Notes under the pieces: model-generated
What the model saw: only the letters and a program-made list of their open reading frames with translations
What the model was told of the DNA's origin: nothing
The model's database searches: none
Shown: one piece after another, positions 1 through 64,000 of the stretch
How positions within the stretch are numbered: the stretch's first letter is position 1
Layout of the letters: each line of letters opens with the position of its first letter
Program-made: the position numbers and the translations under genes
Assembly (NCBI GenBank): GCA_963422645.2
Contig: CAXXVO010000021.1
Coordinates: forward strand, 96,655-160,654
Length of the DNA stretch: 64,000 bases
Origin: Alphaproteobacteria bacterium
GTDB taxonomy: Bacteria > Pseudomonadota > Alphaproteobacteria > UBA828
Direction: 5' to 3'

Positions 1-2
1 AG

Positions 3-719
3 GCGGAGCCGCGCCTGCGCTTCGTCAGCGGCCTCGGCAACGTGGGTTATGCGCGCGCCTGCAACCGCGGGGCGCGAGAGGCACGGGGACGCTACCTGCT
101 GCTGCTGAACCCGGACTGCTGCCTTGGCCCCGGCGCGGTGCCTGCCCTGCTGACCGAAGCCGCAGCGCTCGATCGCGACTGGATGCTCGGCTGCCGCGTG
201 CGCAACCCCGACGGCACCGACCAGCGCGGCTCGCGGCGGGCGCTCCTCACCCCCGTCACTGCGCTGGTCGAAGCGTTCCGGCTCGACCGGCTTTCGCCGC
301 GGCTTTTTTGGCGACATCGGCTCAACCAGCACGATATGCCCCTTCCCAAGGGCATCGCGCGCGTGCCCGCCATCAGTGGCGCCTGCATGATGCTGCCGGC
401 CGCGACCTATCGCGCCGCCGGCGGCATGGACGACGGCTACTTCCTGCACGTCGAGGATCTCGACCTTTGCCTGCGGCTGCACCGGGCCGGGACTCCGGTC
501 TACTTCGCCCCCCACGTGCAGGCGATCCACCACGCGGGCAGCAGCCACGCCCACCCGCTCCTGGTCGAATGGCACAAGACACGGAGCCTGCTCCGGTACT
601 TCGGGCTGCACTACCGCGCTCTCCCCTGGCTGGCGCTGCTGGGTCCCCTCGCCGCCGGGTGCCTCGCCCGTTTCGGGATCCGGGCGATGATGTCGTGGTG
701 GCGCCCCGCCCGGCCGTAG
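3..719 (+). CDS. Glycosyltransferase family 2 (WbbL/RfbF-like putative rhamnosyltransferase), 5'-truncated by the window edge
   Basis: Frame open from base 3; GT2 motifs NVGYARACNRG, LLLNPD, ISGACMM, YFLHVEDLDLC; adjacent to rmlA remnant. Confidence 0.85.
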   Translation, partial: AEPRLRFVSGLGNVGYARACNRGAREARGRYLLLLNPDCCLGPGAVPALLTEAAALDRDWMLGCRVRNPDGTDQRGSRRALLTPVTALVEAFRLDRLSPRLFWRHRLNQHDMPLPKGIARVPAISGACMMLPAATYRAAGGMDDGYFLHVEDLDLCLRLHRAGTPVYFAPHVQAIHHAGSSHAHPLLVEWHKTRSLLRYFGLHYRALPWLALLGPLAAGCLARFGIRAMMSWWRPARP

Positions 720-732
720 GGCGGCGCGGCGC

Positions 733-1010
733 TCAGCGAGGTGCGGTAGTGCCGGCCTCGCTCTCGCCCCGCTCGCCCGCGAGCCTGAGCAAGTGTTCGC
801 CGTAGCTGCTCTTGCGCAGGCGATGGCCGAGCGCGGCGAGTTCCGCGCGGTCGATCCAGCCGTTCAGAAAGGCGATCTCCTCGGGAACGCCGATACGCTG
901 GCTCTGGCACGTCTCGATGGTGTGAACGAAGCGCGCCGCCGCCGCCAGGCTGTCGTGCGTCCCGGTATCGAACCAGGTGAAACCGGGGCCCAGCCGTTCG
1001 ACCGCCAGAT
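733..1010 (-). pseudogene. rmlA: 3' remnant of glucose-1-phosphate thymidylyltransferase, cut by IS21
   Basis: Manual translation (not in ORF track): LAVERLGPGFTWFDTGTHDSLAAAARFVHTIETCQSQRIGVPEEIAFLNGWID...SYGEHLL, matching the RmlA C-terminal W(L/F)DTGT and PEEIA motifs; stop at 733-735; 5' part absent. Confidence 0.85.
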
Positions 1011-1212
1011 TGTCAATCGGCTTTCAATACTGACCCCCGATCGGCGTGCAAAATTGACCCCCCTGAGTGGCACGGCGGAGGTTGTCCCGGTAGCCAATAG
1101 GGGGGACCCGCGCGGCTTCGTGTGGCGCCCTGCGCTACGCGGAGCGAAGCCGCGTGGGGGGTCCCTGTTGGCCCACCGGGGCAACCGGGCCGCAAGGGAG
1201 GCCGGCGGCGGG

Positions 1213-1941
1213 TCAGGAGCGGTTCTTGAAGCGCCAGCTCTCGTTGCCGGTCTCGATGATCTCGCAATGATGGGTGAGGCGATCGAGCAGCGCTGTGGTC
1301 ATCTTGGGGTCGCCGAAGACGGATGGCCATTCGCCGAAGGCGAGGTTTGTGGTGATGACGATCGAGGTGCGCTCGTAGAGCCGGCTCATCAGATGGAAGA
1401 GCAGCTGCCCACCGGCCTGGGCGAAGGGCAGGTAGCCGAGCTCGTCGAGGATGACGAAGTCGCGGCGGACGAGCTGGTCTGCAGTGCGGCCCTGGCGTCC
1501 GGCGCGAAGCTCGGCCTCGAGGAGGTTGACCAGGTCGACGACGTTGTAGCACCGGCCGCGCGCGCCCTTGCGGATGCAGGACCGCGCGATGGCGACGGCG
1601 AGATGGGTCTTGCCGGTACCGGTGCCGCCGACCAGCACGATGTTGCGTTTGCCCTCGAGGAAGCCGCCGCCGGCGAGCTCCTGGATCAGGGGCTCGTTGA
1701 CCGGCGAGGCGGCGAAGTCGAAGTCGGCCAGCTCCTTGACCGTCGGCAGCTTGGCGGAGGCCATCTGGTACTTGATCGAGCGGGCCCTCTTGTCGGCGAT
1801 CTCGACCTGCAGCAGCGTACCGATGATCTGTTGCACCGGATGGCGGCGCTTGAGCCCGTCGGCAAGGATGTCGTCGTAAGCGGCGCGCATACCTGCGAGC
1901 TTCAGCTGGGTCATCATCTCCAGCACATCATGACGCTCCAT
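1213..1941 (-). CDS. istB: IS21 helper AAA+ ATPase IstB
   Basis: Walker A GGTGTGKT, Walker B ILDELGY, ITTN and LLDRLTHH motifs; 242 aa. Confidence 0.95.
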
Positions 1942-3442
1942 GACCGGCCTCCCTCAGGCTGTCGTAGCGCTGACAGTCGGCTACCGGCTTGTGGCGAAGC
2001 TGCAGGCCCTCGGGCGTCGGGATGATTGCCGGCGGTGCCGGCTGGCGCTGCCGGGCGAGGATGTTGAGCACCACGTCGGCGCTGCAGGCACCGCAGTCGA
2101 GCGTCTCGGCACAGGCCGCCTCAACCGCCTCCAGTCCGTCCTCCAGCACCGCCGCGAGCACCTTGACGAACTGCCGGTCGCCGTCGTCGTGGCCCGCGAG
2201 CCGGGTTCGCAGGCGGCCGAGCGCGTTGGGCAACTGCCAGTCCTTGAAGGGCGCGCCATTGCGTAGCGCGCCGGGCTTCCGCGTCAGGATCGGCACGTAA
2301 TGCCACGGATCGTAGACGAACCGGCCGCGCCCGAAGCTGCGGGGGTGCTCGGCAACGGTCTCGCCGTCCTGGCGGATGACGATCCGATCGGCATAGGCCC
2401 GCACGTCCACCGGCCGGCCGACGGCGCGGGCCGCGACGCTGTACTGGTTGTTGTCGAAGCGCACCAGACAGGTCTTCGAGACCGACACCTCGCTGGCATG
2501 GAAGCCGTCGAAGGGGCCGCGATACGCCATCAGGAAGGGCTGCTCCTCCTCGAACACCTGCCACACCGTCTTGCCCGGGATTGTCGGATGCGGATGCTTC
2601 TTGGCGTCCTCGATGCACCGATCCATCAGCCACTCGTTGATCTCGGCGTAGGAGCGGCCCCGCGGGATGGGCACGAACAGGCGGCCGCGAAGGTCACCCA
2701 CCTGCTTCTCGACCTGCCCCTTCTCCCAGCCAGCCCCTGGCGTGCACGCCACAGGCTCCACCAGATGGTGCGAGCACAGCTCCTGGAAGCGGCGGTTGTA
2801 GTCCCGCTTCTTGCCCACGAAGATCGTGCTCACCGCCGTCTTCATGTTGTCGTAGATGCCCCGCCGGCAGACCCCGCCGAAGAAGCGGAAGGCACGCTCG
2901 TGCGCCTCGAAGACCATCTCCTGGCTCTCGCGGGGAAAGATCTGGACCAGATACATCCGGCTGTGGCACAGCCGCATGTGCGCCGCCTTCACCCTGGTCG
3001 TCGCGCCCGACAGACGCGCGTACTCGTGGCTCCAGTCGAACTGGTAGGCCTCGCCGGGATCGAAGATCAGCGGCACATAGGCCTGCGCCGGCGACAACAG
3101 CCGCCACCGGCGCCGCCAGGCCCTGGCATAGCGGCGAACCGCGTCATAGCCGCCCTTGTAGCCCAGCGACACAAGGTCTTCATGAATCCGCAGAAGAGAC
3201 AGCCGATCCTTGCGTGCCTTCTTCTCGTTGGCCTTCAGCTGGCGCTCAAGCTCCTCCACCCACAGCCCAAGCTTCGGCATCGGCTGGATCTTGCGCTCGT
3301 AGCTGTGCGAGGTCGCATCGCCCCGCACCACCTTGCGTATCGTGTTCTTGGAAACCCTCAAATCCCGGGCGAGCTTCTTGATCGGAACGCCCTTCACCAG
3401 ATGATCCCGACGGATCTTCGCGATCGTTTCCACAACCAGCAT
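1928..3442 (-). CDS. istA: IS21 transposase IstA
   Basis: N-terminal [22 protein letters not shown] motifs; overlaps istB start; ATG at 3442 chosen as start. Confidence 0.95.
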
Positions 3443-3561
3443 CTCCCCCACCACCCCGTCCGTCCAAACGACGAGGTGTGTTCATGGACACAAATCCAAG
3501 GGGGTCAATTTTGGACGCCGATCACCCCCAATAGGGGGTCACTTTTCCACGCTTAACAACA

Positions 3562-3764
3562 GTCTGGTGCGAACCGAGGTCGTCTGGTTCAACTACGCCC
3601 CCGACCGGATGCATTGGGCCAGCCACGCAGGCCGGAACTTCACCGACCGCCAGCGCATCAAGCGCAAGGCAGCCAACTGGGGCCGGCGCTACCAGGCCTT
3701 GCCGCCGGGCGAACGCCTCGCCGTGCTCGCCGCCATGATGGCCGTCGAGGCCGAAGACACGTGA
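3562..3764 (+). pseudogene. C-terminal fragment of a probable DNA adenine methyltransferase (phage/ICE type), cut by IS21
   Basis: RTEVVWFNY...AGRNFTDRQRIKRKAANW...PPGERLAVLAA recalled as the tail of small D12-class adenine methylases; begins right at the IS21 end. Confidence 0.55.
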
Positions 3765-5301
3765 CGGTGTCGCACTGGCACGAAGACCTCGCCGCCCGTA
3801 ACGAGGCCTTCTGCTGCCTGAAGGAGCTTCTCGAGCCATCATCCCTCGCAACCACTGTCGTCGTTGCCGTCCGGGAATGGGGGCAGGGGCTGCTGCGATC
3901 AGCCACCGCGCTCGCCCGGGAAAATGCCGCACTCGAGCAGGAGAACGCGGCCCTGCGCGAGCGCATCGCCGAACTCGAGCGCAGCGCGGCCCTCAACAGC
4001 ACCACAAGCAGCAAGCCCCCCGCCAGCGACGGGCTCAAGAAGAAAAGCGGAGCCCAGAGGCGCACCCAAAGCCAGCGCGGAAAGTCCGGCGGGCCCAGTG
4101 GCGGCCAGCCCGGCCACAAGGGAACCACCCTCGCGCGGAGCGACAGCCCGGACCGTGTCGTCGATCACCACCCCTCCACCTGTTCCGGCTGTGGCGTCGA
4201 GCTCTCGGACGCCGACCGGCAAGGCGCGCCCGCCTGTCGGCAGGTCTTCGACGTACCCGAGCCGCAGCCTCTCGAGGTCACCGAACACCGCGCCCATCGC
4301 TGCCTCTGCGGCGCATGCGGCACGCTGACACGAGCCGCCTTCCCGCCGGGCGTCACCGCCCCGGTCCAGTACGGCCCTCGCATCACCGCTTGGGTGAGTT
4401 ACCTGCTGTACGCCCAGTTCGTGCCCGAGAAGCGTCTGGCCGAACTCATGAGCGACATCTTCGCGGTGTCCATCTCCACTGCCACGATCGCCGCCATGGG
4501 CCGGCGCACAGCGCAGCGCTTCGAGGGCTTCCTCGACCATGTCGCCGATCTGATCCGCACGCAGGCGCCGGTCAAGCACCTCGACGAGACCGGCCTGCGT
4601 ATCGCCGCCCGTACCCGCTGGCTCCATGTGCTGTGCACCCCGTTGCTCACCGTCCTGCGCATCGGCGAGGGACGCGGCGATGTCGAAAAGAACCTGAAAG
4701 GCATCCTCGTCCACGACGACTTCGCCCCCTACTTCACCATCAAGGGCTCATCCGCCACGGCGCCTGCAACGCACATCACCTGCGCGAACTCCAGGCCCTG
4801 ATCGACATCGAGAAGGAGGAATGGGCGGCGAGCATGCACCGCCTGCTTCAGCGCGCGCGCAGGGCCGCCCGCTTCGCCCGTGAGAAAGACCGTCAAGTCC
4901 CCGCCTCCCTGGTGGCCCGCATCTCAAGGGCATGGGACCGTATCCTCGAAGAAGCCATCGCCTTCCATGAGGCCCAACCGCCGCTCCAGATCGCAAAGCG
5001 AGGGCGAAAGAAACGCCGCATCGGCCACAACCTCGCGCGCCGCCTTCAAAAGCATAAGGAGGGCTGCCTGCGCTTCCTCACCGACCTGCGCACGCCGTTC
5101 ACGAATAACGAGGCGGAGCGTGACATCCGTATGAACAAAGTGCATGAGAAGATCTCAGGCGGCTTCCGCTCCCTGCAAGGCGCCTGCAACTTCGCCGGAA
5201 TGCGCAGCGTCATCGTCACCGCTCGAAAGCAAGGCTGGAACATCCTGCAAATCCTGGCGCACCCGGAACCGATGCAGCTGATCCCTATACTGCGCTCCTG
5301 A
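3761..5301 (+). pseudogene. IS66 transposase, frameshifted near 4745 and fused in frame to a foreign N-terminus
   Basis: NSTTSSKPPASDG, GGQPGHKG, CxxC zinc finger, HLDETG, CNAHHLREL, TNNEAERDIR, KISGGFRS motifs split across two frames at AAGGGCTC. Confidence 0.85.
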
Positions 5302-5466
5302 ACTTCTCCGGCTCATCCTGAGTATCGCTGTCCTCTCATCTTGTTCGCGACGCGGCGTTCATCATCCTCTCGCGCTCAAGAGAGTAGGCACCCCCGCGGC
5401 GTGGGGGCGTTGACGCAAAAGGAACTGGCTTGTTCCATAAGAGAGAGGGGGTACCTGGGCAGTTAC
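3761..5466 (+). mobile_element. IS66-family (ISBst12 group, single ORF) element lacking its left end
   Basis: Right IR ACCTGGGCAGTTAC at 5453-5466, same as the IS66 at 17181-19068; no GTAACTGCCCAGG left IR found. Confidence 0.8.
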
Positions 5467-6344
5467 CCTTCGAAGAGTATATGGCGGCCAATCCCAACCG
5501 CACGAAGCGCACCAACGAGCTCTACCGCTACGAGGCGAAGCGGTATCTGAGCGACTGGCTCACCCGCCCGCTCGACGCTATCGCGCGCAAGGATGTCGAG
5601 GCCCGCTTCAACAGCATCACGGCCGACCACGGCTGGTCGGCGGCCAACCGGGCGATGTCGCTTCTGCGCTCGGTCTACCGCAGGCCCTGCGTCGACCTGG
5701 ACGGGCTACGCAATCCGGTCGATCTCTGGCTCGCCGGCGGCGGCAAGTTCCACCGCAAGACAAGGCGCAAGATCTCGGCCCCGGCAGAGGTGCTGCCGTG
5801 CTGGCGCGCCGGGATCGAGGCTGAGGTGCACAACCCGGCGATCCGGGATACCCTCTGGTTCGGGCTCTACACCGGCATGCGCCGCGAGGAGGTGCTCACA
5901 CTCCGCTGGGAGCGGGTCGACCTGGCAGCGCTCACCTTCCGGGTCGAGGAAACCAAGACCGGCGTGCCCCTGGAGCTTCCGATCACCCGGCAACTCGCGG
6001 CCATTCTCGAACGCCGCCTGGCCGCCGTCGGCGACTACTCGCCCGGCGTTGGCGACTGGGTGTTTCCCTCGCCTACCAGTGCCACCGGCCATGTGCAGGA
6101 TATCCATCATCTCTACAGCCGCATCGGCAAGGCCGGCGGCGCCAAGTTCTGGTTTCACGGCCTGCGGAACTGCTTCATCACCGTCGCCGAGCGCGAGCTG
6201 ATGCTGCCCTCCTCCCTCACCAAGCGCCTCGTCAACCACGCCCGCCCCAACGACGTCACCGAAGGCTACGCAGCCGACTGGACCGTCTCCCAACTCCGAG
6301 AACCGGCGCAGAATGTCGCCGACCGGATCGAGGCGCTCTTGGCC
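5467..6344 (+). pseudogene. Tyrosine recombinase / phage-type integrase, N-terminus removed by IS66 and C-terminus replaced by IS21 sequence
   Basis: Catalytic R (YTGMRREE), K (ETKTG), HxxR (HGLR), H (LVNH), Y (EGY); frame reads through into istA sequence to 6479. Confidence 0.85.
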
Positions 6345-7449
6345 CCTGTGCCGAGACGCTCGACTGCGGTGCCTGCAGCGCCGACGTGGTGCTCAACATC
6401 CTCGCCCGGCAGCGCCAGCCGGCACCGCCGGCAATCATCCCGACGCCCGAGGGCCTGCAGCTTCGCCACAAGCCGGTAGCCGACTGTCAGCGCTACGACA
6501 GCCTGAGGGAGGCCGGTCATGGAGCGTCATGATGTGCTGGAGATGATGACCCAGCTGAAGCTCGCAGGTATGCGCGCCGCTTACGACGACATCCTTGCCG
6601 ACGGGCTCAAGCGCCGCCATCCGGTGCAACAGATCATCGGTACGCTGCTGCAGGTCGAGATCGCCGACAAGAGGGCCCGCTCGATCAAGTACCAGATGGC
6701 CTCCGCCAAGCTGCCGACGGTCAAGGAGCTGGCCGACTTCGACTTCGCCGCCTCGCCGGTCAACGAGCCCCTGATCCAGGAGCTCGCCGGCGGCGGCTTC
6801 CTCGAGGGCAAACGCAACATCGTGCTGGTCGGCGGCACCGGTACCGGCAAGACCCATCTCGCCGTCGCCATCGCGCGGTCCTGCATCCGCAAGGGCGCGC
6901 GCGGCCGGTGCTACAACGTCGTCGACCTGGTCAACCTCCTCGAGGCCGAGCTTCGCGCCGGACGCCAGGGCCGCACTGCAGACCAGCTCGTCCGCCGCGA
7001 CTTCGTCATCCTCGACGAGCTCGGCTACCTGCCCTTCGCCCAGGCCGGTGGGCAGCTGCTCTTCCATCTGATGAGCCGGCTCTACGAGCGCACCTCGATC
7101 GTCATCACCACAAACCTCGCCTTCGGCGAATGGCCATCCGTCTTCGGCGACCCCAAGATGACCACAGCGCTGCTCGATCGCCTCACCCATCATTGCGAGA
7201 TCATCGAGACCGGCAACGAGAGCTGGCGCTTCAAGAACCGCTCCTGACCCGCCGCCGGCCTCCCTTGCGGCCCGGTTGCCCCGGTGGGCCAACAGGGACC
7301 CCCCACGCGGCTTCGCTCCGCGTAGCGCAGGGCGCCACACGAAGCCGCGCGGGTCCCCCCTATTGGCTACCGGGACAACCTCCGCCGTGCCACTCAGGGG
7401 GGTCAATTTTGCACGCCGATCGGGGGTCAGTATTGAAAGCCGATTGACA
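6345..7449 (+). mobile_element. Partial inverted copy of the IS21 (3' end of istA, istB, right IR)
   Basis: 1105 bp matching the reverse complement of 1011-2115; ends CCGATTGACA. Confidence 0.93.
6519..7247 (+). CDS. istB: IS21 helper ATPase IstB, second copy
   Basis: Protein identical to 1213-1941. Confidence 0.95.
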
Positions 7450-7551
7450 CTGCTCGCCGCCGGCGCCGAGAAGAACCGCGAGGTTCTCGACGAGAAGCTC
7501 TTCATGGAGATCCTGGGCGAGCCCGCCAAGCCGAAGAGGGCACGGCGGTGA
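7450..7551 (+). pseudogene. C-terminal fragment of a probable ExeA-like transposition AAA ATPase, cut by IS21
   Basis: LLAAGAEKNREVLDEKLFMEILGEPAKPKRARR* resembles the recalled tail (LLAAA...LDEKL.LEVF) of ExeA-family ATPases paired with DDE transposases; stop overlaps the next start (GTGA). Confidence 0.5.
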
Positions 7552-8546
7552 AGGGCTTCCCGACACGGGCGCCGATGCAGCTCGAGGATCGCCCCCGGGC
7601 GCAACAGTGGATGGTGGACACGCTGTGGGCCGAGCAGGCCGTGGGCATCGTCGGCGGCGAGCCCAAGTGCGGCAAATCCCTGCTCGCGCTCGATCTCGCC
7701 GTCGCCGTGGCCACCGGCGTCCCATGCCTGCGCCACTACCGCCCCAGCGCAAGCGGCACCGTGCTGCTCTTCGCCGCCGAGGACGCCGGCCACAGGGTGC
7801 GCAAGCGTCTGCAGGGGATCGCCCGCGCCGCCGCCACCCCCTTCGACGAACTCGACATCGCCGTCATCGACGTGCCCACCCTGCGTCTCGACCGGCCCGG
7901 CGACCGTCAACGCCTGCAGCAGACCGTGGAGCGCATCGAACCGCGCCTCCTGATCCTCGATCCCCTGGTCCGCCTGCACAGCGTCGACGAGAACGCCGTC
8001 GCAGAGATCGCCCCCATCCTCGGCTTCCTGCGCGAACTGCAGCGCCGCTTCGAAACCGCCGTCCTCCTCGTCCACCACGCCCGCAAGAGCGGCGGCACCC
8101 GGCCGGGGCAGGCCCTGCGCGGGAGCAGCGAGCTGCACGCTTGGGGTGACTCAAATCTGTACCTGCGCCGGCGCGACAAGAAGATCGTCATGACGGTCGA
8201 GCAGCGCGACGCCCGGGGCCTCAACGACATCGAGCTGGAACTCGTCGACGGCGGACATGGGCCGGCCTTCCGTCTGCACCAGGACGCGGCAGATGAAGAC
8301 AGGCACGAGCCCGCCACCGTCGAGCAGCGCGTCTTCAAGGCGATCGAGCAGGCCGAAAAGCCGCTCTCGAAAGCCCAGATCCGCTCACGCGCCGCTGCCC
8401 GCAACGCCACCGTCGTTGCCGCCATCGAGAGCCTCACCAGGGAGGGGCGCATCGAACGGGCGCCCAGGGGTGGCTATCGCCTCGCAGCCGCCGAGGCGCA
8501 CCGGGAGCCGCAATCCCCTGCCGCCATCAACGGAAGTGCGGGATGA
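7548..8546 (+). CDS. RepA/AAA_25-type (SF4-like) helicase ATPase with probable C-terminal winged helix
   Basis: Walker A GEPKCGKS, FAAED, Walker B LLILDPL, LVHHARK and RGSS motifs. Confidence 0.85.
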   Translation: MKGFPTRAPMQLEDRPRAQQWMVDTLWAEQAVGIVGGEPKCGKSLLALDLAVAVATGVPCLRHYRPSASGTVLLFAAEDAGHRVRKRLQGIARAAATPFDELDIAVIDVPTLRLDRPGDRQRLQQTVERIEPRLLILDPLVRLHSVDENAVAEIAPILGFLRELQRRFETAVLLVHHARKSGGTRPGQALRGSSELHAWGDSNLYLRRRDKKIVMTVEQRDARGLNDIELELVDGGHGPAFRLHQDAADEDRHEPATVEQRVFKAIEQAEKPLSKAQIRSRAAARNATVVAAIESLTREGRIERAPRGGYRLAAAEAHREPQSPAAINGSAG

Positions 8547-8607
8547 GGCGTTCCCGTTCCCGTTCCCGGAACTCTTAAGCGTTGAAGGGTACAGGAACGG
8601 GAACGCC
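8547..8607. repeat. Origin-like GTTCCC repeats forming an inverted repeat
   Basis: GTTCCC x3 at 8550-8567; 14-bp perfect IR GGCGTTCCCGTTCC (8547-8560) / GGAACGGGAACGCC (8594-8607) around a more AT-rich spacer. Confidence 0.75.
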
Positions 8608-8648
8608 GTCAGCCTCCCTTCCAAGCAGACCTTCGCCGGGACCCGGCA

Positions 8649-9518
8649 ATGAGCGGCGGCGATCCCCTGGCCACCTGCCGCAACATCCCCCTCGACCGGG
8701 TCGCCGCCGCCCTCGGCTACCGCAGAGACCCGACCGACCGGGCGCGCTTCAAGCGCGGGGGCTCGGTCATCAGCATCAACGGCGAGAAGTTCTTCGATCA
8801 CCTGCGCGGCACGGGAGGGGGTGGCGCCATCGACCTCGTCATCCATGCGACGGGATGCCGCTTCCCGGAAGCCCTCCGCTTCCTCGGAAGCCATGAGGGG
8901 CGGAGGGAGATCACCACCATCCCAGCCGCCCCGCGACGCCTGCGGCTGCCAAGGCCCAGTCCCCGCGCCTGGCCCAGGGTCCGGGACGCCCTCATCCGCC
9001 AACGCGCTATCGGCACCGACGTGCTCGAAGCCTGCCACGGCCGAGGCCTCCTCTACGCCGATGACAGGATCAACGCCGTCTTCATCTGCCGAAACGCCAG
9101 CGGGCACACGACCGGCGCCGAGATCCTCGGCACCGCGCCGCAGCCCGGAACAAAACGCTTCAGGGGCATGGCCCCGGGATCGCGCAAGGCGCGTGGCGGC
9201 TTCTGGCTCCACTGCGACCGAAACCAGCCCGCCCTCGTCATCCTCACCGAGAGCGCCGTCGACGCCATCTCTGCACGAAGCCTGCGCGTCGAGGGGACGC
9301 GCGAGAACGGCGCCGTCGTCGCCTCAACCGCCGGCATCGCCAGCTCGGTCCCGCCCTGGATCAAGGAGTGGAAGCCACGTCGCATCGTCTGTGCCTACGA
9401 CGCAGACAGCGCCGGCGACACTGCCGCCGAGCATCTCGTGCTCAACGATCCAAGGGTGAAAAGGTTGCGCCCACGACACGCCAAGGACTGGAACGAGATG
9501 CTCCTGCGGTCTCGATGA
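8649..9518 (+). CDS. Toprim-domain primase-like protein (DUF3991 + Toprim type)
   Basis: Toprim Glu (ILTESAVDAIS) and DxD (AYDADSAGD), terminal KDWNE; N-terminal FFDH..GGGAIDLV region like primase N-domains. Confidence 0.8.
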   Translation: MSGGDPLATCRNIPLDRVAAALGYRRDPTDRARFKRGGSVISINGEKFFDHLRGTGGGGAIDLVIHATGCRFPEALRFLGSHEGRREITTIPAAPRRLRLPRPSPRAWPRVRDALIRQRAIGTDVLEACHGRGLLYADDRINAVFICRNASGHTTGAEILGTAPQPGTKRFRGMAPGSRKARGGFWLHCDRNQPALVILTESAVDAISARSLRVEGTRENGAVVASTAGIASSVPPWIKEWKPRRIVCAYDADSAGDTAAEHLVLNDPRVKRLRPRHAKDWNEMLLRSR

Positions 9519-9545
9519 AAGCCAGGCCACTCACCGCTCTCGCAG

Positions 9546-9617
9546 ATCAACCAAGCGCCGCATCACGAACATCAAATAATCCGAAAACCGCACCATCAAA
9601 TGCTGGGCGCACGCTCA
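9546..9617. repeat. Putative transposon right end with spaced repeats ending in CA
   Basis: ATCAA(A/C) at 9546, 9571 and 9595 (25/24-bp spacing) ending ...CGCACGCTCA; reads TGAGCG... on the minus strand. Confidence 0.45.
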
Positions 9618-9812
9618 GCCGGACCGGAAAGCGTCGCCGACGCTGCGTGACCCAACCCCGTTCACTCCGCCTCACTCCACAAGTTCCCAACGAGCACAAA
9701 CCGCTGGCGCCGTTCTTACACTCGCGGCTCTCTCCCCCTTCGGCTCGTAGTAGAGCGAGGAGCGCCCGATCGACAGCGCGCGGCATTACCCATCCACCTG
9801 CTTGCCATAGCA

Positions 9813-9918
9813 CGACATGTCGATCTATTGTCATTTCTTCGACACGTTTGGATGACATGTCGACGGAAACGACATGTTCGGACAATGTGTCGACAGGAGC
9901 TGGATACATCGACATGAC
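9813..9918. promoter_or_regulatory. Cluster of CGACATGTCG-like palindromes upstream of fic (putative operator array)
   Basis: CGACATGTCG 9813, CGACACGTT 9840, TGACATGTCGAC 9853, CGACATGTTCG 9870, TGTGTCGACA 9886, CGACATGAC 9910 (covers the start codon). Confidence 0.55.
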
Positions 9919-10999
9919 CTTCGATCCCGGTCATCCCTTCAATGACCTCCCGAACCTGCCACCGGCTTCGGAAACCGAGACAAAGGCCATTCTTCGGAGT
10001 TGCATTGCCGCGCGCGCGGCACTGGCGGAACTCCGCGTCTCCGGGAAGCTCATCCCGAACCAGGCGATGCTGATCAACTCGATCCCCCTTCTCGAAGCGC
10101 AGGCGAGTTCCGAGATCGAGAACATCGTGACGACGGCCGACCGGCTGTTCCGCTACGCCAACGACGCGACGGGTCGAGCCGACCCTGCCACCAGGGAAGC
10201 TCTGCGCTACCGCACCGCGTTGCACCGCGGTTTCGAGATGCTGAGCCAACGGCCGGTTTCGACCGTCATGGCGGTCGAGGTCTGTCGAACGATCAAGGGT
10301 GCGGATCTGGATATTCGCAACACGCCGGGAACGGCATTGGTGAACGATGCAACCGACGAGGTCATCTACACGCCGCCGGAGGGAGAGGACGTTCTCCGGG
10401 GCAAGCTCGCCAACTGGGAGCGCTACATTCACGAGGCCGAGGAGATCGACCCGCTGATCCGCCTTGCGGTCATGCATTATCAGTTCGAGGCGATCCACCC
10501 GTTCGTCGACGGAAACGGCCGGACCGGACGCGTGCTGAACCTGCTCTATCTCGTTGACAAGGGCCTGCTCGATGTTCCCGTCCTTTATCTCAGCCGGCAC
10601 ATCATCCGGAACAAGGCGCTCTACTACCGGTATCTGCTCGAGGTGACGACCCGACAGGACTGGGAAGCATGGATACTCTTCATCCTGGAGGCTGTCAGAA
10701 CGACGGCGGAATGGACGACGGCGAAAATCCGCGTGATCCGGGAGCTTCTCGACGAGACGGGCGTCGCAATTCGACAGAGGATGCCGAAAATCTACTCCCG
10801 GGAACTGGCGGAACTGATCTTCGTGCATCCCTACTGCCGGATCGGCGACGTGGTGGCAGCGGACATCGCCAAGCGTCAGACGGCTGCTGTCTATCTGAAA
10901 GCCCTCGCAGCCGAAGGTCTCCTCGAGGAAATCAAGGCTGGGCGCGAGAACCTCTACATCAACCCCCCGCTCCTGGCCCTTCTGTCCGATCACGCTTGA
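9914..10999 (+). CDS. fic: Fic family protein adenylyltransferase (SoFic-like, class II) with C-terminal wHTH
   Basis: HPFVDGNGRTGR Fic motif; inhibitory SSEIEN motif N-terminal to it; ATG at 9914 (MTFDPGHPFNDLP). Confidence 0.93.
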   Translation: MTFDPGHPFNDLPNLPPASETETKAILRSCIAARAALAELRVSGKLIPNQAMLINSIPLLEAQASSEIENIVTTADRLFRYANDATGRADPATREALRYRTALHRGFEMLSQRPVSTVMAVEVCRTIKGADLDIRNTPGTALVNDATDEVIYTPPEGEDVLRGKLANWERYIHEAEEIDPLIRLAVMHYQFEAIHPFVDGNGRTGRVLNLLYLVDKGLLDVPVLYLSRHIIRNKALYYRYLLEVTTRQDWEAWILFILEAVRTTAEWTTAKIRVIRELLDETGVAIRQRMPKIYSRELAELIFVHPYCRIGDVVAADIAKRQTAAVYLKALAAEGLLEEIKAGRENLYINPPLLALLSDHA

Positions 11000-11094
11000 C
11001 TACCCGACACGGCTTAGGGCCGGCATCGGTCATCGTCAACCGGCGCAGTGCATGCCCAACATGACTGGAAGCTTCCGAATCGCGGCGCTAGTTT

Positions 11095-11169
11095 CAGACT
11101 TCCTGACCTCTGCTGATTTTAGGTGACACGAGCCGCGCGGATTCCGAGGCCCCGTCGATGTCGTAGACT
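11095..11169 (-). repeat. Orphan 75-bp right end of the unclassified IS, abutting a full copy
   Basis: Identical to 11170-11244 (CAGACTTCCTGACCTCTGC...TCGTAGACT). Confidence 0.9.
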
Positions 11170-13528
11170 CAGACTTCCTGACCTCTGCTGATTTTAGGTG
11201 ACACGAGCCGCGCGGATTCCGAGGCCCCGTCGATGTCGTAGACTATGCGCAGACGGGTGCCGGGGAAGACCGTTTCGGTGGCGTTCAGGTCGCTCAGAAC
11301 CGCATCGATCCAACGGTCGCAGGCGTCGTTTGCGAGGCCAAGAATGTGGACCCGCAGGAGGCCATTGCCAGGATCCGGCAGGATGTCGGCATCGGCGGTG
11401 AGCAGCGCTTGAAGCAGTTTCCGGGGATGGGGCTTGTGGCCCTGCGCCTGCATGACGGGAAGCATCATGCGGGTTTCGGCGCGGTAGGCGATCATCCGGA
11501 TGACGTCGAGGAGGAGGCGCTCGCGCGCGGGCAAGGCATCGAGCTGCTCGGCTTCGTCGAGGTCGCCGGCCCGGCAGTGCTTGGGCGTCTCCCTGCGGCT
11601 GGCCCTGACGATGTCGCGGACATCCTGGAGGTCCCTGACTTCCCTCCTGAGTTCCGCCGTCGGCTGCTTCTTCCGGGCCGTGTCGGCGATGCGGTTGCGC
11701 AGGCGGCCAAGCTGGCGGTCGAGGCGATGGATTGCCTTGTCATAGGCCCGCCGCAGCGGGTTGACGACCATGGCGGCGGGATCGAGAGGCTCGAGCTCGT
11801 GGGTCGGCAGGGCGTCGAGATTGAACTCGTCACGCATGTACTTGAAGAAGTTCTCCTGCGACCAGCGCGAGAACATGGCGCCCGCAACCTCAGCCATCGG
11901 CTTGTGCGGATCGGTGGTGATCAGCGGCACCTGACGGCCGTTGTCGAGCAGGCGGCGGATCTGGCGCACCCTGAAGCCGTTCGGCAACGTCACCGGCTTC
12001 TCAGCCAGCCGCATGGTGGCGCTGCCGTCCGCCGCCGGTCCGTGAATGGGAACGGTCATCGCGCCGAAGTCCTCGGCCGGCCAGTCCTCGCCCCTGAAGT
12101 TCTTGTGCCAGGTCAGGCAGGCGACGCCGCGCCTCGCCAGCCGGCGGAACAGATCCGGGCTCCAGCCCTCGCGGTCGAAGACCAGGGTGAGCGCCGGCTG
12201 GCCGGGATGCTCGGCGGTCAGGTCCGGCGCCCCGGCGCCAACGATCCCAAGCTCCTGCAGCGCCGGCACCACGTCGGCTTCGATGGCCGCGACCATCTTC
12301 GGGTCCAGCGGCTTGTGCAGACAGAGCAGCGGCTTGCCGCCCAGAGCGTTGATCCAGTAGCTGGCGCTCGCCGGCAGGCACAGCTTCTCGCGCGAGACGA
12401 AGTGCTTGGGCAAGCGCCCCTTGCGGCCGGAGTAGACCTTGACGTGCCCGTCGATGGCCAGCGTCGCCCAGAGCTCCGGCTCGTCGGCGCCTGCCAGCGC
12501 CTGGCAAGGGCGAGCTGCCACGCCCGCACGCCGGCCTCGTCGTCGGCGATGAGAGCGATCTTGCGGCGCAGCGTCTTGACCTCGGGGCAGCGATCGAGGC
12601 CGAGAATGGCGCCCCATTCGCCCGGCGCCTGGTAGCGCAGGCTCTCGGGGTTGCGCACCCGCGCCAAGGTCATGAAGGCCAGGAAGAGCAGGATCGTAGG
12701 CAAGCCGTAATAGCCCTTCGGCAGCAATGGCAGGAGACCGGTCTCGGAGAGAAGACCTTCCTTCAGCAGGGCCGGCAGGGCGGCGAGCACGCCGCCGAAG
12801 CGGACACCGCGGGCGGCGGCGGCGAACTGCGGTTCGACCGGCCCCGCCTGTCCACAACTGGCCAGAACCCGAGCCGGAACATCGCAAGTCGCACGCCCCA
12901 TCGGCGCCTGCCGGTCCCGCCGATCGCGCGCGCTGCGATCCGTTTGCGGCTGCGCTTCCAGCCCCGGCGCCGTCTCCGGCCCCGGGGCACCGGTACTCTC
13001 TTCATCGACACGGCCTTCAGGAGCCGCACCCGCGTCAGGCGGCGCAGCCAGCGCTGAGCGTCCGGGCTCCCCATCCGCCTCCGTGTTGCCGATCAGTCCC
13101 TGACGGCGCCACTTGTTGACCGATGGCGCTGACACGCCGAGAACCCGGGCCGCCGCAGAGCCGCTCAGGCCCGATGCCAGCAACGCCGTCGCCTTCTCCG
13201 CCAACTCCGGAGTGAACACCGACGGCCCGCGACCGCGCCGGGGCTTCATGAACCCCGCTTCGCCCTCGGCCAGGTAGCGCCGTCGTGCGCGCTGCACCGT
13301 CGCGCGCGAGACAGCGAAAGCGTCAGCCAGTTCCTGCGGCGAGACCGCGCTGATCGCCGCGAGGCGGCCGATCCGCAAGAGCATGGCCGTGCGGTCATCG
13401 GCGGCGTGGCTGTCAAAGGGAATGAGGTTGGAAAAGTAGGTGAAGGTGTCGTCCGAGATCAGGACGGCGAAGCAGCTGTTGCCGATCGAGACCGCCTCTG
13501 GAGGGCACATTGGGAGGGTACTGGGCAT
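11169..13528 (-). pseudogene. Large (about 785 aa) DDE transposase with two N-terminal HTH-like motifs, frameshifted near 12488
   Basis: Candidate catalytic motifs IDGH, FDREG, RWSQENFFKY; ORFs 12218-13528 and 11169-12887 join if 2 nt are removed. Confidence 0.8.
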
Positions 13529-13682
13529 GGTTGAGACCGTGCAATTGGTATCAAATTATAATATCAGACCTCGGGCGCGACACCCAGCGAAAAACCGCCT
13601 GAAACAACCGAAATGTATCAGAATTCAAGGAGTTCCCGGCACGCTGCCCAGAACAGCCAGCATCACGAGGTCAGGAAGTCTG
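11170..13682 (-). mobile_element. Unclassified 2.5-kb DDE insertion sequence, copy 1
   Basis: 16-bp perfect IR CAGACTTCCTGACCTC at both ends; near-identical to 61011-63522. Confidence 0.9.
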
Positions 13683-14373
13683 AGGCTGCACGTCGACACG
13701 GCCGATGGCGGAGTCCCCATCAGCTGCATCATGACGTCTGCGTCGACGCATGACTCCCAGGTGGCGATTCCCTTGGGAACCCTGACGGCCGGGCGGGTCG
13801 AGAGCCTCTATGACCTTATGGACGCGGGCTATGATTCCATCGAGATCTGGGCGCACAGCATCTCGCTTGGCCACAAGCCGATCATCGACGTGAACCCGCG
13901 CCGCTCGGTCGACATGCAAGAGGCGTTGAGGCGCGAGAAGAAGGCGCGGCGGGCACTCGGTCTCTTCTTTCCCGCAGAGCGTCGCTACGTCGTGCGCTCG
14001 GGGTCCGAGCGGATCAATGGGCGGCTCAAGGATGAGTTCGGCGGCCGCCATGTCCGCGTGCGCGGGTACGACAAGGTGCTCGCCCACCTGATGTTCGGCA
14101 TGACCGTTCTGAAGGCCAGCCAGCTGATGCGCCTCATCGTTCCGCCGATCTAGTCCGGCTCGTCTCCTTCGCCAACACGGTGGCCGCACTTCTCGAAAGA
14201 GGGTGCGGCCAAACGCGCCCGAAGTTCGATGAAAATACCGAATCGGAGGCTGTGCCAACGCTGATCTGATCATGGTCGCCATCAAAATCGCGCCAATTGC
14301 CGTGCGCCGTCGTCGCTGCTGGCTTGGGTGTTCTTGCGCCGCTCCGAATCGATCAGAGTTTTGCAAGCGGCTC
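13683..14373 (+). mobile_element. 3' remnant of an IS5/IS1182-like element (transposase fragment 13683-14153 plus right IR)
   Basis: RLHVDTADGGVPIS..TSASTHDSQ, YDLMDAGYD, R...ERINGRLKDEFG motifs; terminal GAGTTTTGCAAGCGGCTC at 14356-14373. Confidence 0.75.
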
Positions 14374-15382
14374 CCTGTCCAAAACCAGAAAAGTGCGCAC
14401 GAAAGTCCGCGTAGTAGCGAAGATGCTTGTTTATCATGCTCGGGACTTGTCCAGCAGAAAATCATTTTGCCGGGCAGCTCGAAATATTCCTGTTCGTCTT
14501 TAAGGATCGAAGCCCACTCGTTCTGGGAGACGGGCATGCCGAAAGGTCTTCCAATCAACTTTGAGCCTGCAAGCATCCTGGGTCCCGGCGCAACAGGAAT
14601 CAACCGAACAATGCGAACGCCATGATCAGTGGAAAGTCCAAAACTTTCAAGCACTCTGGATGGCTCACGCCATATGAGGGCAATCGATGTCAATGCGAGG
14701 CGGGCTGCGAGAATGGTGCGCTCCTCTCCCAATTGCTGTGACATTTCTTCGGTCGTAACGGTGCAAACCATTTGAGCATCGCACAAGACGCGAAAAATCG
14801 ACTCTTCCCGAATCGAATCAAGCGAAGACTCGCGTTTCCTCAACTTCTTTCCACAAAAGACACGCGTTAGCCGACGATGAGTTATGTTGCTGATATCGCA
14901 ATTCTTCAGGGCATGATCCAACCATCCTGACGTTGTTTCGAAGACAACAGGTCCTATCGCAAATGGGTCTCTTGAGGGTTCGGAAAATAGTCGACACCTA
15001 GTGATCGACCGCGAGAGCCGTGCTGGACGGAATACTCGTCCAATCTTGATTCAATTTTCACTTTCAACTGTTTTGCGTTTTCGCGAGCAGTCCGACTTAA
15101 TTCCAGTTGTGCTAGAGCGGGATCGAATGCTGCTCTTGTCGTTGAAAGCCATTCCTTAAGGCTGTGTTTATCACGAGCATAGGGTTGTTGCTGGAGCATC
15201 CAGTCCGCGACCTTTTGTATTTCAGTTTCAATCACTTCATTCGTCACGATGGAACCACCCGAGCCAGCGTAAATCAGGCTAGGTAAACCCTGGCCGTCTT
15301 GCTGCAAGTGGCGCACTGGATCGAGGTGGATGACGCTGAGTTCGTGGATAATTCGTTCAAGTGGACCGTAGATGTCAGTCAT
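14374..15382 (-). pseudogene. Lower-GC hypothetical protein, probably HEPN-domain family; frameshift near 14998 and C-terminus cut by an IS
   Basis: ORF 14954-15382 joins the frame of 13671-14921 if one G is added (LG-CRLFSEPSRDPFAIGPVVFE); ends at ALFWFW at the IS edge; HEPN call is from recall only. Confidence 0.5.
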
Positions 15383-15767
15383 GTGATATGGGTCTCCGAT
15401 GTTGGTGTAAAGACGTTCACACTCTCAACGATTTTCCCGGTCCGGTCGGCGAGGCGGCCCCGGCTTTCTAAACGAGTCAGTAAGGGCGGCACGAGCGCTG
15501 GTTTCTGCCTTTGCTCCTCTCCGCGTACCCGCTGAAATTTACCGGTCGCGATGACTGGCGCTCCTTCACGGCGACCGCACCGGCGCTGATGAAGGCTCGT
15601 CCCCTCGACACGATCCCAGACATTTAGCATATGTTCCGCTCCACCCTAGGTGAACCTCCATGGTTCTTTGCCTGCATCGTAGCGGTCGAGGCCACCAGGG
15701 CCGGTGTGCACCACCGCCTTCATCGTGCGGCTCATCGGTAACTCCACCTTGTGGGCCTGTGGGTTTG

Positions 15768-17176
15768 TGTCGAGAACATTCTGAACTGACCGGTTTATGT
15801 ACCAGATGAGTTGACCGCTTCTGCTGTTGGTGTTGGGCCTGTGGACAAGTGGTCAGGCGCGGAGCGGCTATCCACTTGTCCACAGGCCCTTGGCCGGTCG
15901 CATCGAAGCGGCTCACGCGGCCTGCCGGGTTGAGGTGTCGATGGGCTCGCCGGCGGCCTTGTAGCGGGCGAGGCATCGGGGTCCGTGGAAGACGGCGAGT
16001 GTGCGGTCGGGATACTCGTGCACCCGGACCGTGGCCTTGACGTAGTGGCGGCGGTGGCGGTCGGGCGGGATCTGCAGCGTCAGCCCGCGATAGCGCACGG
16101 TGTTGTCGTTGCCGACGACGCGGTCCTCCTGGACGCAGAGGATGTCATCGAGCGCGGCGCCGGCGGCGAAGGGCACGAAGGCGGAGCCCTGGCCCTCGGC
16201 CGGGGTGGCGAAGCGGGCGTTGTGGAGCGGCAGGTAGACCTCCTTGAGGAAGCGGTTGGCCTCTTCGATCGCGCTGATGCCGGCGAGCCGGAGCTCCTGG
16301 GGCAAGCGTTTCTGCAAGGTGCCGAACATGCGCTCGGAGCGCCCCCTGGCCTCGGGCGAATACGCCGGGATCAGCTCGATGCCGAGCCGGTGCAGCGCGC
16401 GCCCCACCTGGGTCGGATTGTCCTTGTCCACCTTGCCGCCCGCGTCCGGCGTGTGCCAGTAGTGGCTGGCCCGGTCGGCATAGAGCGAGCAGAACAGCCC
16501 GCGCTCCCCGATCACCTCACAGAGCGCCGGAAGCTCGACATCGTGCCCTCTTCCTCGACGAAGAAGGCCGAGTAGATCTCGCTCGTGGCGTCGTCCATGG
16601 TGACGATCAGGTCCCACCAGCGGCCGCGAACCCACTCATGCCGCGAGCCGTCCTGGTGCACCATCATGCCAGGCAGCGCGCGCCGCGGCCGCTTGCGCCG
16701 GTGCGCGCCGCGCCGGGGTGCCGGGCGCATGCGCCCACGTGCCTGCAAGGTCAGCCGTACCCAGTTGTAGCTGCGCTTGCAGCCGTGCTCGGCGACCAGC
16801 TTCTCGTGGAAGTGCTTGGCGGTGAAGTCCCAGTAGCGGGTGTCGAAGAGCGCAAGCACCCGCGCCACCTCGTCCACCGGCGCGCGCCGGGCCGAGACCC
16901 GGCTCAGGCGGCGATCGTAGAGACCCTCCGCGCCTTCCGCCTCAAAGCGACCGCGCCAGCGCCGGAAGGTGCGCTCCGACATGCCCAGAACCTCCGCCGC
17001 CTCCGCCTGGCTAAGCTCACGGCGCAACGTGCGCCCATAAACCTCTTCGAACTTCATCAATCTCAGCCCCTGTGCCTGCTCCGTCCGACGCATCCAAACC
17101 CTCCATGGCCTGGATGCCTTCTAAAACCGGACAGATCATCTGGTACATGCACCGGACATATCCCGTGTTACCAACA
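15768..17176 (-). mobile_element. ISNCY/IS1202-type (IS481-related) insertion sequence
   Basis: TGT...ACA ends sharing CCGGT..ATGTACCAGATGA subterminal motifs and GGACA repeats. Confidence 0.85.
15913..17093 (-). pseudogene. HTH + rve-type transposase, frameshifted near 16530
   Basis: QAEAAEVLGMSERTFRRW HTH, HQDGSRHEW, LYADRASHY, SPEARGRSER; frames join if one G is added at TTCCGG^CGCTC. Confidence 0.85.
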
Positions 17177-17180
17177 GTTA

Positions 17181-19068
17181 GTAACTGCCCAGGTCGTCTG
17201 ATTTGTCATTTTGGGCCAGTGGATTGAGGCGTTTCTCGTTCGGAGTTGGTGGAAAGGGCTTGACGGGAATTTCGGGAAATGACTCAACAACGACATGAGC
17301 AATCCCGAGTCGCCGCGCGGCCCTTCGACGGGAGCAGCGCCCGAAACGCCCGCGCAGAAGATCGCCCGCCTGGAGGAGGAGAACGCCCGGCTTCGGGAGG
17401 AAAATGCCTGGCTTCGGCAGCAGAACGCGCGGCTGGAAGAGCAAGTCGCGCGTCTCGTCGAGCGCATCGAGGAGTTGGAGCGCCGTCTCGGCCTCAACAG
17501 CGGCAACAGCGGCAAGCCGCCTTCGAGCGATGGGCTGAGGAAGCCGAATTCGAAGCGGCGAACCCGAAGCCTGCGCGGCAAATCGGGCCGCAAGCCCGGT
17601 GGCCAGCCCGGCCACAAGGGCAAGACGCTGCGCCGCGCCGATCACCCGGATCGGGTGAAGGATCACGTCCCGGCTTCCTGCAAGGGATGCGGTTCGCCGC
17701 TTTCGGACGCGGCCAGGGCGGGAACGCCCGTCGCCCGCCAGGTGTTCGATCTGCCCGAGCCGAGCCCCCTGGAGGTGACCGAGCACCGGGCGCATGCCAA
17801 GTGCTGCGGGCATTGCGGGACGGTGACCCGGGCGGCGTTCCCCGACGGGGTGTCGGCGCCGGTGCAGTACGGCCCGCGCATTGCCGGGGTGGCGGTCTAC
17901 CTTCAGCACGCTCACTTCCTGCCGGAGGATCGGCTGTCGCAGGTGATGGCCGAGCTCTTCGGCGCGCCGGTGACGGCTGCGACGTTGGCGACGATGAGCG
18001 AGAGGGCGGCCGAGCGGCTGCGGGACGCGGCCTTGCACATACAGGACCTGGCGGCGGGCACGGCGCGGGTGAAACACATGGACGAGACCGGCTTGCGGAT
18101 CGGCGGTCAGACGCAGTGGCTTCATGTGATCTGCACGCCGCTGCTGGCGGCGTACCGGGTCAGCGGCAAGCGCGGCGCCCTGCTCTCGGGTGTCTCCGGC
18201 ATCGTCGTGCACGATCACTGGAAGCCGTACTTCGCGATGGAAGGGGTGGAGCACGGCCTGTGCAACGCCCATCACCTGCGGGAGTTGCAGGCGCTGGTGG
18301 ACATCGAAGGGGAGGCTTGGGCCCGGCGGATGCAGCAGCTCCTGCGCCGAGCCAATCGCGCCGCCCGCATCGCGCTGGACAAGGATATCGCCGTTCCGGC
18401 GAGGCTTGTGGCGCTGATCGAGCGCCGATACGACGAGATCATCGCCGATGCGCTGGCCTTTCACGAGAGCCAACCACCGTTCTCGCCTGGCAAGAGGAAG
18501 AAGCGCCGGAAGCGAAGGATCGGTCACAATCTGGCCTTGAGGCTGCGCGACCACAAATGCGCGGTGCTCCGGTTCCTGATCGACCTCGAGGTCGGGTTCA
18601 CGAACAACGAGGCCGAGCGCGACCTTCGGATGATGAAGCTGCGCCAGAAGATCTCCGGGGGCTTCCGGTCCGCGCAGGGGGCCGAGAACTTCGCCATCCT
18701 GCGCAGCGTCATCACCACCGCCAGAAAGCAGGGCTGGAATATCATCGAAGCCCTGACCAGCCCATCGGATCGGCTCATCGCCACCGTCAAGTGCGCGTAA
18801 GCTCACCTGGCACGGGTTCTCCAACAGCGGAGCCATTCTCATAAACGATCATGGTCGACGCCGTGCTGGACCACCCCATAGAATGAAAATCGGTGCCCGT
18901 CGCGCGGGCGGACTTCGGGCCACATCGGGGTAGCTTACCGGTCGCAGTCCGCAAGAGGGGCATCGTGAGCTGTGAAACCCGGCGACCACAGAGGAGCACA
19001 CGGGCGTCGCGTGGGTAGCGTTGTGCCGAATCCCAGAGAATTTTCACAGCAAGAACCTGGGCAGTTAC
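17181..19068 (+). mobile_element. Complete IS66-family (ISBst12 group) insertion sequence
   Basis: IRs GTAACTGCCCAGGT / ACCTGGGCAGTTAC; single transposase ORF; no 8-bp target duplication seen. Confidence 0.92.
17295..18800 (+). CDS. IS66 family transposase
   Basis: Leucine-zipper N-terminus, NSGKPPSSDG, GGQPGHKG, HMDETG, CNAHHLREL, TNNEAERDLR; 501 aa, intact. Confidence 0.95.
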   Translation: MSNPESPRGPSTGAAPETPAQKIARLEEENARLREENAWLRQQNARLEEQVARLVERIEELERRLGLNSGNSGKPPSSDGLRKPNSKRRTRSLRGKSGRKPGGQPGHKGKTLRRADHPDRVKDHVPASCKGCGSPLSDAARAGTPVARQVFDLPEPSPLEVTEHRAHAKCCGHCGTVTRAAFPDGVSAPVQYGPRIAGVAVYLQHAHFLPEDRLSQVMAELFGAPVTAATLATMSERAAERLRDAALHIQDLAAGTARVKHMDETGLRIGGQTQWLHVICTPLLAAYRVSGKRGALLSGVSGIVVHDHWKPYFAMEGVEHGLCNAHHLRELQALVDIEGEAWARRMQQLLRRANRAARIALDKDIAVPARLVALIERRYDEIIADALAFHESQPPFSPGKRKKRRKRRIGHNLALRLRDHKCAVLRFLIDLEVGFTNNEAERDLRMMKLRQKISGGFRSAQGAENFAILRSVITTARKQGWNIIEALTSPSDRLIATVKCA

Positions 19069-19099
19069 AAATTTTCACAGCAAGAACCTGGGCAGTTAC
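19039..19099. repeat. Tandem duplication (31-bp period) of the IS66 right end
   Basis: AATTTTCACAGCAAGAACCTGGGCAGTTAC at 19039-19068 and 19070-19099. Confidence 0.9.
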
Positions 19100-19154
19100 C
19101 TAGAAAGCCCCCACCGGCCTTGACACGGGCGGCGGGGCGCGGAGAGTGCGGGCC

Positions 19155-20015
19155 ATGGACGCCGACGCGATCAAGCGTGAAACCGAGCTCGTTCGGGCCG
19201 ACTGGGCTGGGCGCGGGCGCCATTGGGACCGGCGAGCCGACGAGATCGCCGAGCAGGCGGCGCGCATGAATGCACCGCTGATCGAGGCGGCCGACATCGC
19301 GCCGGGCCAGCGGGTCTGCGACATCGCCACAGGCGCCGGCGAGCCTGCGCTCAGTGTCGCAGCCCTGGTGGGCGCGGAAGGCCGTGTCTTCGGCACCGAC
19401 CTTTGCCCCGAGATGATGCTGGGCGCCCGGCGCCGGGCCGCTGCCCAGGGGCTTCGCAACATCACCTTCAGGACCGCCGACATGCTGGCGCTGCCCGATT
19501 CGGAGTCAGCGTTCGACCGGGTGATCTGCCGCTTTGGCCTGATGTTCTGTCCGACGCCAGCGCGCGCCGCTGCCGAGGCCAGGCGCGTGCTCAAGCCCGG
19601 CGGCCGGGTGGCTTATCTGGTCTGGGGCCCGCGCGAGGAGACCACCATGTTCGTCGTCTTCGTCGCTGCCGCCGAATCCGTGCTGGGCCCTCTCGATACG
19701 CTGGACGACATCGACCTCGCCCGGCCCTTCTCGCTCGGCACCCCTGGCGCGCTCGTCCAGGCGCTCGGCGACGGCGGCCTGGCGGACGTGGAAGAGCGCG
19801 AGGTCCGCTTCGCGCCCCGGGTGCCGGCGCAGGCGCCCTTCTGGCAGGCCCAGTTCGACATGACCTTCGGCCGCGCCCTGGATGGCACCTCGGAGGCAAC
19901 GCAGAGTGCCCTGAAAGAAGCCGTCGCGGCGGGCTTCGAGCGCCTGAGAGAGGGCGACGAAGTCCCGATGAACGTTCATGTGCGGATCGGCACAGGCGTG
20001 AAGCCGGCAGACTGA
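19155..20015 (+). CDS. Class I SAM-dependent methyltransferase (UbiE-like)
   Basis: VCDIATGAGEP motif I, FDRVICRFGLMF, LKPGG. Confidence 0.85.
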   Translation: MDADAIKRETELVRADWAGRGRHWDRRADEIAEQAARMNAPLIEAADIAPGQRVCDIATGAGEPALSVAALVGAEGRVFGTDLCPEMMLGARRRAAAQGLRNITFRTADMLALPDSESAFDRVICRFGLMFCPTPARAAAEARRVLKPGGRVAYLVWGPREETTMFVVFVAAAESVLGPLDTLDDIDLARPFSLGTPGALVQALGDGGLADVEEREVRFAPRVPAQAPFWQAQFDMTFGRALDGTSEATQSALKEAVAAGFERLREGDEVPMNVHVRIGTGVKPAD

Positions 20016-20130
20016 GCCCGCGCCTAAGCCGGCGCCAGGATCGCCAGGATCGGCCCGCCCCATAAATATTTGTGGTAAAACAGCGCGTTACGCGCGATTA
20101 GCGTCGTCTGGAGACACTCGTCATTCGAAT

Positions 20131-20319
20131 TTACCCGGAGTGTGCGTGCCCGCTCTCCAGCCGCGCGATCTCGTCCTTGAGCCGGAGCTTCTGGCGCTTG
20201 AGCTCCTGAATTTCGAGATCGTCGCCGCGGCCTGCGAGCGTGTCGATTTTCGCATTGAGCGACTGATGTTCGGCGCGCAACGCCTCCAGGCTCTGCGCGA
20301 TCGAGTCCTGATCGGTCAT
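20131..20319 (-). CDS. DUF465/YdcH family small coiled-coil protein
   Basis: LRAEH...LEIQELKRQKLRLKDEIARLE signature. Confidence 0.85.
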   Translation of the reverse strand: MTDQDSIAQSLEALRAEHQSLNAKIDTLAGRGDDLEIQELKRQKLRLKDEIARLESGHAHSG

Positions 20320-20411
20320 TCGTCCCCCTTCGTGCTGTCCAAGTCGGAGCGTCGACGCCCGACTCTACGGATATAGTGGCAGAAGGCCGGCGCGAAAAGG
20401 CGTCGCGGCGC

Positions 20412-21770
20412 TCAAATGGTCTCGAAATAGCGCTCGAACTCCCAGGCGCTGATCTGGCTTTTCTGCCAAGTGCGCCAGAGATCGATCTCGGCCCGGCGTG
20501 AGAGCGCGTAGTGATCCACGAAGCGGTCGCCGAAGGCGCGTCGCAGGAAGGCGGAGCTCTCGAAGGCCTCCACTGCGTCCTCCAGGGTGGCCGGCAGCTT
20601 GGTATAGCTCTCGTCGAGCGCCGCGTTGCCGGTGCAGAGCGGCGGCGGCGCAAGGCCGCGCTCGATGCCGTCGAGGCCGGCGGCCAGCATGCCGCCGACG
20701 GCGAGATAGGCATTGGCATCGGCGCCCGGCAGCCGGTTCTCGAAGCGCGCACCGTGGGGGGTGGGCCGGGTGATCAGCCGCAACGCCGCGCTGCGATTGT
20801 CGTCGCCCCAGGATGCGTTCTCGGGCACCCAGTGCTGCCAGTCGCGGCGCCGGAACGAGTTGATGTTGGGCGTGCAGAGCGCGACCAGCGCCGGCAGATG
20901 CTCGATCTGGCCGGCGGCATACTGCCTGGCAGTCTCGCTCACACCGCCGCCGTCCCAGAACGCATTCTCCCGGTCCTGCCAGAGGCTCTGGTGGACGTGC
21001 CCGCCCGAGCCCGGCAGGTCGGCATCGAGCTTGGCCATGAAGGTCGCGATCATGCCGCGCTCGGCGCAGAGCTCCTTGAGGTAGGTTTTCGCGCGTATGG
21101 CCCCGTCGGCGGCGGCGAGCGCAGGGGCATGGGCCAGCGCAAACTCGATGGCGCCGTGGCCGAGCTCCGTGTGCATGGAAACCACCGGCGTGCCCACCTC
21201 CTCCATGCGCTGCATGAAGGTCTCGAACACCGCGCGAAGCGCAGGCAGGCGCACCAGGCTGTAGGCGTTGCGCCCGCGCGAGACAGGTTGGAGGGTGGCC
21301 GGCGAGGCAGGCGAGGCGTTGTCGTCCGCATAATAGACGAAGACCTCGTACTCGAGCGCGAAACGCGGCTCGAAGCCCATTGCGGCGGCCTTATCGGCGG
21401 CATGCCGGAGCATCGTGCGCGGGCACTCCGGCGTCATGGTGCCGTTGGCGTCGTGGATATCGAGGATGGCCGCCACCGTGTCCGGTCGCCAGGGCAGGCG
21501 GCAGACGGTGGCGGGGTCCGGTTTCCCGTAAACGTCGGCGAAGCCGTTCTCGTAGGACGAGAAGGGCGAGAGGTAGACATCGTCCGCCGTGGTCAGCCCG
21601 TAGATGATGTTGGACCACCCGACCTCGCCGGAGAGACCCTTGTCCAGCGCGAGCAGTTTGCCGCGCAGCCCGCCGTCCAGGTCCGGCGTCTCGACCTGGA
21701 CGAAGCGCACGCCTTCGGAGCGCATCCGCTCGCGCACCGCCGCCAATCCCTCATTCGCCGTCGCGCTCAT
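20412..21770 (-). CDS. Glutamine synthetase-like gamma-glutamyl-amine ligase (PuuA-like)
   Basis: DLDGGLRGK, EYEVF, HTELGHGAIE, TFMAK, GSGGHVHQSLW, DNRSAALR, FENRLPGADANAY. Confidence 0.9.
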   Translation of the reverse strand: MSATANEGLAAVRERMRSEGVRFVQVETPDLDGGLRGKLLALDKGLSGEVGWSNIIYGLTTADDVYLSPFSSYENGFADVYGKPDPATVCRLPWRPDTVAAILDIHDANGTMTPECPRTMLRHAADKAAAMGFEPRFALEYEVFVYYADDNASPASPATLQPVSRGRNAYSLVRLPALRAVFETFMQRMEEVGTPVVSMHTELGHGAIEFALAHAPALAAADGAIRAKTYLKELCAERGMIATFMAKLDADLPGSGGHVHQSLWQDRENAFWDGGGVSETARQYAAGQIEHLPALVALCTPNINSFRRRDWQHWVPENASWGDDNRSAALRLITRPTPHGARFENRLPGADANAYLAVGGMLAAGLDGIERGLAPPPLCTGNAALDESYTKLPATLEDAVEAFESSAFLRRAFGDRFVDHYALSRRAEIDLWRTWQKSQISAWEFERYFETI

Positions 21771-22837
21771 TGCGTTGTCCCCACGCCGGCCGCCGCCGGC
21801 TTCTCATAGCCCACGCTGGTATAGGCCTCCACCGGCACCAGCGCGGGGTCCTTGTAGACCGACCAGCGGCAGACGCCGCCCTGCCTCGCCTCGGGCCAGG
21901 TCGGCGGGTCGATCACCCGCGTCGGGTAGCCGAAGCGGCGGATCGGCATGTGCTGGTTCAGCTGGCAGCAATGGACGCAATAGACGCAGACGCCTTTCTT
22001 GCCCCAGGCCCAGTCATGGGCCTCGGTGGTCACGGCAAAGCCGTACGGGGGTGCCATGCGGGGTCCCTTTGGGTCCGCGTCGCGATAGGTCCGCCCGCCG
22101 GAGCCGCAGGGGTCGAAGCTCAGCACCCAGCGGTCCGCCTCCTCCACGATCTCGATGGCGCCCATGCGCCCCGGCCCGCTCAGATGGCCGCGCAGCGAGA
22201 GCGCGGCGATCAGGATCAGCCGGTGCATCGAGCGGGGCCACGGGTGCGTGGCGGTGTCGTAGACGTCGTAGGTCTCGTACATCGGCGCCATCAGCTCGTC
22301 CCAGAGCGGGCCGATGCGGCGCTCGCCCAGGTGGCGGACCACGAGGTCGAGCATCCCGTAGACCAGGTCGCAGCCCCGGTCGTGAGTCTCGAGCCAGAGC
22401 GTGCGGGCGCGCTCCAGGTGCTCGCGGGCCCCCGCCGCATCGCCGGCACCGCACGCCGCCTCGACCTCATCGATCGCGGCCGTGTAGGCGGCCCAGCCCG
22501 CGTGGATGTCGAAGGGCTCGCCGGCCTCGCCCGCCAGCAGCCCGGCCAAGCGGGCCTCGCCCGCCGCTATTGCAGCCTCATCGACGCCTTCGCCGGCGAG
22601 CATTTCCCTGATCTGGTCGGTCCAGAGGGCGTAGAGCTCGTAGCCCTCGCGGGCTTCTTCGACCGTGTGGCGGGCGAGCGCCGCGGCATCCGCGAGGCGG
22701 CCGTCGTCAAGCGCTGCGGCTGCCAGCGTGTATGACGACGCGGCATGGTCCGCCCAGCCGCCGGCGCGCATCGGGTGTCCGATCACGGGATCGTCCACGA
22801 GTGGCCCCGCCGCGCCTCGGATCGCCTCCCCAGCCAC
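21767..22837 (-). CDS. Hypothetical protein with Cys/His motifs, coupled to the GS-like gene
   Basis: 356-aa ORF; FDPCGSGG, CVYCVHCC and VCRW motifs; 4-nt overlap with the downstream start. Confidence 0.75.
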   Translation of the reverse strand: MAGEAIRGAAGPLVDDPVIGHPMRAGGWADHAASSYTLAAAALDDGRLADAAALARHTVEEAREGYELYALWTDQIREMLAGEGVDEAAIAAGEARLAGLLAGEAGEPFDIHAGWAAYTAAIDEVEAACGAGDAAGAREHLERARTLWLETHDRGCDLVYGMLDLVVRHLGERRIGPLWDELMAPMYETYDVYDTATHPWPRSMHRLILIAALSLRGHLSGPGRMGAIEIVEEADRWVLSFDPCGSGGRTYRDADPKGPRMAPPYGFAVTTEAHDWAWGKKGVCVYCVHCCQLNQHMPIRRFGYPTRVIDPPTWPEARQGGVCRWSVYKDPALVPVEAYTSVGYEKPAAAGVGTTQ

Positions 22838-22950
22838 GCTCTATCCTAGCCGATCTGCAGTCCACCGCTCCGCGGCGCCGCGGGGCGGCCTCAGGGTAGG
22901 AAATCGCGCGCCATCGGTAAAGGAGGGGCCCGCCGCGGCCCCGCGCCGGC

Positions 22951-23940
22951 TCAGCCGCCGGGCCGCTCCACCGTCAGCACCTGCTTGCCGACCACGCTGC
23001 GGCTGCGAAATGCGTCCAACGCCGTGGCTGCGTCTTCAAGGGGCAGGCGGCGGGAGACGAGGGGCTTCAGCGCGCCGGCCTCGTACCAGCGAAAGAGATC
23101 GCCGAAGTAGGCGCGGTTTGCGGCGCGGTTGCGCTGAGCGAAGGCGCCCCAGGCGACGCCGACCACGCTGATCTCCTTGAGCAGGATGATGTTGGTCTTG
23201 GCCTCGGCGATGCGGCCGGAAGCGAAACCGATGACCAGCAGCCGGCCGTTCCACGCGATGCAGCGCATGGACGTATCGAAGATGTCGCCGCCCACCGGGT
23301 CGTAGATCACGTCGGCGCCGCGCCCGTCGGTCACGGCCTTGACTCGCTCGCGCAGGTCTTCGGTGCGGTAGTTGACCAGGTGGTCGGCGCCGTGCTCCTG
23401 GGCGCGCGCGAGCTTCTCGTCGCTGCTGGCGGCCGCGATCACCGTGGCGCCGAGGCACTTGCCGATCTCCACGGCCGAGAGCCCGACCCCGCCCGAGGCG
23501 CCCTGGACCAGCAGCGTCTCGCCCTCGGCGAGCGCGCCCCGCCCGACCAGTGCGTGGTAGCCGGTGGCGTAGACCACGGGGAAGGCCGCCGCGACATCGT
23601 AGGGCATGGCATCGGGAATGGGGATGACGCACTCCGCAGGCGCCACCACCTCCTCGGCCATGCCGCCGTAGGACACGTAGGCGAGCACCCGGGTGCCGGG
23701 CTCGGGCGCGTCCACCCCCGGCCCGCACTCGGTGACGATCCCTGAGCATTCGAGGCCGGGGCTGAAGGGGAAGGGCGGCCTGACCTGATACTTGCCCTCG
23801 ATCAGCAGGAGATCGGGAAAGTTCACGCCCGTCGCATGCACGGCAATGCGGACGCTGCCGGGCTCGAGCGCGGGCGGCTCCACGTCTTGGAACGCAAGAG
23901 TTTCGGGCGGGCCGAAGGCCTTGCAGATAACCGCTTTCAT
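22951..23940 (-). CDS. NADPH:quinone oxidoreductase family (MDR) protein
   Basis: GVNFPD, GKYQ, PGLE, GASGGVG, YDPVGG, IGFASG. Confidence 0.92.
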   Translation of the reverse strand: MKAVICKAFGPPETLAFQDVEPPALEPGSVRIAVHATGVNFPDLLLIEGKYQVRPPFPFSPGLECSGIVTECGPGVDAPEPGTRVLAYVSYGGMAEEVVAPAECVIPIPDAMPYDVAAAFPVVYATGYHALVGRGALAEGETLLVQGASGGVGLSAVEIGKCLGATVIAAASSDEKLARAQEHGADHLVNYRTEDLRERVKAVTDGRGADVIYDPVGGDIFDTSMRCIAWNGRLLVIGFASGRIAEAKTNIILLKEISVVGVAWGAFAQRNRAANRAYFGDLFRWYEAGALKPLVSRRLPLEDAATALDAFRSRSVVGKQVLTVERPGG

Positions 23941-23988
23941 GGCGTCAGTCTCGTGGATGGCGGGTGAATGGCCGGAGGGTGGCGTCTC

Positions 23989-24513
23989 TCAGTCGAGCAC
24001 CGTCCCGTCGCGGGCGAGCGGAGGCGCCACGGAACCGCCGTCGAACTCCACCGTGGCGATCAGCTCGACGGAGTGGTTGACCGCGAGCCCGCGGCAGCCG
24101 ATGGCGGCGCGCGTCGGCATCAGGCGCCGGCCGTAAAGCTCGACGAGCAGGTCGACGGCACCGTTGATGACGCGCGGCTGATCGACGAAATCCGGGCCTG
24201 AGTTCACGTAACCGGTGAGATGCAGCATCCGGTGCATGCGGTCGAGGTCGCCCAGCGCATACTTGATCAGGCCAAGGTAGCAGAGCATGCAATGGCGCGC
24301 CGCCTCGTAGCCCTCCTCGATGGTGCGGTCCTCGCCGAGGATCCCGGAGAGATAGGGCTTGCCGTCCTTCATGGGCGTGCAGCCCGAGAGGTAGAGCACG
24401 CGTCCCAGCGCGTGGTGGGAGACGTATTTCGCACCGGACGGGTTGGTGCCGTAACTGTCTTCCAGCCGGGGGAGCGTCAGGCCCGCGGCCTCGATCTTCT
24501 GCTCGATTGTCAT
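23989..24513 (-). CDS. RidA/YjgF-like family protein
   Basis: LYLSG, GYVNSGPDFVDQPRVINGA, RAAIG..L...SVE motifs; start MTIEQKIE. Confidence 0.85.
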   Translation of the reverse strand: MTIEQKIEAAGLTLPRLEDSYGTNPSGAKYVSHHALGRVLYLSGCTPMKDGKPYLSGILGEDRTIEEGYEAARHCMLCYLGLIKYALGDLDRMHRMLHLTGYVNSGPDFVDQPRVINGAVDLLVELYGRRLMPTRAAIGCRGLAVNHSVELIATVEFDGGSVAPPLARDGTVLD

Positions 24514-24587
24514 GGGCCGAGCATGGTGCGGGGGGCCGGCCAAGTCAACGACGGGGCCACCGCCGCCGCTTGGGCTATACTCGCGCG

Positions 24588-24962
24588 ATGGGCAGGCTGG
24601 AAGGCACCCGCGATGACGACGACCCGGCCACGCTTGCCAGCCGTTTCCTCGATCTCTGGCAGGAGGAGATCGCCGGCACCGGGCGGGGCGACGGTCCCGG
24701 CGCGCTCACGCTTCGCCTTGCCACCTTGCACCTCGCCGCGCTTGCGGGCGGCGGGGCGAGCGGCGCTCTGAATGCCGGCGCGGACGCCGGCACCGCCGCC
24801 CAGGCTCGGGCCGAGGCCGCTGCCGCTCCATCTGGGGATGGCGCTCAGCGGCTGGCTGAGTTCGCTCGCCGCCTTGCAGCTCTCGAGGAGCGGATCTCTG
24901 AACTGGCGGCGCGCGGACCAGGTGCAGGCGACAGCCCTTCAGGAGGCGCTGGCACAGGCTGA
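24588..24962 (+). CDS. Small hypothetical protein upstream of and overlapping the PHA synthase-like gene (possibly PhaE-like)
   Basis: LASRFLDLWQEE N-terminus and FARRLAALEERISEL coiled coil; PHA gene context. Confidence 0.55.
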   Translation: MGRLEGTRDDDDPATLASRFLDLWQEEIAGTGRGDGPGALTLRLATLHLAALAGGGASGALNAGADAGTAAQARAEAAAAPSGDGAQRLAEFARRLAALEERISELAARGPGAGDSPSGGAGTG

Positions 24963-26001
24963 TCCTGAGGCGCTGGCCCGGGCGCTGGGTGCCGAAACGG
25001 CGGGTCGCATCGGCACCTTCCTCGCCGGCATCGAAGGCTACCGGAACCACCCCTATCGTCGCCGTCTGGCGGACCCGCCGGTGCTCTGGCAGGCCGGAAC
25101 GACGAGGGTGCTGGCCTTCGGCGGAGACGCGGCGGGGGCGCCCGTGTTGCTCGTGCCCTCGCTCATCAACCGCGCCTACATCCTCGATCTCACGGCAGAG
25201 CGCAGCCTCGCCCGCTATCTGCGCGACCGGGGCCTTCGGCCCTATCTGCTGGACTGGGGGGCGCCCGGCGCGGACGAACGCGAATTCGGGCTCGACGACT
25301 ACGTCCTTGGCCGCCTCGCCCCGGCGCTGGGGGCGGTACACCGCGACGCAGGCCGGCCCGTGGCGCTCGCCGGCTACTGCATGGGCGGCACCCTGGTGCT
25401 GCCGCTCGCCGGCCGTGAGGATGTGGCGGCGCTGGTCCTGCTGGCGACGCCCTGGGATTTTTGGGCGGACGGTCGCCATCAGGCGCGCCTGATCGCGGCT
25501 CACCTGCCGGGTCTCACCGCCCTGATCGACGGCCTGGAGCAGCTACCGCCCGATGCGCTGCAGGCCATGTTCGCCGCGCTCGACCCGCTGCTTGCGGCGC
25601 GCAAGTTCAGCGCCTTCGCCGCGCTTCCGCCAGCCTCGGCGGCGGCGCGCAACTTCGTGGCGTTGGAGGACTGGCTCAACGACGCCGTGCCGCTCACGGG
25701 CCCGGTCGCGAGAGCCTGCCTGAATGACTGGTACGGTGCGAACGCACCCGCGCGCGGCAACTGGCGGGTGGGGGACGAGGCGGTCAGGCCCGAGCGCGTC
25801 ACGTGCCCCGCGCTTAATGTCGTGCCGGCTCGCGACCGCATCGTCCCGCCGGATTCGGCAGAGGCGCTCGGCGAGGCGCTCCCCGATGTCGAGACCTGGC
25901 GCCCGCCGCTCGGCCATATCGGGATGATGGCCAGCCCCCGCGCCAAGCGCCTGCTCTGGCGCAAGCTCGCGGACTGGATCGCCGTCCACGCCAGCGCTTG
26001 A
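24772..26001 (+). CDS. Class III-like polyhydroxyalkanoate synthase / alpha-beta hydrolase
   Basis: LVPSLINRAYILDL, lipase box GYCMGG, DRIVPP, GHIGM catalytic triad; next to phaB. Confidence 0.8.
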   Translation: MPARTPAPPPRLGPRPLPLHLGMALSGWLSSLAALQLSRSGSLNWRRADQVQATALQEALAQADPEALARALGAETAGRIGTFLAGIEGYRNHPYRRRLADPPVLWQAGTTRVLAFGGDAAGAPVLLVPSLINRAYILDLTAERSLARYLRDRGLRPYLLDWGAPGADEREFGLDDYVLGRLAPALGAVHRDAGRPVALAGYCMGGTLVLPLAGREDVAALVLLATPWDFWADGRHQARLIAAHLPGLTALIDGLEQLPPDALQAMFAALDPLLAARKFSAFAALPPASAAARNFVALEDWLNDAVPLTGPVARACLNDWYGANAPARGNWRVGDEAVRPERVTCPALNVVPARDRIVPPDSAEALGEALPDVETWRPPLGHIGMMASPRAKRLLWRKLADWIAVHASA

Positions 26002-26088
26002 AAAAGCGCGCACGCAAGCGCATATGAGGCGCACGCGCCGCCGCGGAATGGGTCCACGGCGGCGCGGATCATTGCCAGGGGAGAGAAG

Positions 26089-26811
26089 ATGAGTCGGGTC
26101 GCACTGGTGACGGGCGGAACGCGCGGTATTGGCGGCGCAATTTCGCTCGCGCTGAAGAACAATGGCTGCCAGGTGGCCGCCAACTACAACTCGAACGACG
26201 AGGCGGCCGAGCGCTTCCGCGAAGTCACCGGTATCGACGTTTACAAGTGGGACGTGAGCGACTTCGCGGCCTGCGAGGCGGGCATCGCCCAGATCGAGCA
26301 GGACCTGGGCCCCATCGACATCCTGGTGAACAACGCCGGCATCACGCGCGACGGCACGCTCCAGAAGATGACGCCGGACAGATGGCAGGCGGTGCTCGAC
26401 ACCAATCTCGGCTCCTGCTTCAACCTCTGCCACGCAACCTTCCCCGGCATGCGGGCGCGCAAGTTCGGCCGCGTGGTCAATATCGGCTCGATCAACGGCC
26501 AAGCCGGCCAGTACGGCCAGGTCAACTACGCCGCGGCGAAATCCGGCATCCACGGCTTCACCAAGGCGCTGGCGCAGGAAGGCGCGCGCCACGGCATCAC
26601 CGTGAACGCGGTTGCCCCGGGCTATGTCGATACCGAGATGGTGCGCGCGGTTCCTGAGGCGGTGCTGGAGAAAATCGTCGCCAGCATCCCCGTGGGCCGG
26701 CTCGGCCGCGCCGAGGACATCGCGCGGGCGGTACTCTTCCTCACCGCAAACGACGCGGACTTCATCACCGGATCGACGCTCTCGGTGAACGGCGGCCACC
26801 ACATGTACTGA
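26089..26811 (+). CDS. phaB: Acetoacetyl-CoA reductase
   Basis: SDR TGGTRGIG, NNAGITRD, SINGQAGQYGQVNYAAAK, LSVNGGHHMY. Confidence 0.92.
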   Translation: MSRVALVTGGTRGIGGAISLALKNNGCQVAANYNSNDEAAERFREVTGIDVYKWDVSDFAACEAGIAQIEQDLGPIDILVNNAGITRDGTLQKMTPDRWQAVLDTNLGSCFNLCHATFPGMRARKFGRVVNIGSINGQAGQYGQVNYAAAKSGIHGFTKALAQEGARHGITVNAVAPGYVDTEMVRAVPEAVLEKIVASIPVGRLGRAEDIARAVLFLTANDADFITGSTLSVNGGHHMY

Positions 26812-26834
26812 GTCCTACCGACGGGAGCACGCGC

Positions 26835-27557
26835 ATGGGACGGCTAGCGCTCATCACCGGGGGCACGCGCGGCATCGGCGCCGGCATCGCGCGTGCCTTG
26901 CAGGAGGCCGGCCACCCGGTGGTGGTCAACTACCACGCCGATGAGGCGTGCGCCGCCGCCTTCACGGCGGACTCCGGCATCCCGGCGCTGAAGTGGGACG
27001 TGAGCGAGGGCGAAGCCTGCCGGGCTGGGATCGCGGCGGTCGAGGCCGAACACGGCCCGGTCGAGATTCTCGTCAACAACGCGGGCACGGTCTCCGACAA
27101 CAAGTTCGAGAACATGACCGACGACCAGTGGCAGCGGGTGGTCCGGGTCAATCTCGATTCCGTCTTCTACATGTCGAAGGCGGTCTATCCCGGCATGCTG
27201 GAGCGGGGCTGGGGCCGCATCATCCAGATCGGCTCGATGAACGGCCAGGCCGGCCAGCTCAACCAGGTCAACTACGTCGCCGCCAAGGCCGGCATGCACG
27301 GCTTCACCAAGGCGCTGGCGCAGGAAGGGGCGAAGCACGGGATCACGGTCAACACCGTGGCGCCGGGCTATGTCGATACCTACCTGATGCGCGATATGCC
27401 CGAGCGGATCGCGAAGAAGATCATCGACAAGTCCCCGATCCGCCGCATGGGGTACGAGGAGGAGGTGGCCCATGCCGTGCTCTTCCTCATTGACAACAAG
27501 GCGGCCTGGACCACCGGCTCCACCATCACCATGAACGGCGGCACCCACATGTATTAG
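26835..27557 (+). CDS. Second acetoacetyl-CoA reductase-like SDR (phaB paralogue)
   Basis: Same SDR motifs (TGGTRGIG, NYVAAK, GGTHMY) with diverged substrate-loop residues. Confidence 0.85.
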   Translation: MGRLALITGGTRGIGAGIARALQEAGHPVVVNYHADEACAAAFTADSGIPALKWDVSEGEACRAGIAAVEAEHGPVEILVNNAGTVSDNKFENMTDDQWQRVVRVNLDSVFYMSKAVYPGMLERGWGRIIQIGSMNGQAGQLNQVNYVAAKAGMHGFTKALAQEGAKHGITVNTVAPGYVDTYLMRDMPERIAKKIIDKSPIRRMGYEEEVAHAVLFLIDNKAAWTTGSTITMNGGTHMY

Positions 27558-27603
27558 ATGGGGTCGCGGGCCGCCTCATCGCAGCCTGCTACCATACCCG
27601 GCC

Positions 27604-28377
27604 ATGCACCAGGACGTTGTCGACCTCAATGCCTTCTACCTGACCCGCCTCGGCCGGGTCACGCGCCGGATCCTGGACCAGCAGATCCGCCGGGTGTGGC
27701 CGCGCGTGCGCGAGGAGGTGGTTCTGGGGATCGGCTACCCGGTGCCCTTCCTCGGGCTCTTTCGTGAGGAGGCGGACCGCGTGTTCGCGGTCATGCCGGC
27801 GGGCCAGGGGGTGATGGCCTGGCCCGAGAGCGGCGGGCGGCAGGTCGCGCTCGCCGACGACGGCGTCCTGCCGCTGCCCGACGGCTGCATCGACCGCATC
27901 CTCATCGTCCACGGGCTGGAGTTCAGCGAGCAGCGCCGGCCCATGCTGGACGAGGTGTGGCGGGTGATGCGGCCGGACGGACGCATCCTGGTGCTGGTGC
28001 CGAACCGCCACGGCCTCTGGGCCCGCGCCGAGGCCACGCCCTTCGGCCACGGCTCGCCCTTCAGCGCATCCCAGCTGGGCCGGCTGCTGCGCGAGCACCG
28101 TTTCGCCCCGGTCGCTTCGGGCGGGATGCTCTTCTTCCCGCCCACGGGCTCGCGCGCGGTGCTGCGCACGGCTGCCGTCTGGCAGCGCGTGGGGCGCCAT
28201 CTCGGGCGCCCCTTCGGCGGCATCGTCTACGTCGAGGCGGGCAAGACCGTGTTCGAGGCCCTTCCCATCACGGCGCGCCGCCGCCGCCGGGTCATCGTGC
28301 CGCTGCCGCAGCCGGTGCCGGCAGGCGCGCGAACGGCCGCCGGAGACTGCGGCTTACCGTCGCGCTGCGGAGAGTAG
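27604..28377 (+). CDS. Class I SAM methyltransferase-like protein (YafS type)
   Basis: DVVDLNAFY...LG, HGLE, EVWRVMRPDGR, PNRHGLW, TPFGHG.PFS. Confidence 0.85.
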   Translation: MHQDVVDLNAFYLTRLGRVTRRILDQQIRRVWPRVREEVVLGIGYPVPFLGLFREEADRVFAVMPAGQGVMAWPESGGRQVALADDGVLPLPDGCIDRILIVHGLEFSEQRRPMLDEVWRVMRPDGRILVLVPNRHGLWARAEATPFGHGSPFSASQLGRLLREHRFAPVASGGMLFFPPTGSRAVLRTAAVWQRVGRHLGRPFGGIVYVEAGKTVFEALPITARRRRRVIVPLPQPVPAGARTAAGDCGLPSRCGE

Positions 28378-28998
28378 GAAGACCGCCTGCTCGCCGAAGA
28401 GGTTGGCGAAGCGACCGGTGCCGCTGAAGTGGCGCACTCGGCCCCGTGAATCCACCTGGGTGCGGCGCTCAATGCCGATGTCGAGCTCGCGGCAAAGCAT
28501 CACGAAGTCCTTGATCGTGCACGGCCTGATCATCGGGGTCTCGTACCAGAGCTCGCCGGAGCCGACGGGCGCCGGCATCCGGCCCCGTGTCAGCAAGTGC
28601 AGCCGGTTGCGCCAGTGACCGAAGTTTGGGATCGAGACGATCGCGCTTCTGCCGATCCTGAGCAGCTCCAGCAGCACGCCCTTGGGGTCTCGGACCGCAG
28701 GCAGGGTCTGGCTCAGCACCACGTAGTCGAAGGCGGCGTCCGGGTAGTCGGCGAGGTCGGTCTCGGCGTCGCCCTGGATGACCGAGAGCCCGCGTCTCAC
28801 GGAGGCGTTGACTCCCTCATGGCTGATCTCGATGCCGCGGCCGTCGACGCTCTTCTCTCGCGCGAGTAGTTCCAGCAGCGCGCCGTCGCCGCAGCCGATG
28901 TCGAGCAGCCTGGAGCCCGGCTCCACCAGCTCGGCGATCAGGCGATGGTCGGGGCGGGCGCTCTGGCGCATGGGTTGCCGCTGCGGGCCTGCATTCAT
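28354..28998 (-). CDS. metW: Methionine biosynthesis protein MetW
   Basis: LDIGCGDGALL, FDYVVLSQTL, SIPNFGHW, GRMP; downstream of metX. Confidence 0.93.
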   Translation of the reverse strand: MNAGPQRQPMRQSARPDHRLIAELVEPGSRLLDIGCGDGALLELLAREKSVDGRGIEISHEGVNASVRRGLSVIQGDAETDLADYPDAAFDYVVLSQTLPAVRDPKGVLLELLRIGRSAIVSIPNFGHWRNRLHLLTRGRMPAPVGSGELWYETPMIRPCTIKDFVMLCRELDIGIERRTQVDSRGRVRHFSGTGRFANLFGEQAVFLLSAARR

Positions 28999-29008
28999 GG
29001 ACGAGGTC

Positions 29009-30178
29009 TCAGGGGCTGCTGAGCCCGCGCCTGGCGGCGGCGCCGCTCAGAAACCCGTGCAGGGTCTCGAACATGTCCGGCTCGTCGAGCAGGAAGGAGT
29101 CGTGCCCCTTGTCGCTCACCACCTCGACGAAGCTCACGTTGGCGGCGACGGCGGCGAGCGCGCGCACGAAGGCCCGGTTCTCCGACGTGGGGTAGAGCCA
29201 GTCGCTGGTGAACGAAATCACGCAAAAGCGGGTCTCGGCGCCGCGAAACGCATTGGCGAGCACACCGTCGTACTCGGCCGCGAGGTCGAAATAGTCCATC
29301 GCGCGGGTGATGTAGAGGTAGGAGTTGGCGTCGAAGCGCTCGACGAAGCTCTGCCCCTGATAGCGGAGGTAGCTCTCGACCTGAAAGTCCGCATCGAAGC
29401 CGTAGGTGACGTTGGACCTGTCCTGCAGCGCCCGGCCGAACTTCCGGTGCAGTGCGGCTTCCGAGAGATAGGTGATGTGCGCGGCCATGCGCGCTACCGC
29501 GAGGCCGCCGACCGGATTGGTGCCGAGTTCCTGGTAGCGGCCCTCGCGCCATTCGGGGTCGGCCATGATCGCCTGACGGCCGACCTCGTTGAGCGCGATG
29601 TTCTGCGCCGAATGCTTGGCGGCACAGGCGATGGGAACGGCGGTGAAGCAGCGCTCCGGAAAACTCGCCACCCATTGCAGCACCTGCATGCCGCCCATGG
29701 AGCCGCCGGAGACGCAGAACAACTGCTCGATCCCCAGATGGTCGAGCAGCATGGCCTGGGCCTTGACCATGTCGCGGATGGTGATAACCGGAAATTCTAG
29801 GCCCCACGGGCGGCCGGTAGCGGGGTTGATCTCCTTCGGCCCGACAGTGCCCATGCAGCCGCCGAGCACGTTGCAGCAAATCACGAAGTAGCGGTCGGTG
29901 TCGAAGGTCTTGCCGGGCCCCACCATCAGCTCCCACCAGCCGGGCTTGCCGGTGACCGGGTGAGGGCCCCGGACGAACTGGTCGCCGGTGAGCGCGTGGC
30001 AGAGCAGCACCGCGTTGGAGCGCTCCTTATTCAGCGTGCCGTAGGTCTGATAGGCGAGCGTGAAGGGCCCCAGCGAGACGCCGCAATCGAGCTCGAGCGG
30101 CGTCTCCCGGCCGAGCTCGACGCTCAGGCCGGTCTGTGAATGCGCCGCCGCGGCTTGGCTCTTGGGCATTGCGGTCAT
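29009..30178 (-). CDS. metX: Homoserine O-acetyltransferase
   Basis: [29 protein letters not shown]. Confidence 0.95.
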
Positions 30179-30349
30179 CGTTCACCCGGCTCCCAACGGC
30201 CGCGCCCCTTCGCCGGGTCGCTGGCCGCAAGTATCGCCGAAAGGGGGACAGACAGTTGCGATTTGAACCCGAAAGTCAATGTTCTCTTTGATTTTACCAC
30301 GGTCTTGGACTAGGACTCGCCACCCCCCTTTAGCCGTGTTAGCCATGCC

Positions 30350-31264
30350 ATGAACAGGCCTTCGCCGGAGGATTCTCCGCTCGCCGCAATGCGCGACGAG
30401 ATCGACGAGATCGACAACACGATCCACGATCTCCTGTTGCGCCGGATGGCGCTTGCCAATCGCATCAGCGAGACCAAGCGCGCTCGCGGTGCCACCGGCG
30501 CGCTGCTGCGGCCGGCGCGCGAGGCCGCAATCCTCAGGCGGCTCAAGGCGCGGCACGAGGGGCCCTTTCCCTTCCCCGTCGTCGTGCGGATCTGGTCCGA
30601 GATCATGTCGGCGACGCTCTTCGCCGAGGGCGGCTTCGCGGTCTCGGTGTTCACGGTCGACGAGCCCACTGAGGAAAACCGCTTTGCCGACCTGGCGCGG
30701 GTCCACTTTGGCGCCGAGACTCCCTTGCTCGCCGCCCAGACGGAAAGCGGCGTGCTGCGCGGCGTGCGCGACGGCAAGGCGTCGGTCGGCGTGCTACCCG
30801 TGCCTGCGGACGCGATGAGCGGCGGCGTCGCGGTGAGTGCCGAGCCCTGGTGGCTGACGCTGGCCGTCAGCGACGAGGAGCGGCCGATGATCGTCTCGCG
30901 CCTGCCCTGGCTTGCGGGCGGACGGCACGCCGCCGGCAGGACCAACGCGCTAGTGGTGGCCATGACCCCTCCGGCGCCGTCGGGCGATGACGTCTCGTAT
31001 CTCGCGGTGCAATCGTCGGACACGATCAGCCGCGACCGCATTCGCTCGGCGCTTGCCGTGGCCGGCATCGCGGTGACCGGCTCCGTGGCCTGGTACGGCG
31101 ATGGCGGCGCGCCCGGCCGCTGGCAGCTGATCGAGGTCGATGGCTTCGTCGCCGAGACCGACCAGCGGTTGCAGCGCTTCGCCGAGCAGCTGGACGACGA
31201 TGTCGGGCGGATCGCGGTGCTGGGCAGCTACCCGAGGCCGCCCGCGCCCGAGCGCGCCGGCTGA
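30350..31264 (+). CDS. Chorismate mutase (AroQ domain plus alphaproteobacterial C-terminal extension)
   Basis: LAAMRDEIDEIDNTIHDLLLRR, RPAREAAIL, IWSEIM; first gene of the hisC-tyrA operon. Confidence 0.88.
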   Translation: MNRPSPEDSPLAAMRDEIDEIDNTIHDLLLRRMALANRISETKRARGATGALLRPAREAAILRRLKARHEGPFPFPVVVRIWSEIMSATLFAEGGFAVSVFTVDEPTEENRFADLARVHFGAETPLLAAQTESGVLRGVRDGKASVGVLPVPADAMSGGVAVSAEPWWLTLAVSDEERPMIVSRLPWLAGGRHAAGRTNALVVAMTPPAPSGDDVSYLAVQSSDTISRDRIRSALAVAGIAVTGSVAWYGDGGAPGRWQLIEVDGFVAETDQRLQRFAEQLDDDVGRIAVLGSYPRPPAPERAG

Positions 31265-31282
31265 CGAGCGGGGGGTACTGCG

Positions 31283-32410
31283 ATGCCGGTCGAGCCCATT
31301 CCCCGCCCCGGGATCATGGAGATCTCGCCTTACGTGGGCGGGCGGTCGAGCGCGGCCGGTCACGCCAACACCATCAAGCTCTCCTCCAATGAATCGGCGC
31401 TGGGGCCGAGTCCCAGGGCGCAGACCGCCTACAGGGAGCTTGCCGGGACGCTCCACCGCTATCCCGATGGCGGTGCGACGGAGCTGCGCACTGCCTTGGG
31501 GGCGCTCCACGGCATCGACTCCGAGCGGATGGTCTGCGGCAACGGCTCGGACGAGCTGCTTCAGCTGCTTGCTCACGCCTACGCCGGCCCCGGCGACGAG
31601 GTGGTCTATTGCCGCCACGGATTCCTGGTCTATGCGCTGGCAACGCTCGCCGTCGGCGCCACGCCCGTCGTCGCGCCTGAGACCGACTACACCGCCGACG
31701 TGGACGCGATCCTGAGCCGGGTGACCGAGCGGACCCGGATCGTCTACCTCGCCAACCCCAACAACCCGACCGGAACCTACATTCCGAAGTGGGAACTCCG
31801 TCGGCTCTGGGGCGGACTGCCGGAGCATGTCGTGCTGGTGATCGACTCGGCATATGCGGAGTTCGTCACTTCCGCCGACTACGATTCCGGCCTGGAACTC
31901 GCCGGCATGGCGCCCAACGTGGTGATGACCCGCACCTTCTCGAAGGCCTACGGGCTCGCGGCGTTGCGGCTCGGCTGGGCCTACGCGGGGCCCGCCATCA
32001 TCGACGTGCTCCACCGCATTCGAGGCCCCTTCAACGCCAATGCTGCGGCGCTCGCTGCGGCGCTCGCTGCCCTCGAGGATCAGGATCACGTCGTTCGCAC
32101 CAGGCGGCACAACGAGCAATGCCTCGGTGCGCTTGCCGCGCGCCTCGGCGCAGCCGGGCTCCACGTCGTGCCCAGCGTCTGTAACTTCCTGCTGGTGCGC
32201 TTCGCGCACGAGCCCGGCCGGGACGCTGCGGCGGCCGATCGCTTCCTCACCGAACGCGGCATCGTCGCCCGGCGGATGGAGCCCTATCACCTCGCCGACT
32301 GCCTCCGGGTCACGATCGGCCTGGAGGCGGAGAACGAGGCCGTAGCGCAGGCGCTGGAGGCCTTCACGGCAGCGCCTGCGACGTCGTCGGAAACGGGCGG
32401 CGAGCGGTGA
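31283..32410 (+). CDS. hisC: Histidinol-phosphate aminotransferase
   Basis: KLSSNE, RYPD, GNGSDE, ANPNNPTG, DSAYAEF, RTFSKAYGLAALRLGW. Confidence 0.95.
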   Translation: MPVEPIPRPGIMEISPYVGGRSSAAGHANTIKLSSNESALGPSPRAQTAYRELAGTLHRYPDGGATELRTALGALHGIDSERMVCGNGSDELLQLLAHAYAGPGDEVVYCRHGFLVYALATLAVGATPVVAPETDYTADVDAILSRVTERTRIVYLANPNNPTGTYIPKWELRRLWGGLPEHVVLVIDSAYAEFVTSADYDSGLELAGMAPNVVMTRTFSKAYGLAALRLGWAYAGPAIIDVLHRIRGPFNANAAALAAALAALEDQDHVVRTRRHNEQCLGALAARLGAAGLHVVPSVCNFLLVRFAHEPGRDAAAADRFLTERGIVARRMEPYHLADCLRVTIGLEAENEAVAQALEAFTAAPATSSETGGER

Positions 32411-33288
32411 GCGAGTCCTTCTCCCGCGTCGCGCTGATCGGACTCGGCCTAGTCAACTCCTCGCTCGCGCGGGTCTTGCGGCAGAAGGCGCCTGCGACCG
32501 AGATCGTCGGCTGCGCCCGCAGCCAGGCGACCATCGACAAGGCAACGGAGCTTGGCTTCGTTGACCGGGTAACGCTCGACCCGGCCGAAGCGGTCGAGGG
32601 CTGCGACCTGGTGGTGCTGGGCACCCCGGTCGGCACGTTCGCGCCGCTCGGAGCAAGAATCGGGCCGCACCTCGCTGAGGGGGCAATTCTGACCGACGTC
32701 GGCTCGGTCAAGAGCGCCGTGTTTGCGGCGGTTGGGCCGCACGTGCCTGCGGGGGTCCACCTGATCCCCGGCCATCCAGTCGCCGGCACCGAGCACTCCG
32801 GGCCGGAGGCCGGTTTCGCCGAGATGTTCGACGGCCGCTGGTGCATCCTGACCCCGCCGCCGGACGCCGACCCCGAGGCGGTCGAGCGTGTCGCCGCGCT
32901 CTGGCGCATGGCCGGCATGAAGATCGAGATGATGGACGCTGCGCACCACGACATGGTGCTCGCCATCACCTCGCACCTGCCGCACCTGATCGCCTACAAC
33001 ATCGTGGGCACGGTCACCGATCTCGAGGAGGAGTCCAAGGAAGAGGTCTTCAAGTACGCGGCGGCCGGGTTCCGGGACTTCACCCGTATCGCCTCGTCGG
33101 ACCCGGTCATGTGGCGCGACATCTTCCTCTCCAACCGGGCGGCCGTGCTGGAGATGCTGGGCCGCTTTAGCGAGGACCTCACCGCCCTCCAGCGCGCCAT
33201 CCGACGCGGAGACGGCGACTATCTGGAGGCGCTCTTCACCCGCACCCGCGCGATCCGGCGTGGCGTGATCGAGGCCAAGCAGGTCTGA
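32407..33288 (+). CDS. tyrA: Prephenate/arogenate (cyclohexadienyl) dehydrogenase
   Basis: TDVGSVK, GHPVAGTEHSG, HDMVLAITSHLPH, GFRDFTRIASSDP. Confidence 0.93.
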   Translation: MSESFSRVALIGLGLVNSSLARVLRQKAPATEIVGCARSQATIDKATELGFVDRVTLDPAEAVEGCDLVVLGTPVGTFAPLGARIGPHLAEGAILTDVGSVKSAVFAAVGPHVPAGVHLIPGHPVAGTEHSGPEAGFAEMFDGRWCILTPPPDADPEAVERVAALWRMAGMKIEMMDAAHHDMVLAITSHLPHLIAYNIVGTVTDLEEESKEEVFKYAAAGFRDFTRIASSDPVMWRDIFLSNRAAVLEMLGRFSEDLTALQRAIRRGDGDYLEALFTRTRAIRRGVIEAKQV

Positions 33289-33303
33289 CCGGGCCGAGTC
33301 GGG

Positions 33304-34104
33304 CTAAGTGAGGCCGAGGACGTCCGCCATCGTGTAAAGCCCCGGGCCGCGTCCCTCCGCCCAGCGCGCCGCCTGCACGGCTCCGCGGGCGTAGGTCTGA
33401 CGGTTGGACGAGCGAACCGCGAGCTCCAGCCGCTCGCCGTCGGCCGCGAAGATCACGCTGTGCTCGCCGATGACGTCGCCGCCGCGCAGCGCTGCAAAGC
33501 CGATCTCGCCCCGTAGCCGCGCGCCGGTCACGCCATCCCTGCCGCGCGCTGCGACCTCATCGAGCGCGACCCCCCGCGCGCGTGCCGCTGCCCGGCCGAG
33601 ACCGAGCGCCGTGCCTGAGGGCGCGTCGATCTTGTGCCGGTGGTGCATCTCGACGATCTCGATGTCGTAGTCGTCGTCGAGCAGGCCGGCGACCTGCTCG
33701 ACGAGCCTGAACAGCAGGTTCACGGCGAGGCTCATGTTGGGCGCCTGCAGCACCGCAACCGTGGCCGCTGCTGCCTCCAGCGCGGCCTGCTCGTCGGCGC
33801 CGAGGCCCGTGGTGCCGATGATCAGCATCGTCCCCTCCGCCGCTGCGAGCTCGGCGTGGCGGGCGGCGGCCCCCGGCAGGGTGAAGTCGAGCACCGCGTC
33901 TGCCGCACGGAACATCGCCTGCTGATCGTCGCTCACCGCGACTCCCAGCGGCTCGATCCCGGCGAGCGCGCCGCAGTCCCGGCCGAGCGCGGGATGCTCC
34001 GGCACCTCGGTCGCGGCTGTCACGGTGCAGCCGTCCGTCGCCGTCACCTGACGGGTCAGCGCCTGGCCCATGCGGCCCGCAGCGCCCGGAATCCCGATCT
34101 TCAT
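33304..34104 (-). CDS. dapB: 4-hydroxy-tetrahydrodipicolinate reductase
   Basis: GAAGRMG, DFT, GTTG, EMHHRHKIDAPSGTA, RGGDVIGEH. Confidence 0.96.
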   Translation of the reverse strand: MKIGIPGAAGRMGQALTRQVTATDGCTVTAATEVPEHPALGRDCGALAGIEPLGVAVSDDQQAMFRAADAVLDFTLPGAAARHAELAAAEGTMLIIGTTGLGADEQAALEAAAATVAVLQAPNMSLAVNLLFRLVEQVAGLLDDDYDIEIVEMHHRHKIDAPSGTALGLGRAAARARGVALDEVAARGRDGVTGARLRGEIGFAALRGGDVIGEHSVIFAADGERLELAVRSSNRQTYARGAVQAARWAEGRGPGLYTMADVLGLT

Positions 34105-34339
34105 GGCCCCTCCAGAAGCTCGCTCCTCGGCTCCATCGTCGCGTCATAGTGGCGACGCCACAAGCGCCAGGCAAGCCGGCGGCGACGAGATGTGGAAGAT
34201 GAGAAGGGCCGGGCCGTCAGGCCCGGACGGCGCGACCGCGCCGCGCCGCGCGCGCAAGCGCGTAGCGTCGCGCGTTTACGCGCGCGGGCGCGCGATGCGA
34301 GCGGAGCGAGCGCCCGGCGCCTGAGGGAAATGATAAAGT

Positions 34340-35479
34340 CTAGTCCTTCAGGTCCTCCCAGAGCTCCTTCACCTTGGCGAAGAAGCCTTCGGATTCGGGG
34401 CTGGTCGGGCGGGTGCCGCCCTGCTCGTTGAATTGCTTGAGCAGATCCTTCTGGCGCTTGCTGAGGTTGACCGGCGTCTCGACCGCGACCTCGATATACA
34501 TGTCGCCATGGCCGGCGCCCCGCAGCGCCGGCATGCCCTTGCCGCGCAAGCGGAACTGGTGCCCCGACTGGGTGCCCGCAGGCACCGAGACCCGCGCGCG
34601 GCTGCCGCCGACGGTGGGCACCTCGACCGCACCGCCGAGCGCTGCCGTGGTCATCGGGATGGGCACGCGGCAGTGAACATGCATCGCGTCCCGTTGGAAG
34701 ATGGGGTGCGGCTGGACCGACAGGAAGATGTAGAGATCGCCCGGCGGGGCGCCGCGCGCGCCGGCCTCGCCTTCGCCGGCGAGGCGGATGCGAGTGCCGT
34801 CCTCGACACCCGTGGGGATGTTGACCGAGAGCGACTTCTCCTTCTGCACCCGGCCCGCGCCCCGGCAGGAGGGGCAGGGGTCTGCGATCACCTGGCCCGC
34901 ACCCTGGCAGGTGGGGCAGGTCCGCTCGATGGTGAAGAAGCCCTGCTGCGCCCGCACCTTGCCTGCGCCGTTGCAGGTTCCGCAGGCCGAGGGCCGGGTG
35001 CCGGCGCGGGCGCCGGAGCCGCCGCAGGGCTCGCAGTTCACGGTGCCGGGAACGCGGATCGTCGCCTGCTTGCCGTTGAAGGCGTCCTCCAGCCTGATCT
35101 CCATGTTGTAGCGGAGATCCGCCCCCCGGGCCGGCTGCCGCCGGCCGCCGCGGCGCTGGCCGCCGCCCATGAATTCGCCGAAGAGGTCGTCGAAGACATC
35201 GGCGAAGCTCGTGCCGAAGTCGAAGCCGGCCGCGCCGGGGCCGCCGCTCGCACCGTCGAACGCGGCGTGGCCGAAGCGGTCGTAGGCTGCGCGCTTCTCC
35301 TTGTCGGAGAGCACGTGGTAGGCCTCAGAAATCTCCTTGAACTTCTGCTCGGCGGCCTTGTCATCCGGATTGCGGTCCGGATGGTACTGCATCGCGAGCT
35401 TGCGATAGGACTTCTTGAGGTCGTCCTCGCTCACGTCGCGGGAGGCGCCGAGAAGGTCGTAATAGTCGGTCTTGGCCAT
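34340..35479 (-). CDS. dnaJ: Chaperone DnaJ
   Basis: HPD J-domain, G/F region, four CxxCxGxG repeats. Confidence 0.97.
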
Positions 35480-35562
35480 GGCTCAGCGCCCCGCTCGAGC
35501 GTGGTCCACAGCCCGACGGCCGCCGACAGCCTCCGTGCTCACGGGAGCCGCCTTCCGTCGGT

Positions 35563-37515
<1,953 letters not shown>

Positions 37516-37644
37516 GTTTCGTCCCTATTGTCAGCAGGCCCGAACGACCACGTCATGCATCGCTCCTGGCCCCGTGTTCTTTGCCCCAGGTCTCGTGTCC
37601 ATGGGGCCTCCCTCGCGACGGACAACCGCCGCGCACAATGGTCA

Positions 37645-37672
37645 ATATGGGTGCGGATTTGCGCCCTGCAAG
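37645..37672 (-). promoter_or_regulatory. Putative RpoH (sigma-32) promoter of dnaK
   Basis: CTTG-N17-CCCATAT on the minus strand, about 130 bp upstream of dnaK. Confidence 0.65.
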
Positions 37673-37687
37673 CGCTCAAACCGGCGC

Positions 37688-38518
37688 TTATGCAGGCTCA
37701 CGAGGGCTCATCCGCTGGCGCATCCGCGCCCTCCGACCCCCGGTTTCCGCCTCAGCTTCGGCCTCGGCCCCGGTATCGGTGTCGTCGTCTGTCGCCGGCT
37801 GGGTGCCGCCCTTGGCCACGCCCACCATCGCTTCGCGCAGCAGGCGGTCGCCAATTCGGTAGCCTGTCTGAAACACCTGCACGACGGTGCCGTCCGGCTG
37901 GTCGGTCTCTGCGGTCTCGAAGAGCGCCTGGTGCAGGTTGTAGTCGAACTTCTCGCCCAAGGGGTCGAGCCTGGTGATGCCGTGGCGCCCCAGCGCCGTC
38001 TCGAACTCCCGCGCCGTCATCTCGATCCCGTCGGCGATGGCCTTCACCGCGTCGTCGCTCTCGCGCTTGTCCTCGGGGATGCTCTCCAGGGCGCGGCTCA
38101 GGTTGTCGGCGACACCCAGCAAGTCCTGGGCAAAGCGCGAAATCGCGTAGTTGCGCGCGTCCTCGACATCCTTCTTGGCCCTGCGCCGCGCGTTCTCGGC
38201 ATCGGCGAGGGCGCGCAGGAGTTTATTCTTGAGCGCGGCATCCCCGTCTTCCGACTCGTCCTCACCGGTCTCGGCAAATTCCTCCACCTCGGCCGCCTCC
38301 CGCTCGTCGGCGTCCTCTGCCTCGGTGGCGGCGGGGCCTTCCCGCTCGGTGTCGTCCGGTGCGGCGTCCCGGTTCTCGCCGCCCGCCCCGCTTTGCTCTG
38401 CGGCTTGGGCGGCTTCCGTTTCCGGCTCGGCCCCTTCGGTCTCGTTCTGCATGGTCTCTTTCGTTCCCTTTCGCGCCCACGGTCGCCGCCGCTCCGGCCG
38501 CGAGGTCTCCTCGCTCAC
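37688..38518 (-). CDS. grpE: Nucleotide exchange factor GrpE (alternative start 38452; last codons possibly frameshifted)
   Basis: LRALADAENARRR, LLGVADNL, FDYNLHQA, GYRIGDRLLREAMVGV. Confidence 0.95.
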   Translation of the reverse strand: MSEETSRPERRRPWARKGTKETMQNETEGAEPETEAAQAAEQSGAGGENRDAAPDDTEREGPAATEAEDADEREAAEVEEFAETGEDESEDGDAALKNKLLRALADAENARRRAKKDVEDARNYAISRFAQDLLGVADNLSRALESIPEDKRESDDAVKAIADGIEMTAREFETALGRHGITRLDPLGEKFDYNLHQALFETAETDQPDGTVVQVFQTGYRIGDRLLREAMVGVAKGGTQPATDDDTDTGAEAEAEAETGGRRARMRQRMSPREPA

Positions 38519-39552
38519 CCGAGCACCCGGCCAATAATTTCAGCGGTGTGATCGACCATCGGGATGATGCGGCCGTAGTTGATGCGGGTGGGGCCGATCA
38601 CGCCGATGGCGCCGATGAAGCGCGCCTCGGAATCGCGGTAAGGAGCCACGACCATGGAGCAGCCGGTGGAGGCGAAGAGCGTACTTTCCGCTCCGATGAA
38701 GATTTGAACCCCGTCCGCGCCTTCCGTGCTTTCCAGCAGCCGGATGAAGTCGTTTCGCTCTTCGAGCGCGTCGAACAGCTGTCGGATCCGCTCGAGGTCC
38801 GCGAGTGCCGTGACATCGTCGATCAGGTTGGCCCGGCCGCGCACGATGAGGCTGCCGTGCTCGCGCGCGCCGTTCGCCCATTCGGCGATCCCGGCTTCGA
38901 CCACGCGGGCAGTCAGGTCGTCGAGCTGGGCCCGGTGCTCCTCGATTTCGGTGCGGATCTCCTCGCCCAGCTCGGCGAGGGTGCGGCTGGCAAGCCGTGC
39001 GTTCAGGTAGTTGGTGGCACGGCTCAGGTGCGACTGGGTCATTCCCGTCGGCACGTCGATCACACGGTTCTCGACCAGCCCGGTCTCCGTCACCATGACC
39101 GCGAGCGCGCGTCCCTGGCTGAGGCTCACGAACTCCACCTGGCGGCAGGGCACGTCGGCCTTGGGCGCGAGCACCAGTCCGGCGCAGCCCGAGAGGCCGG
39201 AGAGCGCTTCGGTGGTCTCGGTCAGCATCTCCTCCACCGTGCGCCCTGCCGCCCGGCACTTGCCCTCGATGCTGGCGCGCTCGTCCTCGGTGAGGCGCCC
39301 CAGCTCCAGCAGCCCGTCCACGTAGATGCGCAGGCCCAGCTGGGTCGGCAGCCGCCCTGCCGAGACATGCGGCGCATAGAGCAGGCCGGCATCCTCCAGG
39401 TCGGCCATGACGTTGCGCACCGTGGCCGGAGAGACCGGGGTCGCAAGCCGGCGCGAGAGCGTGCGTGAGCCCACCGGCTGCCCGGTCTCCATGAATTCCT
39501 CGACCAGCCGGCGTAACACCTCCTGCGAGCGGTCGGTCAGTTCGCGCAGCAC
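38515..39552 (-). CDS. hrcA: Heat-inducible transcription repressor HrcA
   Basis: PVGSRTL, SPATVRNVMADLE, PHVSAGRLPT, IGVIGPTRINY; GTG start VLRELTDRS. Confidence 0.95.
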   Translation of the reverse strand: MLRELTDRSQEVLRRLVEEFMETGQPVGSRTLSRRLATPVSPATVRNVMADLEDAGLLYAPHVSAGRLPTQLGLRIYVDGLLELGRLTEDERASIEGKCRAAGRTVEEMLTETTEALSGLSGCAGLVLAPKADVPCRQVEFVSLSQGRALAVMVTETGLVENRVIDVPTGMTQSHLSRATNYLNARLASRTLAELGEEIRTEIEEHRAQLDDLTARVVEAGIAEWANGAREHGSLIVRGRANLIDDVTALADLERIRQLFDALEERNDFIRLLESTEGADGVQIFIGAESTLFASTGCSMVVAPYRDSEARFIGAIGVIGPTRINYGRIIPMVDHTAEIIGRVLG

Positions 39553-39583
39553 CCTGCAATCCCGTCCTGTGATGGGCGGCCTG

Positions 39584-39612
39584 AATGTAGTGAGCGCCCT
39601 GTGGAGCGTCAA
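39584..39612 (-). promoter_or_regulatory. Putative sigma-70 promoter of hrcA
   Basis: TTGACG-N17-TACATT on the minus strand. Confidence 0.5.
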
Positions 39613-39805
39613 CGTCGCGCCGGGCATCCTGTTCGCCGGCCTTTGGCGGCAGCCCGGAGAGCTGGCTGCAGCAGCAGATGCGGTACGATCTCTGGCATGC
39701 GCAGCAGGACCGGCTGGAGGTCCCCGTGCGAAAGTTCGTGGCGGCCTGAGGGTGACCCTACAGCCGACTCTCCAACCCGTCGCAAGCTCCAAAATGGCAA
39801 CTGCA

Positions 39806-39834
39806 TTGTTTTTGGTCGCCGGCGACACTATAAT
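39806..39834 (+). promoter_or_regulatory. Putative sigma-70 promoter of rne, implying a roughly 310-nt 5' leader
   Basis: TTGTTT-N17-TATAAT. Confidence 0.55.
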
Positions 39835-40153
39835 GCTAGTGCGAAACGACTGATGGACGAGCCACGCCGCACCGAGCGCATGTCGATGACGGTGGCGGCG
39901 GTTCCCCGGCAAGAACTCCGGTGGCAGCGGGCGCGTCCGGTGAGTCTACACCTCGAAACCATGGAACGAGTCCGATGCGGCAGCTGCCTACCATCGAGCC
40001 GATCGACCCCGCCGTGATGCGGTCCGTCGCGAGACGAGACCGCCGCGCGCCGGCCGGCGGCCCCTGTTCGGCGCGGCGCCGTATCGCGTTCCCGCGGATG
40101 CGCTTACGGGAGGCTGAGGCCCCCGCGCGCTCCCGGACGGAGAAAATACAACA

Positions 40154-42955
40154 ATGGCCAAACGAATGCTCATCGACGCCAGCCACGCGGAAGAGACCCG
40201 CGTTGTGGTGGCGGACGGAACACGCCTAGAGGAGTTCGACTTCGAATCGGCTGCCAGGAAGCAGCTCAAGGGAAACGTCTATCTCGCCAAGGTCATGCGC
40301 GTGGAGCCATCGCTCCAGGCGGCGTTCGTCGACTACGGCGGCAATCGACACGGCTTCCTGTCCTTCAACGATATCCACCCTGACTACTACCAGATCCCGG
40401 TCGAGGACCGGGAGGCGCTCTATGCCGAGCATGAGGAAGCCGACGATAGGGAAGAGCCGGCCGCCCTGCCGGCCGAAGCGGCGGAGGCCGGTGCCGACAG
40501 CGGAGCCGAGAGCGAGGCCGCCAGCGAAGGTGCTGCGCTGCCCGATGGCGACGAGCAGCCTGAGCCGGCCGATGCCTCGCACGCTGCGGAGGCGGCGGAA
40601 CACGAGAAGGGTGCGCCGGAGGACATCGCCGCAGCCGATGGCGGCGACGGCGTTGCCGACGACAGGGCCGCCGAAGCCAACGGCGGCAGGAGTGCCAACG
40701 GCGATGTCGAGGTCATGGGCGGCGACGAGCTCGACGACCTGGAGCGCCGGCGCCTTCAGGTCAGCCGCTCACTGCGCAGCCGCCGCTACCACATCCAGGA
40801 GGTAATCAAGAAGCGCCAGATCCTTCTGGTGCAGGTGGTCAAGGAGGAACGCGGCAACAAGGGCGCGGCGCTCACCACCTACCTCTCGCTCGCCGGGCGC
40901 TACATCGTGCTCATGCCCAACGCCATCCGGGGCGGGGGCATTTCGCGCAAGATCGTCAATGCCGACGACCGGCGGCGCCTCAAGAAGATCATGAACGATC
41001 TCGATATCCCGGCGCGCATGGCGGTCATCGTGCGGACCGCCGGGCTGTCGCGCTCCAAGACCGAGATTCGGCGCGATCTGGAATACTTGCTGCGCCGCTG
41101 GCAGAACATTCGCGACCTCACGATGGAATCGACGGCGCCCTGCGTCATCAACGAGGAGGCCAACCTGATCCGCCGCTCGATCCGCGACCTCTACGCGCGC
41201 GACATCGAGCAGATCCTGATCGAGGGCGACGAGGGCTACAAGACCGCCAAGACCTTCATGAAGACCATGATCCCGAGCCACGCCGCGCGCGTGCAGGCCT
41301 ATCGGGACCGGATTCCACTCTTCGCCCGCTATCAGATCGAGAGTCAGCTCGATGCCATGTACAGCCCGGAGCTCCAGCTCAAGTCGGGCGGGTATCTGGT
41401 GATCGACCCGACCGAGGCGCTGGTCGCGATCGACGTTAACTCGGGGCGGGCCACGCGAGAACGCACGATCGAGGAGACCGCGCTCAAGACCAATCTGGAG
41501 GCGGCGGAGGAGATTGCCCGCCAGCTCAGGCTCCGCGACCTCGCCGGGCTGATCGTCATCGACTTCATCGACATGGACGAGAGCCGCAACCAGCGGGCGG
41601 TGGAACGCAAGCTCAAGGATGCGATGCGGATCGATCGCGCACGCATTCGCATGGGCCGGATCAGCCCCTTTGGCTTGATGGAGCTCTCGCGCCAGCGGCT
41701 GCGCCCGAGCCTGGTGGAAGCCAGCATGGAGAGGTGTACGCACTGCGGCGGCGCCGGTGTCACACGCTCGGTGGAATCGTCTGCGGTCCACGCACTGAGA
41801 GCGATCGAGGAGGAGGGGCTGCAGGGGCGGAGCGCCGAGATCCTGTTGCGCGTGCCGGCCGCCGTCGGTCTCTACATCTTCAACCGCAAGCGCCGGATGC
41901 TGGAGGAGATCGAGCGGCGCTACGCCTTCGCCGTCAGCTTCGAGCAGGACGACAGCCTCGTGCCGCCGAACTACGCGATCGAGCGGATCACGGCCCGGAC
42001 CCCGCCGGCGGTCGAGGAGCAGCCTGCGGAGGAAGAGGCAGACGAGGCGCCTCAGCGTGAGAGCAAGCCCAAGCCCAAGCAGGAGACCAAGGGCGAGAGC
42101 GCAGAGCCGACCAAGCGCCGGCGCCGGCGCCGGCGCAAGCCGCGTGGCGAGGGGGCGGAGGAAGCCGCCCCCGAGGTTGTCGCGGCAGCCGCACCGGCGG
42201 AGCCTGCCCAGGCCGAAGGCGGCTCGGAGGATGAGGCCGAGGAGCCGGCAGCCGCAGGGGACGCCCAGGCCGAGAAGACCGAGGATGCTCCCCGCGCCAA
42301 GCGCCGGCGCCGCGGCCGGCGTGGCGGCCGCAGCCGTACGCCGAGGCAGCAGGAGCGGCAGGAGGAGCCGCGCGAGGCTCCTGGCGAGGCGGCTGAGCAG
42401 ACGCCCCTGCCGCTTGCAGCCGAGGGAGACGCAACGTCTGCGGTCGAGGAGACCTCCCCGCCGCTTGCGGCTGAGGGAGACGCAACGTCTGCGGTCGAGG
42501 AGACCTCCCCGCCGCTTGCGGCTGAGGGAGACGCAACGTCTGCGGCCGAGGAAACGTTCCCGCCGCTTGCGGCCGAGAGCGAGACCCCGGCGGCCCCTGC
42601 CGCCGAGGATGCGGCAGCCCCCGCCAACGACGCGGGCGCACCTGACCCTGCGGCGTCCGAGCCCGAGCCGGCGGCCCCGCCGGCCCCGCTCTTTGCGCCA
42701 CTGGCGCCAGCGCCTCTGCCCGAGCCGGCGGCCGTGGATGGCGCGCAGGCAAGCGCAGTCAGCGGCAACGGATCGGATGACGCATCGCGCCCGGTGGCGG
42801 CGGAGGTCGCTGACGGGGGCGCGGCCTCACCGGTCGACGGCGGTGACGACGCGCCCGCCGAGGCGGCTACACCAGCGCCCCCGCCGGACGATGCCGAGGC
42901 CGAGCTGCCCCGGCGGCGCGGCTGGTGGCAGCGGCTCGCTTCATCGTCGCGGTAG
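40154..42955 (+). CDS. rne: Ribonuclease E
   Basis: MLIDASHAEETRV, EPSLQAAFV, KEERGNKGAALTTY, IDVNSG, IDFIDM, CTHC; alphaproteobacterial S1 insertion, disordered CTD ending RRGWW. Confidence 0.97.
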   Translation: MAKRMLIDASHAEETRVVVADGTRLEEFDFESAARKQLKGNVYLAKVMRVEPSLQAAFVDYGGNRHGFLSFNDIHPDYYQIPVEDREALYAEHEEADDREEPAALPAEAAEAGADSGAESEAASEGAALPDGDEQPEPADASHAAEAAEHEKGAPEDIAAADGGDGVADDRAAEANGGRSANGDVEVMGGDELDDLERRRLQVSRSLRSRRYHIQEVIKKRQILLVQVVKEERGNKGAALTTYLSLAGRYIVLMPNAIRGGGISRKIVNADDRRRLKKIMNDLDIPARMAVIVRTAGLSRSKTEIRRDLEYLLRRWQNIRDLTMESTAPCVINEEANLIRRSIRDLYARDIEQILIEGDEGYKTAKTFMKTMIPSHAARVQAYRDRIPLFARYQIESQLDAMYSPELQLKSGGYLVIDPTEALVAIDVNSGRATRERTIEETALKTNLEAAEEIARQLRLRDLAGLIVIDFIDMDESRNQRAVERKLKDAMRIDRARIRMGRISPFGLMELSRQRLRPSLVEASMERCTHCGGAGVTRSVESSAVHALRAIEEEGLQGRSAEILLRVPAAVGLYIFNRKRRMLEEIERRYAFAVSFEQDDSLVPPNYAIERITARTPPAVEEQPAEEEADEAPQRESKPKPKQETKGESAEPTKRRRRRRRKPRGEGAEEAAPEVVAAAAPAEPAQAEGGSEDEAEEPAAAGDAQAEKTEDAPRAKRRRRGRRGGRSRTPRQQERQEEPREAPGEAAEQTPLPLAAEGDATSAVEETSPPLAAEGDATSAVEETSPPLAAEGDATSAAEETFPPLAAESETPAAPAAEDAAAPANDAGAPDPAASEPEPAAPPAPLFAPLAPAPLPEPAAVDGAQASAVSGNGSDDASRPVAAEVADGGAASPVDGGDDAPAEAATPAPPPDDAEAELPRRRGWWQRLASSSR
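42410..42577 (+). repeat. In-frame 51-bp tandem repeat (about 3.3 copies) in the RNase E C-terminal domain
   Basis: Units start at 42410, 42461, 42512, 42563 and encode PLAAEGDATSAVEETSP. Confidence 0.92.
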
Positions 42956-42960
42956 CGGGT

Positions 42961-43115
42961 TAGAGCGCGTCCGTCCTTGACGGACGCGCGACAGGCCGCG
43001 ACTGCGGCCCGCCGCTCCTGCGGCGCCCTCGCGGAGGCGCCGGCCGTAGGCCGGCTGCCGTGAGCGACAAGACGCGAGACGCGAGAGCGTTTCCGTGTAG
43101 AGCGGGCCCGCTCTA
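42961..43115. repeat. Palindromic intergenic element with TAGAGCG...CGCTCTA ends (CIR/Bru-RS/RIME-like)
   Basis: Terminal 7-bp IR plus internal hairpins GCGCGTCCGT/ACGGACGCGC and GCCGGCC/GGCCGGC, between convergent genes. Confidence 0.5.
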
Positions 43116-44000
43116 GGTCTCTGCCGGCGGGCCTCGGCGAAAGGCGAACACCCCGAAGAGGGCGTTGCCGGCCACCGAGCCCAGGATCACCACGGCGCTG
43201 ATGAAGACCAGCGTGCCCGGCACCTCGCCGAAGCCGAGCCAGACCCAGATCGGCGCGAAGACCGCATCGATCAGCACGACGAAGACGAGGATCGGGGCGG
43301 GCAGGTAGCGCGCGGCGTAGAAGTAGAGGGTGAGCGCCGAGGCGAGCTGCACCAGGCCGAGCGCAGCCATGAACCCCACTTCCCGCCCTGTGGCTTCGAA
43401 GGGCAGCGCCAGCGGCAACGAGGCGAGGCCCGCGATCAGCGCCGCGATCAGCACTGCCGGCTCCATCCGCCCGGTGCGAAAGCGCCGGGCGATCAGGGTC
43501 TGGAGCGCGATCGCGGCGGCGATCGAGAGCGCCAGCAGGTTGCCGATGACACCGCCCCCGCCCACGTCGCTCCAGAACATGACGCCAACACCGCAGAGGC
43601 TGCCCAGCAGCGCGAGCCAGGTCCTGAGCGTCACCGGCTCGCCCAGCACCGGCTTCGCCAACAGGGCGACCATGACGGTCGACGTCGTCATGATCGCAAT
43701 GACGTTGGCGACGAGCGTGTACTGCATCGACAGCACGTAGGCGATGATCCCCCAGGCGGTGGCGACGCCCATCAGGACCACCGGCCAGCGCGAGGTGCGA
43801 AGCACCGGCCAGACCCGCCCCCGCTCGCTCACGAAGAGGATCAGGAGCACGCCGAGCGCGGCGAAGAAGCAGCGGACCGCGATGATCTCCCAGGGATCGA
43901 CCGACACCGAGCGGACGAAGAAGCCGCCGGTGCTGAAGCAGAGACCCGAAATGGTCGCGAGACCGGCGCCGAAAAGCAAACGGCGGCGGGCGGTGGTCAT
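43113..44000 (-). CDS. DMT/EamA family transporter
   Basis: About 10 hydrophobic segments, duplicated LGE / FGE EamA motifs. Confidence 0.9.
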   Translation of the reverse strand: MTTARRRLLFGAGLATISGLCFSTGGFFVRSVSVDPWEIIAVRCFFAALGVLLILFVSERGRVWPVLRTSRWPVVLMGVATAWGIIAYVLSMQYTLVANVIAIMTTSTVMVALLAKPVLGEPVTLRTWLALLGSLCGVGVMFWSDVGGGGVIGNLLALSIAAAIALQTLIARRFRTGRMEPAVLIAALIAGLASLPLALPFEATGREVGFMAALGLVQLASALTLYFYAARYLPAPILVFVVLIDAVFAPIWVWLGFGEVPGTLVFISAVVILGSVAGNALFGVFAFRRGPPAET

Positions 44001-44148
44001 GGGCGGGCTCCCGTGTCACCCGAACCGCGCCGGCGCCGGGTGTTGTGCGCCGGCATGGTAGCGCGTCGCGCCGGACGGCGCTTGCGGCCCGTCTGCGGCG
44101 CGTGCGCTCGCCGGATGACGCCTGCGGGCGGCTCTGGCATGGTGGGGC

Positions 44149-45393
44149 ATGAGCGAAGACCCCGGACTTGTCCTGCGCCGCCTGCTGGATGCGGCCCTCG
44201 CGAGCGCCCAGCCGGCCCAGTGCTTGGCTCCGCACCTGCCTGAGCCGCCTGCGGGCCGCACGGTGGTGATCGGCGCCGGCAAGGCGGCCGCGACCATGGC
44301 GCGGGCCGTGGAGGATCATTGGGAGGGCCCCCTGGAGGGCCTCGTCGTCACCCGCTACGGCCACCGCGTGCCCACGGCAAAGATCGAGGTGGTGGAAGCG
44401 GCGCACCCGGTGCCTGATGCCGGAGGCCGGGAGGCTGCGGCGCGCATTCTCTCCCTGGCAGAGGACCTGAGCGCGGACGATCTCGCGCTTTGCCTGATTT
44501 CCGGCGGCGGCTCGGCGCTCCTGACACTGCCGGCGCCGGGGATCGCACTCGCCGACAAGCAGGCGATGACCGGCGCGCTGCTGCGCTCCGGCGCCGCCAT
44601 CGACGAGATCAACTGCGTGCGCAAGCACCTCTCTGCCATCAAGGGCGGGCGCCTGGGGGCGGCCTGTCATCCGGCCCGGGTCGTGAGCCTCCTGATCTCC
44701 GACGTGCCGGGGGACGATCCGGCCGTGATCGGCTCGGGGCCCACCGTGCCCGACCCCACCACCTTCGCCGACGCCCTCGCCGTGCTGCGGAAGTACGGGA
44801 TCGCGGAACCTGCCGCGCTCATCGGGCATCTCGAAGGCGGCGCGGAGGAGACGCCGAAGCAGGGCGACCCCCGGCTGGCTGACGCCGAGACCCGGATGGT
44901 GGCGACCCCCGCGATGGCGCTCGCCGCCGCCGCCGAGGCCGCGCGCGAGGCCGGCTACGAGCCTGTGATCCTGGGCGACGCGCTGGAGGGCGAGGCGCGC
45001 GTGCTTGCCCGCGAGCACGCCAGGCTTGCCCGCGATGCCGCGGCCGGCACCGTGTTGCTCTCGGGCGGCGAGGCGACGGTAACCGTGACCGGGGCGGGCC
45101 GCGGCGGCCCCAACGCGGAATACGCGCTCGCGCTCGCGCTGGCGCTCGACGGCGCGCCCGGCATCTTCGCCACCGCCTGCGATACCGACGGGATCGACGG
45201 CACCGAAGACAATGCCGGCGCCCTGGTGACGCCCGACACGCTCGCGCGCGCCCGCGACGCTGGGGAGGATGCGGCGGCGCGGCTCGCCGCCAACGATGGC
45301 TACGGCTTCTTCGCCCGGCTCGGCGACCTGGTGATGACCGGGCCGACGCTCACCAACGTGAACGACTTCCGCGCCATCCTTGTTCGCCGTTGA
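44149..45393 (+). CDS. Glycerate kinase type 2 (MOFRL family, TtuD/GckA-like)
   Basis: GAGKAA, EAAHPVPD, ISGGGSAL, SDVPGDD, SGGE.TV, DTDGIDG, TGPTLTNVND. Confidence 0.93.
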   Translation: MSEDPGLVLRRLLDAALASAQPAQCLAPHLPEPPAGRTVVIGAGKAAATMARAVEDHWEGPLEGLVVTRYGHRVPTAKIEVVEAAHPVPDAGGREAAARILSLAEDLSADDLALCLISGGGSALLTLPAPGIALADKQAMTGALLRSGAAIDEINCVRKHLSAIKGGRLGAACHPARVVSLLISDVPGDDPAVIGSGPTVPDPTTFADALAVLRKYGIAEPAALIGHLEGGAEETPKQGDPRLADAETRMVATPAMALAAAAEAAREAGYEPVILGDALEGEARVLAREHARLARDAAAGTVLLSGGEATVTVTGAGRGGPNAEYALALALALDGAPGIFATACDTDGIDGTEDNAGALVTPDTLARARDAGEDAAARLAANDGYGFFARLGDLVMTGPTLTNVNDFRAILVRR

Positions 45394-45447
45394 CCGGCGG
45401 CGTCGCCATGCCGATATAAGGGCGGGCACACCGCAGGGGCACGAGTC

Positions 45448-46872
45448 GTGCGACGTCACCGCAGCGCCAAGATTGTCGCGACCCTCGGGCCATCGAGCAC
45501 CGACGAGGCAACCGTCCGTGCGCTCTTCGAGACCGGTGTGGACGTGTTCCGCCTCAACTTCAGCCACGGCAGCCACGCCGAGCACCGCGCCCGCCACACC
45601 CTGATCCGCACGATCGAGGCAGAGGCCGGCCGGCCCATCGGCATCCTCGCGGACCTGCAAGGGCCGAAGCTCAGGATCGGCAGGTTCAGGAAGGGCGAGG
45701 TCGCGCTCGTCCAGGGGCAGCGCTTCACCCTTGTTCTTGGCGAGACGCCGGGAGACGAAGCACAGGCGCCCATGCCGCACCCCGAGATCTTCGCGGCGCT
45801 GGCGCCCGGCGCCGAAGTCCTGCTCGACGACGGCAAGGTGCGGCTCCGCGTCGCCGCGTGCGGGCCGGACCATGCCGAGACCGTGGTGGTGACGCCGGGC
45901 GTCCTCTCGGACCGCAAGGGCCTCAACCTGCCGGGCGTGACGCTGCCCATCGAGGCGGTCACGCCCAAGGATCGGGAAGACCTCGCCTTCGCCCTCGAGC
46001 TCGGTGTCGACTGGGTGGCGCTCTCCTTCGTCCAAAGGCCGGAGGATATCAGGACCGCCCGGCGCCTGGTGCCGGAGGACATGGCTATCGTCGCCAAGCT
46101 GGAGAAGCCCGCGGCGCTCGACTGCCTGGAGGAGGTCGTCGCACTCTCGGACGCGATCATGGTGGCGCGCGGCGACCTCGGCGTGGAGCTTGCGCCCGAG
46201 GAGGTGCCGGCAGCGCAGAAGCGGATCGTTCGCGCGGCCCGGGAGGCGGGCAAGCCGGTGGTGGTCGCGACCCAGATGCTGGATTCGATGATGAACGCGC
46301 CGTCGCCGACCCGCGCCGAAGCCTCGGACGTGGCGACGGCGGTCTATGACGGCGCCGATGCGCTCATGCTCTCCGGCGAATCCGCCGCCGGGCGCTATCC
46401 GCGCGAGGCGGTGGCGATGATGAACCGCATCGTCGAGCGCGTGGAGCGCGACCCGTCGTACCGCCGCCATGTCGACTGGCAGCAGCAGGACCCCGAGGCG
46501 ACGACAGCCGATGCCATCACTGCGGCCGCGCGCCAGGTGGCCGAGACCCTGGATGCCGCCGCCATCGTCACCTACACCTCCTCGGGCTCGACCGCGGTCA
46601 GGGCCGCGCGCGAACGCCCGCCGGTGCCGATCCTGGTGCTGACGCCGGACCGCGATACCGCGCGCCGTCTCGCGCTCCTCTGGGGCGTCCACTGCGTTCA
46701 CACCGACGATGCCACGGGCTTCACCGACATGGTGGAGAAGGCGTGCGCCCAGGCGCTTGCTGCCGGCCACGCCGCGCCCGGCGAGCGCATCGTCATCACC
46801 GCCGGCGTGCCCTTCGGCACCCCCGGCACCACCAACGCGCTCAGAATCGCCCGCGTGCGCCCTGCGGAGTAG
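45448..46872 (+). CDS. pyk: Pyruvate kinase
   Basis: KIVATLGP, RLNFSHG, DLQGPK, MVARGDLGVE, ATQMLDSM, MLSGESA. Confidence 0.97.
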   Translation: MRRHRSAKIVATLGPSSTDEATVRALFETGVDVFRLNFSHGSHAEHRARHTLIRTIEAEAGRPIGILADLQGPKLRIGRFRKGEVALVQGQRFTLVLGETPGDEAQAPMPHPEIFAALAPGAEVLLDDGKVRLRVAACGPDHAETVVVTPGVLSDRKGLNLPGVTLPIEAVTPKDREDLAFALELGVDWVALSFVQRPEDIRTARRLVPEDMAIVAKLEKPAALDCLEEVVALSDAIMVARGDLGVELAPEEVPAAQKRIVRAAREAGKPVVVATQMLDSMMNAPSPTRAEASDVATAVYDGADALMLSGESAAGRYPREAVAMMNRIVERVERDPSYRRHVDWQQQDPEATTADAITAAARQVAETLDAAAIVTYTSSGSTAVRAARERPPVPILVLTPDRDTARRLALLWGVHCVHTDDATGFTDMVEKACAQALAAGHAAPGERIVITAGVPFGTPGTTNALRIARVRPAE

Positions 46873-46936
46873 CGCTCCGGGCTTTTGGGACCTTGGTGTG
46901 ATGCAGGGGGCGTGACGGGGGCGCCAGCGTCGTGCC

Positions 46937-46983
46937 ATCCCGCTTATCCCACTTACATCCCACTTATCCCGGGAATCCCACAT
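46937..46983. repeat. Five ATCCC-headed short direct repeats
   Basis: ATCCCGCTT, ATCCCACTT, ATCCCACTT, ATCCCGGGA, ATCCCACAT at 9-11 bp spacing. Confidence 0.7.
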
Positions 46984-47172
46984 AAAATTTGGGCTTGCCC
47001 GTCTCGCACCGGGGCGCGCGACGTCTCGCAGGGAGGGACCCTGGCGAGAAATGCGGGCTGGGCCAGGACGCACGCTTGACCCCTGCCGTCGGCGATTTCT
47101 ATGCTGACGGTCTGTCCATGCCGCCGCCGGCGGGGCGGGCGGTGGCCCGCGCGAACCCAAGGAGGGGAAGGA

Positions 47173-48330
47173 ATGAACAAGATGTTGTCAGCGGGACTCG
47201 GTGCGCTCGCCGCGCTCGCCGTGACGGCGCCGAGTGTGCATGCGCTGGACGACCTCTCGAACTACGTGTTCGTGCCCAATCGGGCCTCGGCGGACGTGGC
47301 GGTGATCGACACGCGCACCGACGCGGTGGTCGCGCATATTCCAGTGGGCGAGGTGCCGCACCAGGTCGCTGTCTCCCAGACGCTCGGCAAGATGGCCGTG
47401 ACCAACACTGCCGATAACACGGTCTCGGTGATCGATCTTGCGACGCTGGAGACATCGGCCACCATCCAGCTCGGCCATGAGCCCGAGCACATGGAGCTCG
47501 ACCCCTCGGGTGCGGTGCTTGCCGTCGGCAATATCGGCGAAGGCACGGTCTCGCTGGTCTCACTCAGGTCAGAGCACGAAGTCGCGCGCGTGGACGGGCT
47601 GCACGAGCCCCACAACATGACCTTCGACCCCTCGGGCCAGCGTCTCTACGTCGGCAACCTCGGGGCGAGCTTCGTCAGCCTGATCGACGTGCCGCAGGCG
47701 ACGGTCGCAGGCGAGATCGCTATCGGGCCGGACCGCGCGCTCGCGCACCACGAGGACGACGACACCGCCTATCAGGGCATCATCAACGTCACCGCGACGC
47801 CCGACGGGCGCCTCGGCTTCGCGGCCTACGGCGAGGGCGATCGCATGGCCGTGATCGATCTCGAAACGGGCCGGACGCTCAAGGACCTGGCGCTGGGCGA
47901 TACGCCCTGGCGCGCGTTCACCACCGGCGACGGCCGCTACATGATCGTCCCCAACAATGGCGACGAGACCATCTCCGTGGTCTCGACCGAGACCCTCGAC
48001 GAGGTCGCGCGCCTCCCCGGCGCGGCCGACATGACCGGCGTCAACACCGGCTGGTTCGATTCCCTTGCCTACGTGATCAGCCGGGGCGACGACAAGGCAC
48101 TGGTCATCGACCTCGAGACCATGCAGCCGGCCGGCGAGATCGCGCTGCCCGGCACGCCCGAGACCGGCGTGGTGACGCCCGACGGCACCAAGCTCTACGT
48201 CGCTCTCAGCGATGCCGACACGGTCGCCGTGATCGACGTGCAGGCGAAGGCCGTCGTCGCGACGATCGAGGGCGTGGGCGATGAGCCCTGGGGGGCGCAC
48301 ATGGCCGGGGCGGTCAACTACTGCCACTAG
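47173..48330 (+). CDS. Secreted YncE/YVTN beta-propeller protein
   Basis: Signal peptide MNKMLSAGLGALAALAVTAPSVHA; repeated V.N...TVSVID and PDG..LYV blades; ends NYCH. Confidence 0.85.
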   Translation: MNKMLSAGLGALAALAVTAPSVHALDDLSNYVFVPNRASADVAVIDTRTDAVVAHIPVGEVPHQVAVSQTLGKMAVTNTADNTVSVIDLATLETSATIQLGHEPEHMELDPSGAVLAVGNIGEGTVSLVSLRSEHEVARVDGLHEPHNMTFDPSGQRLYVGNLGASFVSLIDVPQATVAGEIAIGPDRALAHHEDDDTAYQGIINVTATPDGRLGFAAYGEGDRMAVIDLETGRTLKDLALGDTPWRAFTTGDGRYMIVPNNGDETISVVSTETLDEVARLPGAADMTGVNTGWFDSLAYVISRGDDKALVIDLETMQPAGEIALPGTPETGVVTPDGTKLYVALSDADTVAVIDVQAKAVVATIEGVGDEPWGAHMAGAVNYCH

Positions 48331-49169
48331 GGACCGCGACGGCCGCTTCCCTCCGCATCGCCGCCGGCATCCTGGCGCTGGCGGCGCTGGGCGCCTCGTC
48401 TGCGGCCGAGGCGGCGTCGGTCGCGCCGCGCGATCGTCTGCTCGGCGCCGTCGAGCGTCATGCGGCGCTGCCCGCAGCGCTCGGCGGGGAAATCGAGCGG
48501 CGCTGCCCGCCGGCCGGCACGCAGTGCGCCGCCCGGCTCATTGCGGGAAGCCTGCCCGCGGCTCGCCTGGTTCCGGTCAATCACCCCGATACCGATACGA
48601 TCCGGCGTGCCCACACGGTCCCCTCGGTGAGCGCGGTCGAGCGGCGCGGCGACGGGGCGCTCGTCGTGGTGCTCGACCGCTTCGGCCGCACCGCCGATCG
48701 CGACGTCGCCGATGCCGTGGTCGGCCACACGCCCGCAACGCCGGCGCGCTTGGTGCTCGACTTGCGTGGCAACGCCGGTGGCGACTTCGACCGGATGCGG
48801 CGGGTCGCGAGCCTCTTCACGGGGCCGCGGGCGGGTGCAATCCGCTTGCTCGGCCGCAGCGGCACGACCGACGTGGCGCTGCCCCGGCCGCTTCGCGCCA
48901 TCGGTGAGTTCGAGATCGACGTGCTGGTCGGCCTCGGCACGGCGAGCAGTGCGGAGGTGCTGGCGGCGCTGCTCCGCCGCCACGCCGGTGCCCGGCTGAT
49001 CGGCGCGCCCACCCTGGGCAAGGATTGGCTCACGCGCGTGATTCCGGTCGATCACGACTGGCGTCTCGCGATCCCTGCGGAGCGGATCGAGGTGCCGGGC
49101 GAGACGCTGGCGCAGGGCCTTGTGCCCGACGTCGAGAGCGCGCCTGATGAGCGGCACGCTTACGAATGA
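48321..49169 (+). CDS. S41 (C-terminal processing) peptidase-like protein; start uncertain
   Basis: LVLDLRGNAGG, TASSAEVL, GAPTLGK, GLVPD motifs; frame open upstream of GTG 48627 with a signal-peptide-like stretch from CTG 48321. Confidence 0.7.
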   Translation: MPLGTATAASLRIAAGILALAALGASSAAEAASVAPRDRLLGAVERHAALPAALGGEIERRCPPAGTQCAARLIAGSLPAARLVPVNHPDTDTIRRAHTVPSVSAVERRGDGALVVVLDRFGRTADRDVADAVVGHTPATPARLVLDLRGNAGGDFDRMRRVASLFTGPRAGAIRLLGRSGTTDVALPRPLRAIGEFEIDVLVGLGTASSAEVLAALLRRHAGARLIGAPTLGKDWLTRVIPVDHDWRLAIPAERIEVPGETLAQGLVPDVESAPDERHAYE

Positions 49170-49179
49170 GAGGAGAGGG

Positions 49180-49671
49180 ATGATGATCCGGTTGAAAGCG
49201 CTCGCAGCCGCGCTCGGCGCGCTGGCAATTTTGGGGACGGCGGTGCCGGCGCAGGCGCACGAGGAGAAGACCGGCGAAATCACGATCGTCCACCCCTGGT
49301 CGCGGCCGGCGGGGCAAGGGCAGAACGGCGTGATCTATCTCGAAATGCGAAACCTGGGCGAAGCCGACGATCGCCTGATCGCCGTCGGCACGCCACTCGC
49401 CAAGAAGGTCGAGCTACACCGCAGCACGATGGAGGAGGGCGTCCACCGCATGGAGAAGGTGGACGGCATCGTCGTGCCGGCGGGCGGCACGGCGACGCTC
49501 GCACCCGGCGGACTTCACGTCATGCTGATCGGCCTCAAGTTCATGCTGATGGCGGAGGAAACCATCCCCGTCACCTTCACCTTCGAGCGCTCGGGCGCCA
49601 TAACCACCGGGGTAGCGGTTGAGGTTCGAGGCAACGGTGATGACGATCATGGCGGTCAGGACGACCACTGA
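49180..49671 (+). CDS. Copper chaperone PCu(A)C
   Basis: Signal peptide, HPWSR, ELH..MEEGVHRM and PGGLHVMLIGL copper-binding motif. Confidence 0.92.
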   Translation: MMIRLKALAAALGALAILGTAVPAQAHEEKTGEITIVHPWSRPAGQGQNGVIYLEMRNLGEADDRLIAVGTPLAKKVELHRSTMEEGVHRMEKVDGIVVPAGGTATLAPGGLHVMLIGLKFMLMAEETIPVTFTFERSGAITTGVAVEVRGNGDDDHGGQDDH

Positions 49672-49736
49672 GGCCATGATCACGACCACGACCATTGAGA
49701 TCGCCCGCGGGTGGGACCACCCTGCGCGGGCTGCCG

Positions 49737-50813
<1,077 letters not shown>

Positions 50814-50834
50814 AGCTTGCCTCCTTCCCCGAAC

Positions 50835-51743
50835 CTAGCCCTTGACCGCACCGAGGGTAAGCCCGCGCACGATGTAGCGCTGCGCAAAGAGCGCGATCAG
50901 GACCGGCGGAATCATGGCGATGAGCGAGCGTACTGCCACGAACCAGAACTGCACGCCGCGCGAATCCACACCTCCCGCGATATGGACCGGCATGGTCGCC
51001 GATTCCTTGATGGTCAGGATCACCGCAAAGAGATACTCGTTCCACGCGAACGCGAACATGATGAGCGCGGACGCCGCGATCGCCGGCAGCGCGAGCGGGA
51101 TCGCTACCCGGAAGAACGCGACGAAGTGCGAGCCGCCGTCCACCAGCGCCGCCTCCTCCAGCTCGATCGGCAGGTCCTGGAAGGTCTGGCGCACGATCAC
51201 CACCACGAAGGGCAGGATGAAGGTGGCGTTGACCAGGATCAGCGCGGCATGGGTGTCCAGCATGTCGATGGAGGAGAAGACGATGAAGAAGGGCACCGCC
51301 GTCGCCACCGGCGGCAGCACCCGCTGCGACAGGAACCAGATCGTGAGGTCCTTGTTCTTGATGCGCCTGAAGCGGAAGCGCGCGAGCGCATAGGCCGCCG
51401 GCAGGCCGAGGGTCAGCGCGATCAGCACCGAGCAGATGGAGATGACCAGGCTGTTGCCGAAGGCGTTGTAGGCCTCCGGCACCGACATCTGCGATATCCA
51501 GTTCTCGAGCGTCGGCGCGAAGTCGATGAAGGGGACGCCGAGGCCGGTCACGGTGAAGGTCTCGACCGGTTTCCGCAGGCTGTTGGAAACCCCCCAGTAG
51601 ATCGGGAAGAAGAAGATCAGCGCGATGAAAATCGCAATGATCGAGAAGCAGGCATCGGCGAACCAGAGCCGTTTGCGCCGGGCGCGTGCCTGGGGCCCGC
51701 CGGCGGGCTGGCCGAACAGAGACTTGCCCAGCCCGCTAAGCAT
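50835..51743 (-). CDS. Carbohydrate ABC transporter permease (MalG type)
   Basis: EEAALVDG EAA loop, AWNEYLFA. Confidence 0.93.
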   Translation of the reverse strand: MLSGLGKSLFGQPAGGPQARARRKRLWFADACFSIIAIFIALIFFFPIYWGVSNSLRKPVETFTVTGLGVPFIDFAPTLENWISQMSVPEAYNAFGNSLVISICSVLIALTLGLPAAYALARFRFRRIKNKDLTIWFLSQRVLPPVATAVPFFIVFSSIDMLDTHAALILVNATFILPFVVVIVRQTFQDLPIELEEAALVDGGSHFVAFFRVAIPLALPAIAASALIMFAFAWNEYLFAVILTIKESATMPVHIAGGVDSRGVQFWFVAVRSLIAMIPPVLIALFAQRYIVRGLTLGAVKG

Positions 51744-52689
51744 AGGTTTGCCTCAGGCGACGGAAGAAGAGCGTGACCACGATCATCACCACGATCAGCA
51801 GCAGGTAGGCCATAGCCGAGGCGTAACCGAAGTCGTTCAGTTTGAAGCCGCGGGTGAACGCCAGATAGCTATACGACTGGGTGGCGATGCCGGGCCCGCC
51901 CTTGGTCATCGTCGCGATGATGTCGAAGAGTTTGACCGCCTCCGCGAGGCGCAGCAGCAGCACGATAATGATGACTGGCTGAATCATCGGAATCACGACG
52001 ATGCGCCAGAGGTCCCAGGCCGAGCCGCTGTCCAGCCTGGCGCATTCCACAAGATCGTCGGGGATGCTCTGCAGCGCGGCGAGGAACACAAGGAAACAGA
52101 AGGGCGTCCACTGCCATATATCGACGATAATTACCGATACGACCGCCCAATCCGGGTCCGACAACCATGGTATGCCCATGAATTCGAGCGGCCCGCCGAC
52201 CTCGTAGAAGACAGTAAAGAACAGGTAGCCGACCGCGATCGGGGTCGCGAAGATCGGCAAAATCATGATCGTTCGCAGCACCGATCGCCCAAAGATGTAT
52301 CGGTGGAAGAGGAAGGCGAGCAGGAATCCCAGCACAATCTCGACGGTCACCGCAGTGAACACGAAGATCGCGGTGAGCTTCACCGCCGCCCCCACCTCCT
52401 CGTCGCCGAAGGCGCGGACAAAACTGGCGAAGCCGTTCCAGGTGAAGTTGGTCTGAAGTTCGCGGTGCACCACGGTCTTGGTGCGCGGCTCGCCGCTCTT
52501 CTTGAGCACGGGCTCGCCCGCGTCGTTGAGCACCGGCACCTTCTCGCGCCCGGAGACGACGACCTTGCGCTCGACATCATGGAAGCTGAGGTAAAGCGAA
52601 TAGCCGAGCGGGAAGACGGTGAACGCCAGTACCCAGAAGACGGCCGGCAGCAAGAAGGCGAACTTGACCGGCTTGTTCCAGCGGATCAT
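51736..52689 (-). CDS. Carbohydrate ABC transporter permease (MalF type)
   Basis: DIWQWTPF, ECARLDS, TKGGPG, FGYASAMA. Confidence 0.93.
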   Translation of the reverse strand: MIRWNKPVKFAFLLPAVFWVLAFTVFPLGYSLYLSFHDVERKVVVSGREKVPVLNDAGEPVLKKSGEPRTKTVVHRELQTNFTWNGFASFVRAFGDEEVGAAVKLTAIFVFTAVTVEIVLGFLLAFLFHRYIFGRSVLRTIMILPIFATPIAVGYLFFTVFYEVGGPLEFMGIPWLSDPDWAVVSVIIVDIWQWTPFCFLVFLAALQSIPDDLVECARLDSGSAWDLWRIVVIPMIQPVIIIVLLLRLAEAVKLFDIIATMTKGGPGIATQSYSYLAFTRGFKLNDFGYASAMAYLLLIVVMIVVTLFFRRLRQTYA

Positions 52690-52780
52690 GGCCGGCTAGG
52701 TCCCACTGAAAACGGAAGGGCGCAGGGCAATTGCGTCGTACGCGCGGCCGCTGCCCTGCGCCCTACCTGATGGTCTCGGT

Positions 52781-54424
52781 CTACCCGCCGAAGCCGATCG
52801 CTTCCTGATATTGCTTGAGAATCTTGTCACGGCCCAGCCGGTCCGTGATGTCTTCCCAGGACGCCGCGGTATCGGAAAGCGCCTCCTGAGCGGTCTTCTG
52901 GTCGCTCATGGCCGCGGACAGGTTCTTGTCCATGATGTCCCAGTATGCGGGCGCACCCTCGATCCGCAGATAGGTGAGGATCGTCGGCGCGGTGAAGTTG
53001 TCGTAATAGGCCTGGGTGTACTCGGCGACATCGTCCGCGTGCCAGCCTGCGGCCACGTAATCCTCGACCTTCGCCTCGCCCAGCGGCTCCAGGAACTGGT
53101 AGTAATACCCCGGATCGACACCGGTCCAGCCGTTATAGGCGCCCCAGTTCGACGACGGCTTGATCGCCATCAGCGAGAGGAACGAATAGGCGGCATCCGG
53201 GTTCTCGGAGAACGCCGAGATCACGCCGTGCCACGAGCCGCCGGTGGTGTTGCCGACAGGCTGCGGGTCATCGGTCTCGACCCAGGCGCCATTCTCATGA
53301 TCCCAGTACTTGTCCGAGCTGGGCATGAGCGCCGAACCGCAGATGCCCTTGAGCTTGGAGCGCGACTCATCCTGGCAGAGCGAGCCGACATCGCCCCAGC
53401 TGAACACGAAGATCGACTTGCCGCGCAGGAAGTAGTCCCACGCCTCGCCGAGGCTCCAGCCCACCTGGGCCTCAGGCCCGGTCTTGTGCAGCTCCTGCAG
53501 GAACTCGAGCGCCGCGACATGGCCGGGGCTGTCGATCAGCGGTGTCATGTCGGTGGGATCGAACCAGTAGACGTTGTGGTGCTGGGTGACCGCCTCGCCC
53601 GGAGTCATGGCGAAGGAAGCGGACAGCGACTGGAAGTGATAGTGCCCCTGCTCGCCCACCTTGAGGTGCAGTACGGTGCCGCTATCGGCCTCGTCGTCGT
53701 TGGCATCCCAGTTCTTGCCGTTGAAGAACTGCGAGATATCGAGCAACTGCTGCCAGGTCTTGGGCGGGACAGGCATATCGTAGCCCTTCTCCGCCTTGAA
53801 CGCGGCTTGATGCTCGGGGTCGTTGAGCACGTCGCGGCGATAGTAGAGCACCTGGCCGTCAGCGTCGTTGAGCACGCCGTAGGCGGTGTCTCCCCAGGTG
53901 TGCAGGGTCTTCAGCGAGGCCGGCATGGAATCGTAGGTCCACTGCGGGTGCTCGCCGCTCTCCATGAATTCCTCGATCGGAAGCATAAAGTCGCCGGCGA
54001 CGAGGTCGCCGTAGAAGAAGGCGCCGACGATGATCCCGTCATAGAGGCCCGTACCCTGGCGCAGATCGAGCATCATCTTGGCGTAGAGATCGGTGACGGG
54101 GGTCAACGCGATCTCCAGCTTGCCGCCGGACAGCTCCTCCCAGATCGGGCGGAAGCTGAAAATCGGCCCCGAGATCCCGCCGCGCGGCCCTGAATCGAGA
54201 GTCAGCACCGTGATCGTGGTTCCTTCGAAGGGCTTCTCGCCCGGCCCGAACAGTTCGCCGAGCTCGTCGCGCGACGTCTTGATAACAGCGCCATCCTCCA
54301 TGATGAGGTCGACCGAGCCGTCGTCGTGCCACGTGACGTGCCCGTCCTGCGCCATCGCGTCTGCTGCGGTCAGTGCAGCGAGCGCCACACCTGCCGAGAT
54401 CAACCCGGCCTTTAAAGCCTTCAT
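52781..54424 (-). CDS. Carbohydrate ABC transporter periplasmic substrate-binding protein
   Basis: Signal peptide MKALKAGLISAGVALAALTAADAMA; LYYRRDV, PPKTWQQL SBP_bac_1-like motifs; heads the ABC operon. Confidence 0.9.
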   Translation of the reverse strand: MKALKAGLISAGVALAALTAADAMAQDGHVTWHDDGSVDLIMEDGAVIKTSRDELGELFGPGEKPFEGTTITVLTLDSGPRGGISGPIFSFRPIWEELSGGKLEIALTPVTDLYAKMMLDLRQGTGLYDGIIVGAFFYGDLVAGDFMLPIEEFMESGEHPQWTYDSMPASLKTLHTWGDTAYGVLNDADGQVLYYRRDVLNDPEHQAAFKAEKGYDMPVPPKTWQQLLDISQFFNGKNWDANDDEADSGTVLHLKVGEQGHYHFQSLSASFAMTPGEAVTQHHNVYWFDPTDMTPLIDSPGHVAALEFLQELHKTGPEAQVGWSLGEAWDYFLRGKSIFVFSWGDVGSLCQDESRSKLKGICGSALMPSSDKYWDHENGAWVETDDPQPVGNTTGGSWHGVISAFSENPDAAYSFLSLMAIKPSSNWGAYNGWTGVDPGYYYQFLEPLGEAKVEDYVAAGWHADDVAEYTQAYYDNFTAPTILTYLRIEGAPAYWDIMDKNLSAAMSDQKTAQEALSDTAASWEDITDRLGRDKILKQYQEAIGFGG

Positions 54425-54620
54425 TCTCCATCTCCCTCGTCGTGGACGGCCTACACTGCCGCCAAACGTGGCACGACTATAATCAATGGCGCGTCGGCGG
54501 CAAGCGTTTGCCGCCATCAAATTCGGCGACCGGCCAACGTTGACCGCCATAGGGCGAGTCCCTAAGGTCGCGGCCGCCGCGCCGCCGGCGAATGGGCAGC
54601 AATTCAGGGGATATCGAGCC

Positions 54621-55139
54621 ATGGCCGTGGAGCGCAAAGAGGTAGCCGAGCAGCGCTATCGCGAATCCTACGGGCGCTACTTCGAGGACTTCGTGGTGGG
54701 CGATGTCTACGAGCACCGGCCGGGCCGGACGCTCACCGAGTACGACAACATCTCCTTCACGCTGCTCACCATGAACACCCATCCGATCCACTTCGACAGC
54801 CACTACGCCTCGCACAGCGAGTTCGGTCAGCCGCTGGTCAACAGCGCGCTCACGCTGGCGATCGTCGCCGGCATGTCGGTGAGCGACATCAGCCAGAAGG
54901 CGATCGCCAACCTGGGCTGGAACGACATCCGGCTGACCGCGCCGGTCTATGTCGGCGATACCATCTACGCCGAATCGGAAGTGTTGGAGACGCGGGAATC
55001 GCGCTCCCGCCCCACCCAGGGGATCGTCACGGTCAAGACCACGGGCAAGAAGTCGGACGGCACGGTGTTCATGACCTACGAGCGCACGGTGCTGGTGCCG
55101 AAGCGCGGCCACGCCGTGGACGACCGCGCCGAGTACTGA
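54621..55139 (+). CDS. MaoC family (R)-enoyl-CoA hydratase/dehydratase
   Basis: GRYFEDFVVGD, RTLTEYDN, NTHPIHFD, PVYVGDTIYAES. Confidence 0.9.
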   Translation: MAVERKEVAEQRYRESYGRYFEDFVVGDVYEHRPGRTLTEYDNISFTLLTMNTHPIHFDSHYASHSEFGQPLVNSALTLAIVAGMSVSDISQKAIANLGWNDIRLTAPVYVGDTIYAESEVLETRESRSRPTQGIVTVKTTGKKSDGTVFMTYERTVLVPKRGHAVDDRAEY

Positions 55140-55243
55140 GCCGCCCGCCCGTTGGCTGCCTCCGGCGGCGGAGAATTAGAGGCATTGAAAGCCACTCGGC
55201 AGGTTGGCCGGACCGCGGTATAATCGCTTTAGCGGAGGTACGC

Positions 55244-56695
55244 ATGCGCACTCGAATCATCCACCTCATCAATCCCCAGACCAACCAGTTCACGACGCGC
55301 CCGATGTACTTCAACCGGGCGCTTTATTCGCCGCTGGCGGGTCTGTTGGCGGTCGCGGCGGTGATTCCGCAGGACCGCTACGAAGTCGTGATGACCGATG
55401 AGAACATCGAGGACATCGACTTCGACCTGAAGGTCGACATGGTCGGCATCTCGGCCATGACGAGCTACGTGAAGCGCGGCTACGAGATCGCCGAGCGCTT
55501 CCGCGCCAAAGGTGTGCCCGTGGTCATCGGGGGCGTGCATGCGAGCTTCATGCCCCAGGAGGCGCTAGAGCACTGCGACGCCGTGGTGATCGGCGAAGCC
55601 GAGCTGGTGATGCCCAAGGTCCTGGACGACCTGGATGGCGGCGAGCTCAGGGGCATCTACCGCGCCGACACGCTGCACTCGATGGTCAACATGCCCATTC
55701 CTCGCTACGACCTGGTGAAGAAGAACCGCTACGTCAACCGCACCTTCGTGCAGACCTCGCGCGGTTGTCATCAGGGCTGCACCTTCTGCGCCGAGCCGCT
55801 GATGAACGGGCTCAAGTTCCGCTACCGGCCGGTCGATGAGGTGATCCGCGAGATCGAGAACTGCGGGCAGCGCACGATCTCTCTCAACGATGCCGATTTC
55901 TTCGGCACCGAGGAGCGGCCCAAGGAGGTGATGCGGGCGCTCAGGGGGCGCGGCATTCGCTGGCAGGCCGCCGCCACCAGCAAGCTCGCCCAGAAGGACG
56001 AGATGCTGGAGCTTGCGGCCGAGAGCGGCTGCTACATGCTGAGCATCGGCTTCGAATCGATCTCGCGCGACACGCTCAAGCGCGTCCACAAGTACGTCAA
56101 CCGGCCGGATCAGTTCGCCGCGCTGGTGGAGAAGATCCACAGCTACGGGATCATGGTCTTCGGGCTCTTCATGTTCGGCTTCGAGGGCGATGGCGAGACC
56201 GTCTTCGACGAGACGACGAAATTCAATATCGACGCCAACTACGACGCTTGCGCCTACTCGGTGCTGACCCCCTACCCCGGCACGCTTACCTGGTATGAGA
56301 TGAAGAAGGCCGGGCAGATCGTCTCCTACGACTGGGATCTCTACGACCAGGGGCACATCGTCTACCGGCCGGAGAAGCTCACCACACAGAAGCTCCGCGA
56401 AGGCCACATGCGGGCCTACAAGAACTTCTACTCGCTCCCCTCGATCGCCAGGCGCTTCCCGCTCACCGGCTCGCGCAACCGGCTCCACTGGTCCATCTAC
56501 AACGGCTTCTTCCGCCGGGGCGAGGTGACGGGACGGGGGATGGAGAAGCCGATCGCGGATGCCACGCCCGAGCCCACGACCATCCCGGTGCCGCCGATCA
56601 TGCCGCAGAAGCGCGAATGGCGGGAGATGGTGGCCGAGGGCATCGGCCCGATGCCGGCCCCTCAGACCGAGCGAGAGCTGCGCAGCCAGGCTTAA
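55244..56695 (+). CDS. B12-binding domain radical SAM protein (class B methyltransferase-like)
   Basis: GGVHAS, IGEAE B12 domain; SRGCHQGCTFC CxxxCxxC; IGFES, TPYPGT. Confidence 0.92.
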   Translation: MRTRIIHLINPQTNQFTTRPMYFNRALYSPLAGLLAVAAVIPQDRYEVVMTDENIEDIDFDLKVDMVGISAMTSYVKRGYEIAERFRAKGVPVVIGGVHASFMPQEALEHCDAVVIGEAELVMPKVLDDLDGGELRGIYRADTLHSMVNMPIPRYDLVKKNRYVNRTFVQTSRGCHQGCTFCAEPLMNGLKFRYRPVDEVIREIENCGQRTISLNDADFFGTEERPKEVMRALRGRGIRWQAAATSKLAQKDEMLELAAESGCYMLSIGFESISRDTLKRVHKYVNRPDQFAALVEKIHSYGIMVFGLFMFGFEGDGETVFDETTKFNIDANYDACAYSVLTPYPGTLTWYEMKKAGQIVSYDWDLYDQGHIVYRPEKLTTQKLREGHMRAYKNFYSLPSIARRFPLTGSRNRLHWSIYNGFFRRGEVTGRGMEKPIADATPEPTTIPVPPIMPQKREWREMVAEGIGPMPAPQTERELRSQA

Positions 56696-56738
56696 GGGTT
56701 CGCCGGCCGAAGCACGCCCGCCCGGCCGCGACTGAAGT

Positions 56739-59700
56739 CTACTCCGCCGCGGCGGCTTCCTTCACGGCGTCGGCGAAGCTTGCGTCGCGGCCGTAGTCCG
56801 AGAGTCCTTCCACGCTGACGAGGCCATCCTCCAGGTCGGCGCGGAGTGCGGCGTCCGCCCGCTCGTGCGGGTCGCCGTAGCCGCCGCCCCCGGGCACCCG
56901 GACGAGAATCTGGTCGCCCCGGTGGAGCTGGATGTTGACGAACTTGGTCGGGCTCACGGTGCCGTAGATCTCCTTGAAGGTGTGGAACTCCTCGTCCTCG
57001 ACGCGCTTGACGAAAAAACCTGTCGGTGCGCCGGGTCGGCCTTTCATCAGCCCGTAGGGCCCCTCGGTCATGCGGTCGGTGAGCGCGCTCACGCTGATCG
57101 CGTCCGCGACCACCTCGAACTGGCGCCAGCAGCCGAGCCCGCCCCGCCACTTGCCCGCCCCGCCTGAATCGGGGCGGATCTCGTACTTCAGCGTCCGGAG
57201 CGGGAAGCGGGTCTCGAACACCTCGATCGGTGTCGCCCGGATGGTGCTGGCATGGGCGCAGCAGAGCGCGGTGTTGCCGTCCTTGCCGAGCCGGCCGCCC
57301 CAGCCGCCGCCTTCCAGTTGATAGTGGGTCCAGTACTCACCGGTATCGGGGTGAATTCCACCGAGCAGCAGGTTGCACGCGGTGCCGCCTTCGGCCGCGC
57401 TCACCATGTCCGGCACGGCCTTGGAGAGCGCGTGTTGCACCGCCGCGATGATGCGGGGCTGGCCCTCGGTGTTGCCGGCGACGCTGGGCGCGGGGAAGAC
57501 CGGGTTTGCCACCGTCCCAGGCGGCGCCACGACGCGAAGCGGCTTGAAGCACCCACTGTTCAGCGGCACGTTGCGGGCGCAGAGGGTCTGCAGCACCGCG
57601 GTGCAGCCGGCGGCCGCCGTCGCGACGTAGGTGACGTTGATCGGCCCCCGCGCCTGCTCGTCCGAGTCCGAGAGATCGACCACGATCTCCTCCTCCCGGA
57701 TGTGCACCGTGGGGCGGAAGTAGTAGCGGTTGGTGCTGACCCCGTCGTCCTCGAAGTAGTCTTCGGCCTTGTAGATCCCGTTGGGGAGCTTGCGAATCTC
57801 GTTCCGCATCCAGTGCTCGGCGTGGTCGACGAGCGCGTCGCAGATCTTCTCGAAGGTCTCGACGCCGAGCCGCTTCACCAGGGCGCCGAGGCGCTGCTCG
57901 GCGGTGTTGAGCGAGCCGATCATGGCGTGGAAGTCGCCCCAGGTGGTGTTGGGCGTGCGGTGATTGGCGAGCGCGATGCGCCAGACGTCCTTCACGTACT
58001 CGCCGCGCGAGAGCAGCTTCACCGGGGGTAGCCGGAGCCCCTCCTGAAACACCTCGGTCGCGGTGCTGGCGAAGGAGCCCACCGCCATGCCGCCGATCTC
58101 GGCGATGTGGGCGATGTTGGCTGCATACCCGATCAGCGTGCCGTCGACGAAGACCGGCTTCATCAACAGATGCTCCGGCATGTGGCACTGGCCGCGGTAG
58201 GGATCGTTGTGGACGATCACGTCGCCCTGCTCGATCGGCTCGTCCATCTCCTTCACGCAGAGCGGCACCGTGTGCAGGCCGGCGCAGATGATCGCCGGGT
58301 TCATCTCGGCCTGGCCCACCATGCGCAAACGACGGTCGAACAGGCAGCAGGAGAAGTCCCGCGATTCGCTGAAGATCGGCGAATACGCGGTGCGCACCAT
58401 GGCGCTTTCCATCTCGTTGCAGATGTTGCCGAGCGCGTTGTTGACCACGGTGAGCGTCACCGGGTCCTTCTCCGGCGCGAGCCGCCCGGTGCCGACCGCA
58501 GCACTGGCCGCCCTGGGCAGGCTCACGATCAGGCTGCCATCGGCGCCGATCTCCACCTCGCTCCGGGGCGGCACGAGGGTGGTGGAATCCATCTCGTCGA
58601 TGATCGCGGGCCCTGCGATCACGGAGCCTGCGGGAAGCTCGGCGCGCCGGTAGATCGGCGTCTCCAGCGGCTCCTCGCCCTCGAAATAGACCTCGCGGTG
58701 GGCATGGGCCTGGCCCGAGCCCGTGGCGGGTGCGTTGAGCGTCGCATCGGTGCGCTCCTCGCCGACGGCGATCACCCGCACCTCGGTCATCTCGACCACC
58801 TTGTCGCGCAGTGCGTAGCCGTAAAGCTCCTCGTGCTGGCTGTGCAACCCCTCGAGCGCCCGCGCGAACCCGGCCTCGTCGAGCTCCAACGAGTCGAGCT
58901 GCACCAGCTCGCCGAAGTTCTGGCCCGCGTAGCGCATGCTGATGTAGCCGGCGACGTGGGCCTCGCCCTCCAGCCCGTCGCGCCTGAGCTCCTCCACCGC
59001 CTCGCGGGCGAGCGCCTGGAGCTGGTCGTTCAGCGTGGGGAGATCCACCGTGTCCGAGCGGTGGTTGACCGTGCGCGCGCGGTCGACGCGGAGGTCGGTG
59101 AGCAAGGTTCCGAGCGCCGAGCAGAGGCCCGGATGGGGCGGCACGACGACCTTCTTCATCTCCAGCGGCGCCGCGACATCGACGGCATGAAGCGGGCCCG
59201 CGCCGCCGAAGGCGATCAATGCATAGTCGCGGTGATCGATGCCGCGCTCGACCGTCATCAGGCGGATCGCGTCCGCCATGTTCTCGGCCGCGGTCTCCAG
59301 GACCGCACGCGCGGTCTCCACCGCTGTGAGCCCGAGCTTGACGCCGAGTTCCGCGACGGCCTCGTGCGCCTTGGCGGCGTCGAGGGTCATTGCGCCGCCC
59401 AGGAAGTAGTCGGGGTCGAGCCGGCCCAGCACCACGTTGGCGTCGGTCACCGTCGGCTCGGTCCCGCCCTGGCCGTAGCAGGCGGGGCCGGGGTCGGCGC
59501 CGGCGCTGCGCGGCCCGACACGGAGCAGGCCGCCCACGTCGATATAGGCGATGGAGCCGCCGCCCGCGCCGATGGTGGTGTAGTCGATGAAGAGCGCGCT
59601 CACCGGCACGCCCCACTCCACCTCGTATTCGGTGGTGGAGCCGAAGGCGCCGTCGGTGACGAGGCCGACGTCGCAGCTCGTGCCGCCCATGTCGAGGGTG

Positions 59701-60554
59701 ACGCCGTTGCCGTCGGCATGGTCGCGGGCGAAGCGGGCGCCGGCGATGACACCGCCGGCGAGGCCCGAGAGCAGGAGCTGGACCGGCGATTCGCCGGCAG
59801 ATTCTGCCTGCAGATGGCCGCCGTTCGACTTCATCAGTGAGAGCGGCGCCGCGATTCCTGCCTTCTCAAGGTCGGCCGAAACCCGGCCTACGAAGCGGTC
59901 GATGATGCGCTTGATGAATGCGTCGGTGATGACCGTCGCACTCCGTTGATACTCGCGCCAGATCGGGCAAACGTGGCTGGAGAGCGAGACCGGCAGGTCG
60001 GGGAAGCGCTCGGCCAGATAGGCGCCGATGGCCTCCTCATGGCTGGTATCGACGTAGCAGAAGAGCAGGTTGACCGCGACCGCCCACTCTCGCGCGGGGT
60101 CGCTTGCGCGCCACTCGTCGATCCAGTCGCCGAGCCGCTCCAGCTCAGGCCTTTCCAGCGGGATCAATATGTTGCCCTTGTGATCGACGCGCTCCTTGAT
60201 GCCGAAGACATGGCGGCGCAGCACGCCTGCGCTGGGCTTCTCCCAGGCCGGGTTGTAGGCCTCCTTGCGCGCAATCAGGCCGATGATGGGTACGTCCTGC
60301 AGGCCGTCGGTGCCGACGTAGAGCACGGTCGCGCCCTTCTTCTGCAGGCGCGCGTTGGTGGCGATGGTAGTGCCGAGCACGATGCGGCCGATCTCGTCCG
60401 GAGTCAGCTCGCTTTGGCCGATGGCGTTGAGCGGCGCGGCGGCGGGCTGCTGCGGCGTGGACGGGACCTTGACGGTGCGGATGTGCCCGCTGGTGTCGTC
60501 CAGCGCGACCAGGTCCGTGAACGTGCCGCCGGTATCGATGCCGACTCTATACAT
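56739..60554 (-). CDS. Fused hydantoinase A/B (5-oxoprolinase-like) ATP-dependent amidohydrolase/carboxylase
   Basis: IDTGGTFTD, DMGGTSCD, GAGGGSIA (HyuA) followed by RTAYSPIF..SRDFSC, NDPY, PGGGGYGDP (HyuB). Confidence 0.92.
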   Translation of the reverse strand: MYRVGIDTGGTFTDLVALDDTSGHIRTVKVPSTPQQPAAAPLNAIGQSELTPDEIGRIVLGTTIATNARLQKKGATVLYVGTDGLQDVPIIGLIARKEAYNPAWEKPSAGVLRRHVFGIKERVDHKGNILIPLERPELERLGDWIDEWRASDPAREWAVAVNLLFCYVDTSHEEAIGAYLAERFPDLPVSLSSHVCPIWREYQRSATVITDAFIKRIIDRFVGRVSADLEKAGIAAPLSLMKSNGGHLQAESAGESPVQLLLSGLAGGVIAGARFARDHADGNGVTLDMGGTSCDVGLVTDGAFGSTTEYEVEWGVPVSALFIDYTTIGAGGGSIAYIDVGGLLRVGPRSAGADPGPACYGQGGTEPTVTDANVVLGRLDPDYFLGGAMTLDAAKAHEAVAELGVKLGLTAVETARAVLETAAENMADAIRLMTVERGIDHRDYALIAFGGAGPLHAVDVAAPLEMKKVVVPPHPGLCSALGTLLTDLRVDRARTVNHRSDTVDLPTLNDQLQALAREAVEELRRDGLEGEAHVAGYISMRYAGQNFGELVQLDSLELDEAGFARALEGLHSQHEELYGYALRDKVVEMTEVRVIAVGEERTDATLNAPATGSGQAHAHREVYFEGEEPLETPIYRRAELPAGSVIAGPAIIDEMDSTTLVPPRSEVEIGADGSLIVSLPRAASAAVGTGRLAPEKDPVTLTVVNNALGNICNEMESAMVRTAYSPIFSESRDFSCCLFDRRLRMVGQAEMNPAIICAGLHTVPLCVKEMDEPIEQGDVIVHNDPYRGQCHMPEHLLMKPVFVDGTLIGYAANIAHIAEIGGMAVGSFASTATEVFQEGLRLPPVKLLSRGEYVKDVWRIALANHRTPNTTWGDFHAMIGSLNTAEQRLGALVKRLGVETFEKICDALVDHAEHWMRNEIRKLPNGIYKAEDYFEDDGVSTNRYYFRPTVHIREEEIVVDLSDSDEQARGPINVTYVATAAAGCTAVLQTLCARNVPLNSGCFKPLRVVAPPGTVANPVFPAPSVAGNTEGQPRIIAAVQHALSKAVPDMVSAAEGGTACNLLLGGIHPDTGEYWTHYQLEGGGWGGRLGKDGNTALCCAHASTIRATPIEVFETRFPLRTLKYEIRPDSGGAGKWRGGLGCWRQFEVVADAISVSALTDRMTEGPYGLMKGRPGAPTGFFVKRVEDEEFHTFKEIYGTVSPTKFVNIQLHRGDQILVRVPGGGGYGDPHERADAALRADLEDGLVSVEGLSDYGRDASFADAVKEAAAAE

Positions 60555-60786
60555 CGCCTGCCTCCTCGCCATGCTTGGCTTCCTCGACGCGGCCTGCAGC
60601 CTTCGCCTCGGCGAACTCGGCACGCACGCGCCGCTTCACGTCGGCGCACTTGTCCTCGCAGAACATCTCGCCGGGGAACTCGTCGTCCACCCAGTATTCC
60701 CGCGCCATCATGATGCCGCAGAAGGAGCAGTTGAAAATTCGGGTGTCGTACCAGGTGAGTTCAAAGGGGAGCCACTTGCCGCTCAT
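60547..60786 (-). CDS. Small Cys-rich putative Zn-binding protein preceding the hydantoinase
   Basis: 79 aa; CSFC...FCEDKC; GAGG RBS upstream; 8-nt overlap with the hydantoinase start. Confidence 0.7.
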   Translation of the reverse strand: MSGKWLPFELTWYDTRIFNCSFCGIMMAREYWVDDEFPGEMFCEDKCADVKRRVRAEFAEAKAAGRVEEAKHGEEAGDV

Positions 60787-61010
60787 CTCACCTCGCCTCC
60801 CTGCATGTCCCGGATGGCCGAGACAGTTTCACGGCGTGCAATGCGGGTCAACCGCACGCGGCCGCGACCAGCGTTTCCTCTCCAGCCCGCCGGGCCGTCA
60901 GGCCCGAAGCGCGCGCCCGCTGCAACACCGGCCAGTTGGCAACTAACAGGGCTTGAGCCGCCGACAAGATTTGCGCTGCAGCCAATTTGGAGCACGAATC
61001 AGTACAGACT

Positions 61011-63522
61011 CAGACTTCCTGACCTCGTGATGCTGGCTGTTCTGGGCAGCGTGCCGGGAACTCCTTGAATTCTGATACATTTCGGTTGTTTCAGGCGGTT
61101 TTTCGCTGGGTGTCGCGCCCGAGGTCTGATATTATAATTTGATACCAATTGCACGGTCTCAACCATGCCCAGTACCCTCCCAATGTGCCCTCCAGAGGCG
61201 GTCTCGATCGGCAACAGCTGCTTCGCCGTCCTGATCTCGGACGACACCTTCACCTACTTTTCCAACCTCATTCCCTTTGACAGCCACGCCGCCGATGACC
61301 GCACGGCCATGCTCTTGCGGATCGGCCGCCTCGCGGCGATCAGCGCGGTCTCGCCGCAGGAACTGGCTGACGCTTTCGCTGTCTCGCGCGCGACGGTGCA
61401 GCGCGCACGACGGCGCTACCTGGCCGAGGGCGAAGCGGGGTTCATGAAGCCCCGGCGCGGTCGCGGGCCGTCGGTGTTCACTCCGGAGTTGGCGGAGAAG
61501 GCGACGGCGTTGCTGGCATCGGGCCTGAGCGGCTCTGCGGCGGCCCGGGTTCTCGGCGTGTCAGCGCCATCGGTCAACAAGTGGCGCCGTCAGGGACTGA
61601 TCGGCAACACGGAGGCGGATGGGGAGCCCGGACGCTCAGCGCTGGCTGCGCCGCCTGACGCGGGTGCGGCTCCTGAAGGCCGTGTCGATGAAGAGAGTAC
61701 CGGTGCCCCGGGGCCGGAGACGGCGCCGGGGCTGGAAGCGCAGCCGCAAACGGATCGCAGCGCGCGCGATCGGCGGGACCGGCAGGCGCCGATGGGGCGT
61801 GCGACTTGCGATGTTCCGGCTCGGGTTCTGGCCAGTTGTGGACAGGCGGGGCCGGTCGAACCGCAGTTCGCCGCCGCCGCCCGCGGTGTCCGCTTCGGCG
61901 GCGTGCTCGCCGCCCTGCCGGCCCTGCTGAAGGAAGGTCTTCTCTCCGAGACCGGTCTCCTGCCATTGCTGCCGAAGGGCTATTACGGCTTGCCTACGAT
62001 CCTGCTCTTCCTGGCCTTCATGACCTTGGCGCGGGTGCGCAACCCCGAGAGCCTGCGCTACCAGGCGCCGGGCGAATGGGGCGCCATTCTCGGCCTCGAT
62101 CGCTGCCCCGAGGTCAAGACGCTGCGCCGCAAGATCGCTCTCATCGCCGACGACGAGGCCGGCGTGCGGGCGTGGCAGCTCGCCCTTGCCAGGCGCTGGC
62201 AAGGCCGACGAGCCGGAGCTCTGGGCGACGCTGGCCATCGACGGGCACGTCAAGGTCTACTCCGGCCGCAAGGGGCGCTTGCCCAAGCACTTCGTCTCGC
62301 GCGAGAAGCTGTGCCTGCCGGCGAGCGCCAGCTACTGGATCAACGCTCTGGGCGGCAAGCCGCTGCTCTGTCTGCACAAGCCGCTGGACCCGAAGATGGT
62401 CGCGGCCATCGAAGCCGACGTGGTGCCGGCGCTGCAGGAGCTTGGGATCGTTGGCGCCGGGGCGCCGGACCTGACCGCCGAGCATCCCGGCCAGCCGGCG
62501 CTCACCCTGGTCTTCGACCGCGAGGGCTGGAGCCCGGATCTGTTCCGCCGGCTGGCGAGGCGCGGCGTCGCCTGCCTGACCTGGCACAAGAACTTCAGGG
62601 GCGAGGACTGGCCGGCCGAGGACTTCGGCGCGATGACCGTTCCCATTCACGGACCGGCGGCGGACGGCAGCGCCACCATGCGGCTGGCTGAGAAGCCGGT
62701 GACGTTGCCGAACGGCTTCAGGGTGCGCCAGATCCGCCGCCTGCTCGACAACGGCCGTCAGGTGCCGCTGATCACCACCGATCCGCACAAGCCGATGGCT
62801 GAGGTTGCGGGCGCCATGTTCTCGCGCTGGTCGCAGGAGAACTTCTTCAAGTACATGCGTGACGAGTTCAATCTCGACGCCCTGCCGACCCACGAGCTCG
62901 AGCCTCTCGATCCCGCCGCCATGGTCGTCAACCCGCTGCGGCGGGCCTATGACAAGGCAATCCATCGCCTCGACCGCCAGCTTGGCCGCCTGCGCAACCG
63001 CATCGCCGACACGGCCCGGAAGAAGCAGCCGACGGCGGAACTCAGGAGGGAAGTCAGGGACCTCCAGGATGTCCGCGACATCGTCAGGGCCAGCCGCAGG
63101 GAGACGCCCAAGCACTGCCGGGCCGGCGACCTCGACGAAGCCGAGCAGCTCGATGCCTTGCCCGCGCGCGAGCGCCTCCTCCTCGACGTCATCCGGATGA
63201 TCGCCTACCGCGCCGAAACCCGCATGATGCTTCCCGTCATGCAGGCGCAGGGCCACAAGCCCCATCCCCGGAAACTGCTTCAAGCGCTGCTCACCGCCGA
63301 TGCCGACATCCTGCCGGATCCTGGCAATGGCCTCCTGCGGGTCCACATTCTTGGCCTCGCAAACGACGCCTGCGACCGTTGGATCGATGCGGTTCTGAGC
63401 GACCTGAACGCCACCGAAACGGTCTTCCCCGGCACCCGTCTGCGCATAGTCTACGACATCGACGGGGCCTCGGAATCCGCGCGGCTCGTGTCACCTAAAA
63501 TCAGCAGAGGTCAGGAAGTCTG
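61011..63522 (+). mobile_element. Unclassified 2.5-kb DDE insertion sequence, copy 2, with 5-bp target duplication
   Basis: 16-bp IR CAGACTTCCTGACCTC; AGACT on both flanks (61006-61010 and 63523-63527). Confidence 0.92.
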
Positions 63523-63523
63523 A
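61165..63523 (+). pseudogene. Large DDE transposase, frameshifted near 62201
   Basis: ORFs 61165-62691 and 62186-63523 join into 785 aa if one A is removed from TGGCAAGGCC. Confidence 0.8.
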
Positions 63524-63680
63524 GACTCAACGCGCCAGCCCACATGCTACCCTCGCAGCCGATGATGATCTGAGCTAAGACAATACGGGATGCTATCGAC
63601 TACATACCCTTGGAGCCCACGGTGACAGTGTTCTTAATGACCTGCAATCAATGACCGACCGTGGTCCATCGTATCCGGCT

Positions 63681-64000
63681 TCAATCAGGGATGCCTTTTC
63701 GATCACCCTTCGCGACCCAATTCGTGATCTCCCCCACAAAATCCCAGACATCACCAGCCTTCGGCCGACAATACTCACGATCATTCGGGTCGTCACCCAT
63801 TTGTTCGAAGACACTCAAAAGCCACCGTGACTTGGTTCTGCCCACATCAAGTTCCGAAAGCCATGATTCCAGTTCACCCTTTTTAACGACAAAAATCCCG
63901 TACTCCGATAGTTGCCGAAAGAGATTGTCACATGCTTCTTGATCACTTTGGGAAAGAAGGTCAATGCCGCCATCCATCTTCATATTCTTGCCAGTTGCCT
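63681..64000 (-). CDS. C-terminal part of a lower-GC gene, probably an OLD-like ATP-dependent nuclease (5' end beyond the window)
   Basis: Frame open to the window edge; YGIFVV..GELESWL motif recalled from OLD-family Toprim C-termini. Confidence 0.55.
   Translation of the reverse strand, partial: ATGKNMKMDGGIDLLSQSDQEACDNLFRQLSEYGIFVVKKGELESWLSELDVGRTKSRWLLSVFEQMGDDPNDREYCRPKAGDVWDFVGEITNWVAKGDRKGIPD

Follow-up and report, generated by a model that had tools for sequence, protein, structure and literature searches.

Does a helicase gene followed by a repeat palindrome and a primase gene belong to a transposon, and if so, what would a transposon use them for? This question is raised by positions 7450–9617 of the window, i.e., of the whole 64,000-nucleotide stretch of alphaproteobacterial DNA analysed here. 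The first-pass annotation had described the tail of an ATPase gene, an AAA_25 gene overlapping it as GTGA, GTTCCC repeats, a Toprim gene, and spaced repeats ending in CA, and had interpreted them as the right half of a Mu/IS21-style DDE/ExeA-ATPase transposon. All of these sequence features are present (Table 1). The interpretation holds in that the segment is the right part of such an element, but it represents 42% of it and not half, and the family is a different one, as described below.

A Transposon Remnant Cut Short by IS21

Table 1. Features of the transposon remnant and of the adjoining insertion sequence (window coordinates).
Feature	Position	Strand	Remarks
Partial IS21 (3' part of istA, plus istB)	6345..7449	+	Cuts the transposon short; outside the element
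Transposon right-end remnant	7450-9617		Last 2168 bp of the 5189-bp element
3' end of ExeA/GspA-like AAA+ ATPase gene	7450..7551	+	33 codons and TGA stop (7549-7551); element positions 3022-3123
RepA-type (AAA_25) ATPase gene, intact	7548..8546	+	332 aa, GTG start (7548), putative hexameric helicase
Repeat palindrome at helicase stop codon	8532..8622	.	Arms 8532-8567 / 8587-8622
Gene for putative DnaG-like primase (DUF3991 + Toprim), intact	8649..9518	+	289 aa
Transposon right end	9519..9617	+	Three subterminal ATCAA-containing repeats, terminus ...GCGCACGCTCA

The left boundary at 7449 is set by the partial IS21, a 1105-nt inverted repeat that is 100% identical to positions 1011–2115. A complete IS21 is also found in the window (1011 to about 3561), and the window's IS21 copy matches IstB_IS21 with an E-value of 3.2e-75 (Pfam). 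The left 3021 bp of the transposon are missing at this junction, as had been proposed. The truncated frame at 7450–7551 is 100% identical to the corresponding part of full copies elsewhere in the genome, and its TGA stop codon overlaps the GTG start of the helicase gene.

The right boundary was placed by comparing positions 7450–9700 with the source genome using blastn. Fifteen other genomic places match all 2168 bp at 99.7–100% identity, and the matches end at query positions 2168–2176, which corresponds to 9617 of the window or a few bases beyond. Each of the 27 genomic right ends terminates at the base equivalent to 9617, so the homology ends at the CA (9616–9617) as predicted. The subterminal ATCAA motifs are found at 9546, 9571, and 9595, with spacings of 25 and 24 bp. 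A tRNA scan of the window found none, and a distant-mode blastn search of 7450–9700 against plasmid DNA gave a single weak match of 146 bp. We also considered that the gene pair could be the remnant of a genomic island tied to the tyrosine integrase at 5430; this was rejected on the basis of the 27 right ends and their differing flanks.

The segment at 7450–9617 is a dead fragment of a Tn6049-type transposon that is multi-copy and was active recently. As the left end and three transposition genes were lost at the IS21 fragment, the copy in the window cannot move by itself.

The Complete Element, Its Ends, and Its Target Sites

The complete unit is 5189 bp long, and across the genome its left end is found 24 times and its right end 27 times. 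Eight copies are uninterrupted and 99.6–100% identical, with identical ends read in all eight. A full copy contains five genes in one direction, which encode a Cys-rich/HTH protein, an IS481-like DDE transposase, an ExeA/GspA-like AAA+ ATPase, the RepA-type AAA_25 ATPase, and the putative DnaG-like Toprim primase. These account for all five ORFs, and no initiator or DNA polymerase gene was found in the 5189-bp unit. Analysis of the full element with Rfam gave only chance-level miRNA matches, far below gathering scores.

The termini have the TG...CA form that had been anticipated. The left end begins TGAGCGCGCGC, and the right end, GCGCACGCTCA, is an imperfect inverted repeat of it. The flanks of the copies differ, which means that these occupy distinct sites and do not belong to one duplicated segment. 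Direct repeats, likewise anticipated, flank five of the 13 paired copies (5 bp in three, 4 bp in two). Three variants in other genomes are flanked by CCGGT, GCGA, and CTGC, and share the conserved end and subterminal motifs. One copy is inserted in an IS21 element with duplication of CCTTG, and the uninterrupted IS21 in the window provides the empty site. The remaining eight paired copies have no direct repeats. This fits with replicative rearrangement, and equally with plain recombination among 5-kb repeats. Reciprocal flank matches between the repeat-less copies, which would be the signature of inversion, did not stand out, as shared 4-mers did not exceed a rough chance estimate (judged by eye, without a formal test).

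An insertion of ∼1.77 kb interrupts the Toprim gene identically in three loci, two of them full-length copies and one a right-end fragment. Copying of an element with a broken primase gene thus appears to have taken place, at any rate while other copies provided the protein.

The Core Genes Place the Element With Tn6049

The three genes that precede the helicase gene are best compared in one full copy, L009. The Cys-rich first gene (151–768) encodes a protein with 41% identity (2e-33) to its 181-aa counterpart in Tn6049 on pHS87a, a "transposase" encoded ahead of the Tn6049 transposase proper. The transposase gene (722–2293) matches rve, rve_3, and HTH_32. IS481 is the best NCBIfam model for it (9e-34), though below the model cut-off, while the IS21 transposase model gives only 2.3e-9 and the Mu transposase C-terminal domain no match at E-values up to 0.1. 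The protein is 47.8% identical to the Tn6049 transposase (pHS87a, pMOL28, and pMOL30) over 95% of its length. The ATPase gene follows directly (2290–3123, 277 aa), and its product is 50% identical to the Tn6049 ATPase over the full length. It matches AAA_22 (6.2e-19) and gave no match to IstB_IS21 (PF01695). The Mu/IS21-style assignment consequently gives way to a Tn6049-type one (IS481-like rve transposase plus AAA_22 ATPase).

The helicase and primase genes replace the small fourth gene of Tn6049. The 90-aa product of that gene and the AAA_25 protein are not similar (best E-value 0.61), and given this and its length of 5189 bp, the element is a variant and not Tn6049 itself.

A Putative Helicase, Its Palindrome, and a DnaG-Like Toprim Protein

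The fourth gene product matches Pfam AAA_25 with an E-value of 2.5e-36. Its best solved relative is the RSF1010 RepA helicase (1g8y, 1.9e-8), aligned over residues 32–196, and PHROG families of phage helicases and primase-helicases also match. The core is of the RecA type and contains the Walker A and B motifs, with G36–S44 of Walker A and D138 invariant in 24 sequences. Residues 257–313 give only weak, sub-threshold HTH matches, and close homologs have precomputed GntR, MarR, and IclR HTH domains. A C-terminal winged-helix-like region is thus putative; the monomer model, with a pLDDT of 52.7, is too poor for a fold search. The protein may be a hexameric helicase, but hexamer formation and unwinding are both inferred from its sequence relatives. 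Prediction of a complex between the AAA_25 and Toprim proteins was uninformative, with a score of 0.00 in two runs made without controls.

The stop codon of the helicase gene is straddled by an imperfect palindrome, in which three tandem copies of GTTCCC (8550–8567) are followed by a spacer of ∼25 nt and by inverted GGAAC copies (8593–8604). As single-stranded DNA it folds with −24.1 kcal/mol (z = −4.8), and none of 200 shuffled sequences fold as well. The same architecture is found in all 11 loci with this helicase, and the arms co-vary in all 11. The hexamers fall into four classes (GGGAAC, GGTAAC, GGAAAC, and GGAACC), with both arms matching within each locus. The presumed recognition helix of the AAA_25 protein differs between the four repeat classes. 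As this co-variation follows the clades, it could be explained by relatedness. The palindrome may be a site for binding or loading (iterons), or may form a hairpin in single-stranded DNA.

The fifth gene product matches DUF3991 (1.7e-10) and Toprim_2 (3.3e-9) in Pfam. The residues expected of a Toprim domain, i.e., the catalytic Glu and the DxD motif, are present, with D251 invariant and E201 and D253 nearly invariant among 29 sequences. A sequence search of the PDB gave 0 matches. The AlphaFold model has a pLDDT of 87.4, and its top Foldseek matches are DnaG from Aquifex and E. coli, the T7 gp4 primase, and Twinkle (2au3, 1nui, 1eqn, 3b39, and Twinkle; E-values 8e-8 to 1e-5, probability 1.00). 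In fold, the N-terminal domain matches the primase zinc-binding domain 1d0q only weakly (E-value 0.018). It lacks conserved Cys ligands for a zinc site, while D50, H51, and H66 are invariant in the same 29 sequences. By predicted fold and motifs the protein would be a DnaG-like primase; that it synthesizes primers is an inference.

The Module Recurs at the End of DDE Transposons and Is Under Constraint

The order DDE transposase, ExeA-like ATPase, helicase, and Toprim, which the first-pass annotation had predicted from the remnant, is seen in the full copies of the source genome. It is also conserved in the five-gene elements of two further genomes of the genus (12 copies in G008) and of four metagenome loci. 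Genome G005 contains 11 copies of an IS21-like form, with matches to IstB_IS21 and Mu-transpos_C_2 (5.4e-20).

Of the metagenome loci with a Toprim homolog, 38 have at least 2.5 kb of sequence upstream of it. In 19 of these the Toprim gene comes last, behind the genes for a DDE transposase and an AAA+ ATPase (13 IS21-like, six Tn6049-related). Where it is linked to a transposon, in IS21-like and Tn6049-related elements alike, it is last and co-directional after the AAA+ ATPase. The other 19 loci have no transposon genes; these homologs show 31–35% identity and are mostly part of long fused frames. The Tn6049-related carriers of the primase have two widely diverged cores, and in a quick tree the IS21-like context appears in two separate primase clades. 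AAA_25 genes that are 65–71% identical sit after transposases that are only about 28% identical. Many relatives have the primase only or the helicase only.

The dN/dS values are 0.29–0.49 for the helicase, 0.30–0.41 for the primase, and 0.25–0.34 for the transposase. The helicase and the primase are under constraint like that on the transposase.

A search of 401 genomes of the class identified one moderately close AAA_25 relative outside the genus (46%). Scanning of the genome collection with the AAA_25 alignment gave five loci only, owing to the high specificity of the two peptide patterns used. Papers naming Tn6049 exist in the literature searched, which leaves out most subscription journals and supplementary files, but we found none in which transposons of the Tn6049-like or IS21-like kind are described as carrying a helicase or primase. 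Judged by gene content, a helicase and primase beside the transposase appear to be a new arrangement on a known Tn6049-type backbone, of which we found no literature description.

What the Module May Do

The first-pass annotation had suggested that the module replicates an excised form of the element or supplies its own priming. Both remain inferences, and nothing in the present data shows either. The explanation that we find best, with a probability of roughly 0.55, is that the last two genes and the palindrome of this Tn6049-type transposon form an element-encoded primosome for the DNA synthesis of transposition, the primosome being inferred and not shown. The AAA_25 protein would use its winged-helix tail to bind the repeats, or be loaded at their hairpin, and work as the fork helicase, while the Toprim protein would lay primers. 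Together they might start the DNA synthesis needed by this kind of DDE transposition, either replication through the strand-transfer (Shapiro) intermediate or a copy-out step, which would make the element independent of the host restart primosome. The overlapping codons, the recurrent gene order, and the constraint suggest that the module is tied to transposition rather than being chance cargo. A precedent is phage Mu, whose replicative transposition depends on host restart and primosome proteins. Against the primosome stands that no experiment and no read evidence places both proteins in transposition. Moreover, classical Tn6049 has neither helicase nor primase and IS21 elements have no helicase, which shows that these families can do without the module. 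The apparent copying of elements with a broken primase gene, the possibility that relatedness explains the match of repeat class and helix, the weak basis of the winged-helix assignment, and the absence of conserved Cys ligands also count against it.

That classical Tn6049 manages without the module is also an argument for regarding the two genes as passengers from a mobilizable plasmid or integrative element, where they would have had another role, e.g., complementary-strand priming after conjugative transfer, or none. The nearest plasmid relatives of the Toprim protein (30–38% identity) are MobV relaxase domains or stand-alone plasmid DUF3991-Toprim proteins, and the half of the metagenome loci without transposon genes points the same way. 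Passengers would, however, not be expected to keep a constant place in two kinds of transposon, to overlap the ATPase gene by their codons, or to be constrained as much as the transposase. Nor would copies with intact frames be expected to expand as they have, to 19 full-length helicase genes in the source genome, 12 copies of the element in G008, and 11 copies of the IS21-like form in G005. We consider passengers unlikely, without dismissing them. The two genes might instead make the element a small replicon, in which the AAA_25 protein binds and unwinds the repeats of an excised circle as an origin, the primase primes it, and the episome multiplies and re-inserts. The repeats adjoin the helicase gene and co-vary with the helicase, and the helicase-repeat-primase layout resembles P4 alpha and the IncQ RepA/RepB' proteins with their iterons and hairpin start sites. 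IS481 and IS3 relatives and IS21 are believed to pass through circles or abutted-end junctions. Yet the assembly has no right-end-to-left-end junction, with none of the 27 right ends running into a left end, and the Logan contigs of three runs that contain the element have no go-back joints, although contigs easily miss a rare circle. No RNA run was listed among those containing the element. The only raw-read run, a Hi-C library, has 0 reads on the element and is uninformative on circles or copy excess. The absence of a separate initiator and of a polymerase also speaks against a replicon, as do the many relatives with only one of the two proteins, which would be insufficient for one. A replicating episome is therefore doubtful. 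A role as defence or counter-defence cargo, with an ATPase and a Toprim nuclease as in OLD, Gabija, or PARIS, is very improbable. Such pairs are frequent in defence systems, and the Toprim protein does match a model of a defence reverse transcriptase in the DnaG-like domain of the latter (3e-9). This was the only credible match of either protein in PADLOC, however. The best fold matches are primases, with the Toprim nucleases 8b7f and JetD ranking only 44–45 (E-value about 0.015), and the ATPase is of the RecA/RepA type and not of the ABC type of OLD.

Returning to the element-encoded primosome, we tentatively extend it beyond this element, in a form for which the odds fall somewhat short of even. 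In at least two families of bacterial DDE transposons (Tn6049-related and IS21-like), the elements may repeatedly have taken up primosome parts to start their own transposition synthesis. These would be a DnaG-like primase and, in the Tn6049-related elements, also a RepA-type helicase with a co-evolving loading site. Such self-priming would be common in environmental bacteria.

Significance

Phage Mu, which uses the host restart primosome, is the only case in which the replication of transposition intermediates is understood in detail. If the proposed function is correct, five genes in 5.2 kb would offer a compact system for studying fork assembly at a transposon end, and the module would account for the multiplication to some twenty near-identical copies within a single genome. 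A bacterial DDE example would then join the short list of elements that carry their own replication machinery, as the DDE counterpart of self-synthesizing elements. For genome annotation, the unnamed "AAA family ATPase" and "toprim domain" genes that occur by the thousand in metagenomes probably belong to transposons.

Comparison With Known Systems

Phage Mu likewise pairs its DDE transposase with an AAA+ helper; its ends are of the TG...CA form and its target duplication is 5 bp. For Mu to transpose, a fork must be established at the end of the transposon, a need that the present element would share. Replicative transposition of Mu relies on host restart and primosome proteins, including PriA (PMC5778457). 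Mu thus borrows the host restart primosome, whereas the element described here encodes a helicase and a putative primase and is not a phage.

The IncQ plasmid RSF1010 (RepA, RepB', and RepC) resembles the element in that the AAA_25 protein is related to RepA and in that a helicase-primase pair adjoins short repeats and a hairpin. It differs in that the element has no RepC-like initiator, a primase of the DnaG/Toprim type, and a module located inside a DDE transposon. The fold of RepB' is not of the DnaG/Toprim type. P4 alpha unites a Toprim primase, a helicase, and a C-terminal DNA-binding domain that recognizes short origin repeats. It is, however, one fused protein with an SF3-type helicase, while the element has two proteins and a RecA-type ATPase, and the carrier is here a transposon with a DDE transposase and not with an integrase.

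IEE is located outside the insertion sequences on which it acts. Like the present module, it is a primase-type enzyme coupled to a helicase and acts on insertion sequences. It is described as a PrimPol-helicase that enhances the excision of IS3-type insertion sequences with a circular intermediate (bioRxiv 10.1101/2023.06.07.543989). Being PrimPol-based, its fold would be unrelated to that of the Toprim primase found here. Casposons and self-synthesizing transposons bring their own replication proteins (PMC4046053, PMC4779613). They do so with a DNA polymerase and a Cas1 integrase, while the present element has no polymerase and a DDE transposase.

Tn6049, from Cupriavidus metallidurans CH34 and the Pseudomonas aeruginosa plasmid pHS87a, has its first three genes in common with the element, homologous and in the same order (41%, 48%, and 50%). 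The terminal inverted repeats of both are short and imperfect and begin with TG, and both elements have short direct repeats and are present in multiple copies. For Tn6049, 12-bp inverted and 4-bp direct repeats (PMC4739549) and 12 copies in CH34 (PMC2864759) are given. The end sequences of the two elements are unlike each other. Tn6049 is 3.5 kb long with a 90-aa hypothetical fourth protein, whereas the element described here extends over 5.2 kb and has in that place a 332-aa ATPase, a palindrome, and a 289-aa putative primase.

Remnant and IS21 Border

The sequence features that the first-pass annotation had described for window 7450–9617 were all found where it placed them (see table). The segment corresponds to positions 3022–5189 of a longer element, and its border at 7449 is set by a 1105-nt inverted repeat of 100% identity between a partial and a complete IS21. 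The left part of the element is missing at this junction, as the first-pass annotation had claimed. Nowhere else does the window's genome have a left fragment that stops at position 3021, so the missing part was deleted and not moved.

Features of the remnant, the neighboring IS21 copies and the full reference copy of the element (L009)
Feature	Coordinates	Details
Window
Complete IS21	1011 to about 3561	minus strand; istA 508 aa, istB 242 aa
Partial IS21, 1105 bp	6345–7449	100% identical to 1011–2115 of the complete IS21, inverted
ATPase gene tail	7450–7551	33-codon open frame; TGA stop overlaps GTG start of AAA_25 gene
AAA_25 protein	GTG start 7548	332 aa; Pfam AAA_25 2.5e-36
Imperfect palindrome	8532–8567 / 8587–8622	two arms; left arm has GTTCCC x3 at 8550–8567
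DUF3991 + Toprim protein	8649–9518	289 aa; Pfam domains
ATCAA repeats	9546, 9571, 9595	last bases of remnant are CA, at 9617
L009
orf1	151–768	205 aa, Cys-rich, weak HTH
Transposase	722–2293	523 aa; rve, rve_3, HTH_32
ATPase	2290–3123	277 aa; AAA_22 6e-19
AAA_25 protein	3120–4118	
Toprim protein	4221–5090	

The partial IS21 begins within istA, immediately after a tyrosine recombinase gene (5430–6345, Phage_integrase 2.7e-13) whose frame continues into the IS21 fragment to 6479. This arrangement points to either a deletion or a rearrangement mediated by IS21; a join made in assembly is also possible. The whole window contains no tRNA gene. An IS66-family transposase at 3614–5301 is split into two overlapping frames (3614–4801 and 3877–5301; DDE_Tnp_IS66 1e-16) and is probably frameshifted. 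Just past the right end of the element lies a Fic/DOC family protein (9914–10999; Fic_N, Fic and a SoFic-like C-terminal domain), and 11089–11238 holds a tandem pair of 75-bp units with 97% identity.

Copies, Ends and Target Duplications

A search of the window's own genome with the AAA_25 protein gave 30 matches, 19 of them full length at 98–100% identity. When 7450–9700 was searched against this genome with blastn, the whole 2168 bp was matched at 99.7–100% in 15 other places. These matches stop at query position 2168–2176, no more than a few bases from window 9617, so the predicted end of homology at this CA is confirmed. Extension from an intact copy gave a unit of 5189 bp. Eight uninterrupted copies start with TGAGCGCGCGC... 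and finish with ...GCGCACGCTCA, with different flanking DNA in each. Altogether the genome has 24 left and 27 right ends, of which 13 pair up (leaving 11 left and 14 right solo ends), and the form of the element with both the helicase and the primase gene is present in about twenty fresh copies.

Target duplications at the ends, also expected from the first-pass annotation, were found in part: direct repeats of 5 bp flank three and of 4 bp two of the 13 paired copies, while the other eight have none. One copy lies within an IS21 and has CCTTG on both sides, where the uninterrupted window IS21 has a single CCTTG. Variants from other genomes have CCGGT, GCGA, or CTGC on either side. The repeat-less copies and solo ends fit later rearrangement, although recombination between the 5-kb repeats and intramolecular replicative events cannot be distinguished.

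Two copies are inserted within other copies, both in the AAA_25 gene (G000:C6:430794-436755 and C3:162385-166181, G000 being the window's genome). As one is inverted and one direct, there is no obvious self-immunity. Three loci (G000:C11:80741-87697, C18:61466-68434, and C13:129934-132386) have an insertion of ~1.77 kb in common, which interrupts the Toprim gene near element position 4727; two of them are full-length copies and the third is a fragment with the right end. An element with a broken primase gene thus seems to have been multiplied, so that in the presence of other copies the primase is dispensable in cis.

The Helicase–Primase Module

All five genes of L009 are co-directional, with overlaps at three of the four junctions. 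The right end has three subterminal repeats and the left end one similar site. Among solved structures, the best match to the AAA_25 protein is the hexameric helicase RepA of RSF1010 (1g8y, 1.9e-8); phage primase-helicase families match it as well, in their helicase parts. The Walker A and Walker B motifs of the AAA_25 protein are invariant across 24 homologs. The final ~75 residues gave only sub-threshold winged-helix matches, and close homologs have precomputed GntR, MarR or IclR HTH domains; the structure model (pLDDT 53) is too poor for use. The model of the Toprim protein is good (pLDDT 87) and has DnaG primases, T7 gp4 primase and Twinkle as top fold matches. In 29 sequences D251 is invariant, E201 and D253 are nearly so, and no zinc-ligand Cys is conserved.

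The palindrome folds as ssDNA with -24.1 kcal/mol (z = -4.8). In all 11 loci with this helicase, hexamers repeated in direct orientation are followed by a spacer, which includes the stop codon of the helicase gene or borders on it, and then by inverted copies. There are four hexamer classes (GGGAAC, GGTAAC, GGAAAC, and GGAACC), and the arms match within every locus. The presumed recognition helix (R-x-x-T) of the AAA_25 protein varies by hexamer class, but this is only suggestive because the classes are clades too. The palindrome accompanies the helicase gene and not the primase, as it is present in the primase-less loci L045–L047, and the IS21-like primase element of G005, another genome of the genus, shows no evident repeats of this kind. 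In L048, L050–L052, L027, and L045–L047 the left arm lies within the helicase 3′ coding end, so that the repeats encode the C-terminal tail (...LPKTVTA... or ...RFPVP...).

The dN/dS values of helicase (0.29–0.49) and primase (0.30–0.41) are akin to those of the transposase (0.25–0.34). The module of AAA_25 gene, repeat site and primase is under constraint and has moved as a unit.

Distribution and Linkage

Within the genus, 12 copies of the five-gene element were found in G008 and one in G014. Variants of the element (L023 from G008, L027 from G014, and L048–L051) have mosaic identities: for example, the G008 variant has an ATPase of 66% and a helicase of 91% identity, the G014 variant an ATPase of 91% and a helicase of 74%. 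dS also differs several-fold between genes of one variant pair, which together indicates that the variants recombine.

A different element, 4242 bp long, is present in G005 in 11 identical copies. It comprises an ORF and genes for a Mu/IS21-like transposase, for IstB and for a DUF3991-Toprim protein that shares 47% identity with the window's. A single copy of this type lies at G000:C22 ~64000–67800, ~29 kb before the window (ORF, transposase 79%, IstB 86%, Toprim protein 48% identical to the window's), so both primase-carrying types coexist in one genome. The same genome has 66 distant matches (<60% identity, coverage at least 80%) to a Mu/IS21-like transposase.

Among 80 metagenome loci with a Toprim homolog, context was scored on the 38 with at least 2.5 kb upstream. 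Thirteen were IS21-like with Toprim, four Tn6049-like with AAA_25 and Toprim, and two Tn6049-related with Toprim and no helicase; in the remaining 19 the queries used found no transposon gene. The Toprim matches of these 19 are 31–35% identical and mostly lie within frames of 590–2441 aa. The predicted linkage of helicase and Toprim to a DDE transposase and ATPase is thus borne out in the window's genome, G008, G014 and four metagenome loci with both, and the primase shows a pattern of two transposon families.

A quick tree of the primases, with the contexts of three rows checked, united the five-gene primases in a clade with support 99. The IS21-like contexts were divided between two distinct clades, and a third consisted of the fused non-transposon forms. 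In L045 and L046 the AAA_25 genes are 65–71% identical, yet the preceding transposases only ~28%, so the module travels from one core to another. Among the 8000 candidates scored in each of two large protein searches, 1316 Toprim and 7800 AAA_25 matches reached E ≤ 1e-5, nearly all unnamed and many on contigs of ~5.2 kb.

Possible Role of the Module

It is plausible, as an untested inference, that the module supplies a primosome: the element-encoded helicase and primase would serve the DNA synthesis of transposition. L009 contains no gene for second-strand cutting and no resolvase, which makes a strand-transfer or copy-out intermediate that would need replication plausible. In the studied case of Mu, the replication step of transposition needs the host restart primosome (PMC5778457).

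The module could alternatively replicate an excised circle in the manner of a plasmid; no circle junction was found, though a rare one would escape these data. It might also be a passenger with another role. A defence function is a further alternative, but PADLOC gave nothing in that direction for either protein.

Relation to Tn6049

The reading of the remnant as the right end of a transposon with a helicase–primase module is supported in identity and gene order, but the element is not of the proposed Mu or IS21 style: a domain search of the L009 proteins gave no match to IstB_IS21 or the Mu C-terminal domain. The best NCBIfam model for the transposase is IS481 (9e-34), below the cut-off of that model. 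Literature searches, which excluded subscription journals and supplements, turned up papers that name Tn6049 but none on a helicase or primase in Tn6049-like or IS21-like transposons.

The element belongs to the DDE transposons of the Tn6049 type, extended by a RepA-type ATPase, a co-varying repeat site and a DnaG-like primase. Tn6049 is described as 3.5 kb long, present in 12 copies and carrying a gspA-like ATPase (PMC2864759), and as having imperfect inverted repeats of 12 bp and direct repeats of 4 bp (PMC4739549). Over 95% of its length, the transposase of the element shares 47.8% identity with that of Tn6049 (annotated on pHS87a, pMOL28, and pMOL30), and orf1 and the ATPase are 41% and 50% identical to their counterparts. 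The fourth gene of Tn6049 codes for a hypothetical protein of 90 aa that has no relation to the AAA_25 protein of the element.

Follow-up and report, generated by a model that had tools for sequence, protein, structure and literature searches.

Insertion into a short palindromic target, with a duplication of equal length, is familiar from piggyBac, whose target is TTAA. The transposases of IS870 and ISMt1 belong to the IS630 family, which differs from the family of the element described here. In PMC13630536, the CTAG target of IS870 and ISMt1 is described as making the stop codon, and IS1239 of Streptococcus pyogenes is described as using flanking DNA for termination. The IS4 signature, Y-(2)-R-(3)-E-(6)-K, is defined in PMC2266710, where the archaeal ISH3 family is treated as an IS4-related 'emerging family'. 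The ISAzba1 group of the ISKra4 family is Mutator-related according to PMC3942029. Pfam's entry for PF21804 reads just 'Transposase protein', and in the literature we found PF21804 in a single paper, within a list of accession numbers. A literature search on new insertion sequence families found no papers, no account of an ANNNT-targeting insertion sequence was found, and a general search on stop codons supplied by the target site found nothing specific.

The window analysed here is a 64,000-nucleotide stretch of an alphaproteobacterial contig (CAXXVO010000021.1), and positions 61011-63522 are occupied by an insertion sequence of 2512 bp. The element is bounded by 16-bp inverted repeats, CAGACTTCCTGACCTC on the left (61011-61026, forward strand) and its counterpart on the right (63507-63522, reverse strand), the latter also encoding the C-terminal residues of the transposase and the TG of its stop codon. 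The repeat occurs five times in the window against an expectation of 0.03, and the same 16-mer ends relatives whose transposases share 78-88% protein identity with this one. Copies of AGACT lie directly outside the repeats at 61006-61010 and 63523-63527. In the independent public run X1, a 2396-bp contig joins 61005 to 63523 at flank depth, skipping 2517 bases (2512 + 5) and leaving a single AGACT, while a contig of run X5 passes from the flank into the element at the window locus. Among 20 congeneric genomes no empty site for the window copy was recovered; the left flank ceases to be conserved some 145 bp short of the insertion, and one genome matches the right flank, at a different place. 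The perfect 16-bp repeats and 5-bp duplication that an earlier note had read at this locus were both located, and the element is a genuine insertion sequence.

A genome-wide BLAST search recovered 190 element segments, including 67 full-length copies. Perfect 5-bp duplications flank 34 of these, and paralogous uninterrupted empty sites were found for 12 of the 31 distinct duplicated sites; the remaining 33 full copies lack a matching duplication, which we attribute to putative recombination between copies. The window itself holds a second full-length copy of 2513 bp (11170-13682, reverse strand), which belongs to the other frameshift class and is flanked by AGCCT and AGTCT without a matching duplication. 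Next to it lies a 75-bp right-end remnant (11095-11169, reverse strand; element positions 2438-2512) with AAACT as its outer flank, and this remnant is part of a copy whose AGTCT site received the second copy. The element carries its own preferred target, an internal AGTCT in the context T-AGTCT-A (63448-63452, forward strand), and nested self-insertion there gives blocks 1-2442, a full copy and 2438-2512. The left flank TGCGCATAGTCT, seen at 6/67 full copies, marks such nested insertions, and the internal AGTCT site is uninterrupted at 93 occurrences in the genome. This is a real and recently active mobile element of a little-studied family. Most of the 67 full copies are defective yet have been mobilised, and one insertion or more differs between public runs; the element is therefore shaping its host's genome now.

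The target rule was derived from 180 distinct flanks in the host genome (91 left and 89 right), a set that took in frameshifted copies, a 1-kb deletion derivative and end fragments. Every flank has the form A-N-N-N-T, with A1 in 180/180 and T5 in 180/180 as the only invariant positions, and the consensus is A-R-N-Y-T. Position 2 is G in 80, A in 69, T in 25 and C in 6 flanks; position 4 is C in 85, T in 65, A in 27 and G in 3; and position 6 is A in 93/180, compared with a genomic A content of 16.4%. AGACT, AGTCT, AGCCT and AAACT are indeed found at the two window copies and the end fragment, flanks at other copies are not random, and the target is strongly near-palindromic as had been proposed, but the suggested form AGNCT is too narrow and gives way to A-R-N-Y-T.

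The transposase had been described as a protein of 785 aa. The size is correct, and a frame of 785/786 aa is intact in 10/67 full-length genomic copies, but the window copy, like 57/67 in all, is frameshifted, its frame being split into 61165-62691 and 62186-63523. The 5' part (61165-62199, forward strand) encodes residues 1-345 of the intact protein and covers N-terminal beta strands, two helix-turn-helix (HTH) domains, a disordered linker and the start of the PF21804 region. One extra A follows at 62200-62201 (forward strand; CAAGG here against CAGG in intact copies), and contigs from all four runs leave out one letter at 62201. The site is an indel hot spot with four alleles among the genomic copies (variable columns 1193-1196). 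The 3' part continues in the shifted frame (62202-63520, forward strand) and encodes, in order, D359 (IDGH), D451 (FDREG), a beta insertion, E558 (RWSQENFF), a helical hairpin and a C-terminal domain, the right repeat supplying the final five codons (R G Q E V). Programmed frameshifting was considered for the frameshifted copies and rejected, as the two classes need opposite shifts and inspection of the sequence revealed no slippery run at the frameshift site.

Residues 220-765 of the transposase match profile positions 10-560 of 562 of PF21804 (Transposase_29) at 338.8 bits, against a gathering cut-off of 27, and HTH_23/HTH_29 match residues 52-108, in keeping with the two HTH-like motifs noticed earlier. 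Among 52 homologues, D359, D451 and E558 of the three motifs singled out earlier are invariant or at least 90% conserved. They most likely form the acidic triad, with E558 as the putative catalytic glutamate, although E684 is invariant in 52/52 homologues and E558 at least 90% conserved. An AF2 model (pLDDT 89.9) contains a helical hairpin at residues 590-646 that corresponds to the coiled-coil insert of the earlier note, and its best structural match is the transposase of Tn5/IS50 (Foldseek E 2.7e-8), with model residues 245-703 aligning to chain residues 5-448 (Z 18.6, rmsd 4.0, 314 residues). Comparison with an IS4-family transposase by hhalign gave a probability of 94.1% and an E of 1.3e-7, pairing FDREG with FDKGY and RWSQENFFKYMR with RWQVELFFKWVK. 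No NCBIfam insertion sequence family model matches the catalytic part, the matches being to the HTH region only, and the IS4, IS701, IS1634, ISH3, IS5 and IS1380 models give none at E up to 1; no Pfam DDE family besides PF21804 matches the transposase, and a profile search of PDB sequences matched the HTH region alone. Since no NCBIfam family model and no DDE Pfam except PF21804 matches, the kinship to IS4 is remote. 'Unclassified' is therefore apt as regards NCBIfam, but the protein is a clear PF21804 member and a remote IS4/Tn5 relative. PF21804-type elements are present in 5/301 genomes of this class and 0/14 control genomes, and the family is spread over many phyla, mainly in uncultured bacteria; a tblastn search of the transposase against 72,556 plasmids gave no match.

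The transposase frame of the window element has no internal stop. It ends ...GAA GTC TG at 63522, and base 63523 is an A, so that the end of the element contributes TG, and the start of the target duplication A, to the stop codon TGA (63521-63523, forward strand), as had been read from the junction. The frame is likewise open to the terminal TG elsewhere in this genus and at loci L059, L060, L066, L116 and L129. L072 was a further candidate and was rejected, because its main frame is closed by a stop that lies 35 nt ahead of the terminal TG. Relatives in other phyla end in variants of CAGAnnnCCTGAyCTC. Most of them have the end sequence and the target rule in common with this element but terminate the frame themselves, 10-60 nt inside the element. 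Where the frame is not open-ended, its stop usually lies 15 or 24 nt ahead of the terminal TG. The codon of the lost internal stop is AGA here and TGA in some relatives.

We consider it highly probable that this is a PF21804 insertion sequence with a Tn5-like transposase and A-first 5-bp targeting, and that its stop codon is a consequence of that targeting. In the transposase, beta strands and two HTH domains at the N-terminus would lead into an RNase-H core of the Tn5 type, which carries a beta insertion, and the C-terminal portion would be helical. If the element behaves as Tn5/IS4 elements do, its transposase would act as a dimer that binds the conserved 16-bp ends, excises the element and links both 3' ends (...CTG-3') to target strands cut 5 bp apart. 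Were the joined target nucleotide an A on both strands, a palindromic A-R-N-Y-T target and a 5-bp duplication would follow. With GTC TG in frame at the right end and the next base almost always A, the junction reads TGA. This lineage appears to have lost an internal stop sited just inside, or at the inner edge of, the right repeat, and because of that loss translation would end at the junction. The target-supplied stop most likely arose as a side effect of A-first targeting once the internal stop had been lost, because most relatives share ends and target rule yet keep their own stop. The earlier proposal that target choice and translation termination are linked describes a structural fact, and a functional or regulatory link would be conjectural.

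A selected coupling would account for the same geometry, either because active transposase would come from canonical-site copies only or because termination inside the element's end would couple translation to binding of that end, and we regard it as unlikely. The open-ended state does lie in separate tree branches: on a quick tree with SH-aLRT support only, the seven open rows need at least five changes, and 17 of 500 shuffles do as well. IS870 and ISMt1, as described in PMC13630536, have the same kind of stop arrangement. Against this, most family members keep their own stop, the last 13 residues of the transposase are predicted to be disordered, and many of the 57 frameshifted full copies have their own duplications; the transposase thus acts in trans, and a copy's own flank matters little. 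There is a slim chance that the junction TGA, as the sequences might be read, would be a selected quality control in a phylum-spanning and so far undescribed insertion sequence family, with correct termination in A-first sites only; lineages would then have repeatedly discarded the internal stop, tying transposase supply to correct integration.

The earlier note had offered the alternative of a 17-bp repeat with a 3-bp duplication; on that reading the invariant T and A would be part of the element, and TGA would be wholly element-encoded. T and A are present at all 180 flanks, the window copy allows even an 18-bp repeat, and the X1 empty site is compatible with either boundary; the decision rests on relatives, because both models predict identical sequences within this genome. 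In genome G011 an identical 16-bp repeat is accompanied by the duplications CATTT, CAATG, AGTCT and AACTT, and three non-coding miniature elements there have two A...T duplications and one CAATG. At metagenome-assembled genome (MAG) loci with both ends, perfect 5-bp duplications were found in 30/47; 25/30 are A...T and 5/30 are not, the exceptions with the same 16-bp repeat being GGCCT, ATACA, GGACT, AGGGC and TACCT. Because the outer bases of these same-repeat relatives are not A and T, the duplication is fixed at 5 bp; each such case would need two chance matches under a 3-bp duplication. At the CATTT copy, moreover, the junction reads TGC and the frame continues for more than 100 codons. 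The 17-bp alternative is accordingly rejected as highly improbable.

It is scarcely credible that the A...T flanks arose by post-insertion selection, with only those copies persisting or multiplying that gained a stop. The frame indeed lacks a stop codon of its own, and copies at non-A sites make extended proteins. However, daughter copies do not inherit flanks, and three features are symmetric and unrelated to the stop: T5, the R/Y bias of positions 2 and 4, and the T/A bias immediately outside the site. The same rule holds for the flanks of frameshifted copies, of end fragments and of the 1-kb deletion derivative; two of the three G011 miniature elements have A...T duplications and the third CAATG; and relatives with an internal stop likewise target A...T.

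These observations give PF21804 a first working description, from its ends, target rule and duplication length to its fold, likely catalytic residues and distribution. Because the ends are conserved across phyla and the 5-bp palindromic target is strict, the family lends itself well to studies of target reading by a Tn5-like enzyme.

Of the known systems, Tn5/IS50 is closest in structure. As in Tn5/IS4, a beta insertion follows the second Asp of the transposase and a helix carries the pattern R-x3-E-x6-(K/R), and by this analogy the element should move by cut and paste. However, the IS4 signature is incomplete (M551, R554, E558, R565), with Met in place of the Tyr of YREK. Further differences from Tn5/IS4 are a protein of about 785 aa, extended by a beta/HTH-HTH region at the N-terminus and by a long region at the C-terminus, a strictly palindromic target, and a duplication of 5 bp rather than the 8-13 bp of the IS4 family (Table 1, PMC2266710). 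The piggyBac transposase is the second-best fold match (Z 14.0, 325 residues aligned), although piggyBac is eukaryotic, identity is 8%, and target and duplication length differ. The ISAzba1 group of ISKra4 was considered for its size; there is no NCBIfam match to this family, and the fold of the element's transposase is Tn5-like. With ISH3 the element shares 5-bp A...T duplications (all 180 flanks here and 25 of the 30 duplications in relatives), ends beginning CAGA and R554-x3-E558-x3-K562. ISH3 elements, by contrast, are 1225-1500 bp long against 2512 bp, encode a transposase of about 388 aa and were known from archaea only (PMC2266710), and they end CRGT where this element ends CAGAC (Table 1, PMC2266710); aligning the family profile by hhalign with the ISH3B transposase of pNRC100, a single ISH3 sequence and thus a comparison of low sensitivity, gave a probability of 0.3%. 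As regards termination, individual copies of IS1239 stop at differing positions and so differ in their C-termini, whereas in the present element the target rule holds the stop at the junction. IS870 and ISMt1 resemble the element in that the transposase frame has no stop of its own and a specific target supplies it, although there the whole TAG comes from CTAG and here just the last base is taken from the target (PMC13630536 for all three). The stop geometry is thus a second, independent route to the result of IS870, traceable here to loss of an internal stop, and none of the features is without precedent: IS870 provides one for the stop, and the ISH3 family one for the 5-bp duplication of A...T form.

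The insertion sequence occupies 61011–63522 of the window. Perfect 16-bp inverted repeats, CAGACTTCCTGACCTC, form its two ends at 61011–61026 (+ strand) and 63507–63522 (− strand), and the duplication AGACT flanks it at 61006–61010 and 63523–63527. An earlier note, made from the sequence alone, had placed the ends and the duplication at these same positions. The window contains five occurrences of the 16-mer, versus 0.03 expected from shuffles. The 785-aa transposase described there is represented by intact frames of 785 or 786 aa in only 10 of the 67 full-length copies in this genome, but the window copy is not one of these; its frame is broken into two ORFs (61165–62691 and 62186–63523), and comparison with the other copies identifies the break as one extra A at 62200/62201, a letter that is also absent from contigs of four public sequencing runs. 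The further flanks AGCCT, AGTCT and AAACT are likewise present, the first two on a second full copy (11170–13682, − strand) and the third as the outer flank of a 75-bp right-end remnant (11095–11169).

The window copy is a recent, polymorphic insertion. A 2396-bp contig of public run X1, which carries the same organism label, joins 61005 to 63523 at the depth of its flanks, skipping 2517 bases and leaving an empty site with one AGACT, and in run X5 a contig crosses from flanking sequence into the element; public data sets therefore differ in whether they have the insertion. Perfect 5-bp duplications flank 34 of the 67 full copies, and for 12 of the 31 distinct duplicated sites an uninterrupted site with a single five-base copy was found elsewhere in the genome, since the target was another repeat. 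We note that further repeats of ∼50–100 copies each act as targets, with empty-site strings found 54–103 times, and a broad IS expansion seems to be under way in this genome.

BLAST of the 5.9 Mb genome (23 contigs) with the element returned 190 segments and the 67 full-length copies. Every length class differs at a single hot spot near element position 1192 (window 62197–62203), with alleles of 0, +1, +2 and +3 bases across the 28 different full-length variants. The 2513-bp class (26 of 67 copies) and the 2512-bp class of the window copy (19 of 67) are both frameshifted, as is the most frequent identical variant, with 16 copies. In all, 57 of the 67 full copies are frameshifted at the hot spot, many with target duplications of their own. 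Because separate 5-bp duplications at distinct sites flank 11 of the 26 copies in the 2513-bp class, defective copies have been moved, and this suggests, as the simplest account, that transposase is supplied in trans. A ∼1.0 kb internal-deletion derivative, joining element positions 1–831 to 2318–2512, is present at nine places (for example C8:517865–518887, C8:778611–779633 and C5:633898–634920), two of them partial, and is probably non-autonomous. A near-consensus target, T-AGTCT-A, also lies within the element itself, at window 63448–63452, 75 bp from the right end; nested self-insertions at this internal AGTCT are frequent, with the left flank TGCGCATAGTCT at 6 of the 67 full copies and a further example at window 11095–11185.

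Target choice is strict. Among 180 distinct flanks (91 left, 89 right), in a genome of 16.4% A and 16.4% T, position 1 is always A and position 5 always T. Position 2 is G in 80, A in 69, T in 25 and C in 6, and position 4 is C in 85, T in 65, A in 27 and G in 3; outside the site, 93 flanks have A at position 6 and 75 have T at position 7. The target is thus a palindrome, t-[A-R-N-Y-T]-a, and the AGNCT-like site proposed initially was correct in being near-palindromic and strongly constrained, although the real site is broader.

The alternative, in which the repeat is 17 bp and the duplication 3 bp, makes identical predictions, for filled and empty sites alike, wherever the target is A-NNN-T, and as this is always so here, the window's genome alone does not decide between the two readings. 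Relatives do. A congeneric genome, G011, has copies whose proteins are 81–88% identical and whose 16-bp repeat is exactly the same. One full copy there sits in CATTT, and three miniature elements of 263–274 bp (L053, L054 and L056) with the same ends have 5-bp duplications of AGTCT, CAATG and AACTT. In 80 loci from named MAG records, both ends were located in 47, the right end only in 16 and neither in 17; perfect 5-bp duplications are present in 30 of the 47, 25 of them A...T and five other (GGCCT, GGACT, ATACA, AGGGC and TACCT). Seven non-A...T duplications in relatives would each need two chance matches under the 17-bp reading, which is rejected; the duplication is 5 bp long and the repeat 16 bp. 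A 15-base sequence adjoins the 16-bp repeat at six ends (L044, L045, L047, L048 and L049), in inverted orientation at both ends of L045 (G011 C3:2187860–2193403), reflecting either an extended repeat in that variant or insertion inside another repeat.

The transposase frame reaches the element's final base as GAA GTC TG, and the flanking A completes TGA, as first proposed. In G011, the frame of the copy in CATTT reads TGC and runs more than 100 codons into the flank, and that of another copy reads TGG and ends 24 codons on, where a nested end provides TGA. The element thus lacks a complete stop codon, and it is the target A that provides one. Of the 63 MAG loci with a right end, 58 have A immediately after it. 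However, the main frame of relatives usually meets a stop upstream of the terminal TG: 12 loci have it at a distance of 24 nt and several at 15 nt, with stops in other frames elsewhere. The first codon inside the repeat, AGA in the element, is TGA in some relatives. A long frame open to the terminal TG is found in this genus and in L059, L060, L066, L116 and L129; L072 is not among them, since its main frame has a stop 35 nt before the terminal TG. On a quick maximum-likelihood tree of 59 rows (SH-aLRT support only; L041 and the 20 rows for which no end was located left out), the seven open-ended rows need at least five changes. We take A-first targeting to be an old trait shared by the whole family, so that a terminal TG|A is always present as a back-up stop, and suggest that the internal stop was lost harmlessly in several lineages. 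The final 13 residues are predicted to be disordered in the AlphaFold model, which would fit a neutral extension. The proposed link between targeting and termination thus holds in that the target A makes the stop, but it appears to be a side effect of the target rule, most relatives having their own internal stop. We also note that the transposases of L093 (a Geobacteraceae MAG) and L094 (a Chlorobiaceae MAG) are near-identical, with branch lengths of 0.0076 and 0.0038; as the two bins are assigned to different phyla, this reflects either recent transfer or mis-binning.

The element had been called unclassified, and no NCBIfam IS-family model matches the catalytic part, with only weak matches in the HTH region; its transposase nonetheless belongs to Pfam PF21804 (Transposase_29; 338.8 bits, residues 220–765), with HTH_23/HTH_29 at the N-terminus. 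Among 8000 candidates scored, 2049 proteins match at E ≤1e-3, all matches listed carrying PF21804; for cluster representatives the numbers are 3811 at E ≤1e-3 and 503 at ≤1e-30. Five of 301 genomes from this class have PF21804, compared with none of 14 controls. In 52 homologues, D359, G360, D451, R452 and E684 are invariant, and H361 and R554-W-x-Q-E558-N-x-F-x-Y are at least 90% conserved. The structure prediction suggested earlier gave a model (pLDDT 89.9, pTM 0.77) whose top fold match is Tn5 transposase (Foldseek E 2.7e-8; Z 18.6, rmsd 4.0 over 314 residues; model 245–703 on chain 5–448), followed by piggyBac (Z 14.0). A 380-aa IS4-family transposase of a congeneric genome (NF033592, 233 bits) matches the family profile with 94.1% probability (E 1.3e-7), pairing FDREG with FDKGY and RWSQENFFKYMR with RWQVELFFKWVK, and by this alignment D451 and E558 are the likely second and third triad residues; D359, on the first strand of the model, is placed by topology as the putative first. 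E684 (in AYRAET) lies outside the R-x3-E motif aligned to the IS4 catalytic Glu.

By analogy with Tn5, a transposase dimer would bind both 16-bp ends, whose conserved form across phyla is CAGAnnnCCTGAyCTC, and the element would then be excised; the two ...CTG-3' ends would be joined to an A on either target strand at a spacing of five bases, and repair would yield the 5-bp duplication. A1 and T5 would occur together because A is required symmetrically on both strands; the stop codon concerns one end only and so is unable to explain both.

The insertion sequence is real, and the central reading of its ends, duplication and target-made stop is confirmed. A literature search, with ISfinder and paper supplements outside its scope, found no description of PF21804 elements; the new contribution is to describe a widespread, uncharacterised Tn5-like IS family that has a strict A-R-N-Y-T target and ends conserved across phyla, and to give evidence that it is currently active in this genome. 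Every striking feature has precedent. According to PMC13630536, the stop of IS870 and ISMt1 is made by a CTAG target, and termination in IS1239, IS1547 and IS1110 depends on the flank. The IS4-related 'emerging families' have duplications of about 5 bp, according to De Palmenaer et al. 2008 (PMC2266710), and as ISH3 is described there, the element resembles it in target behaviour but differs in transposase sequence, size and end sequence, and so falls outside that family.
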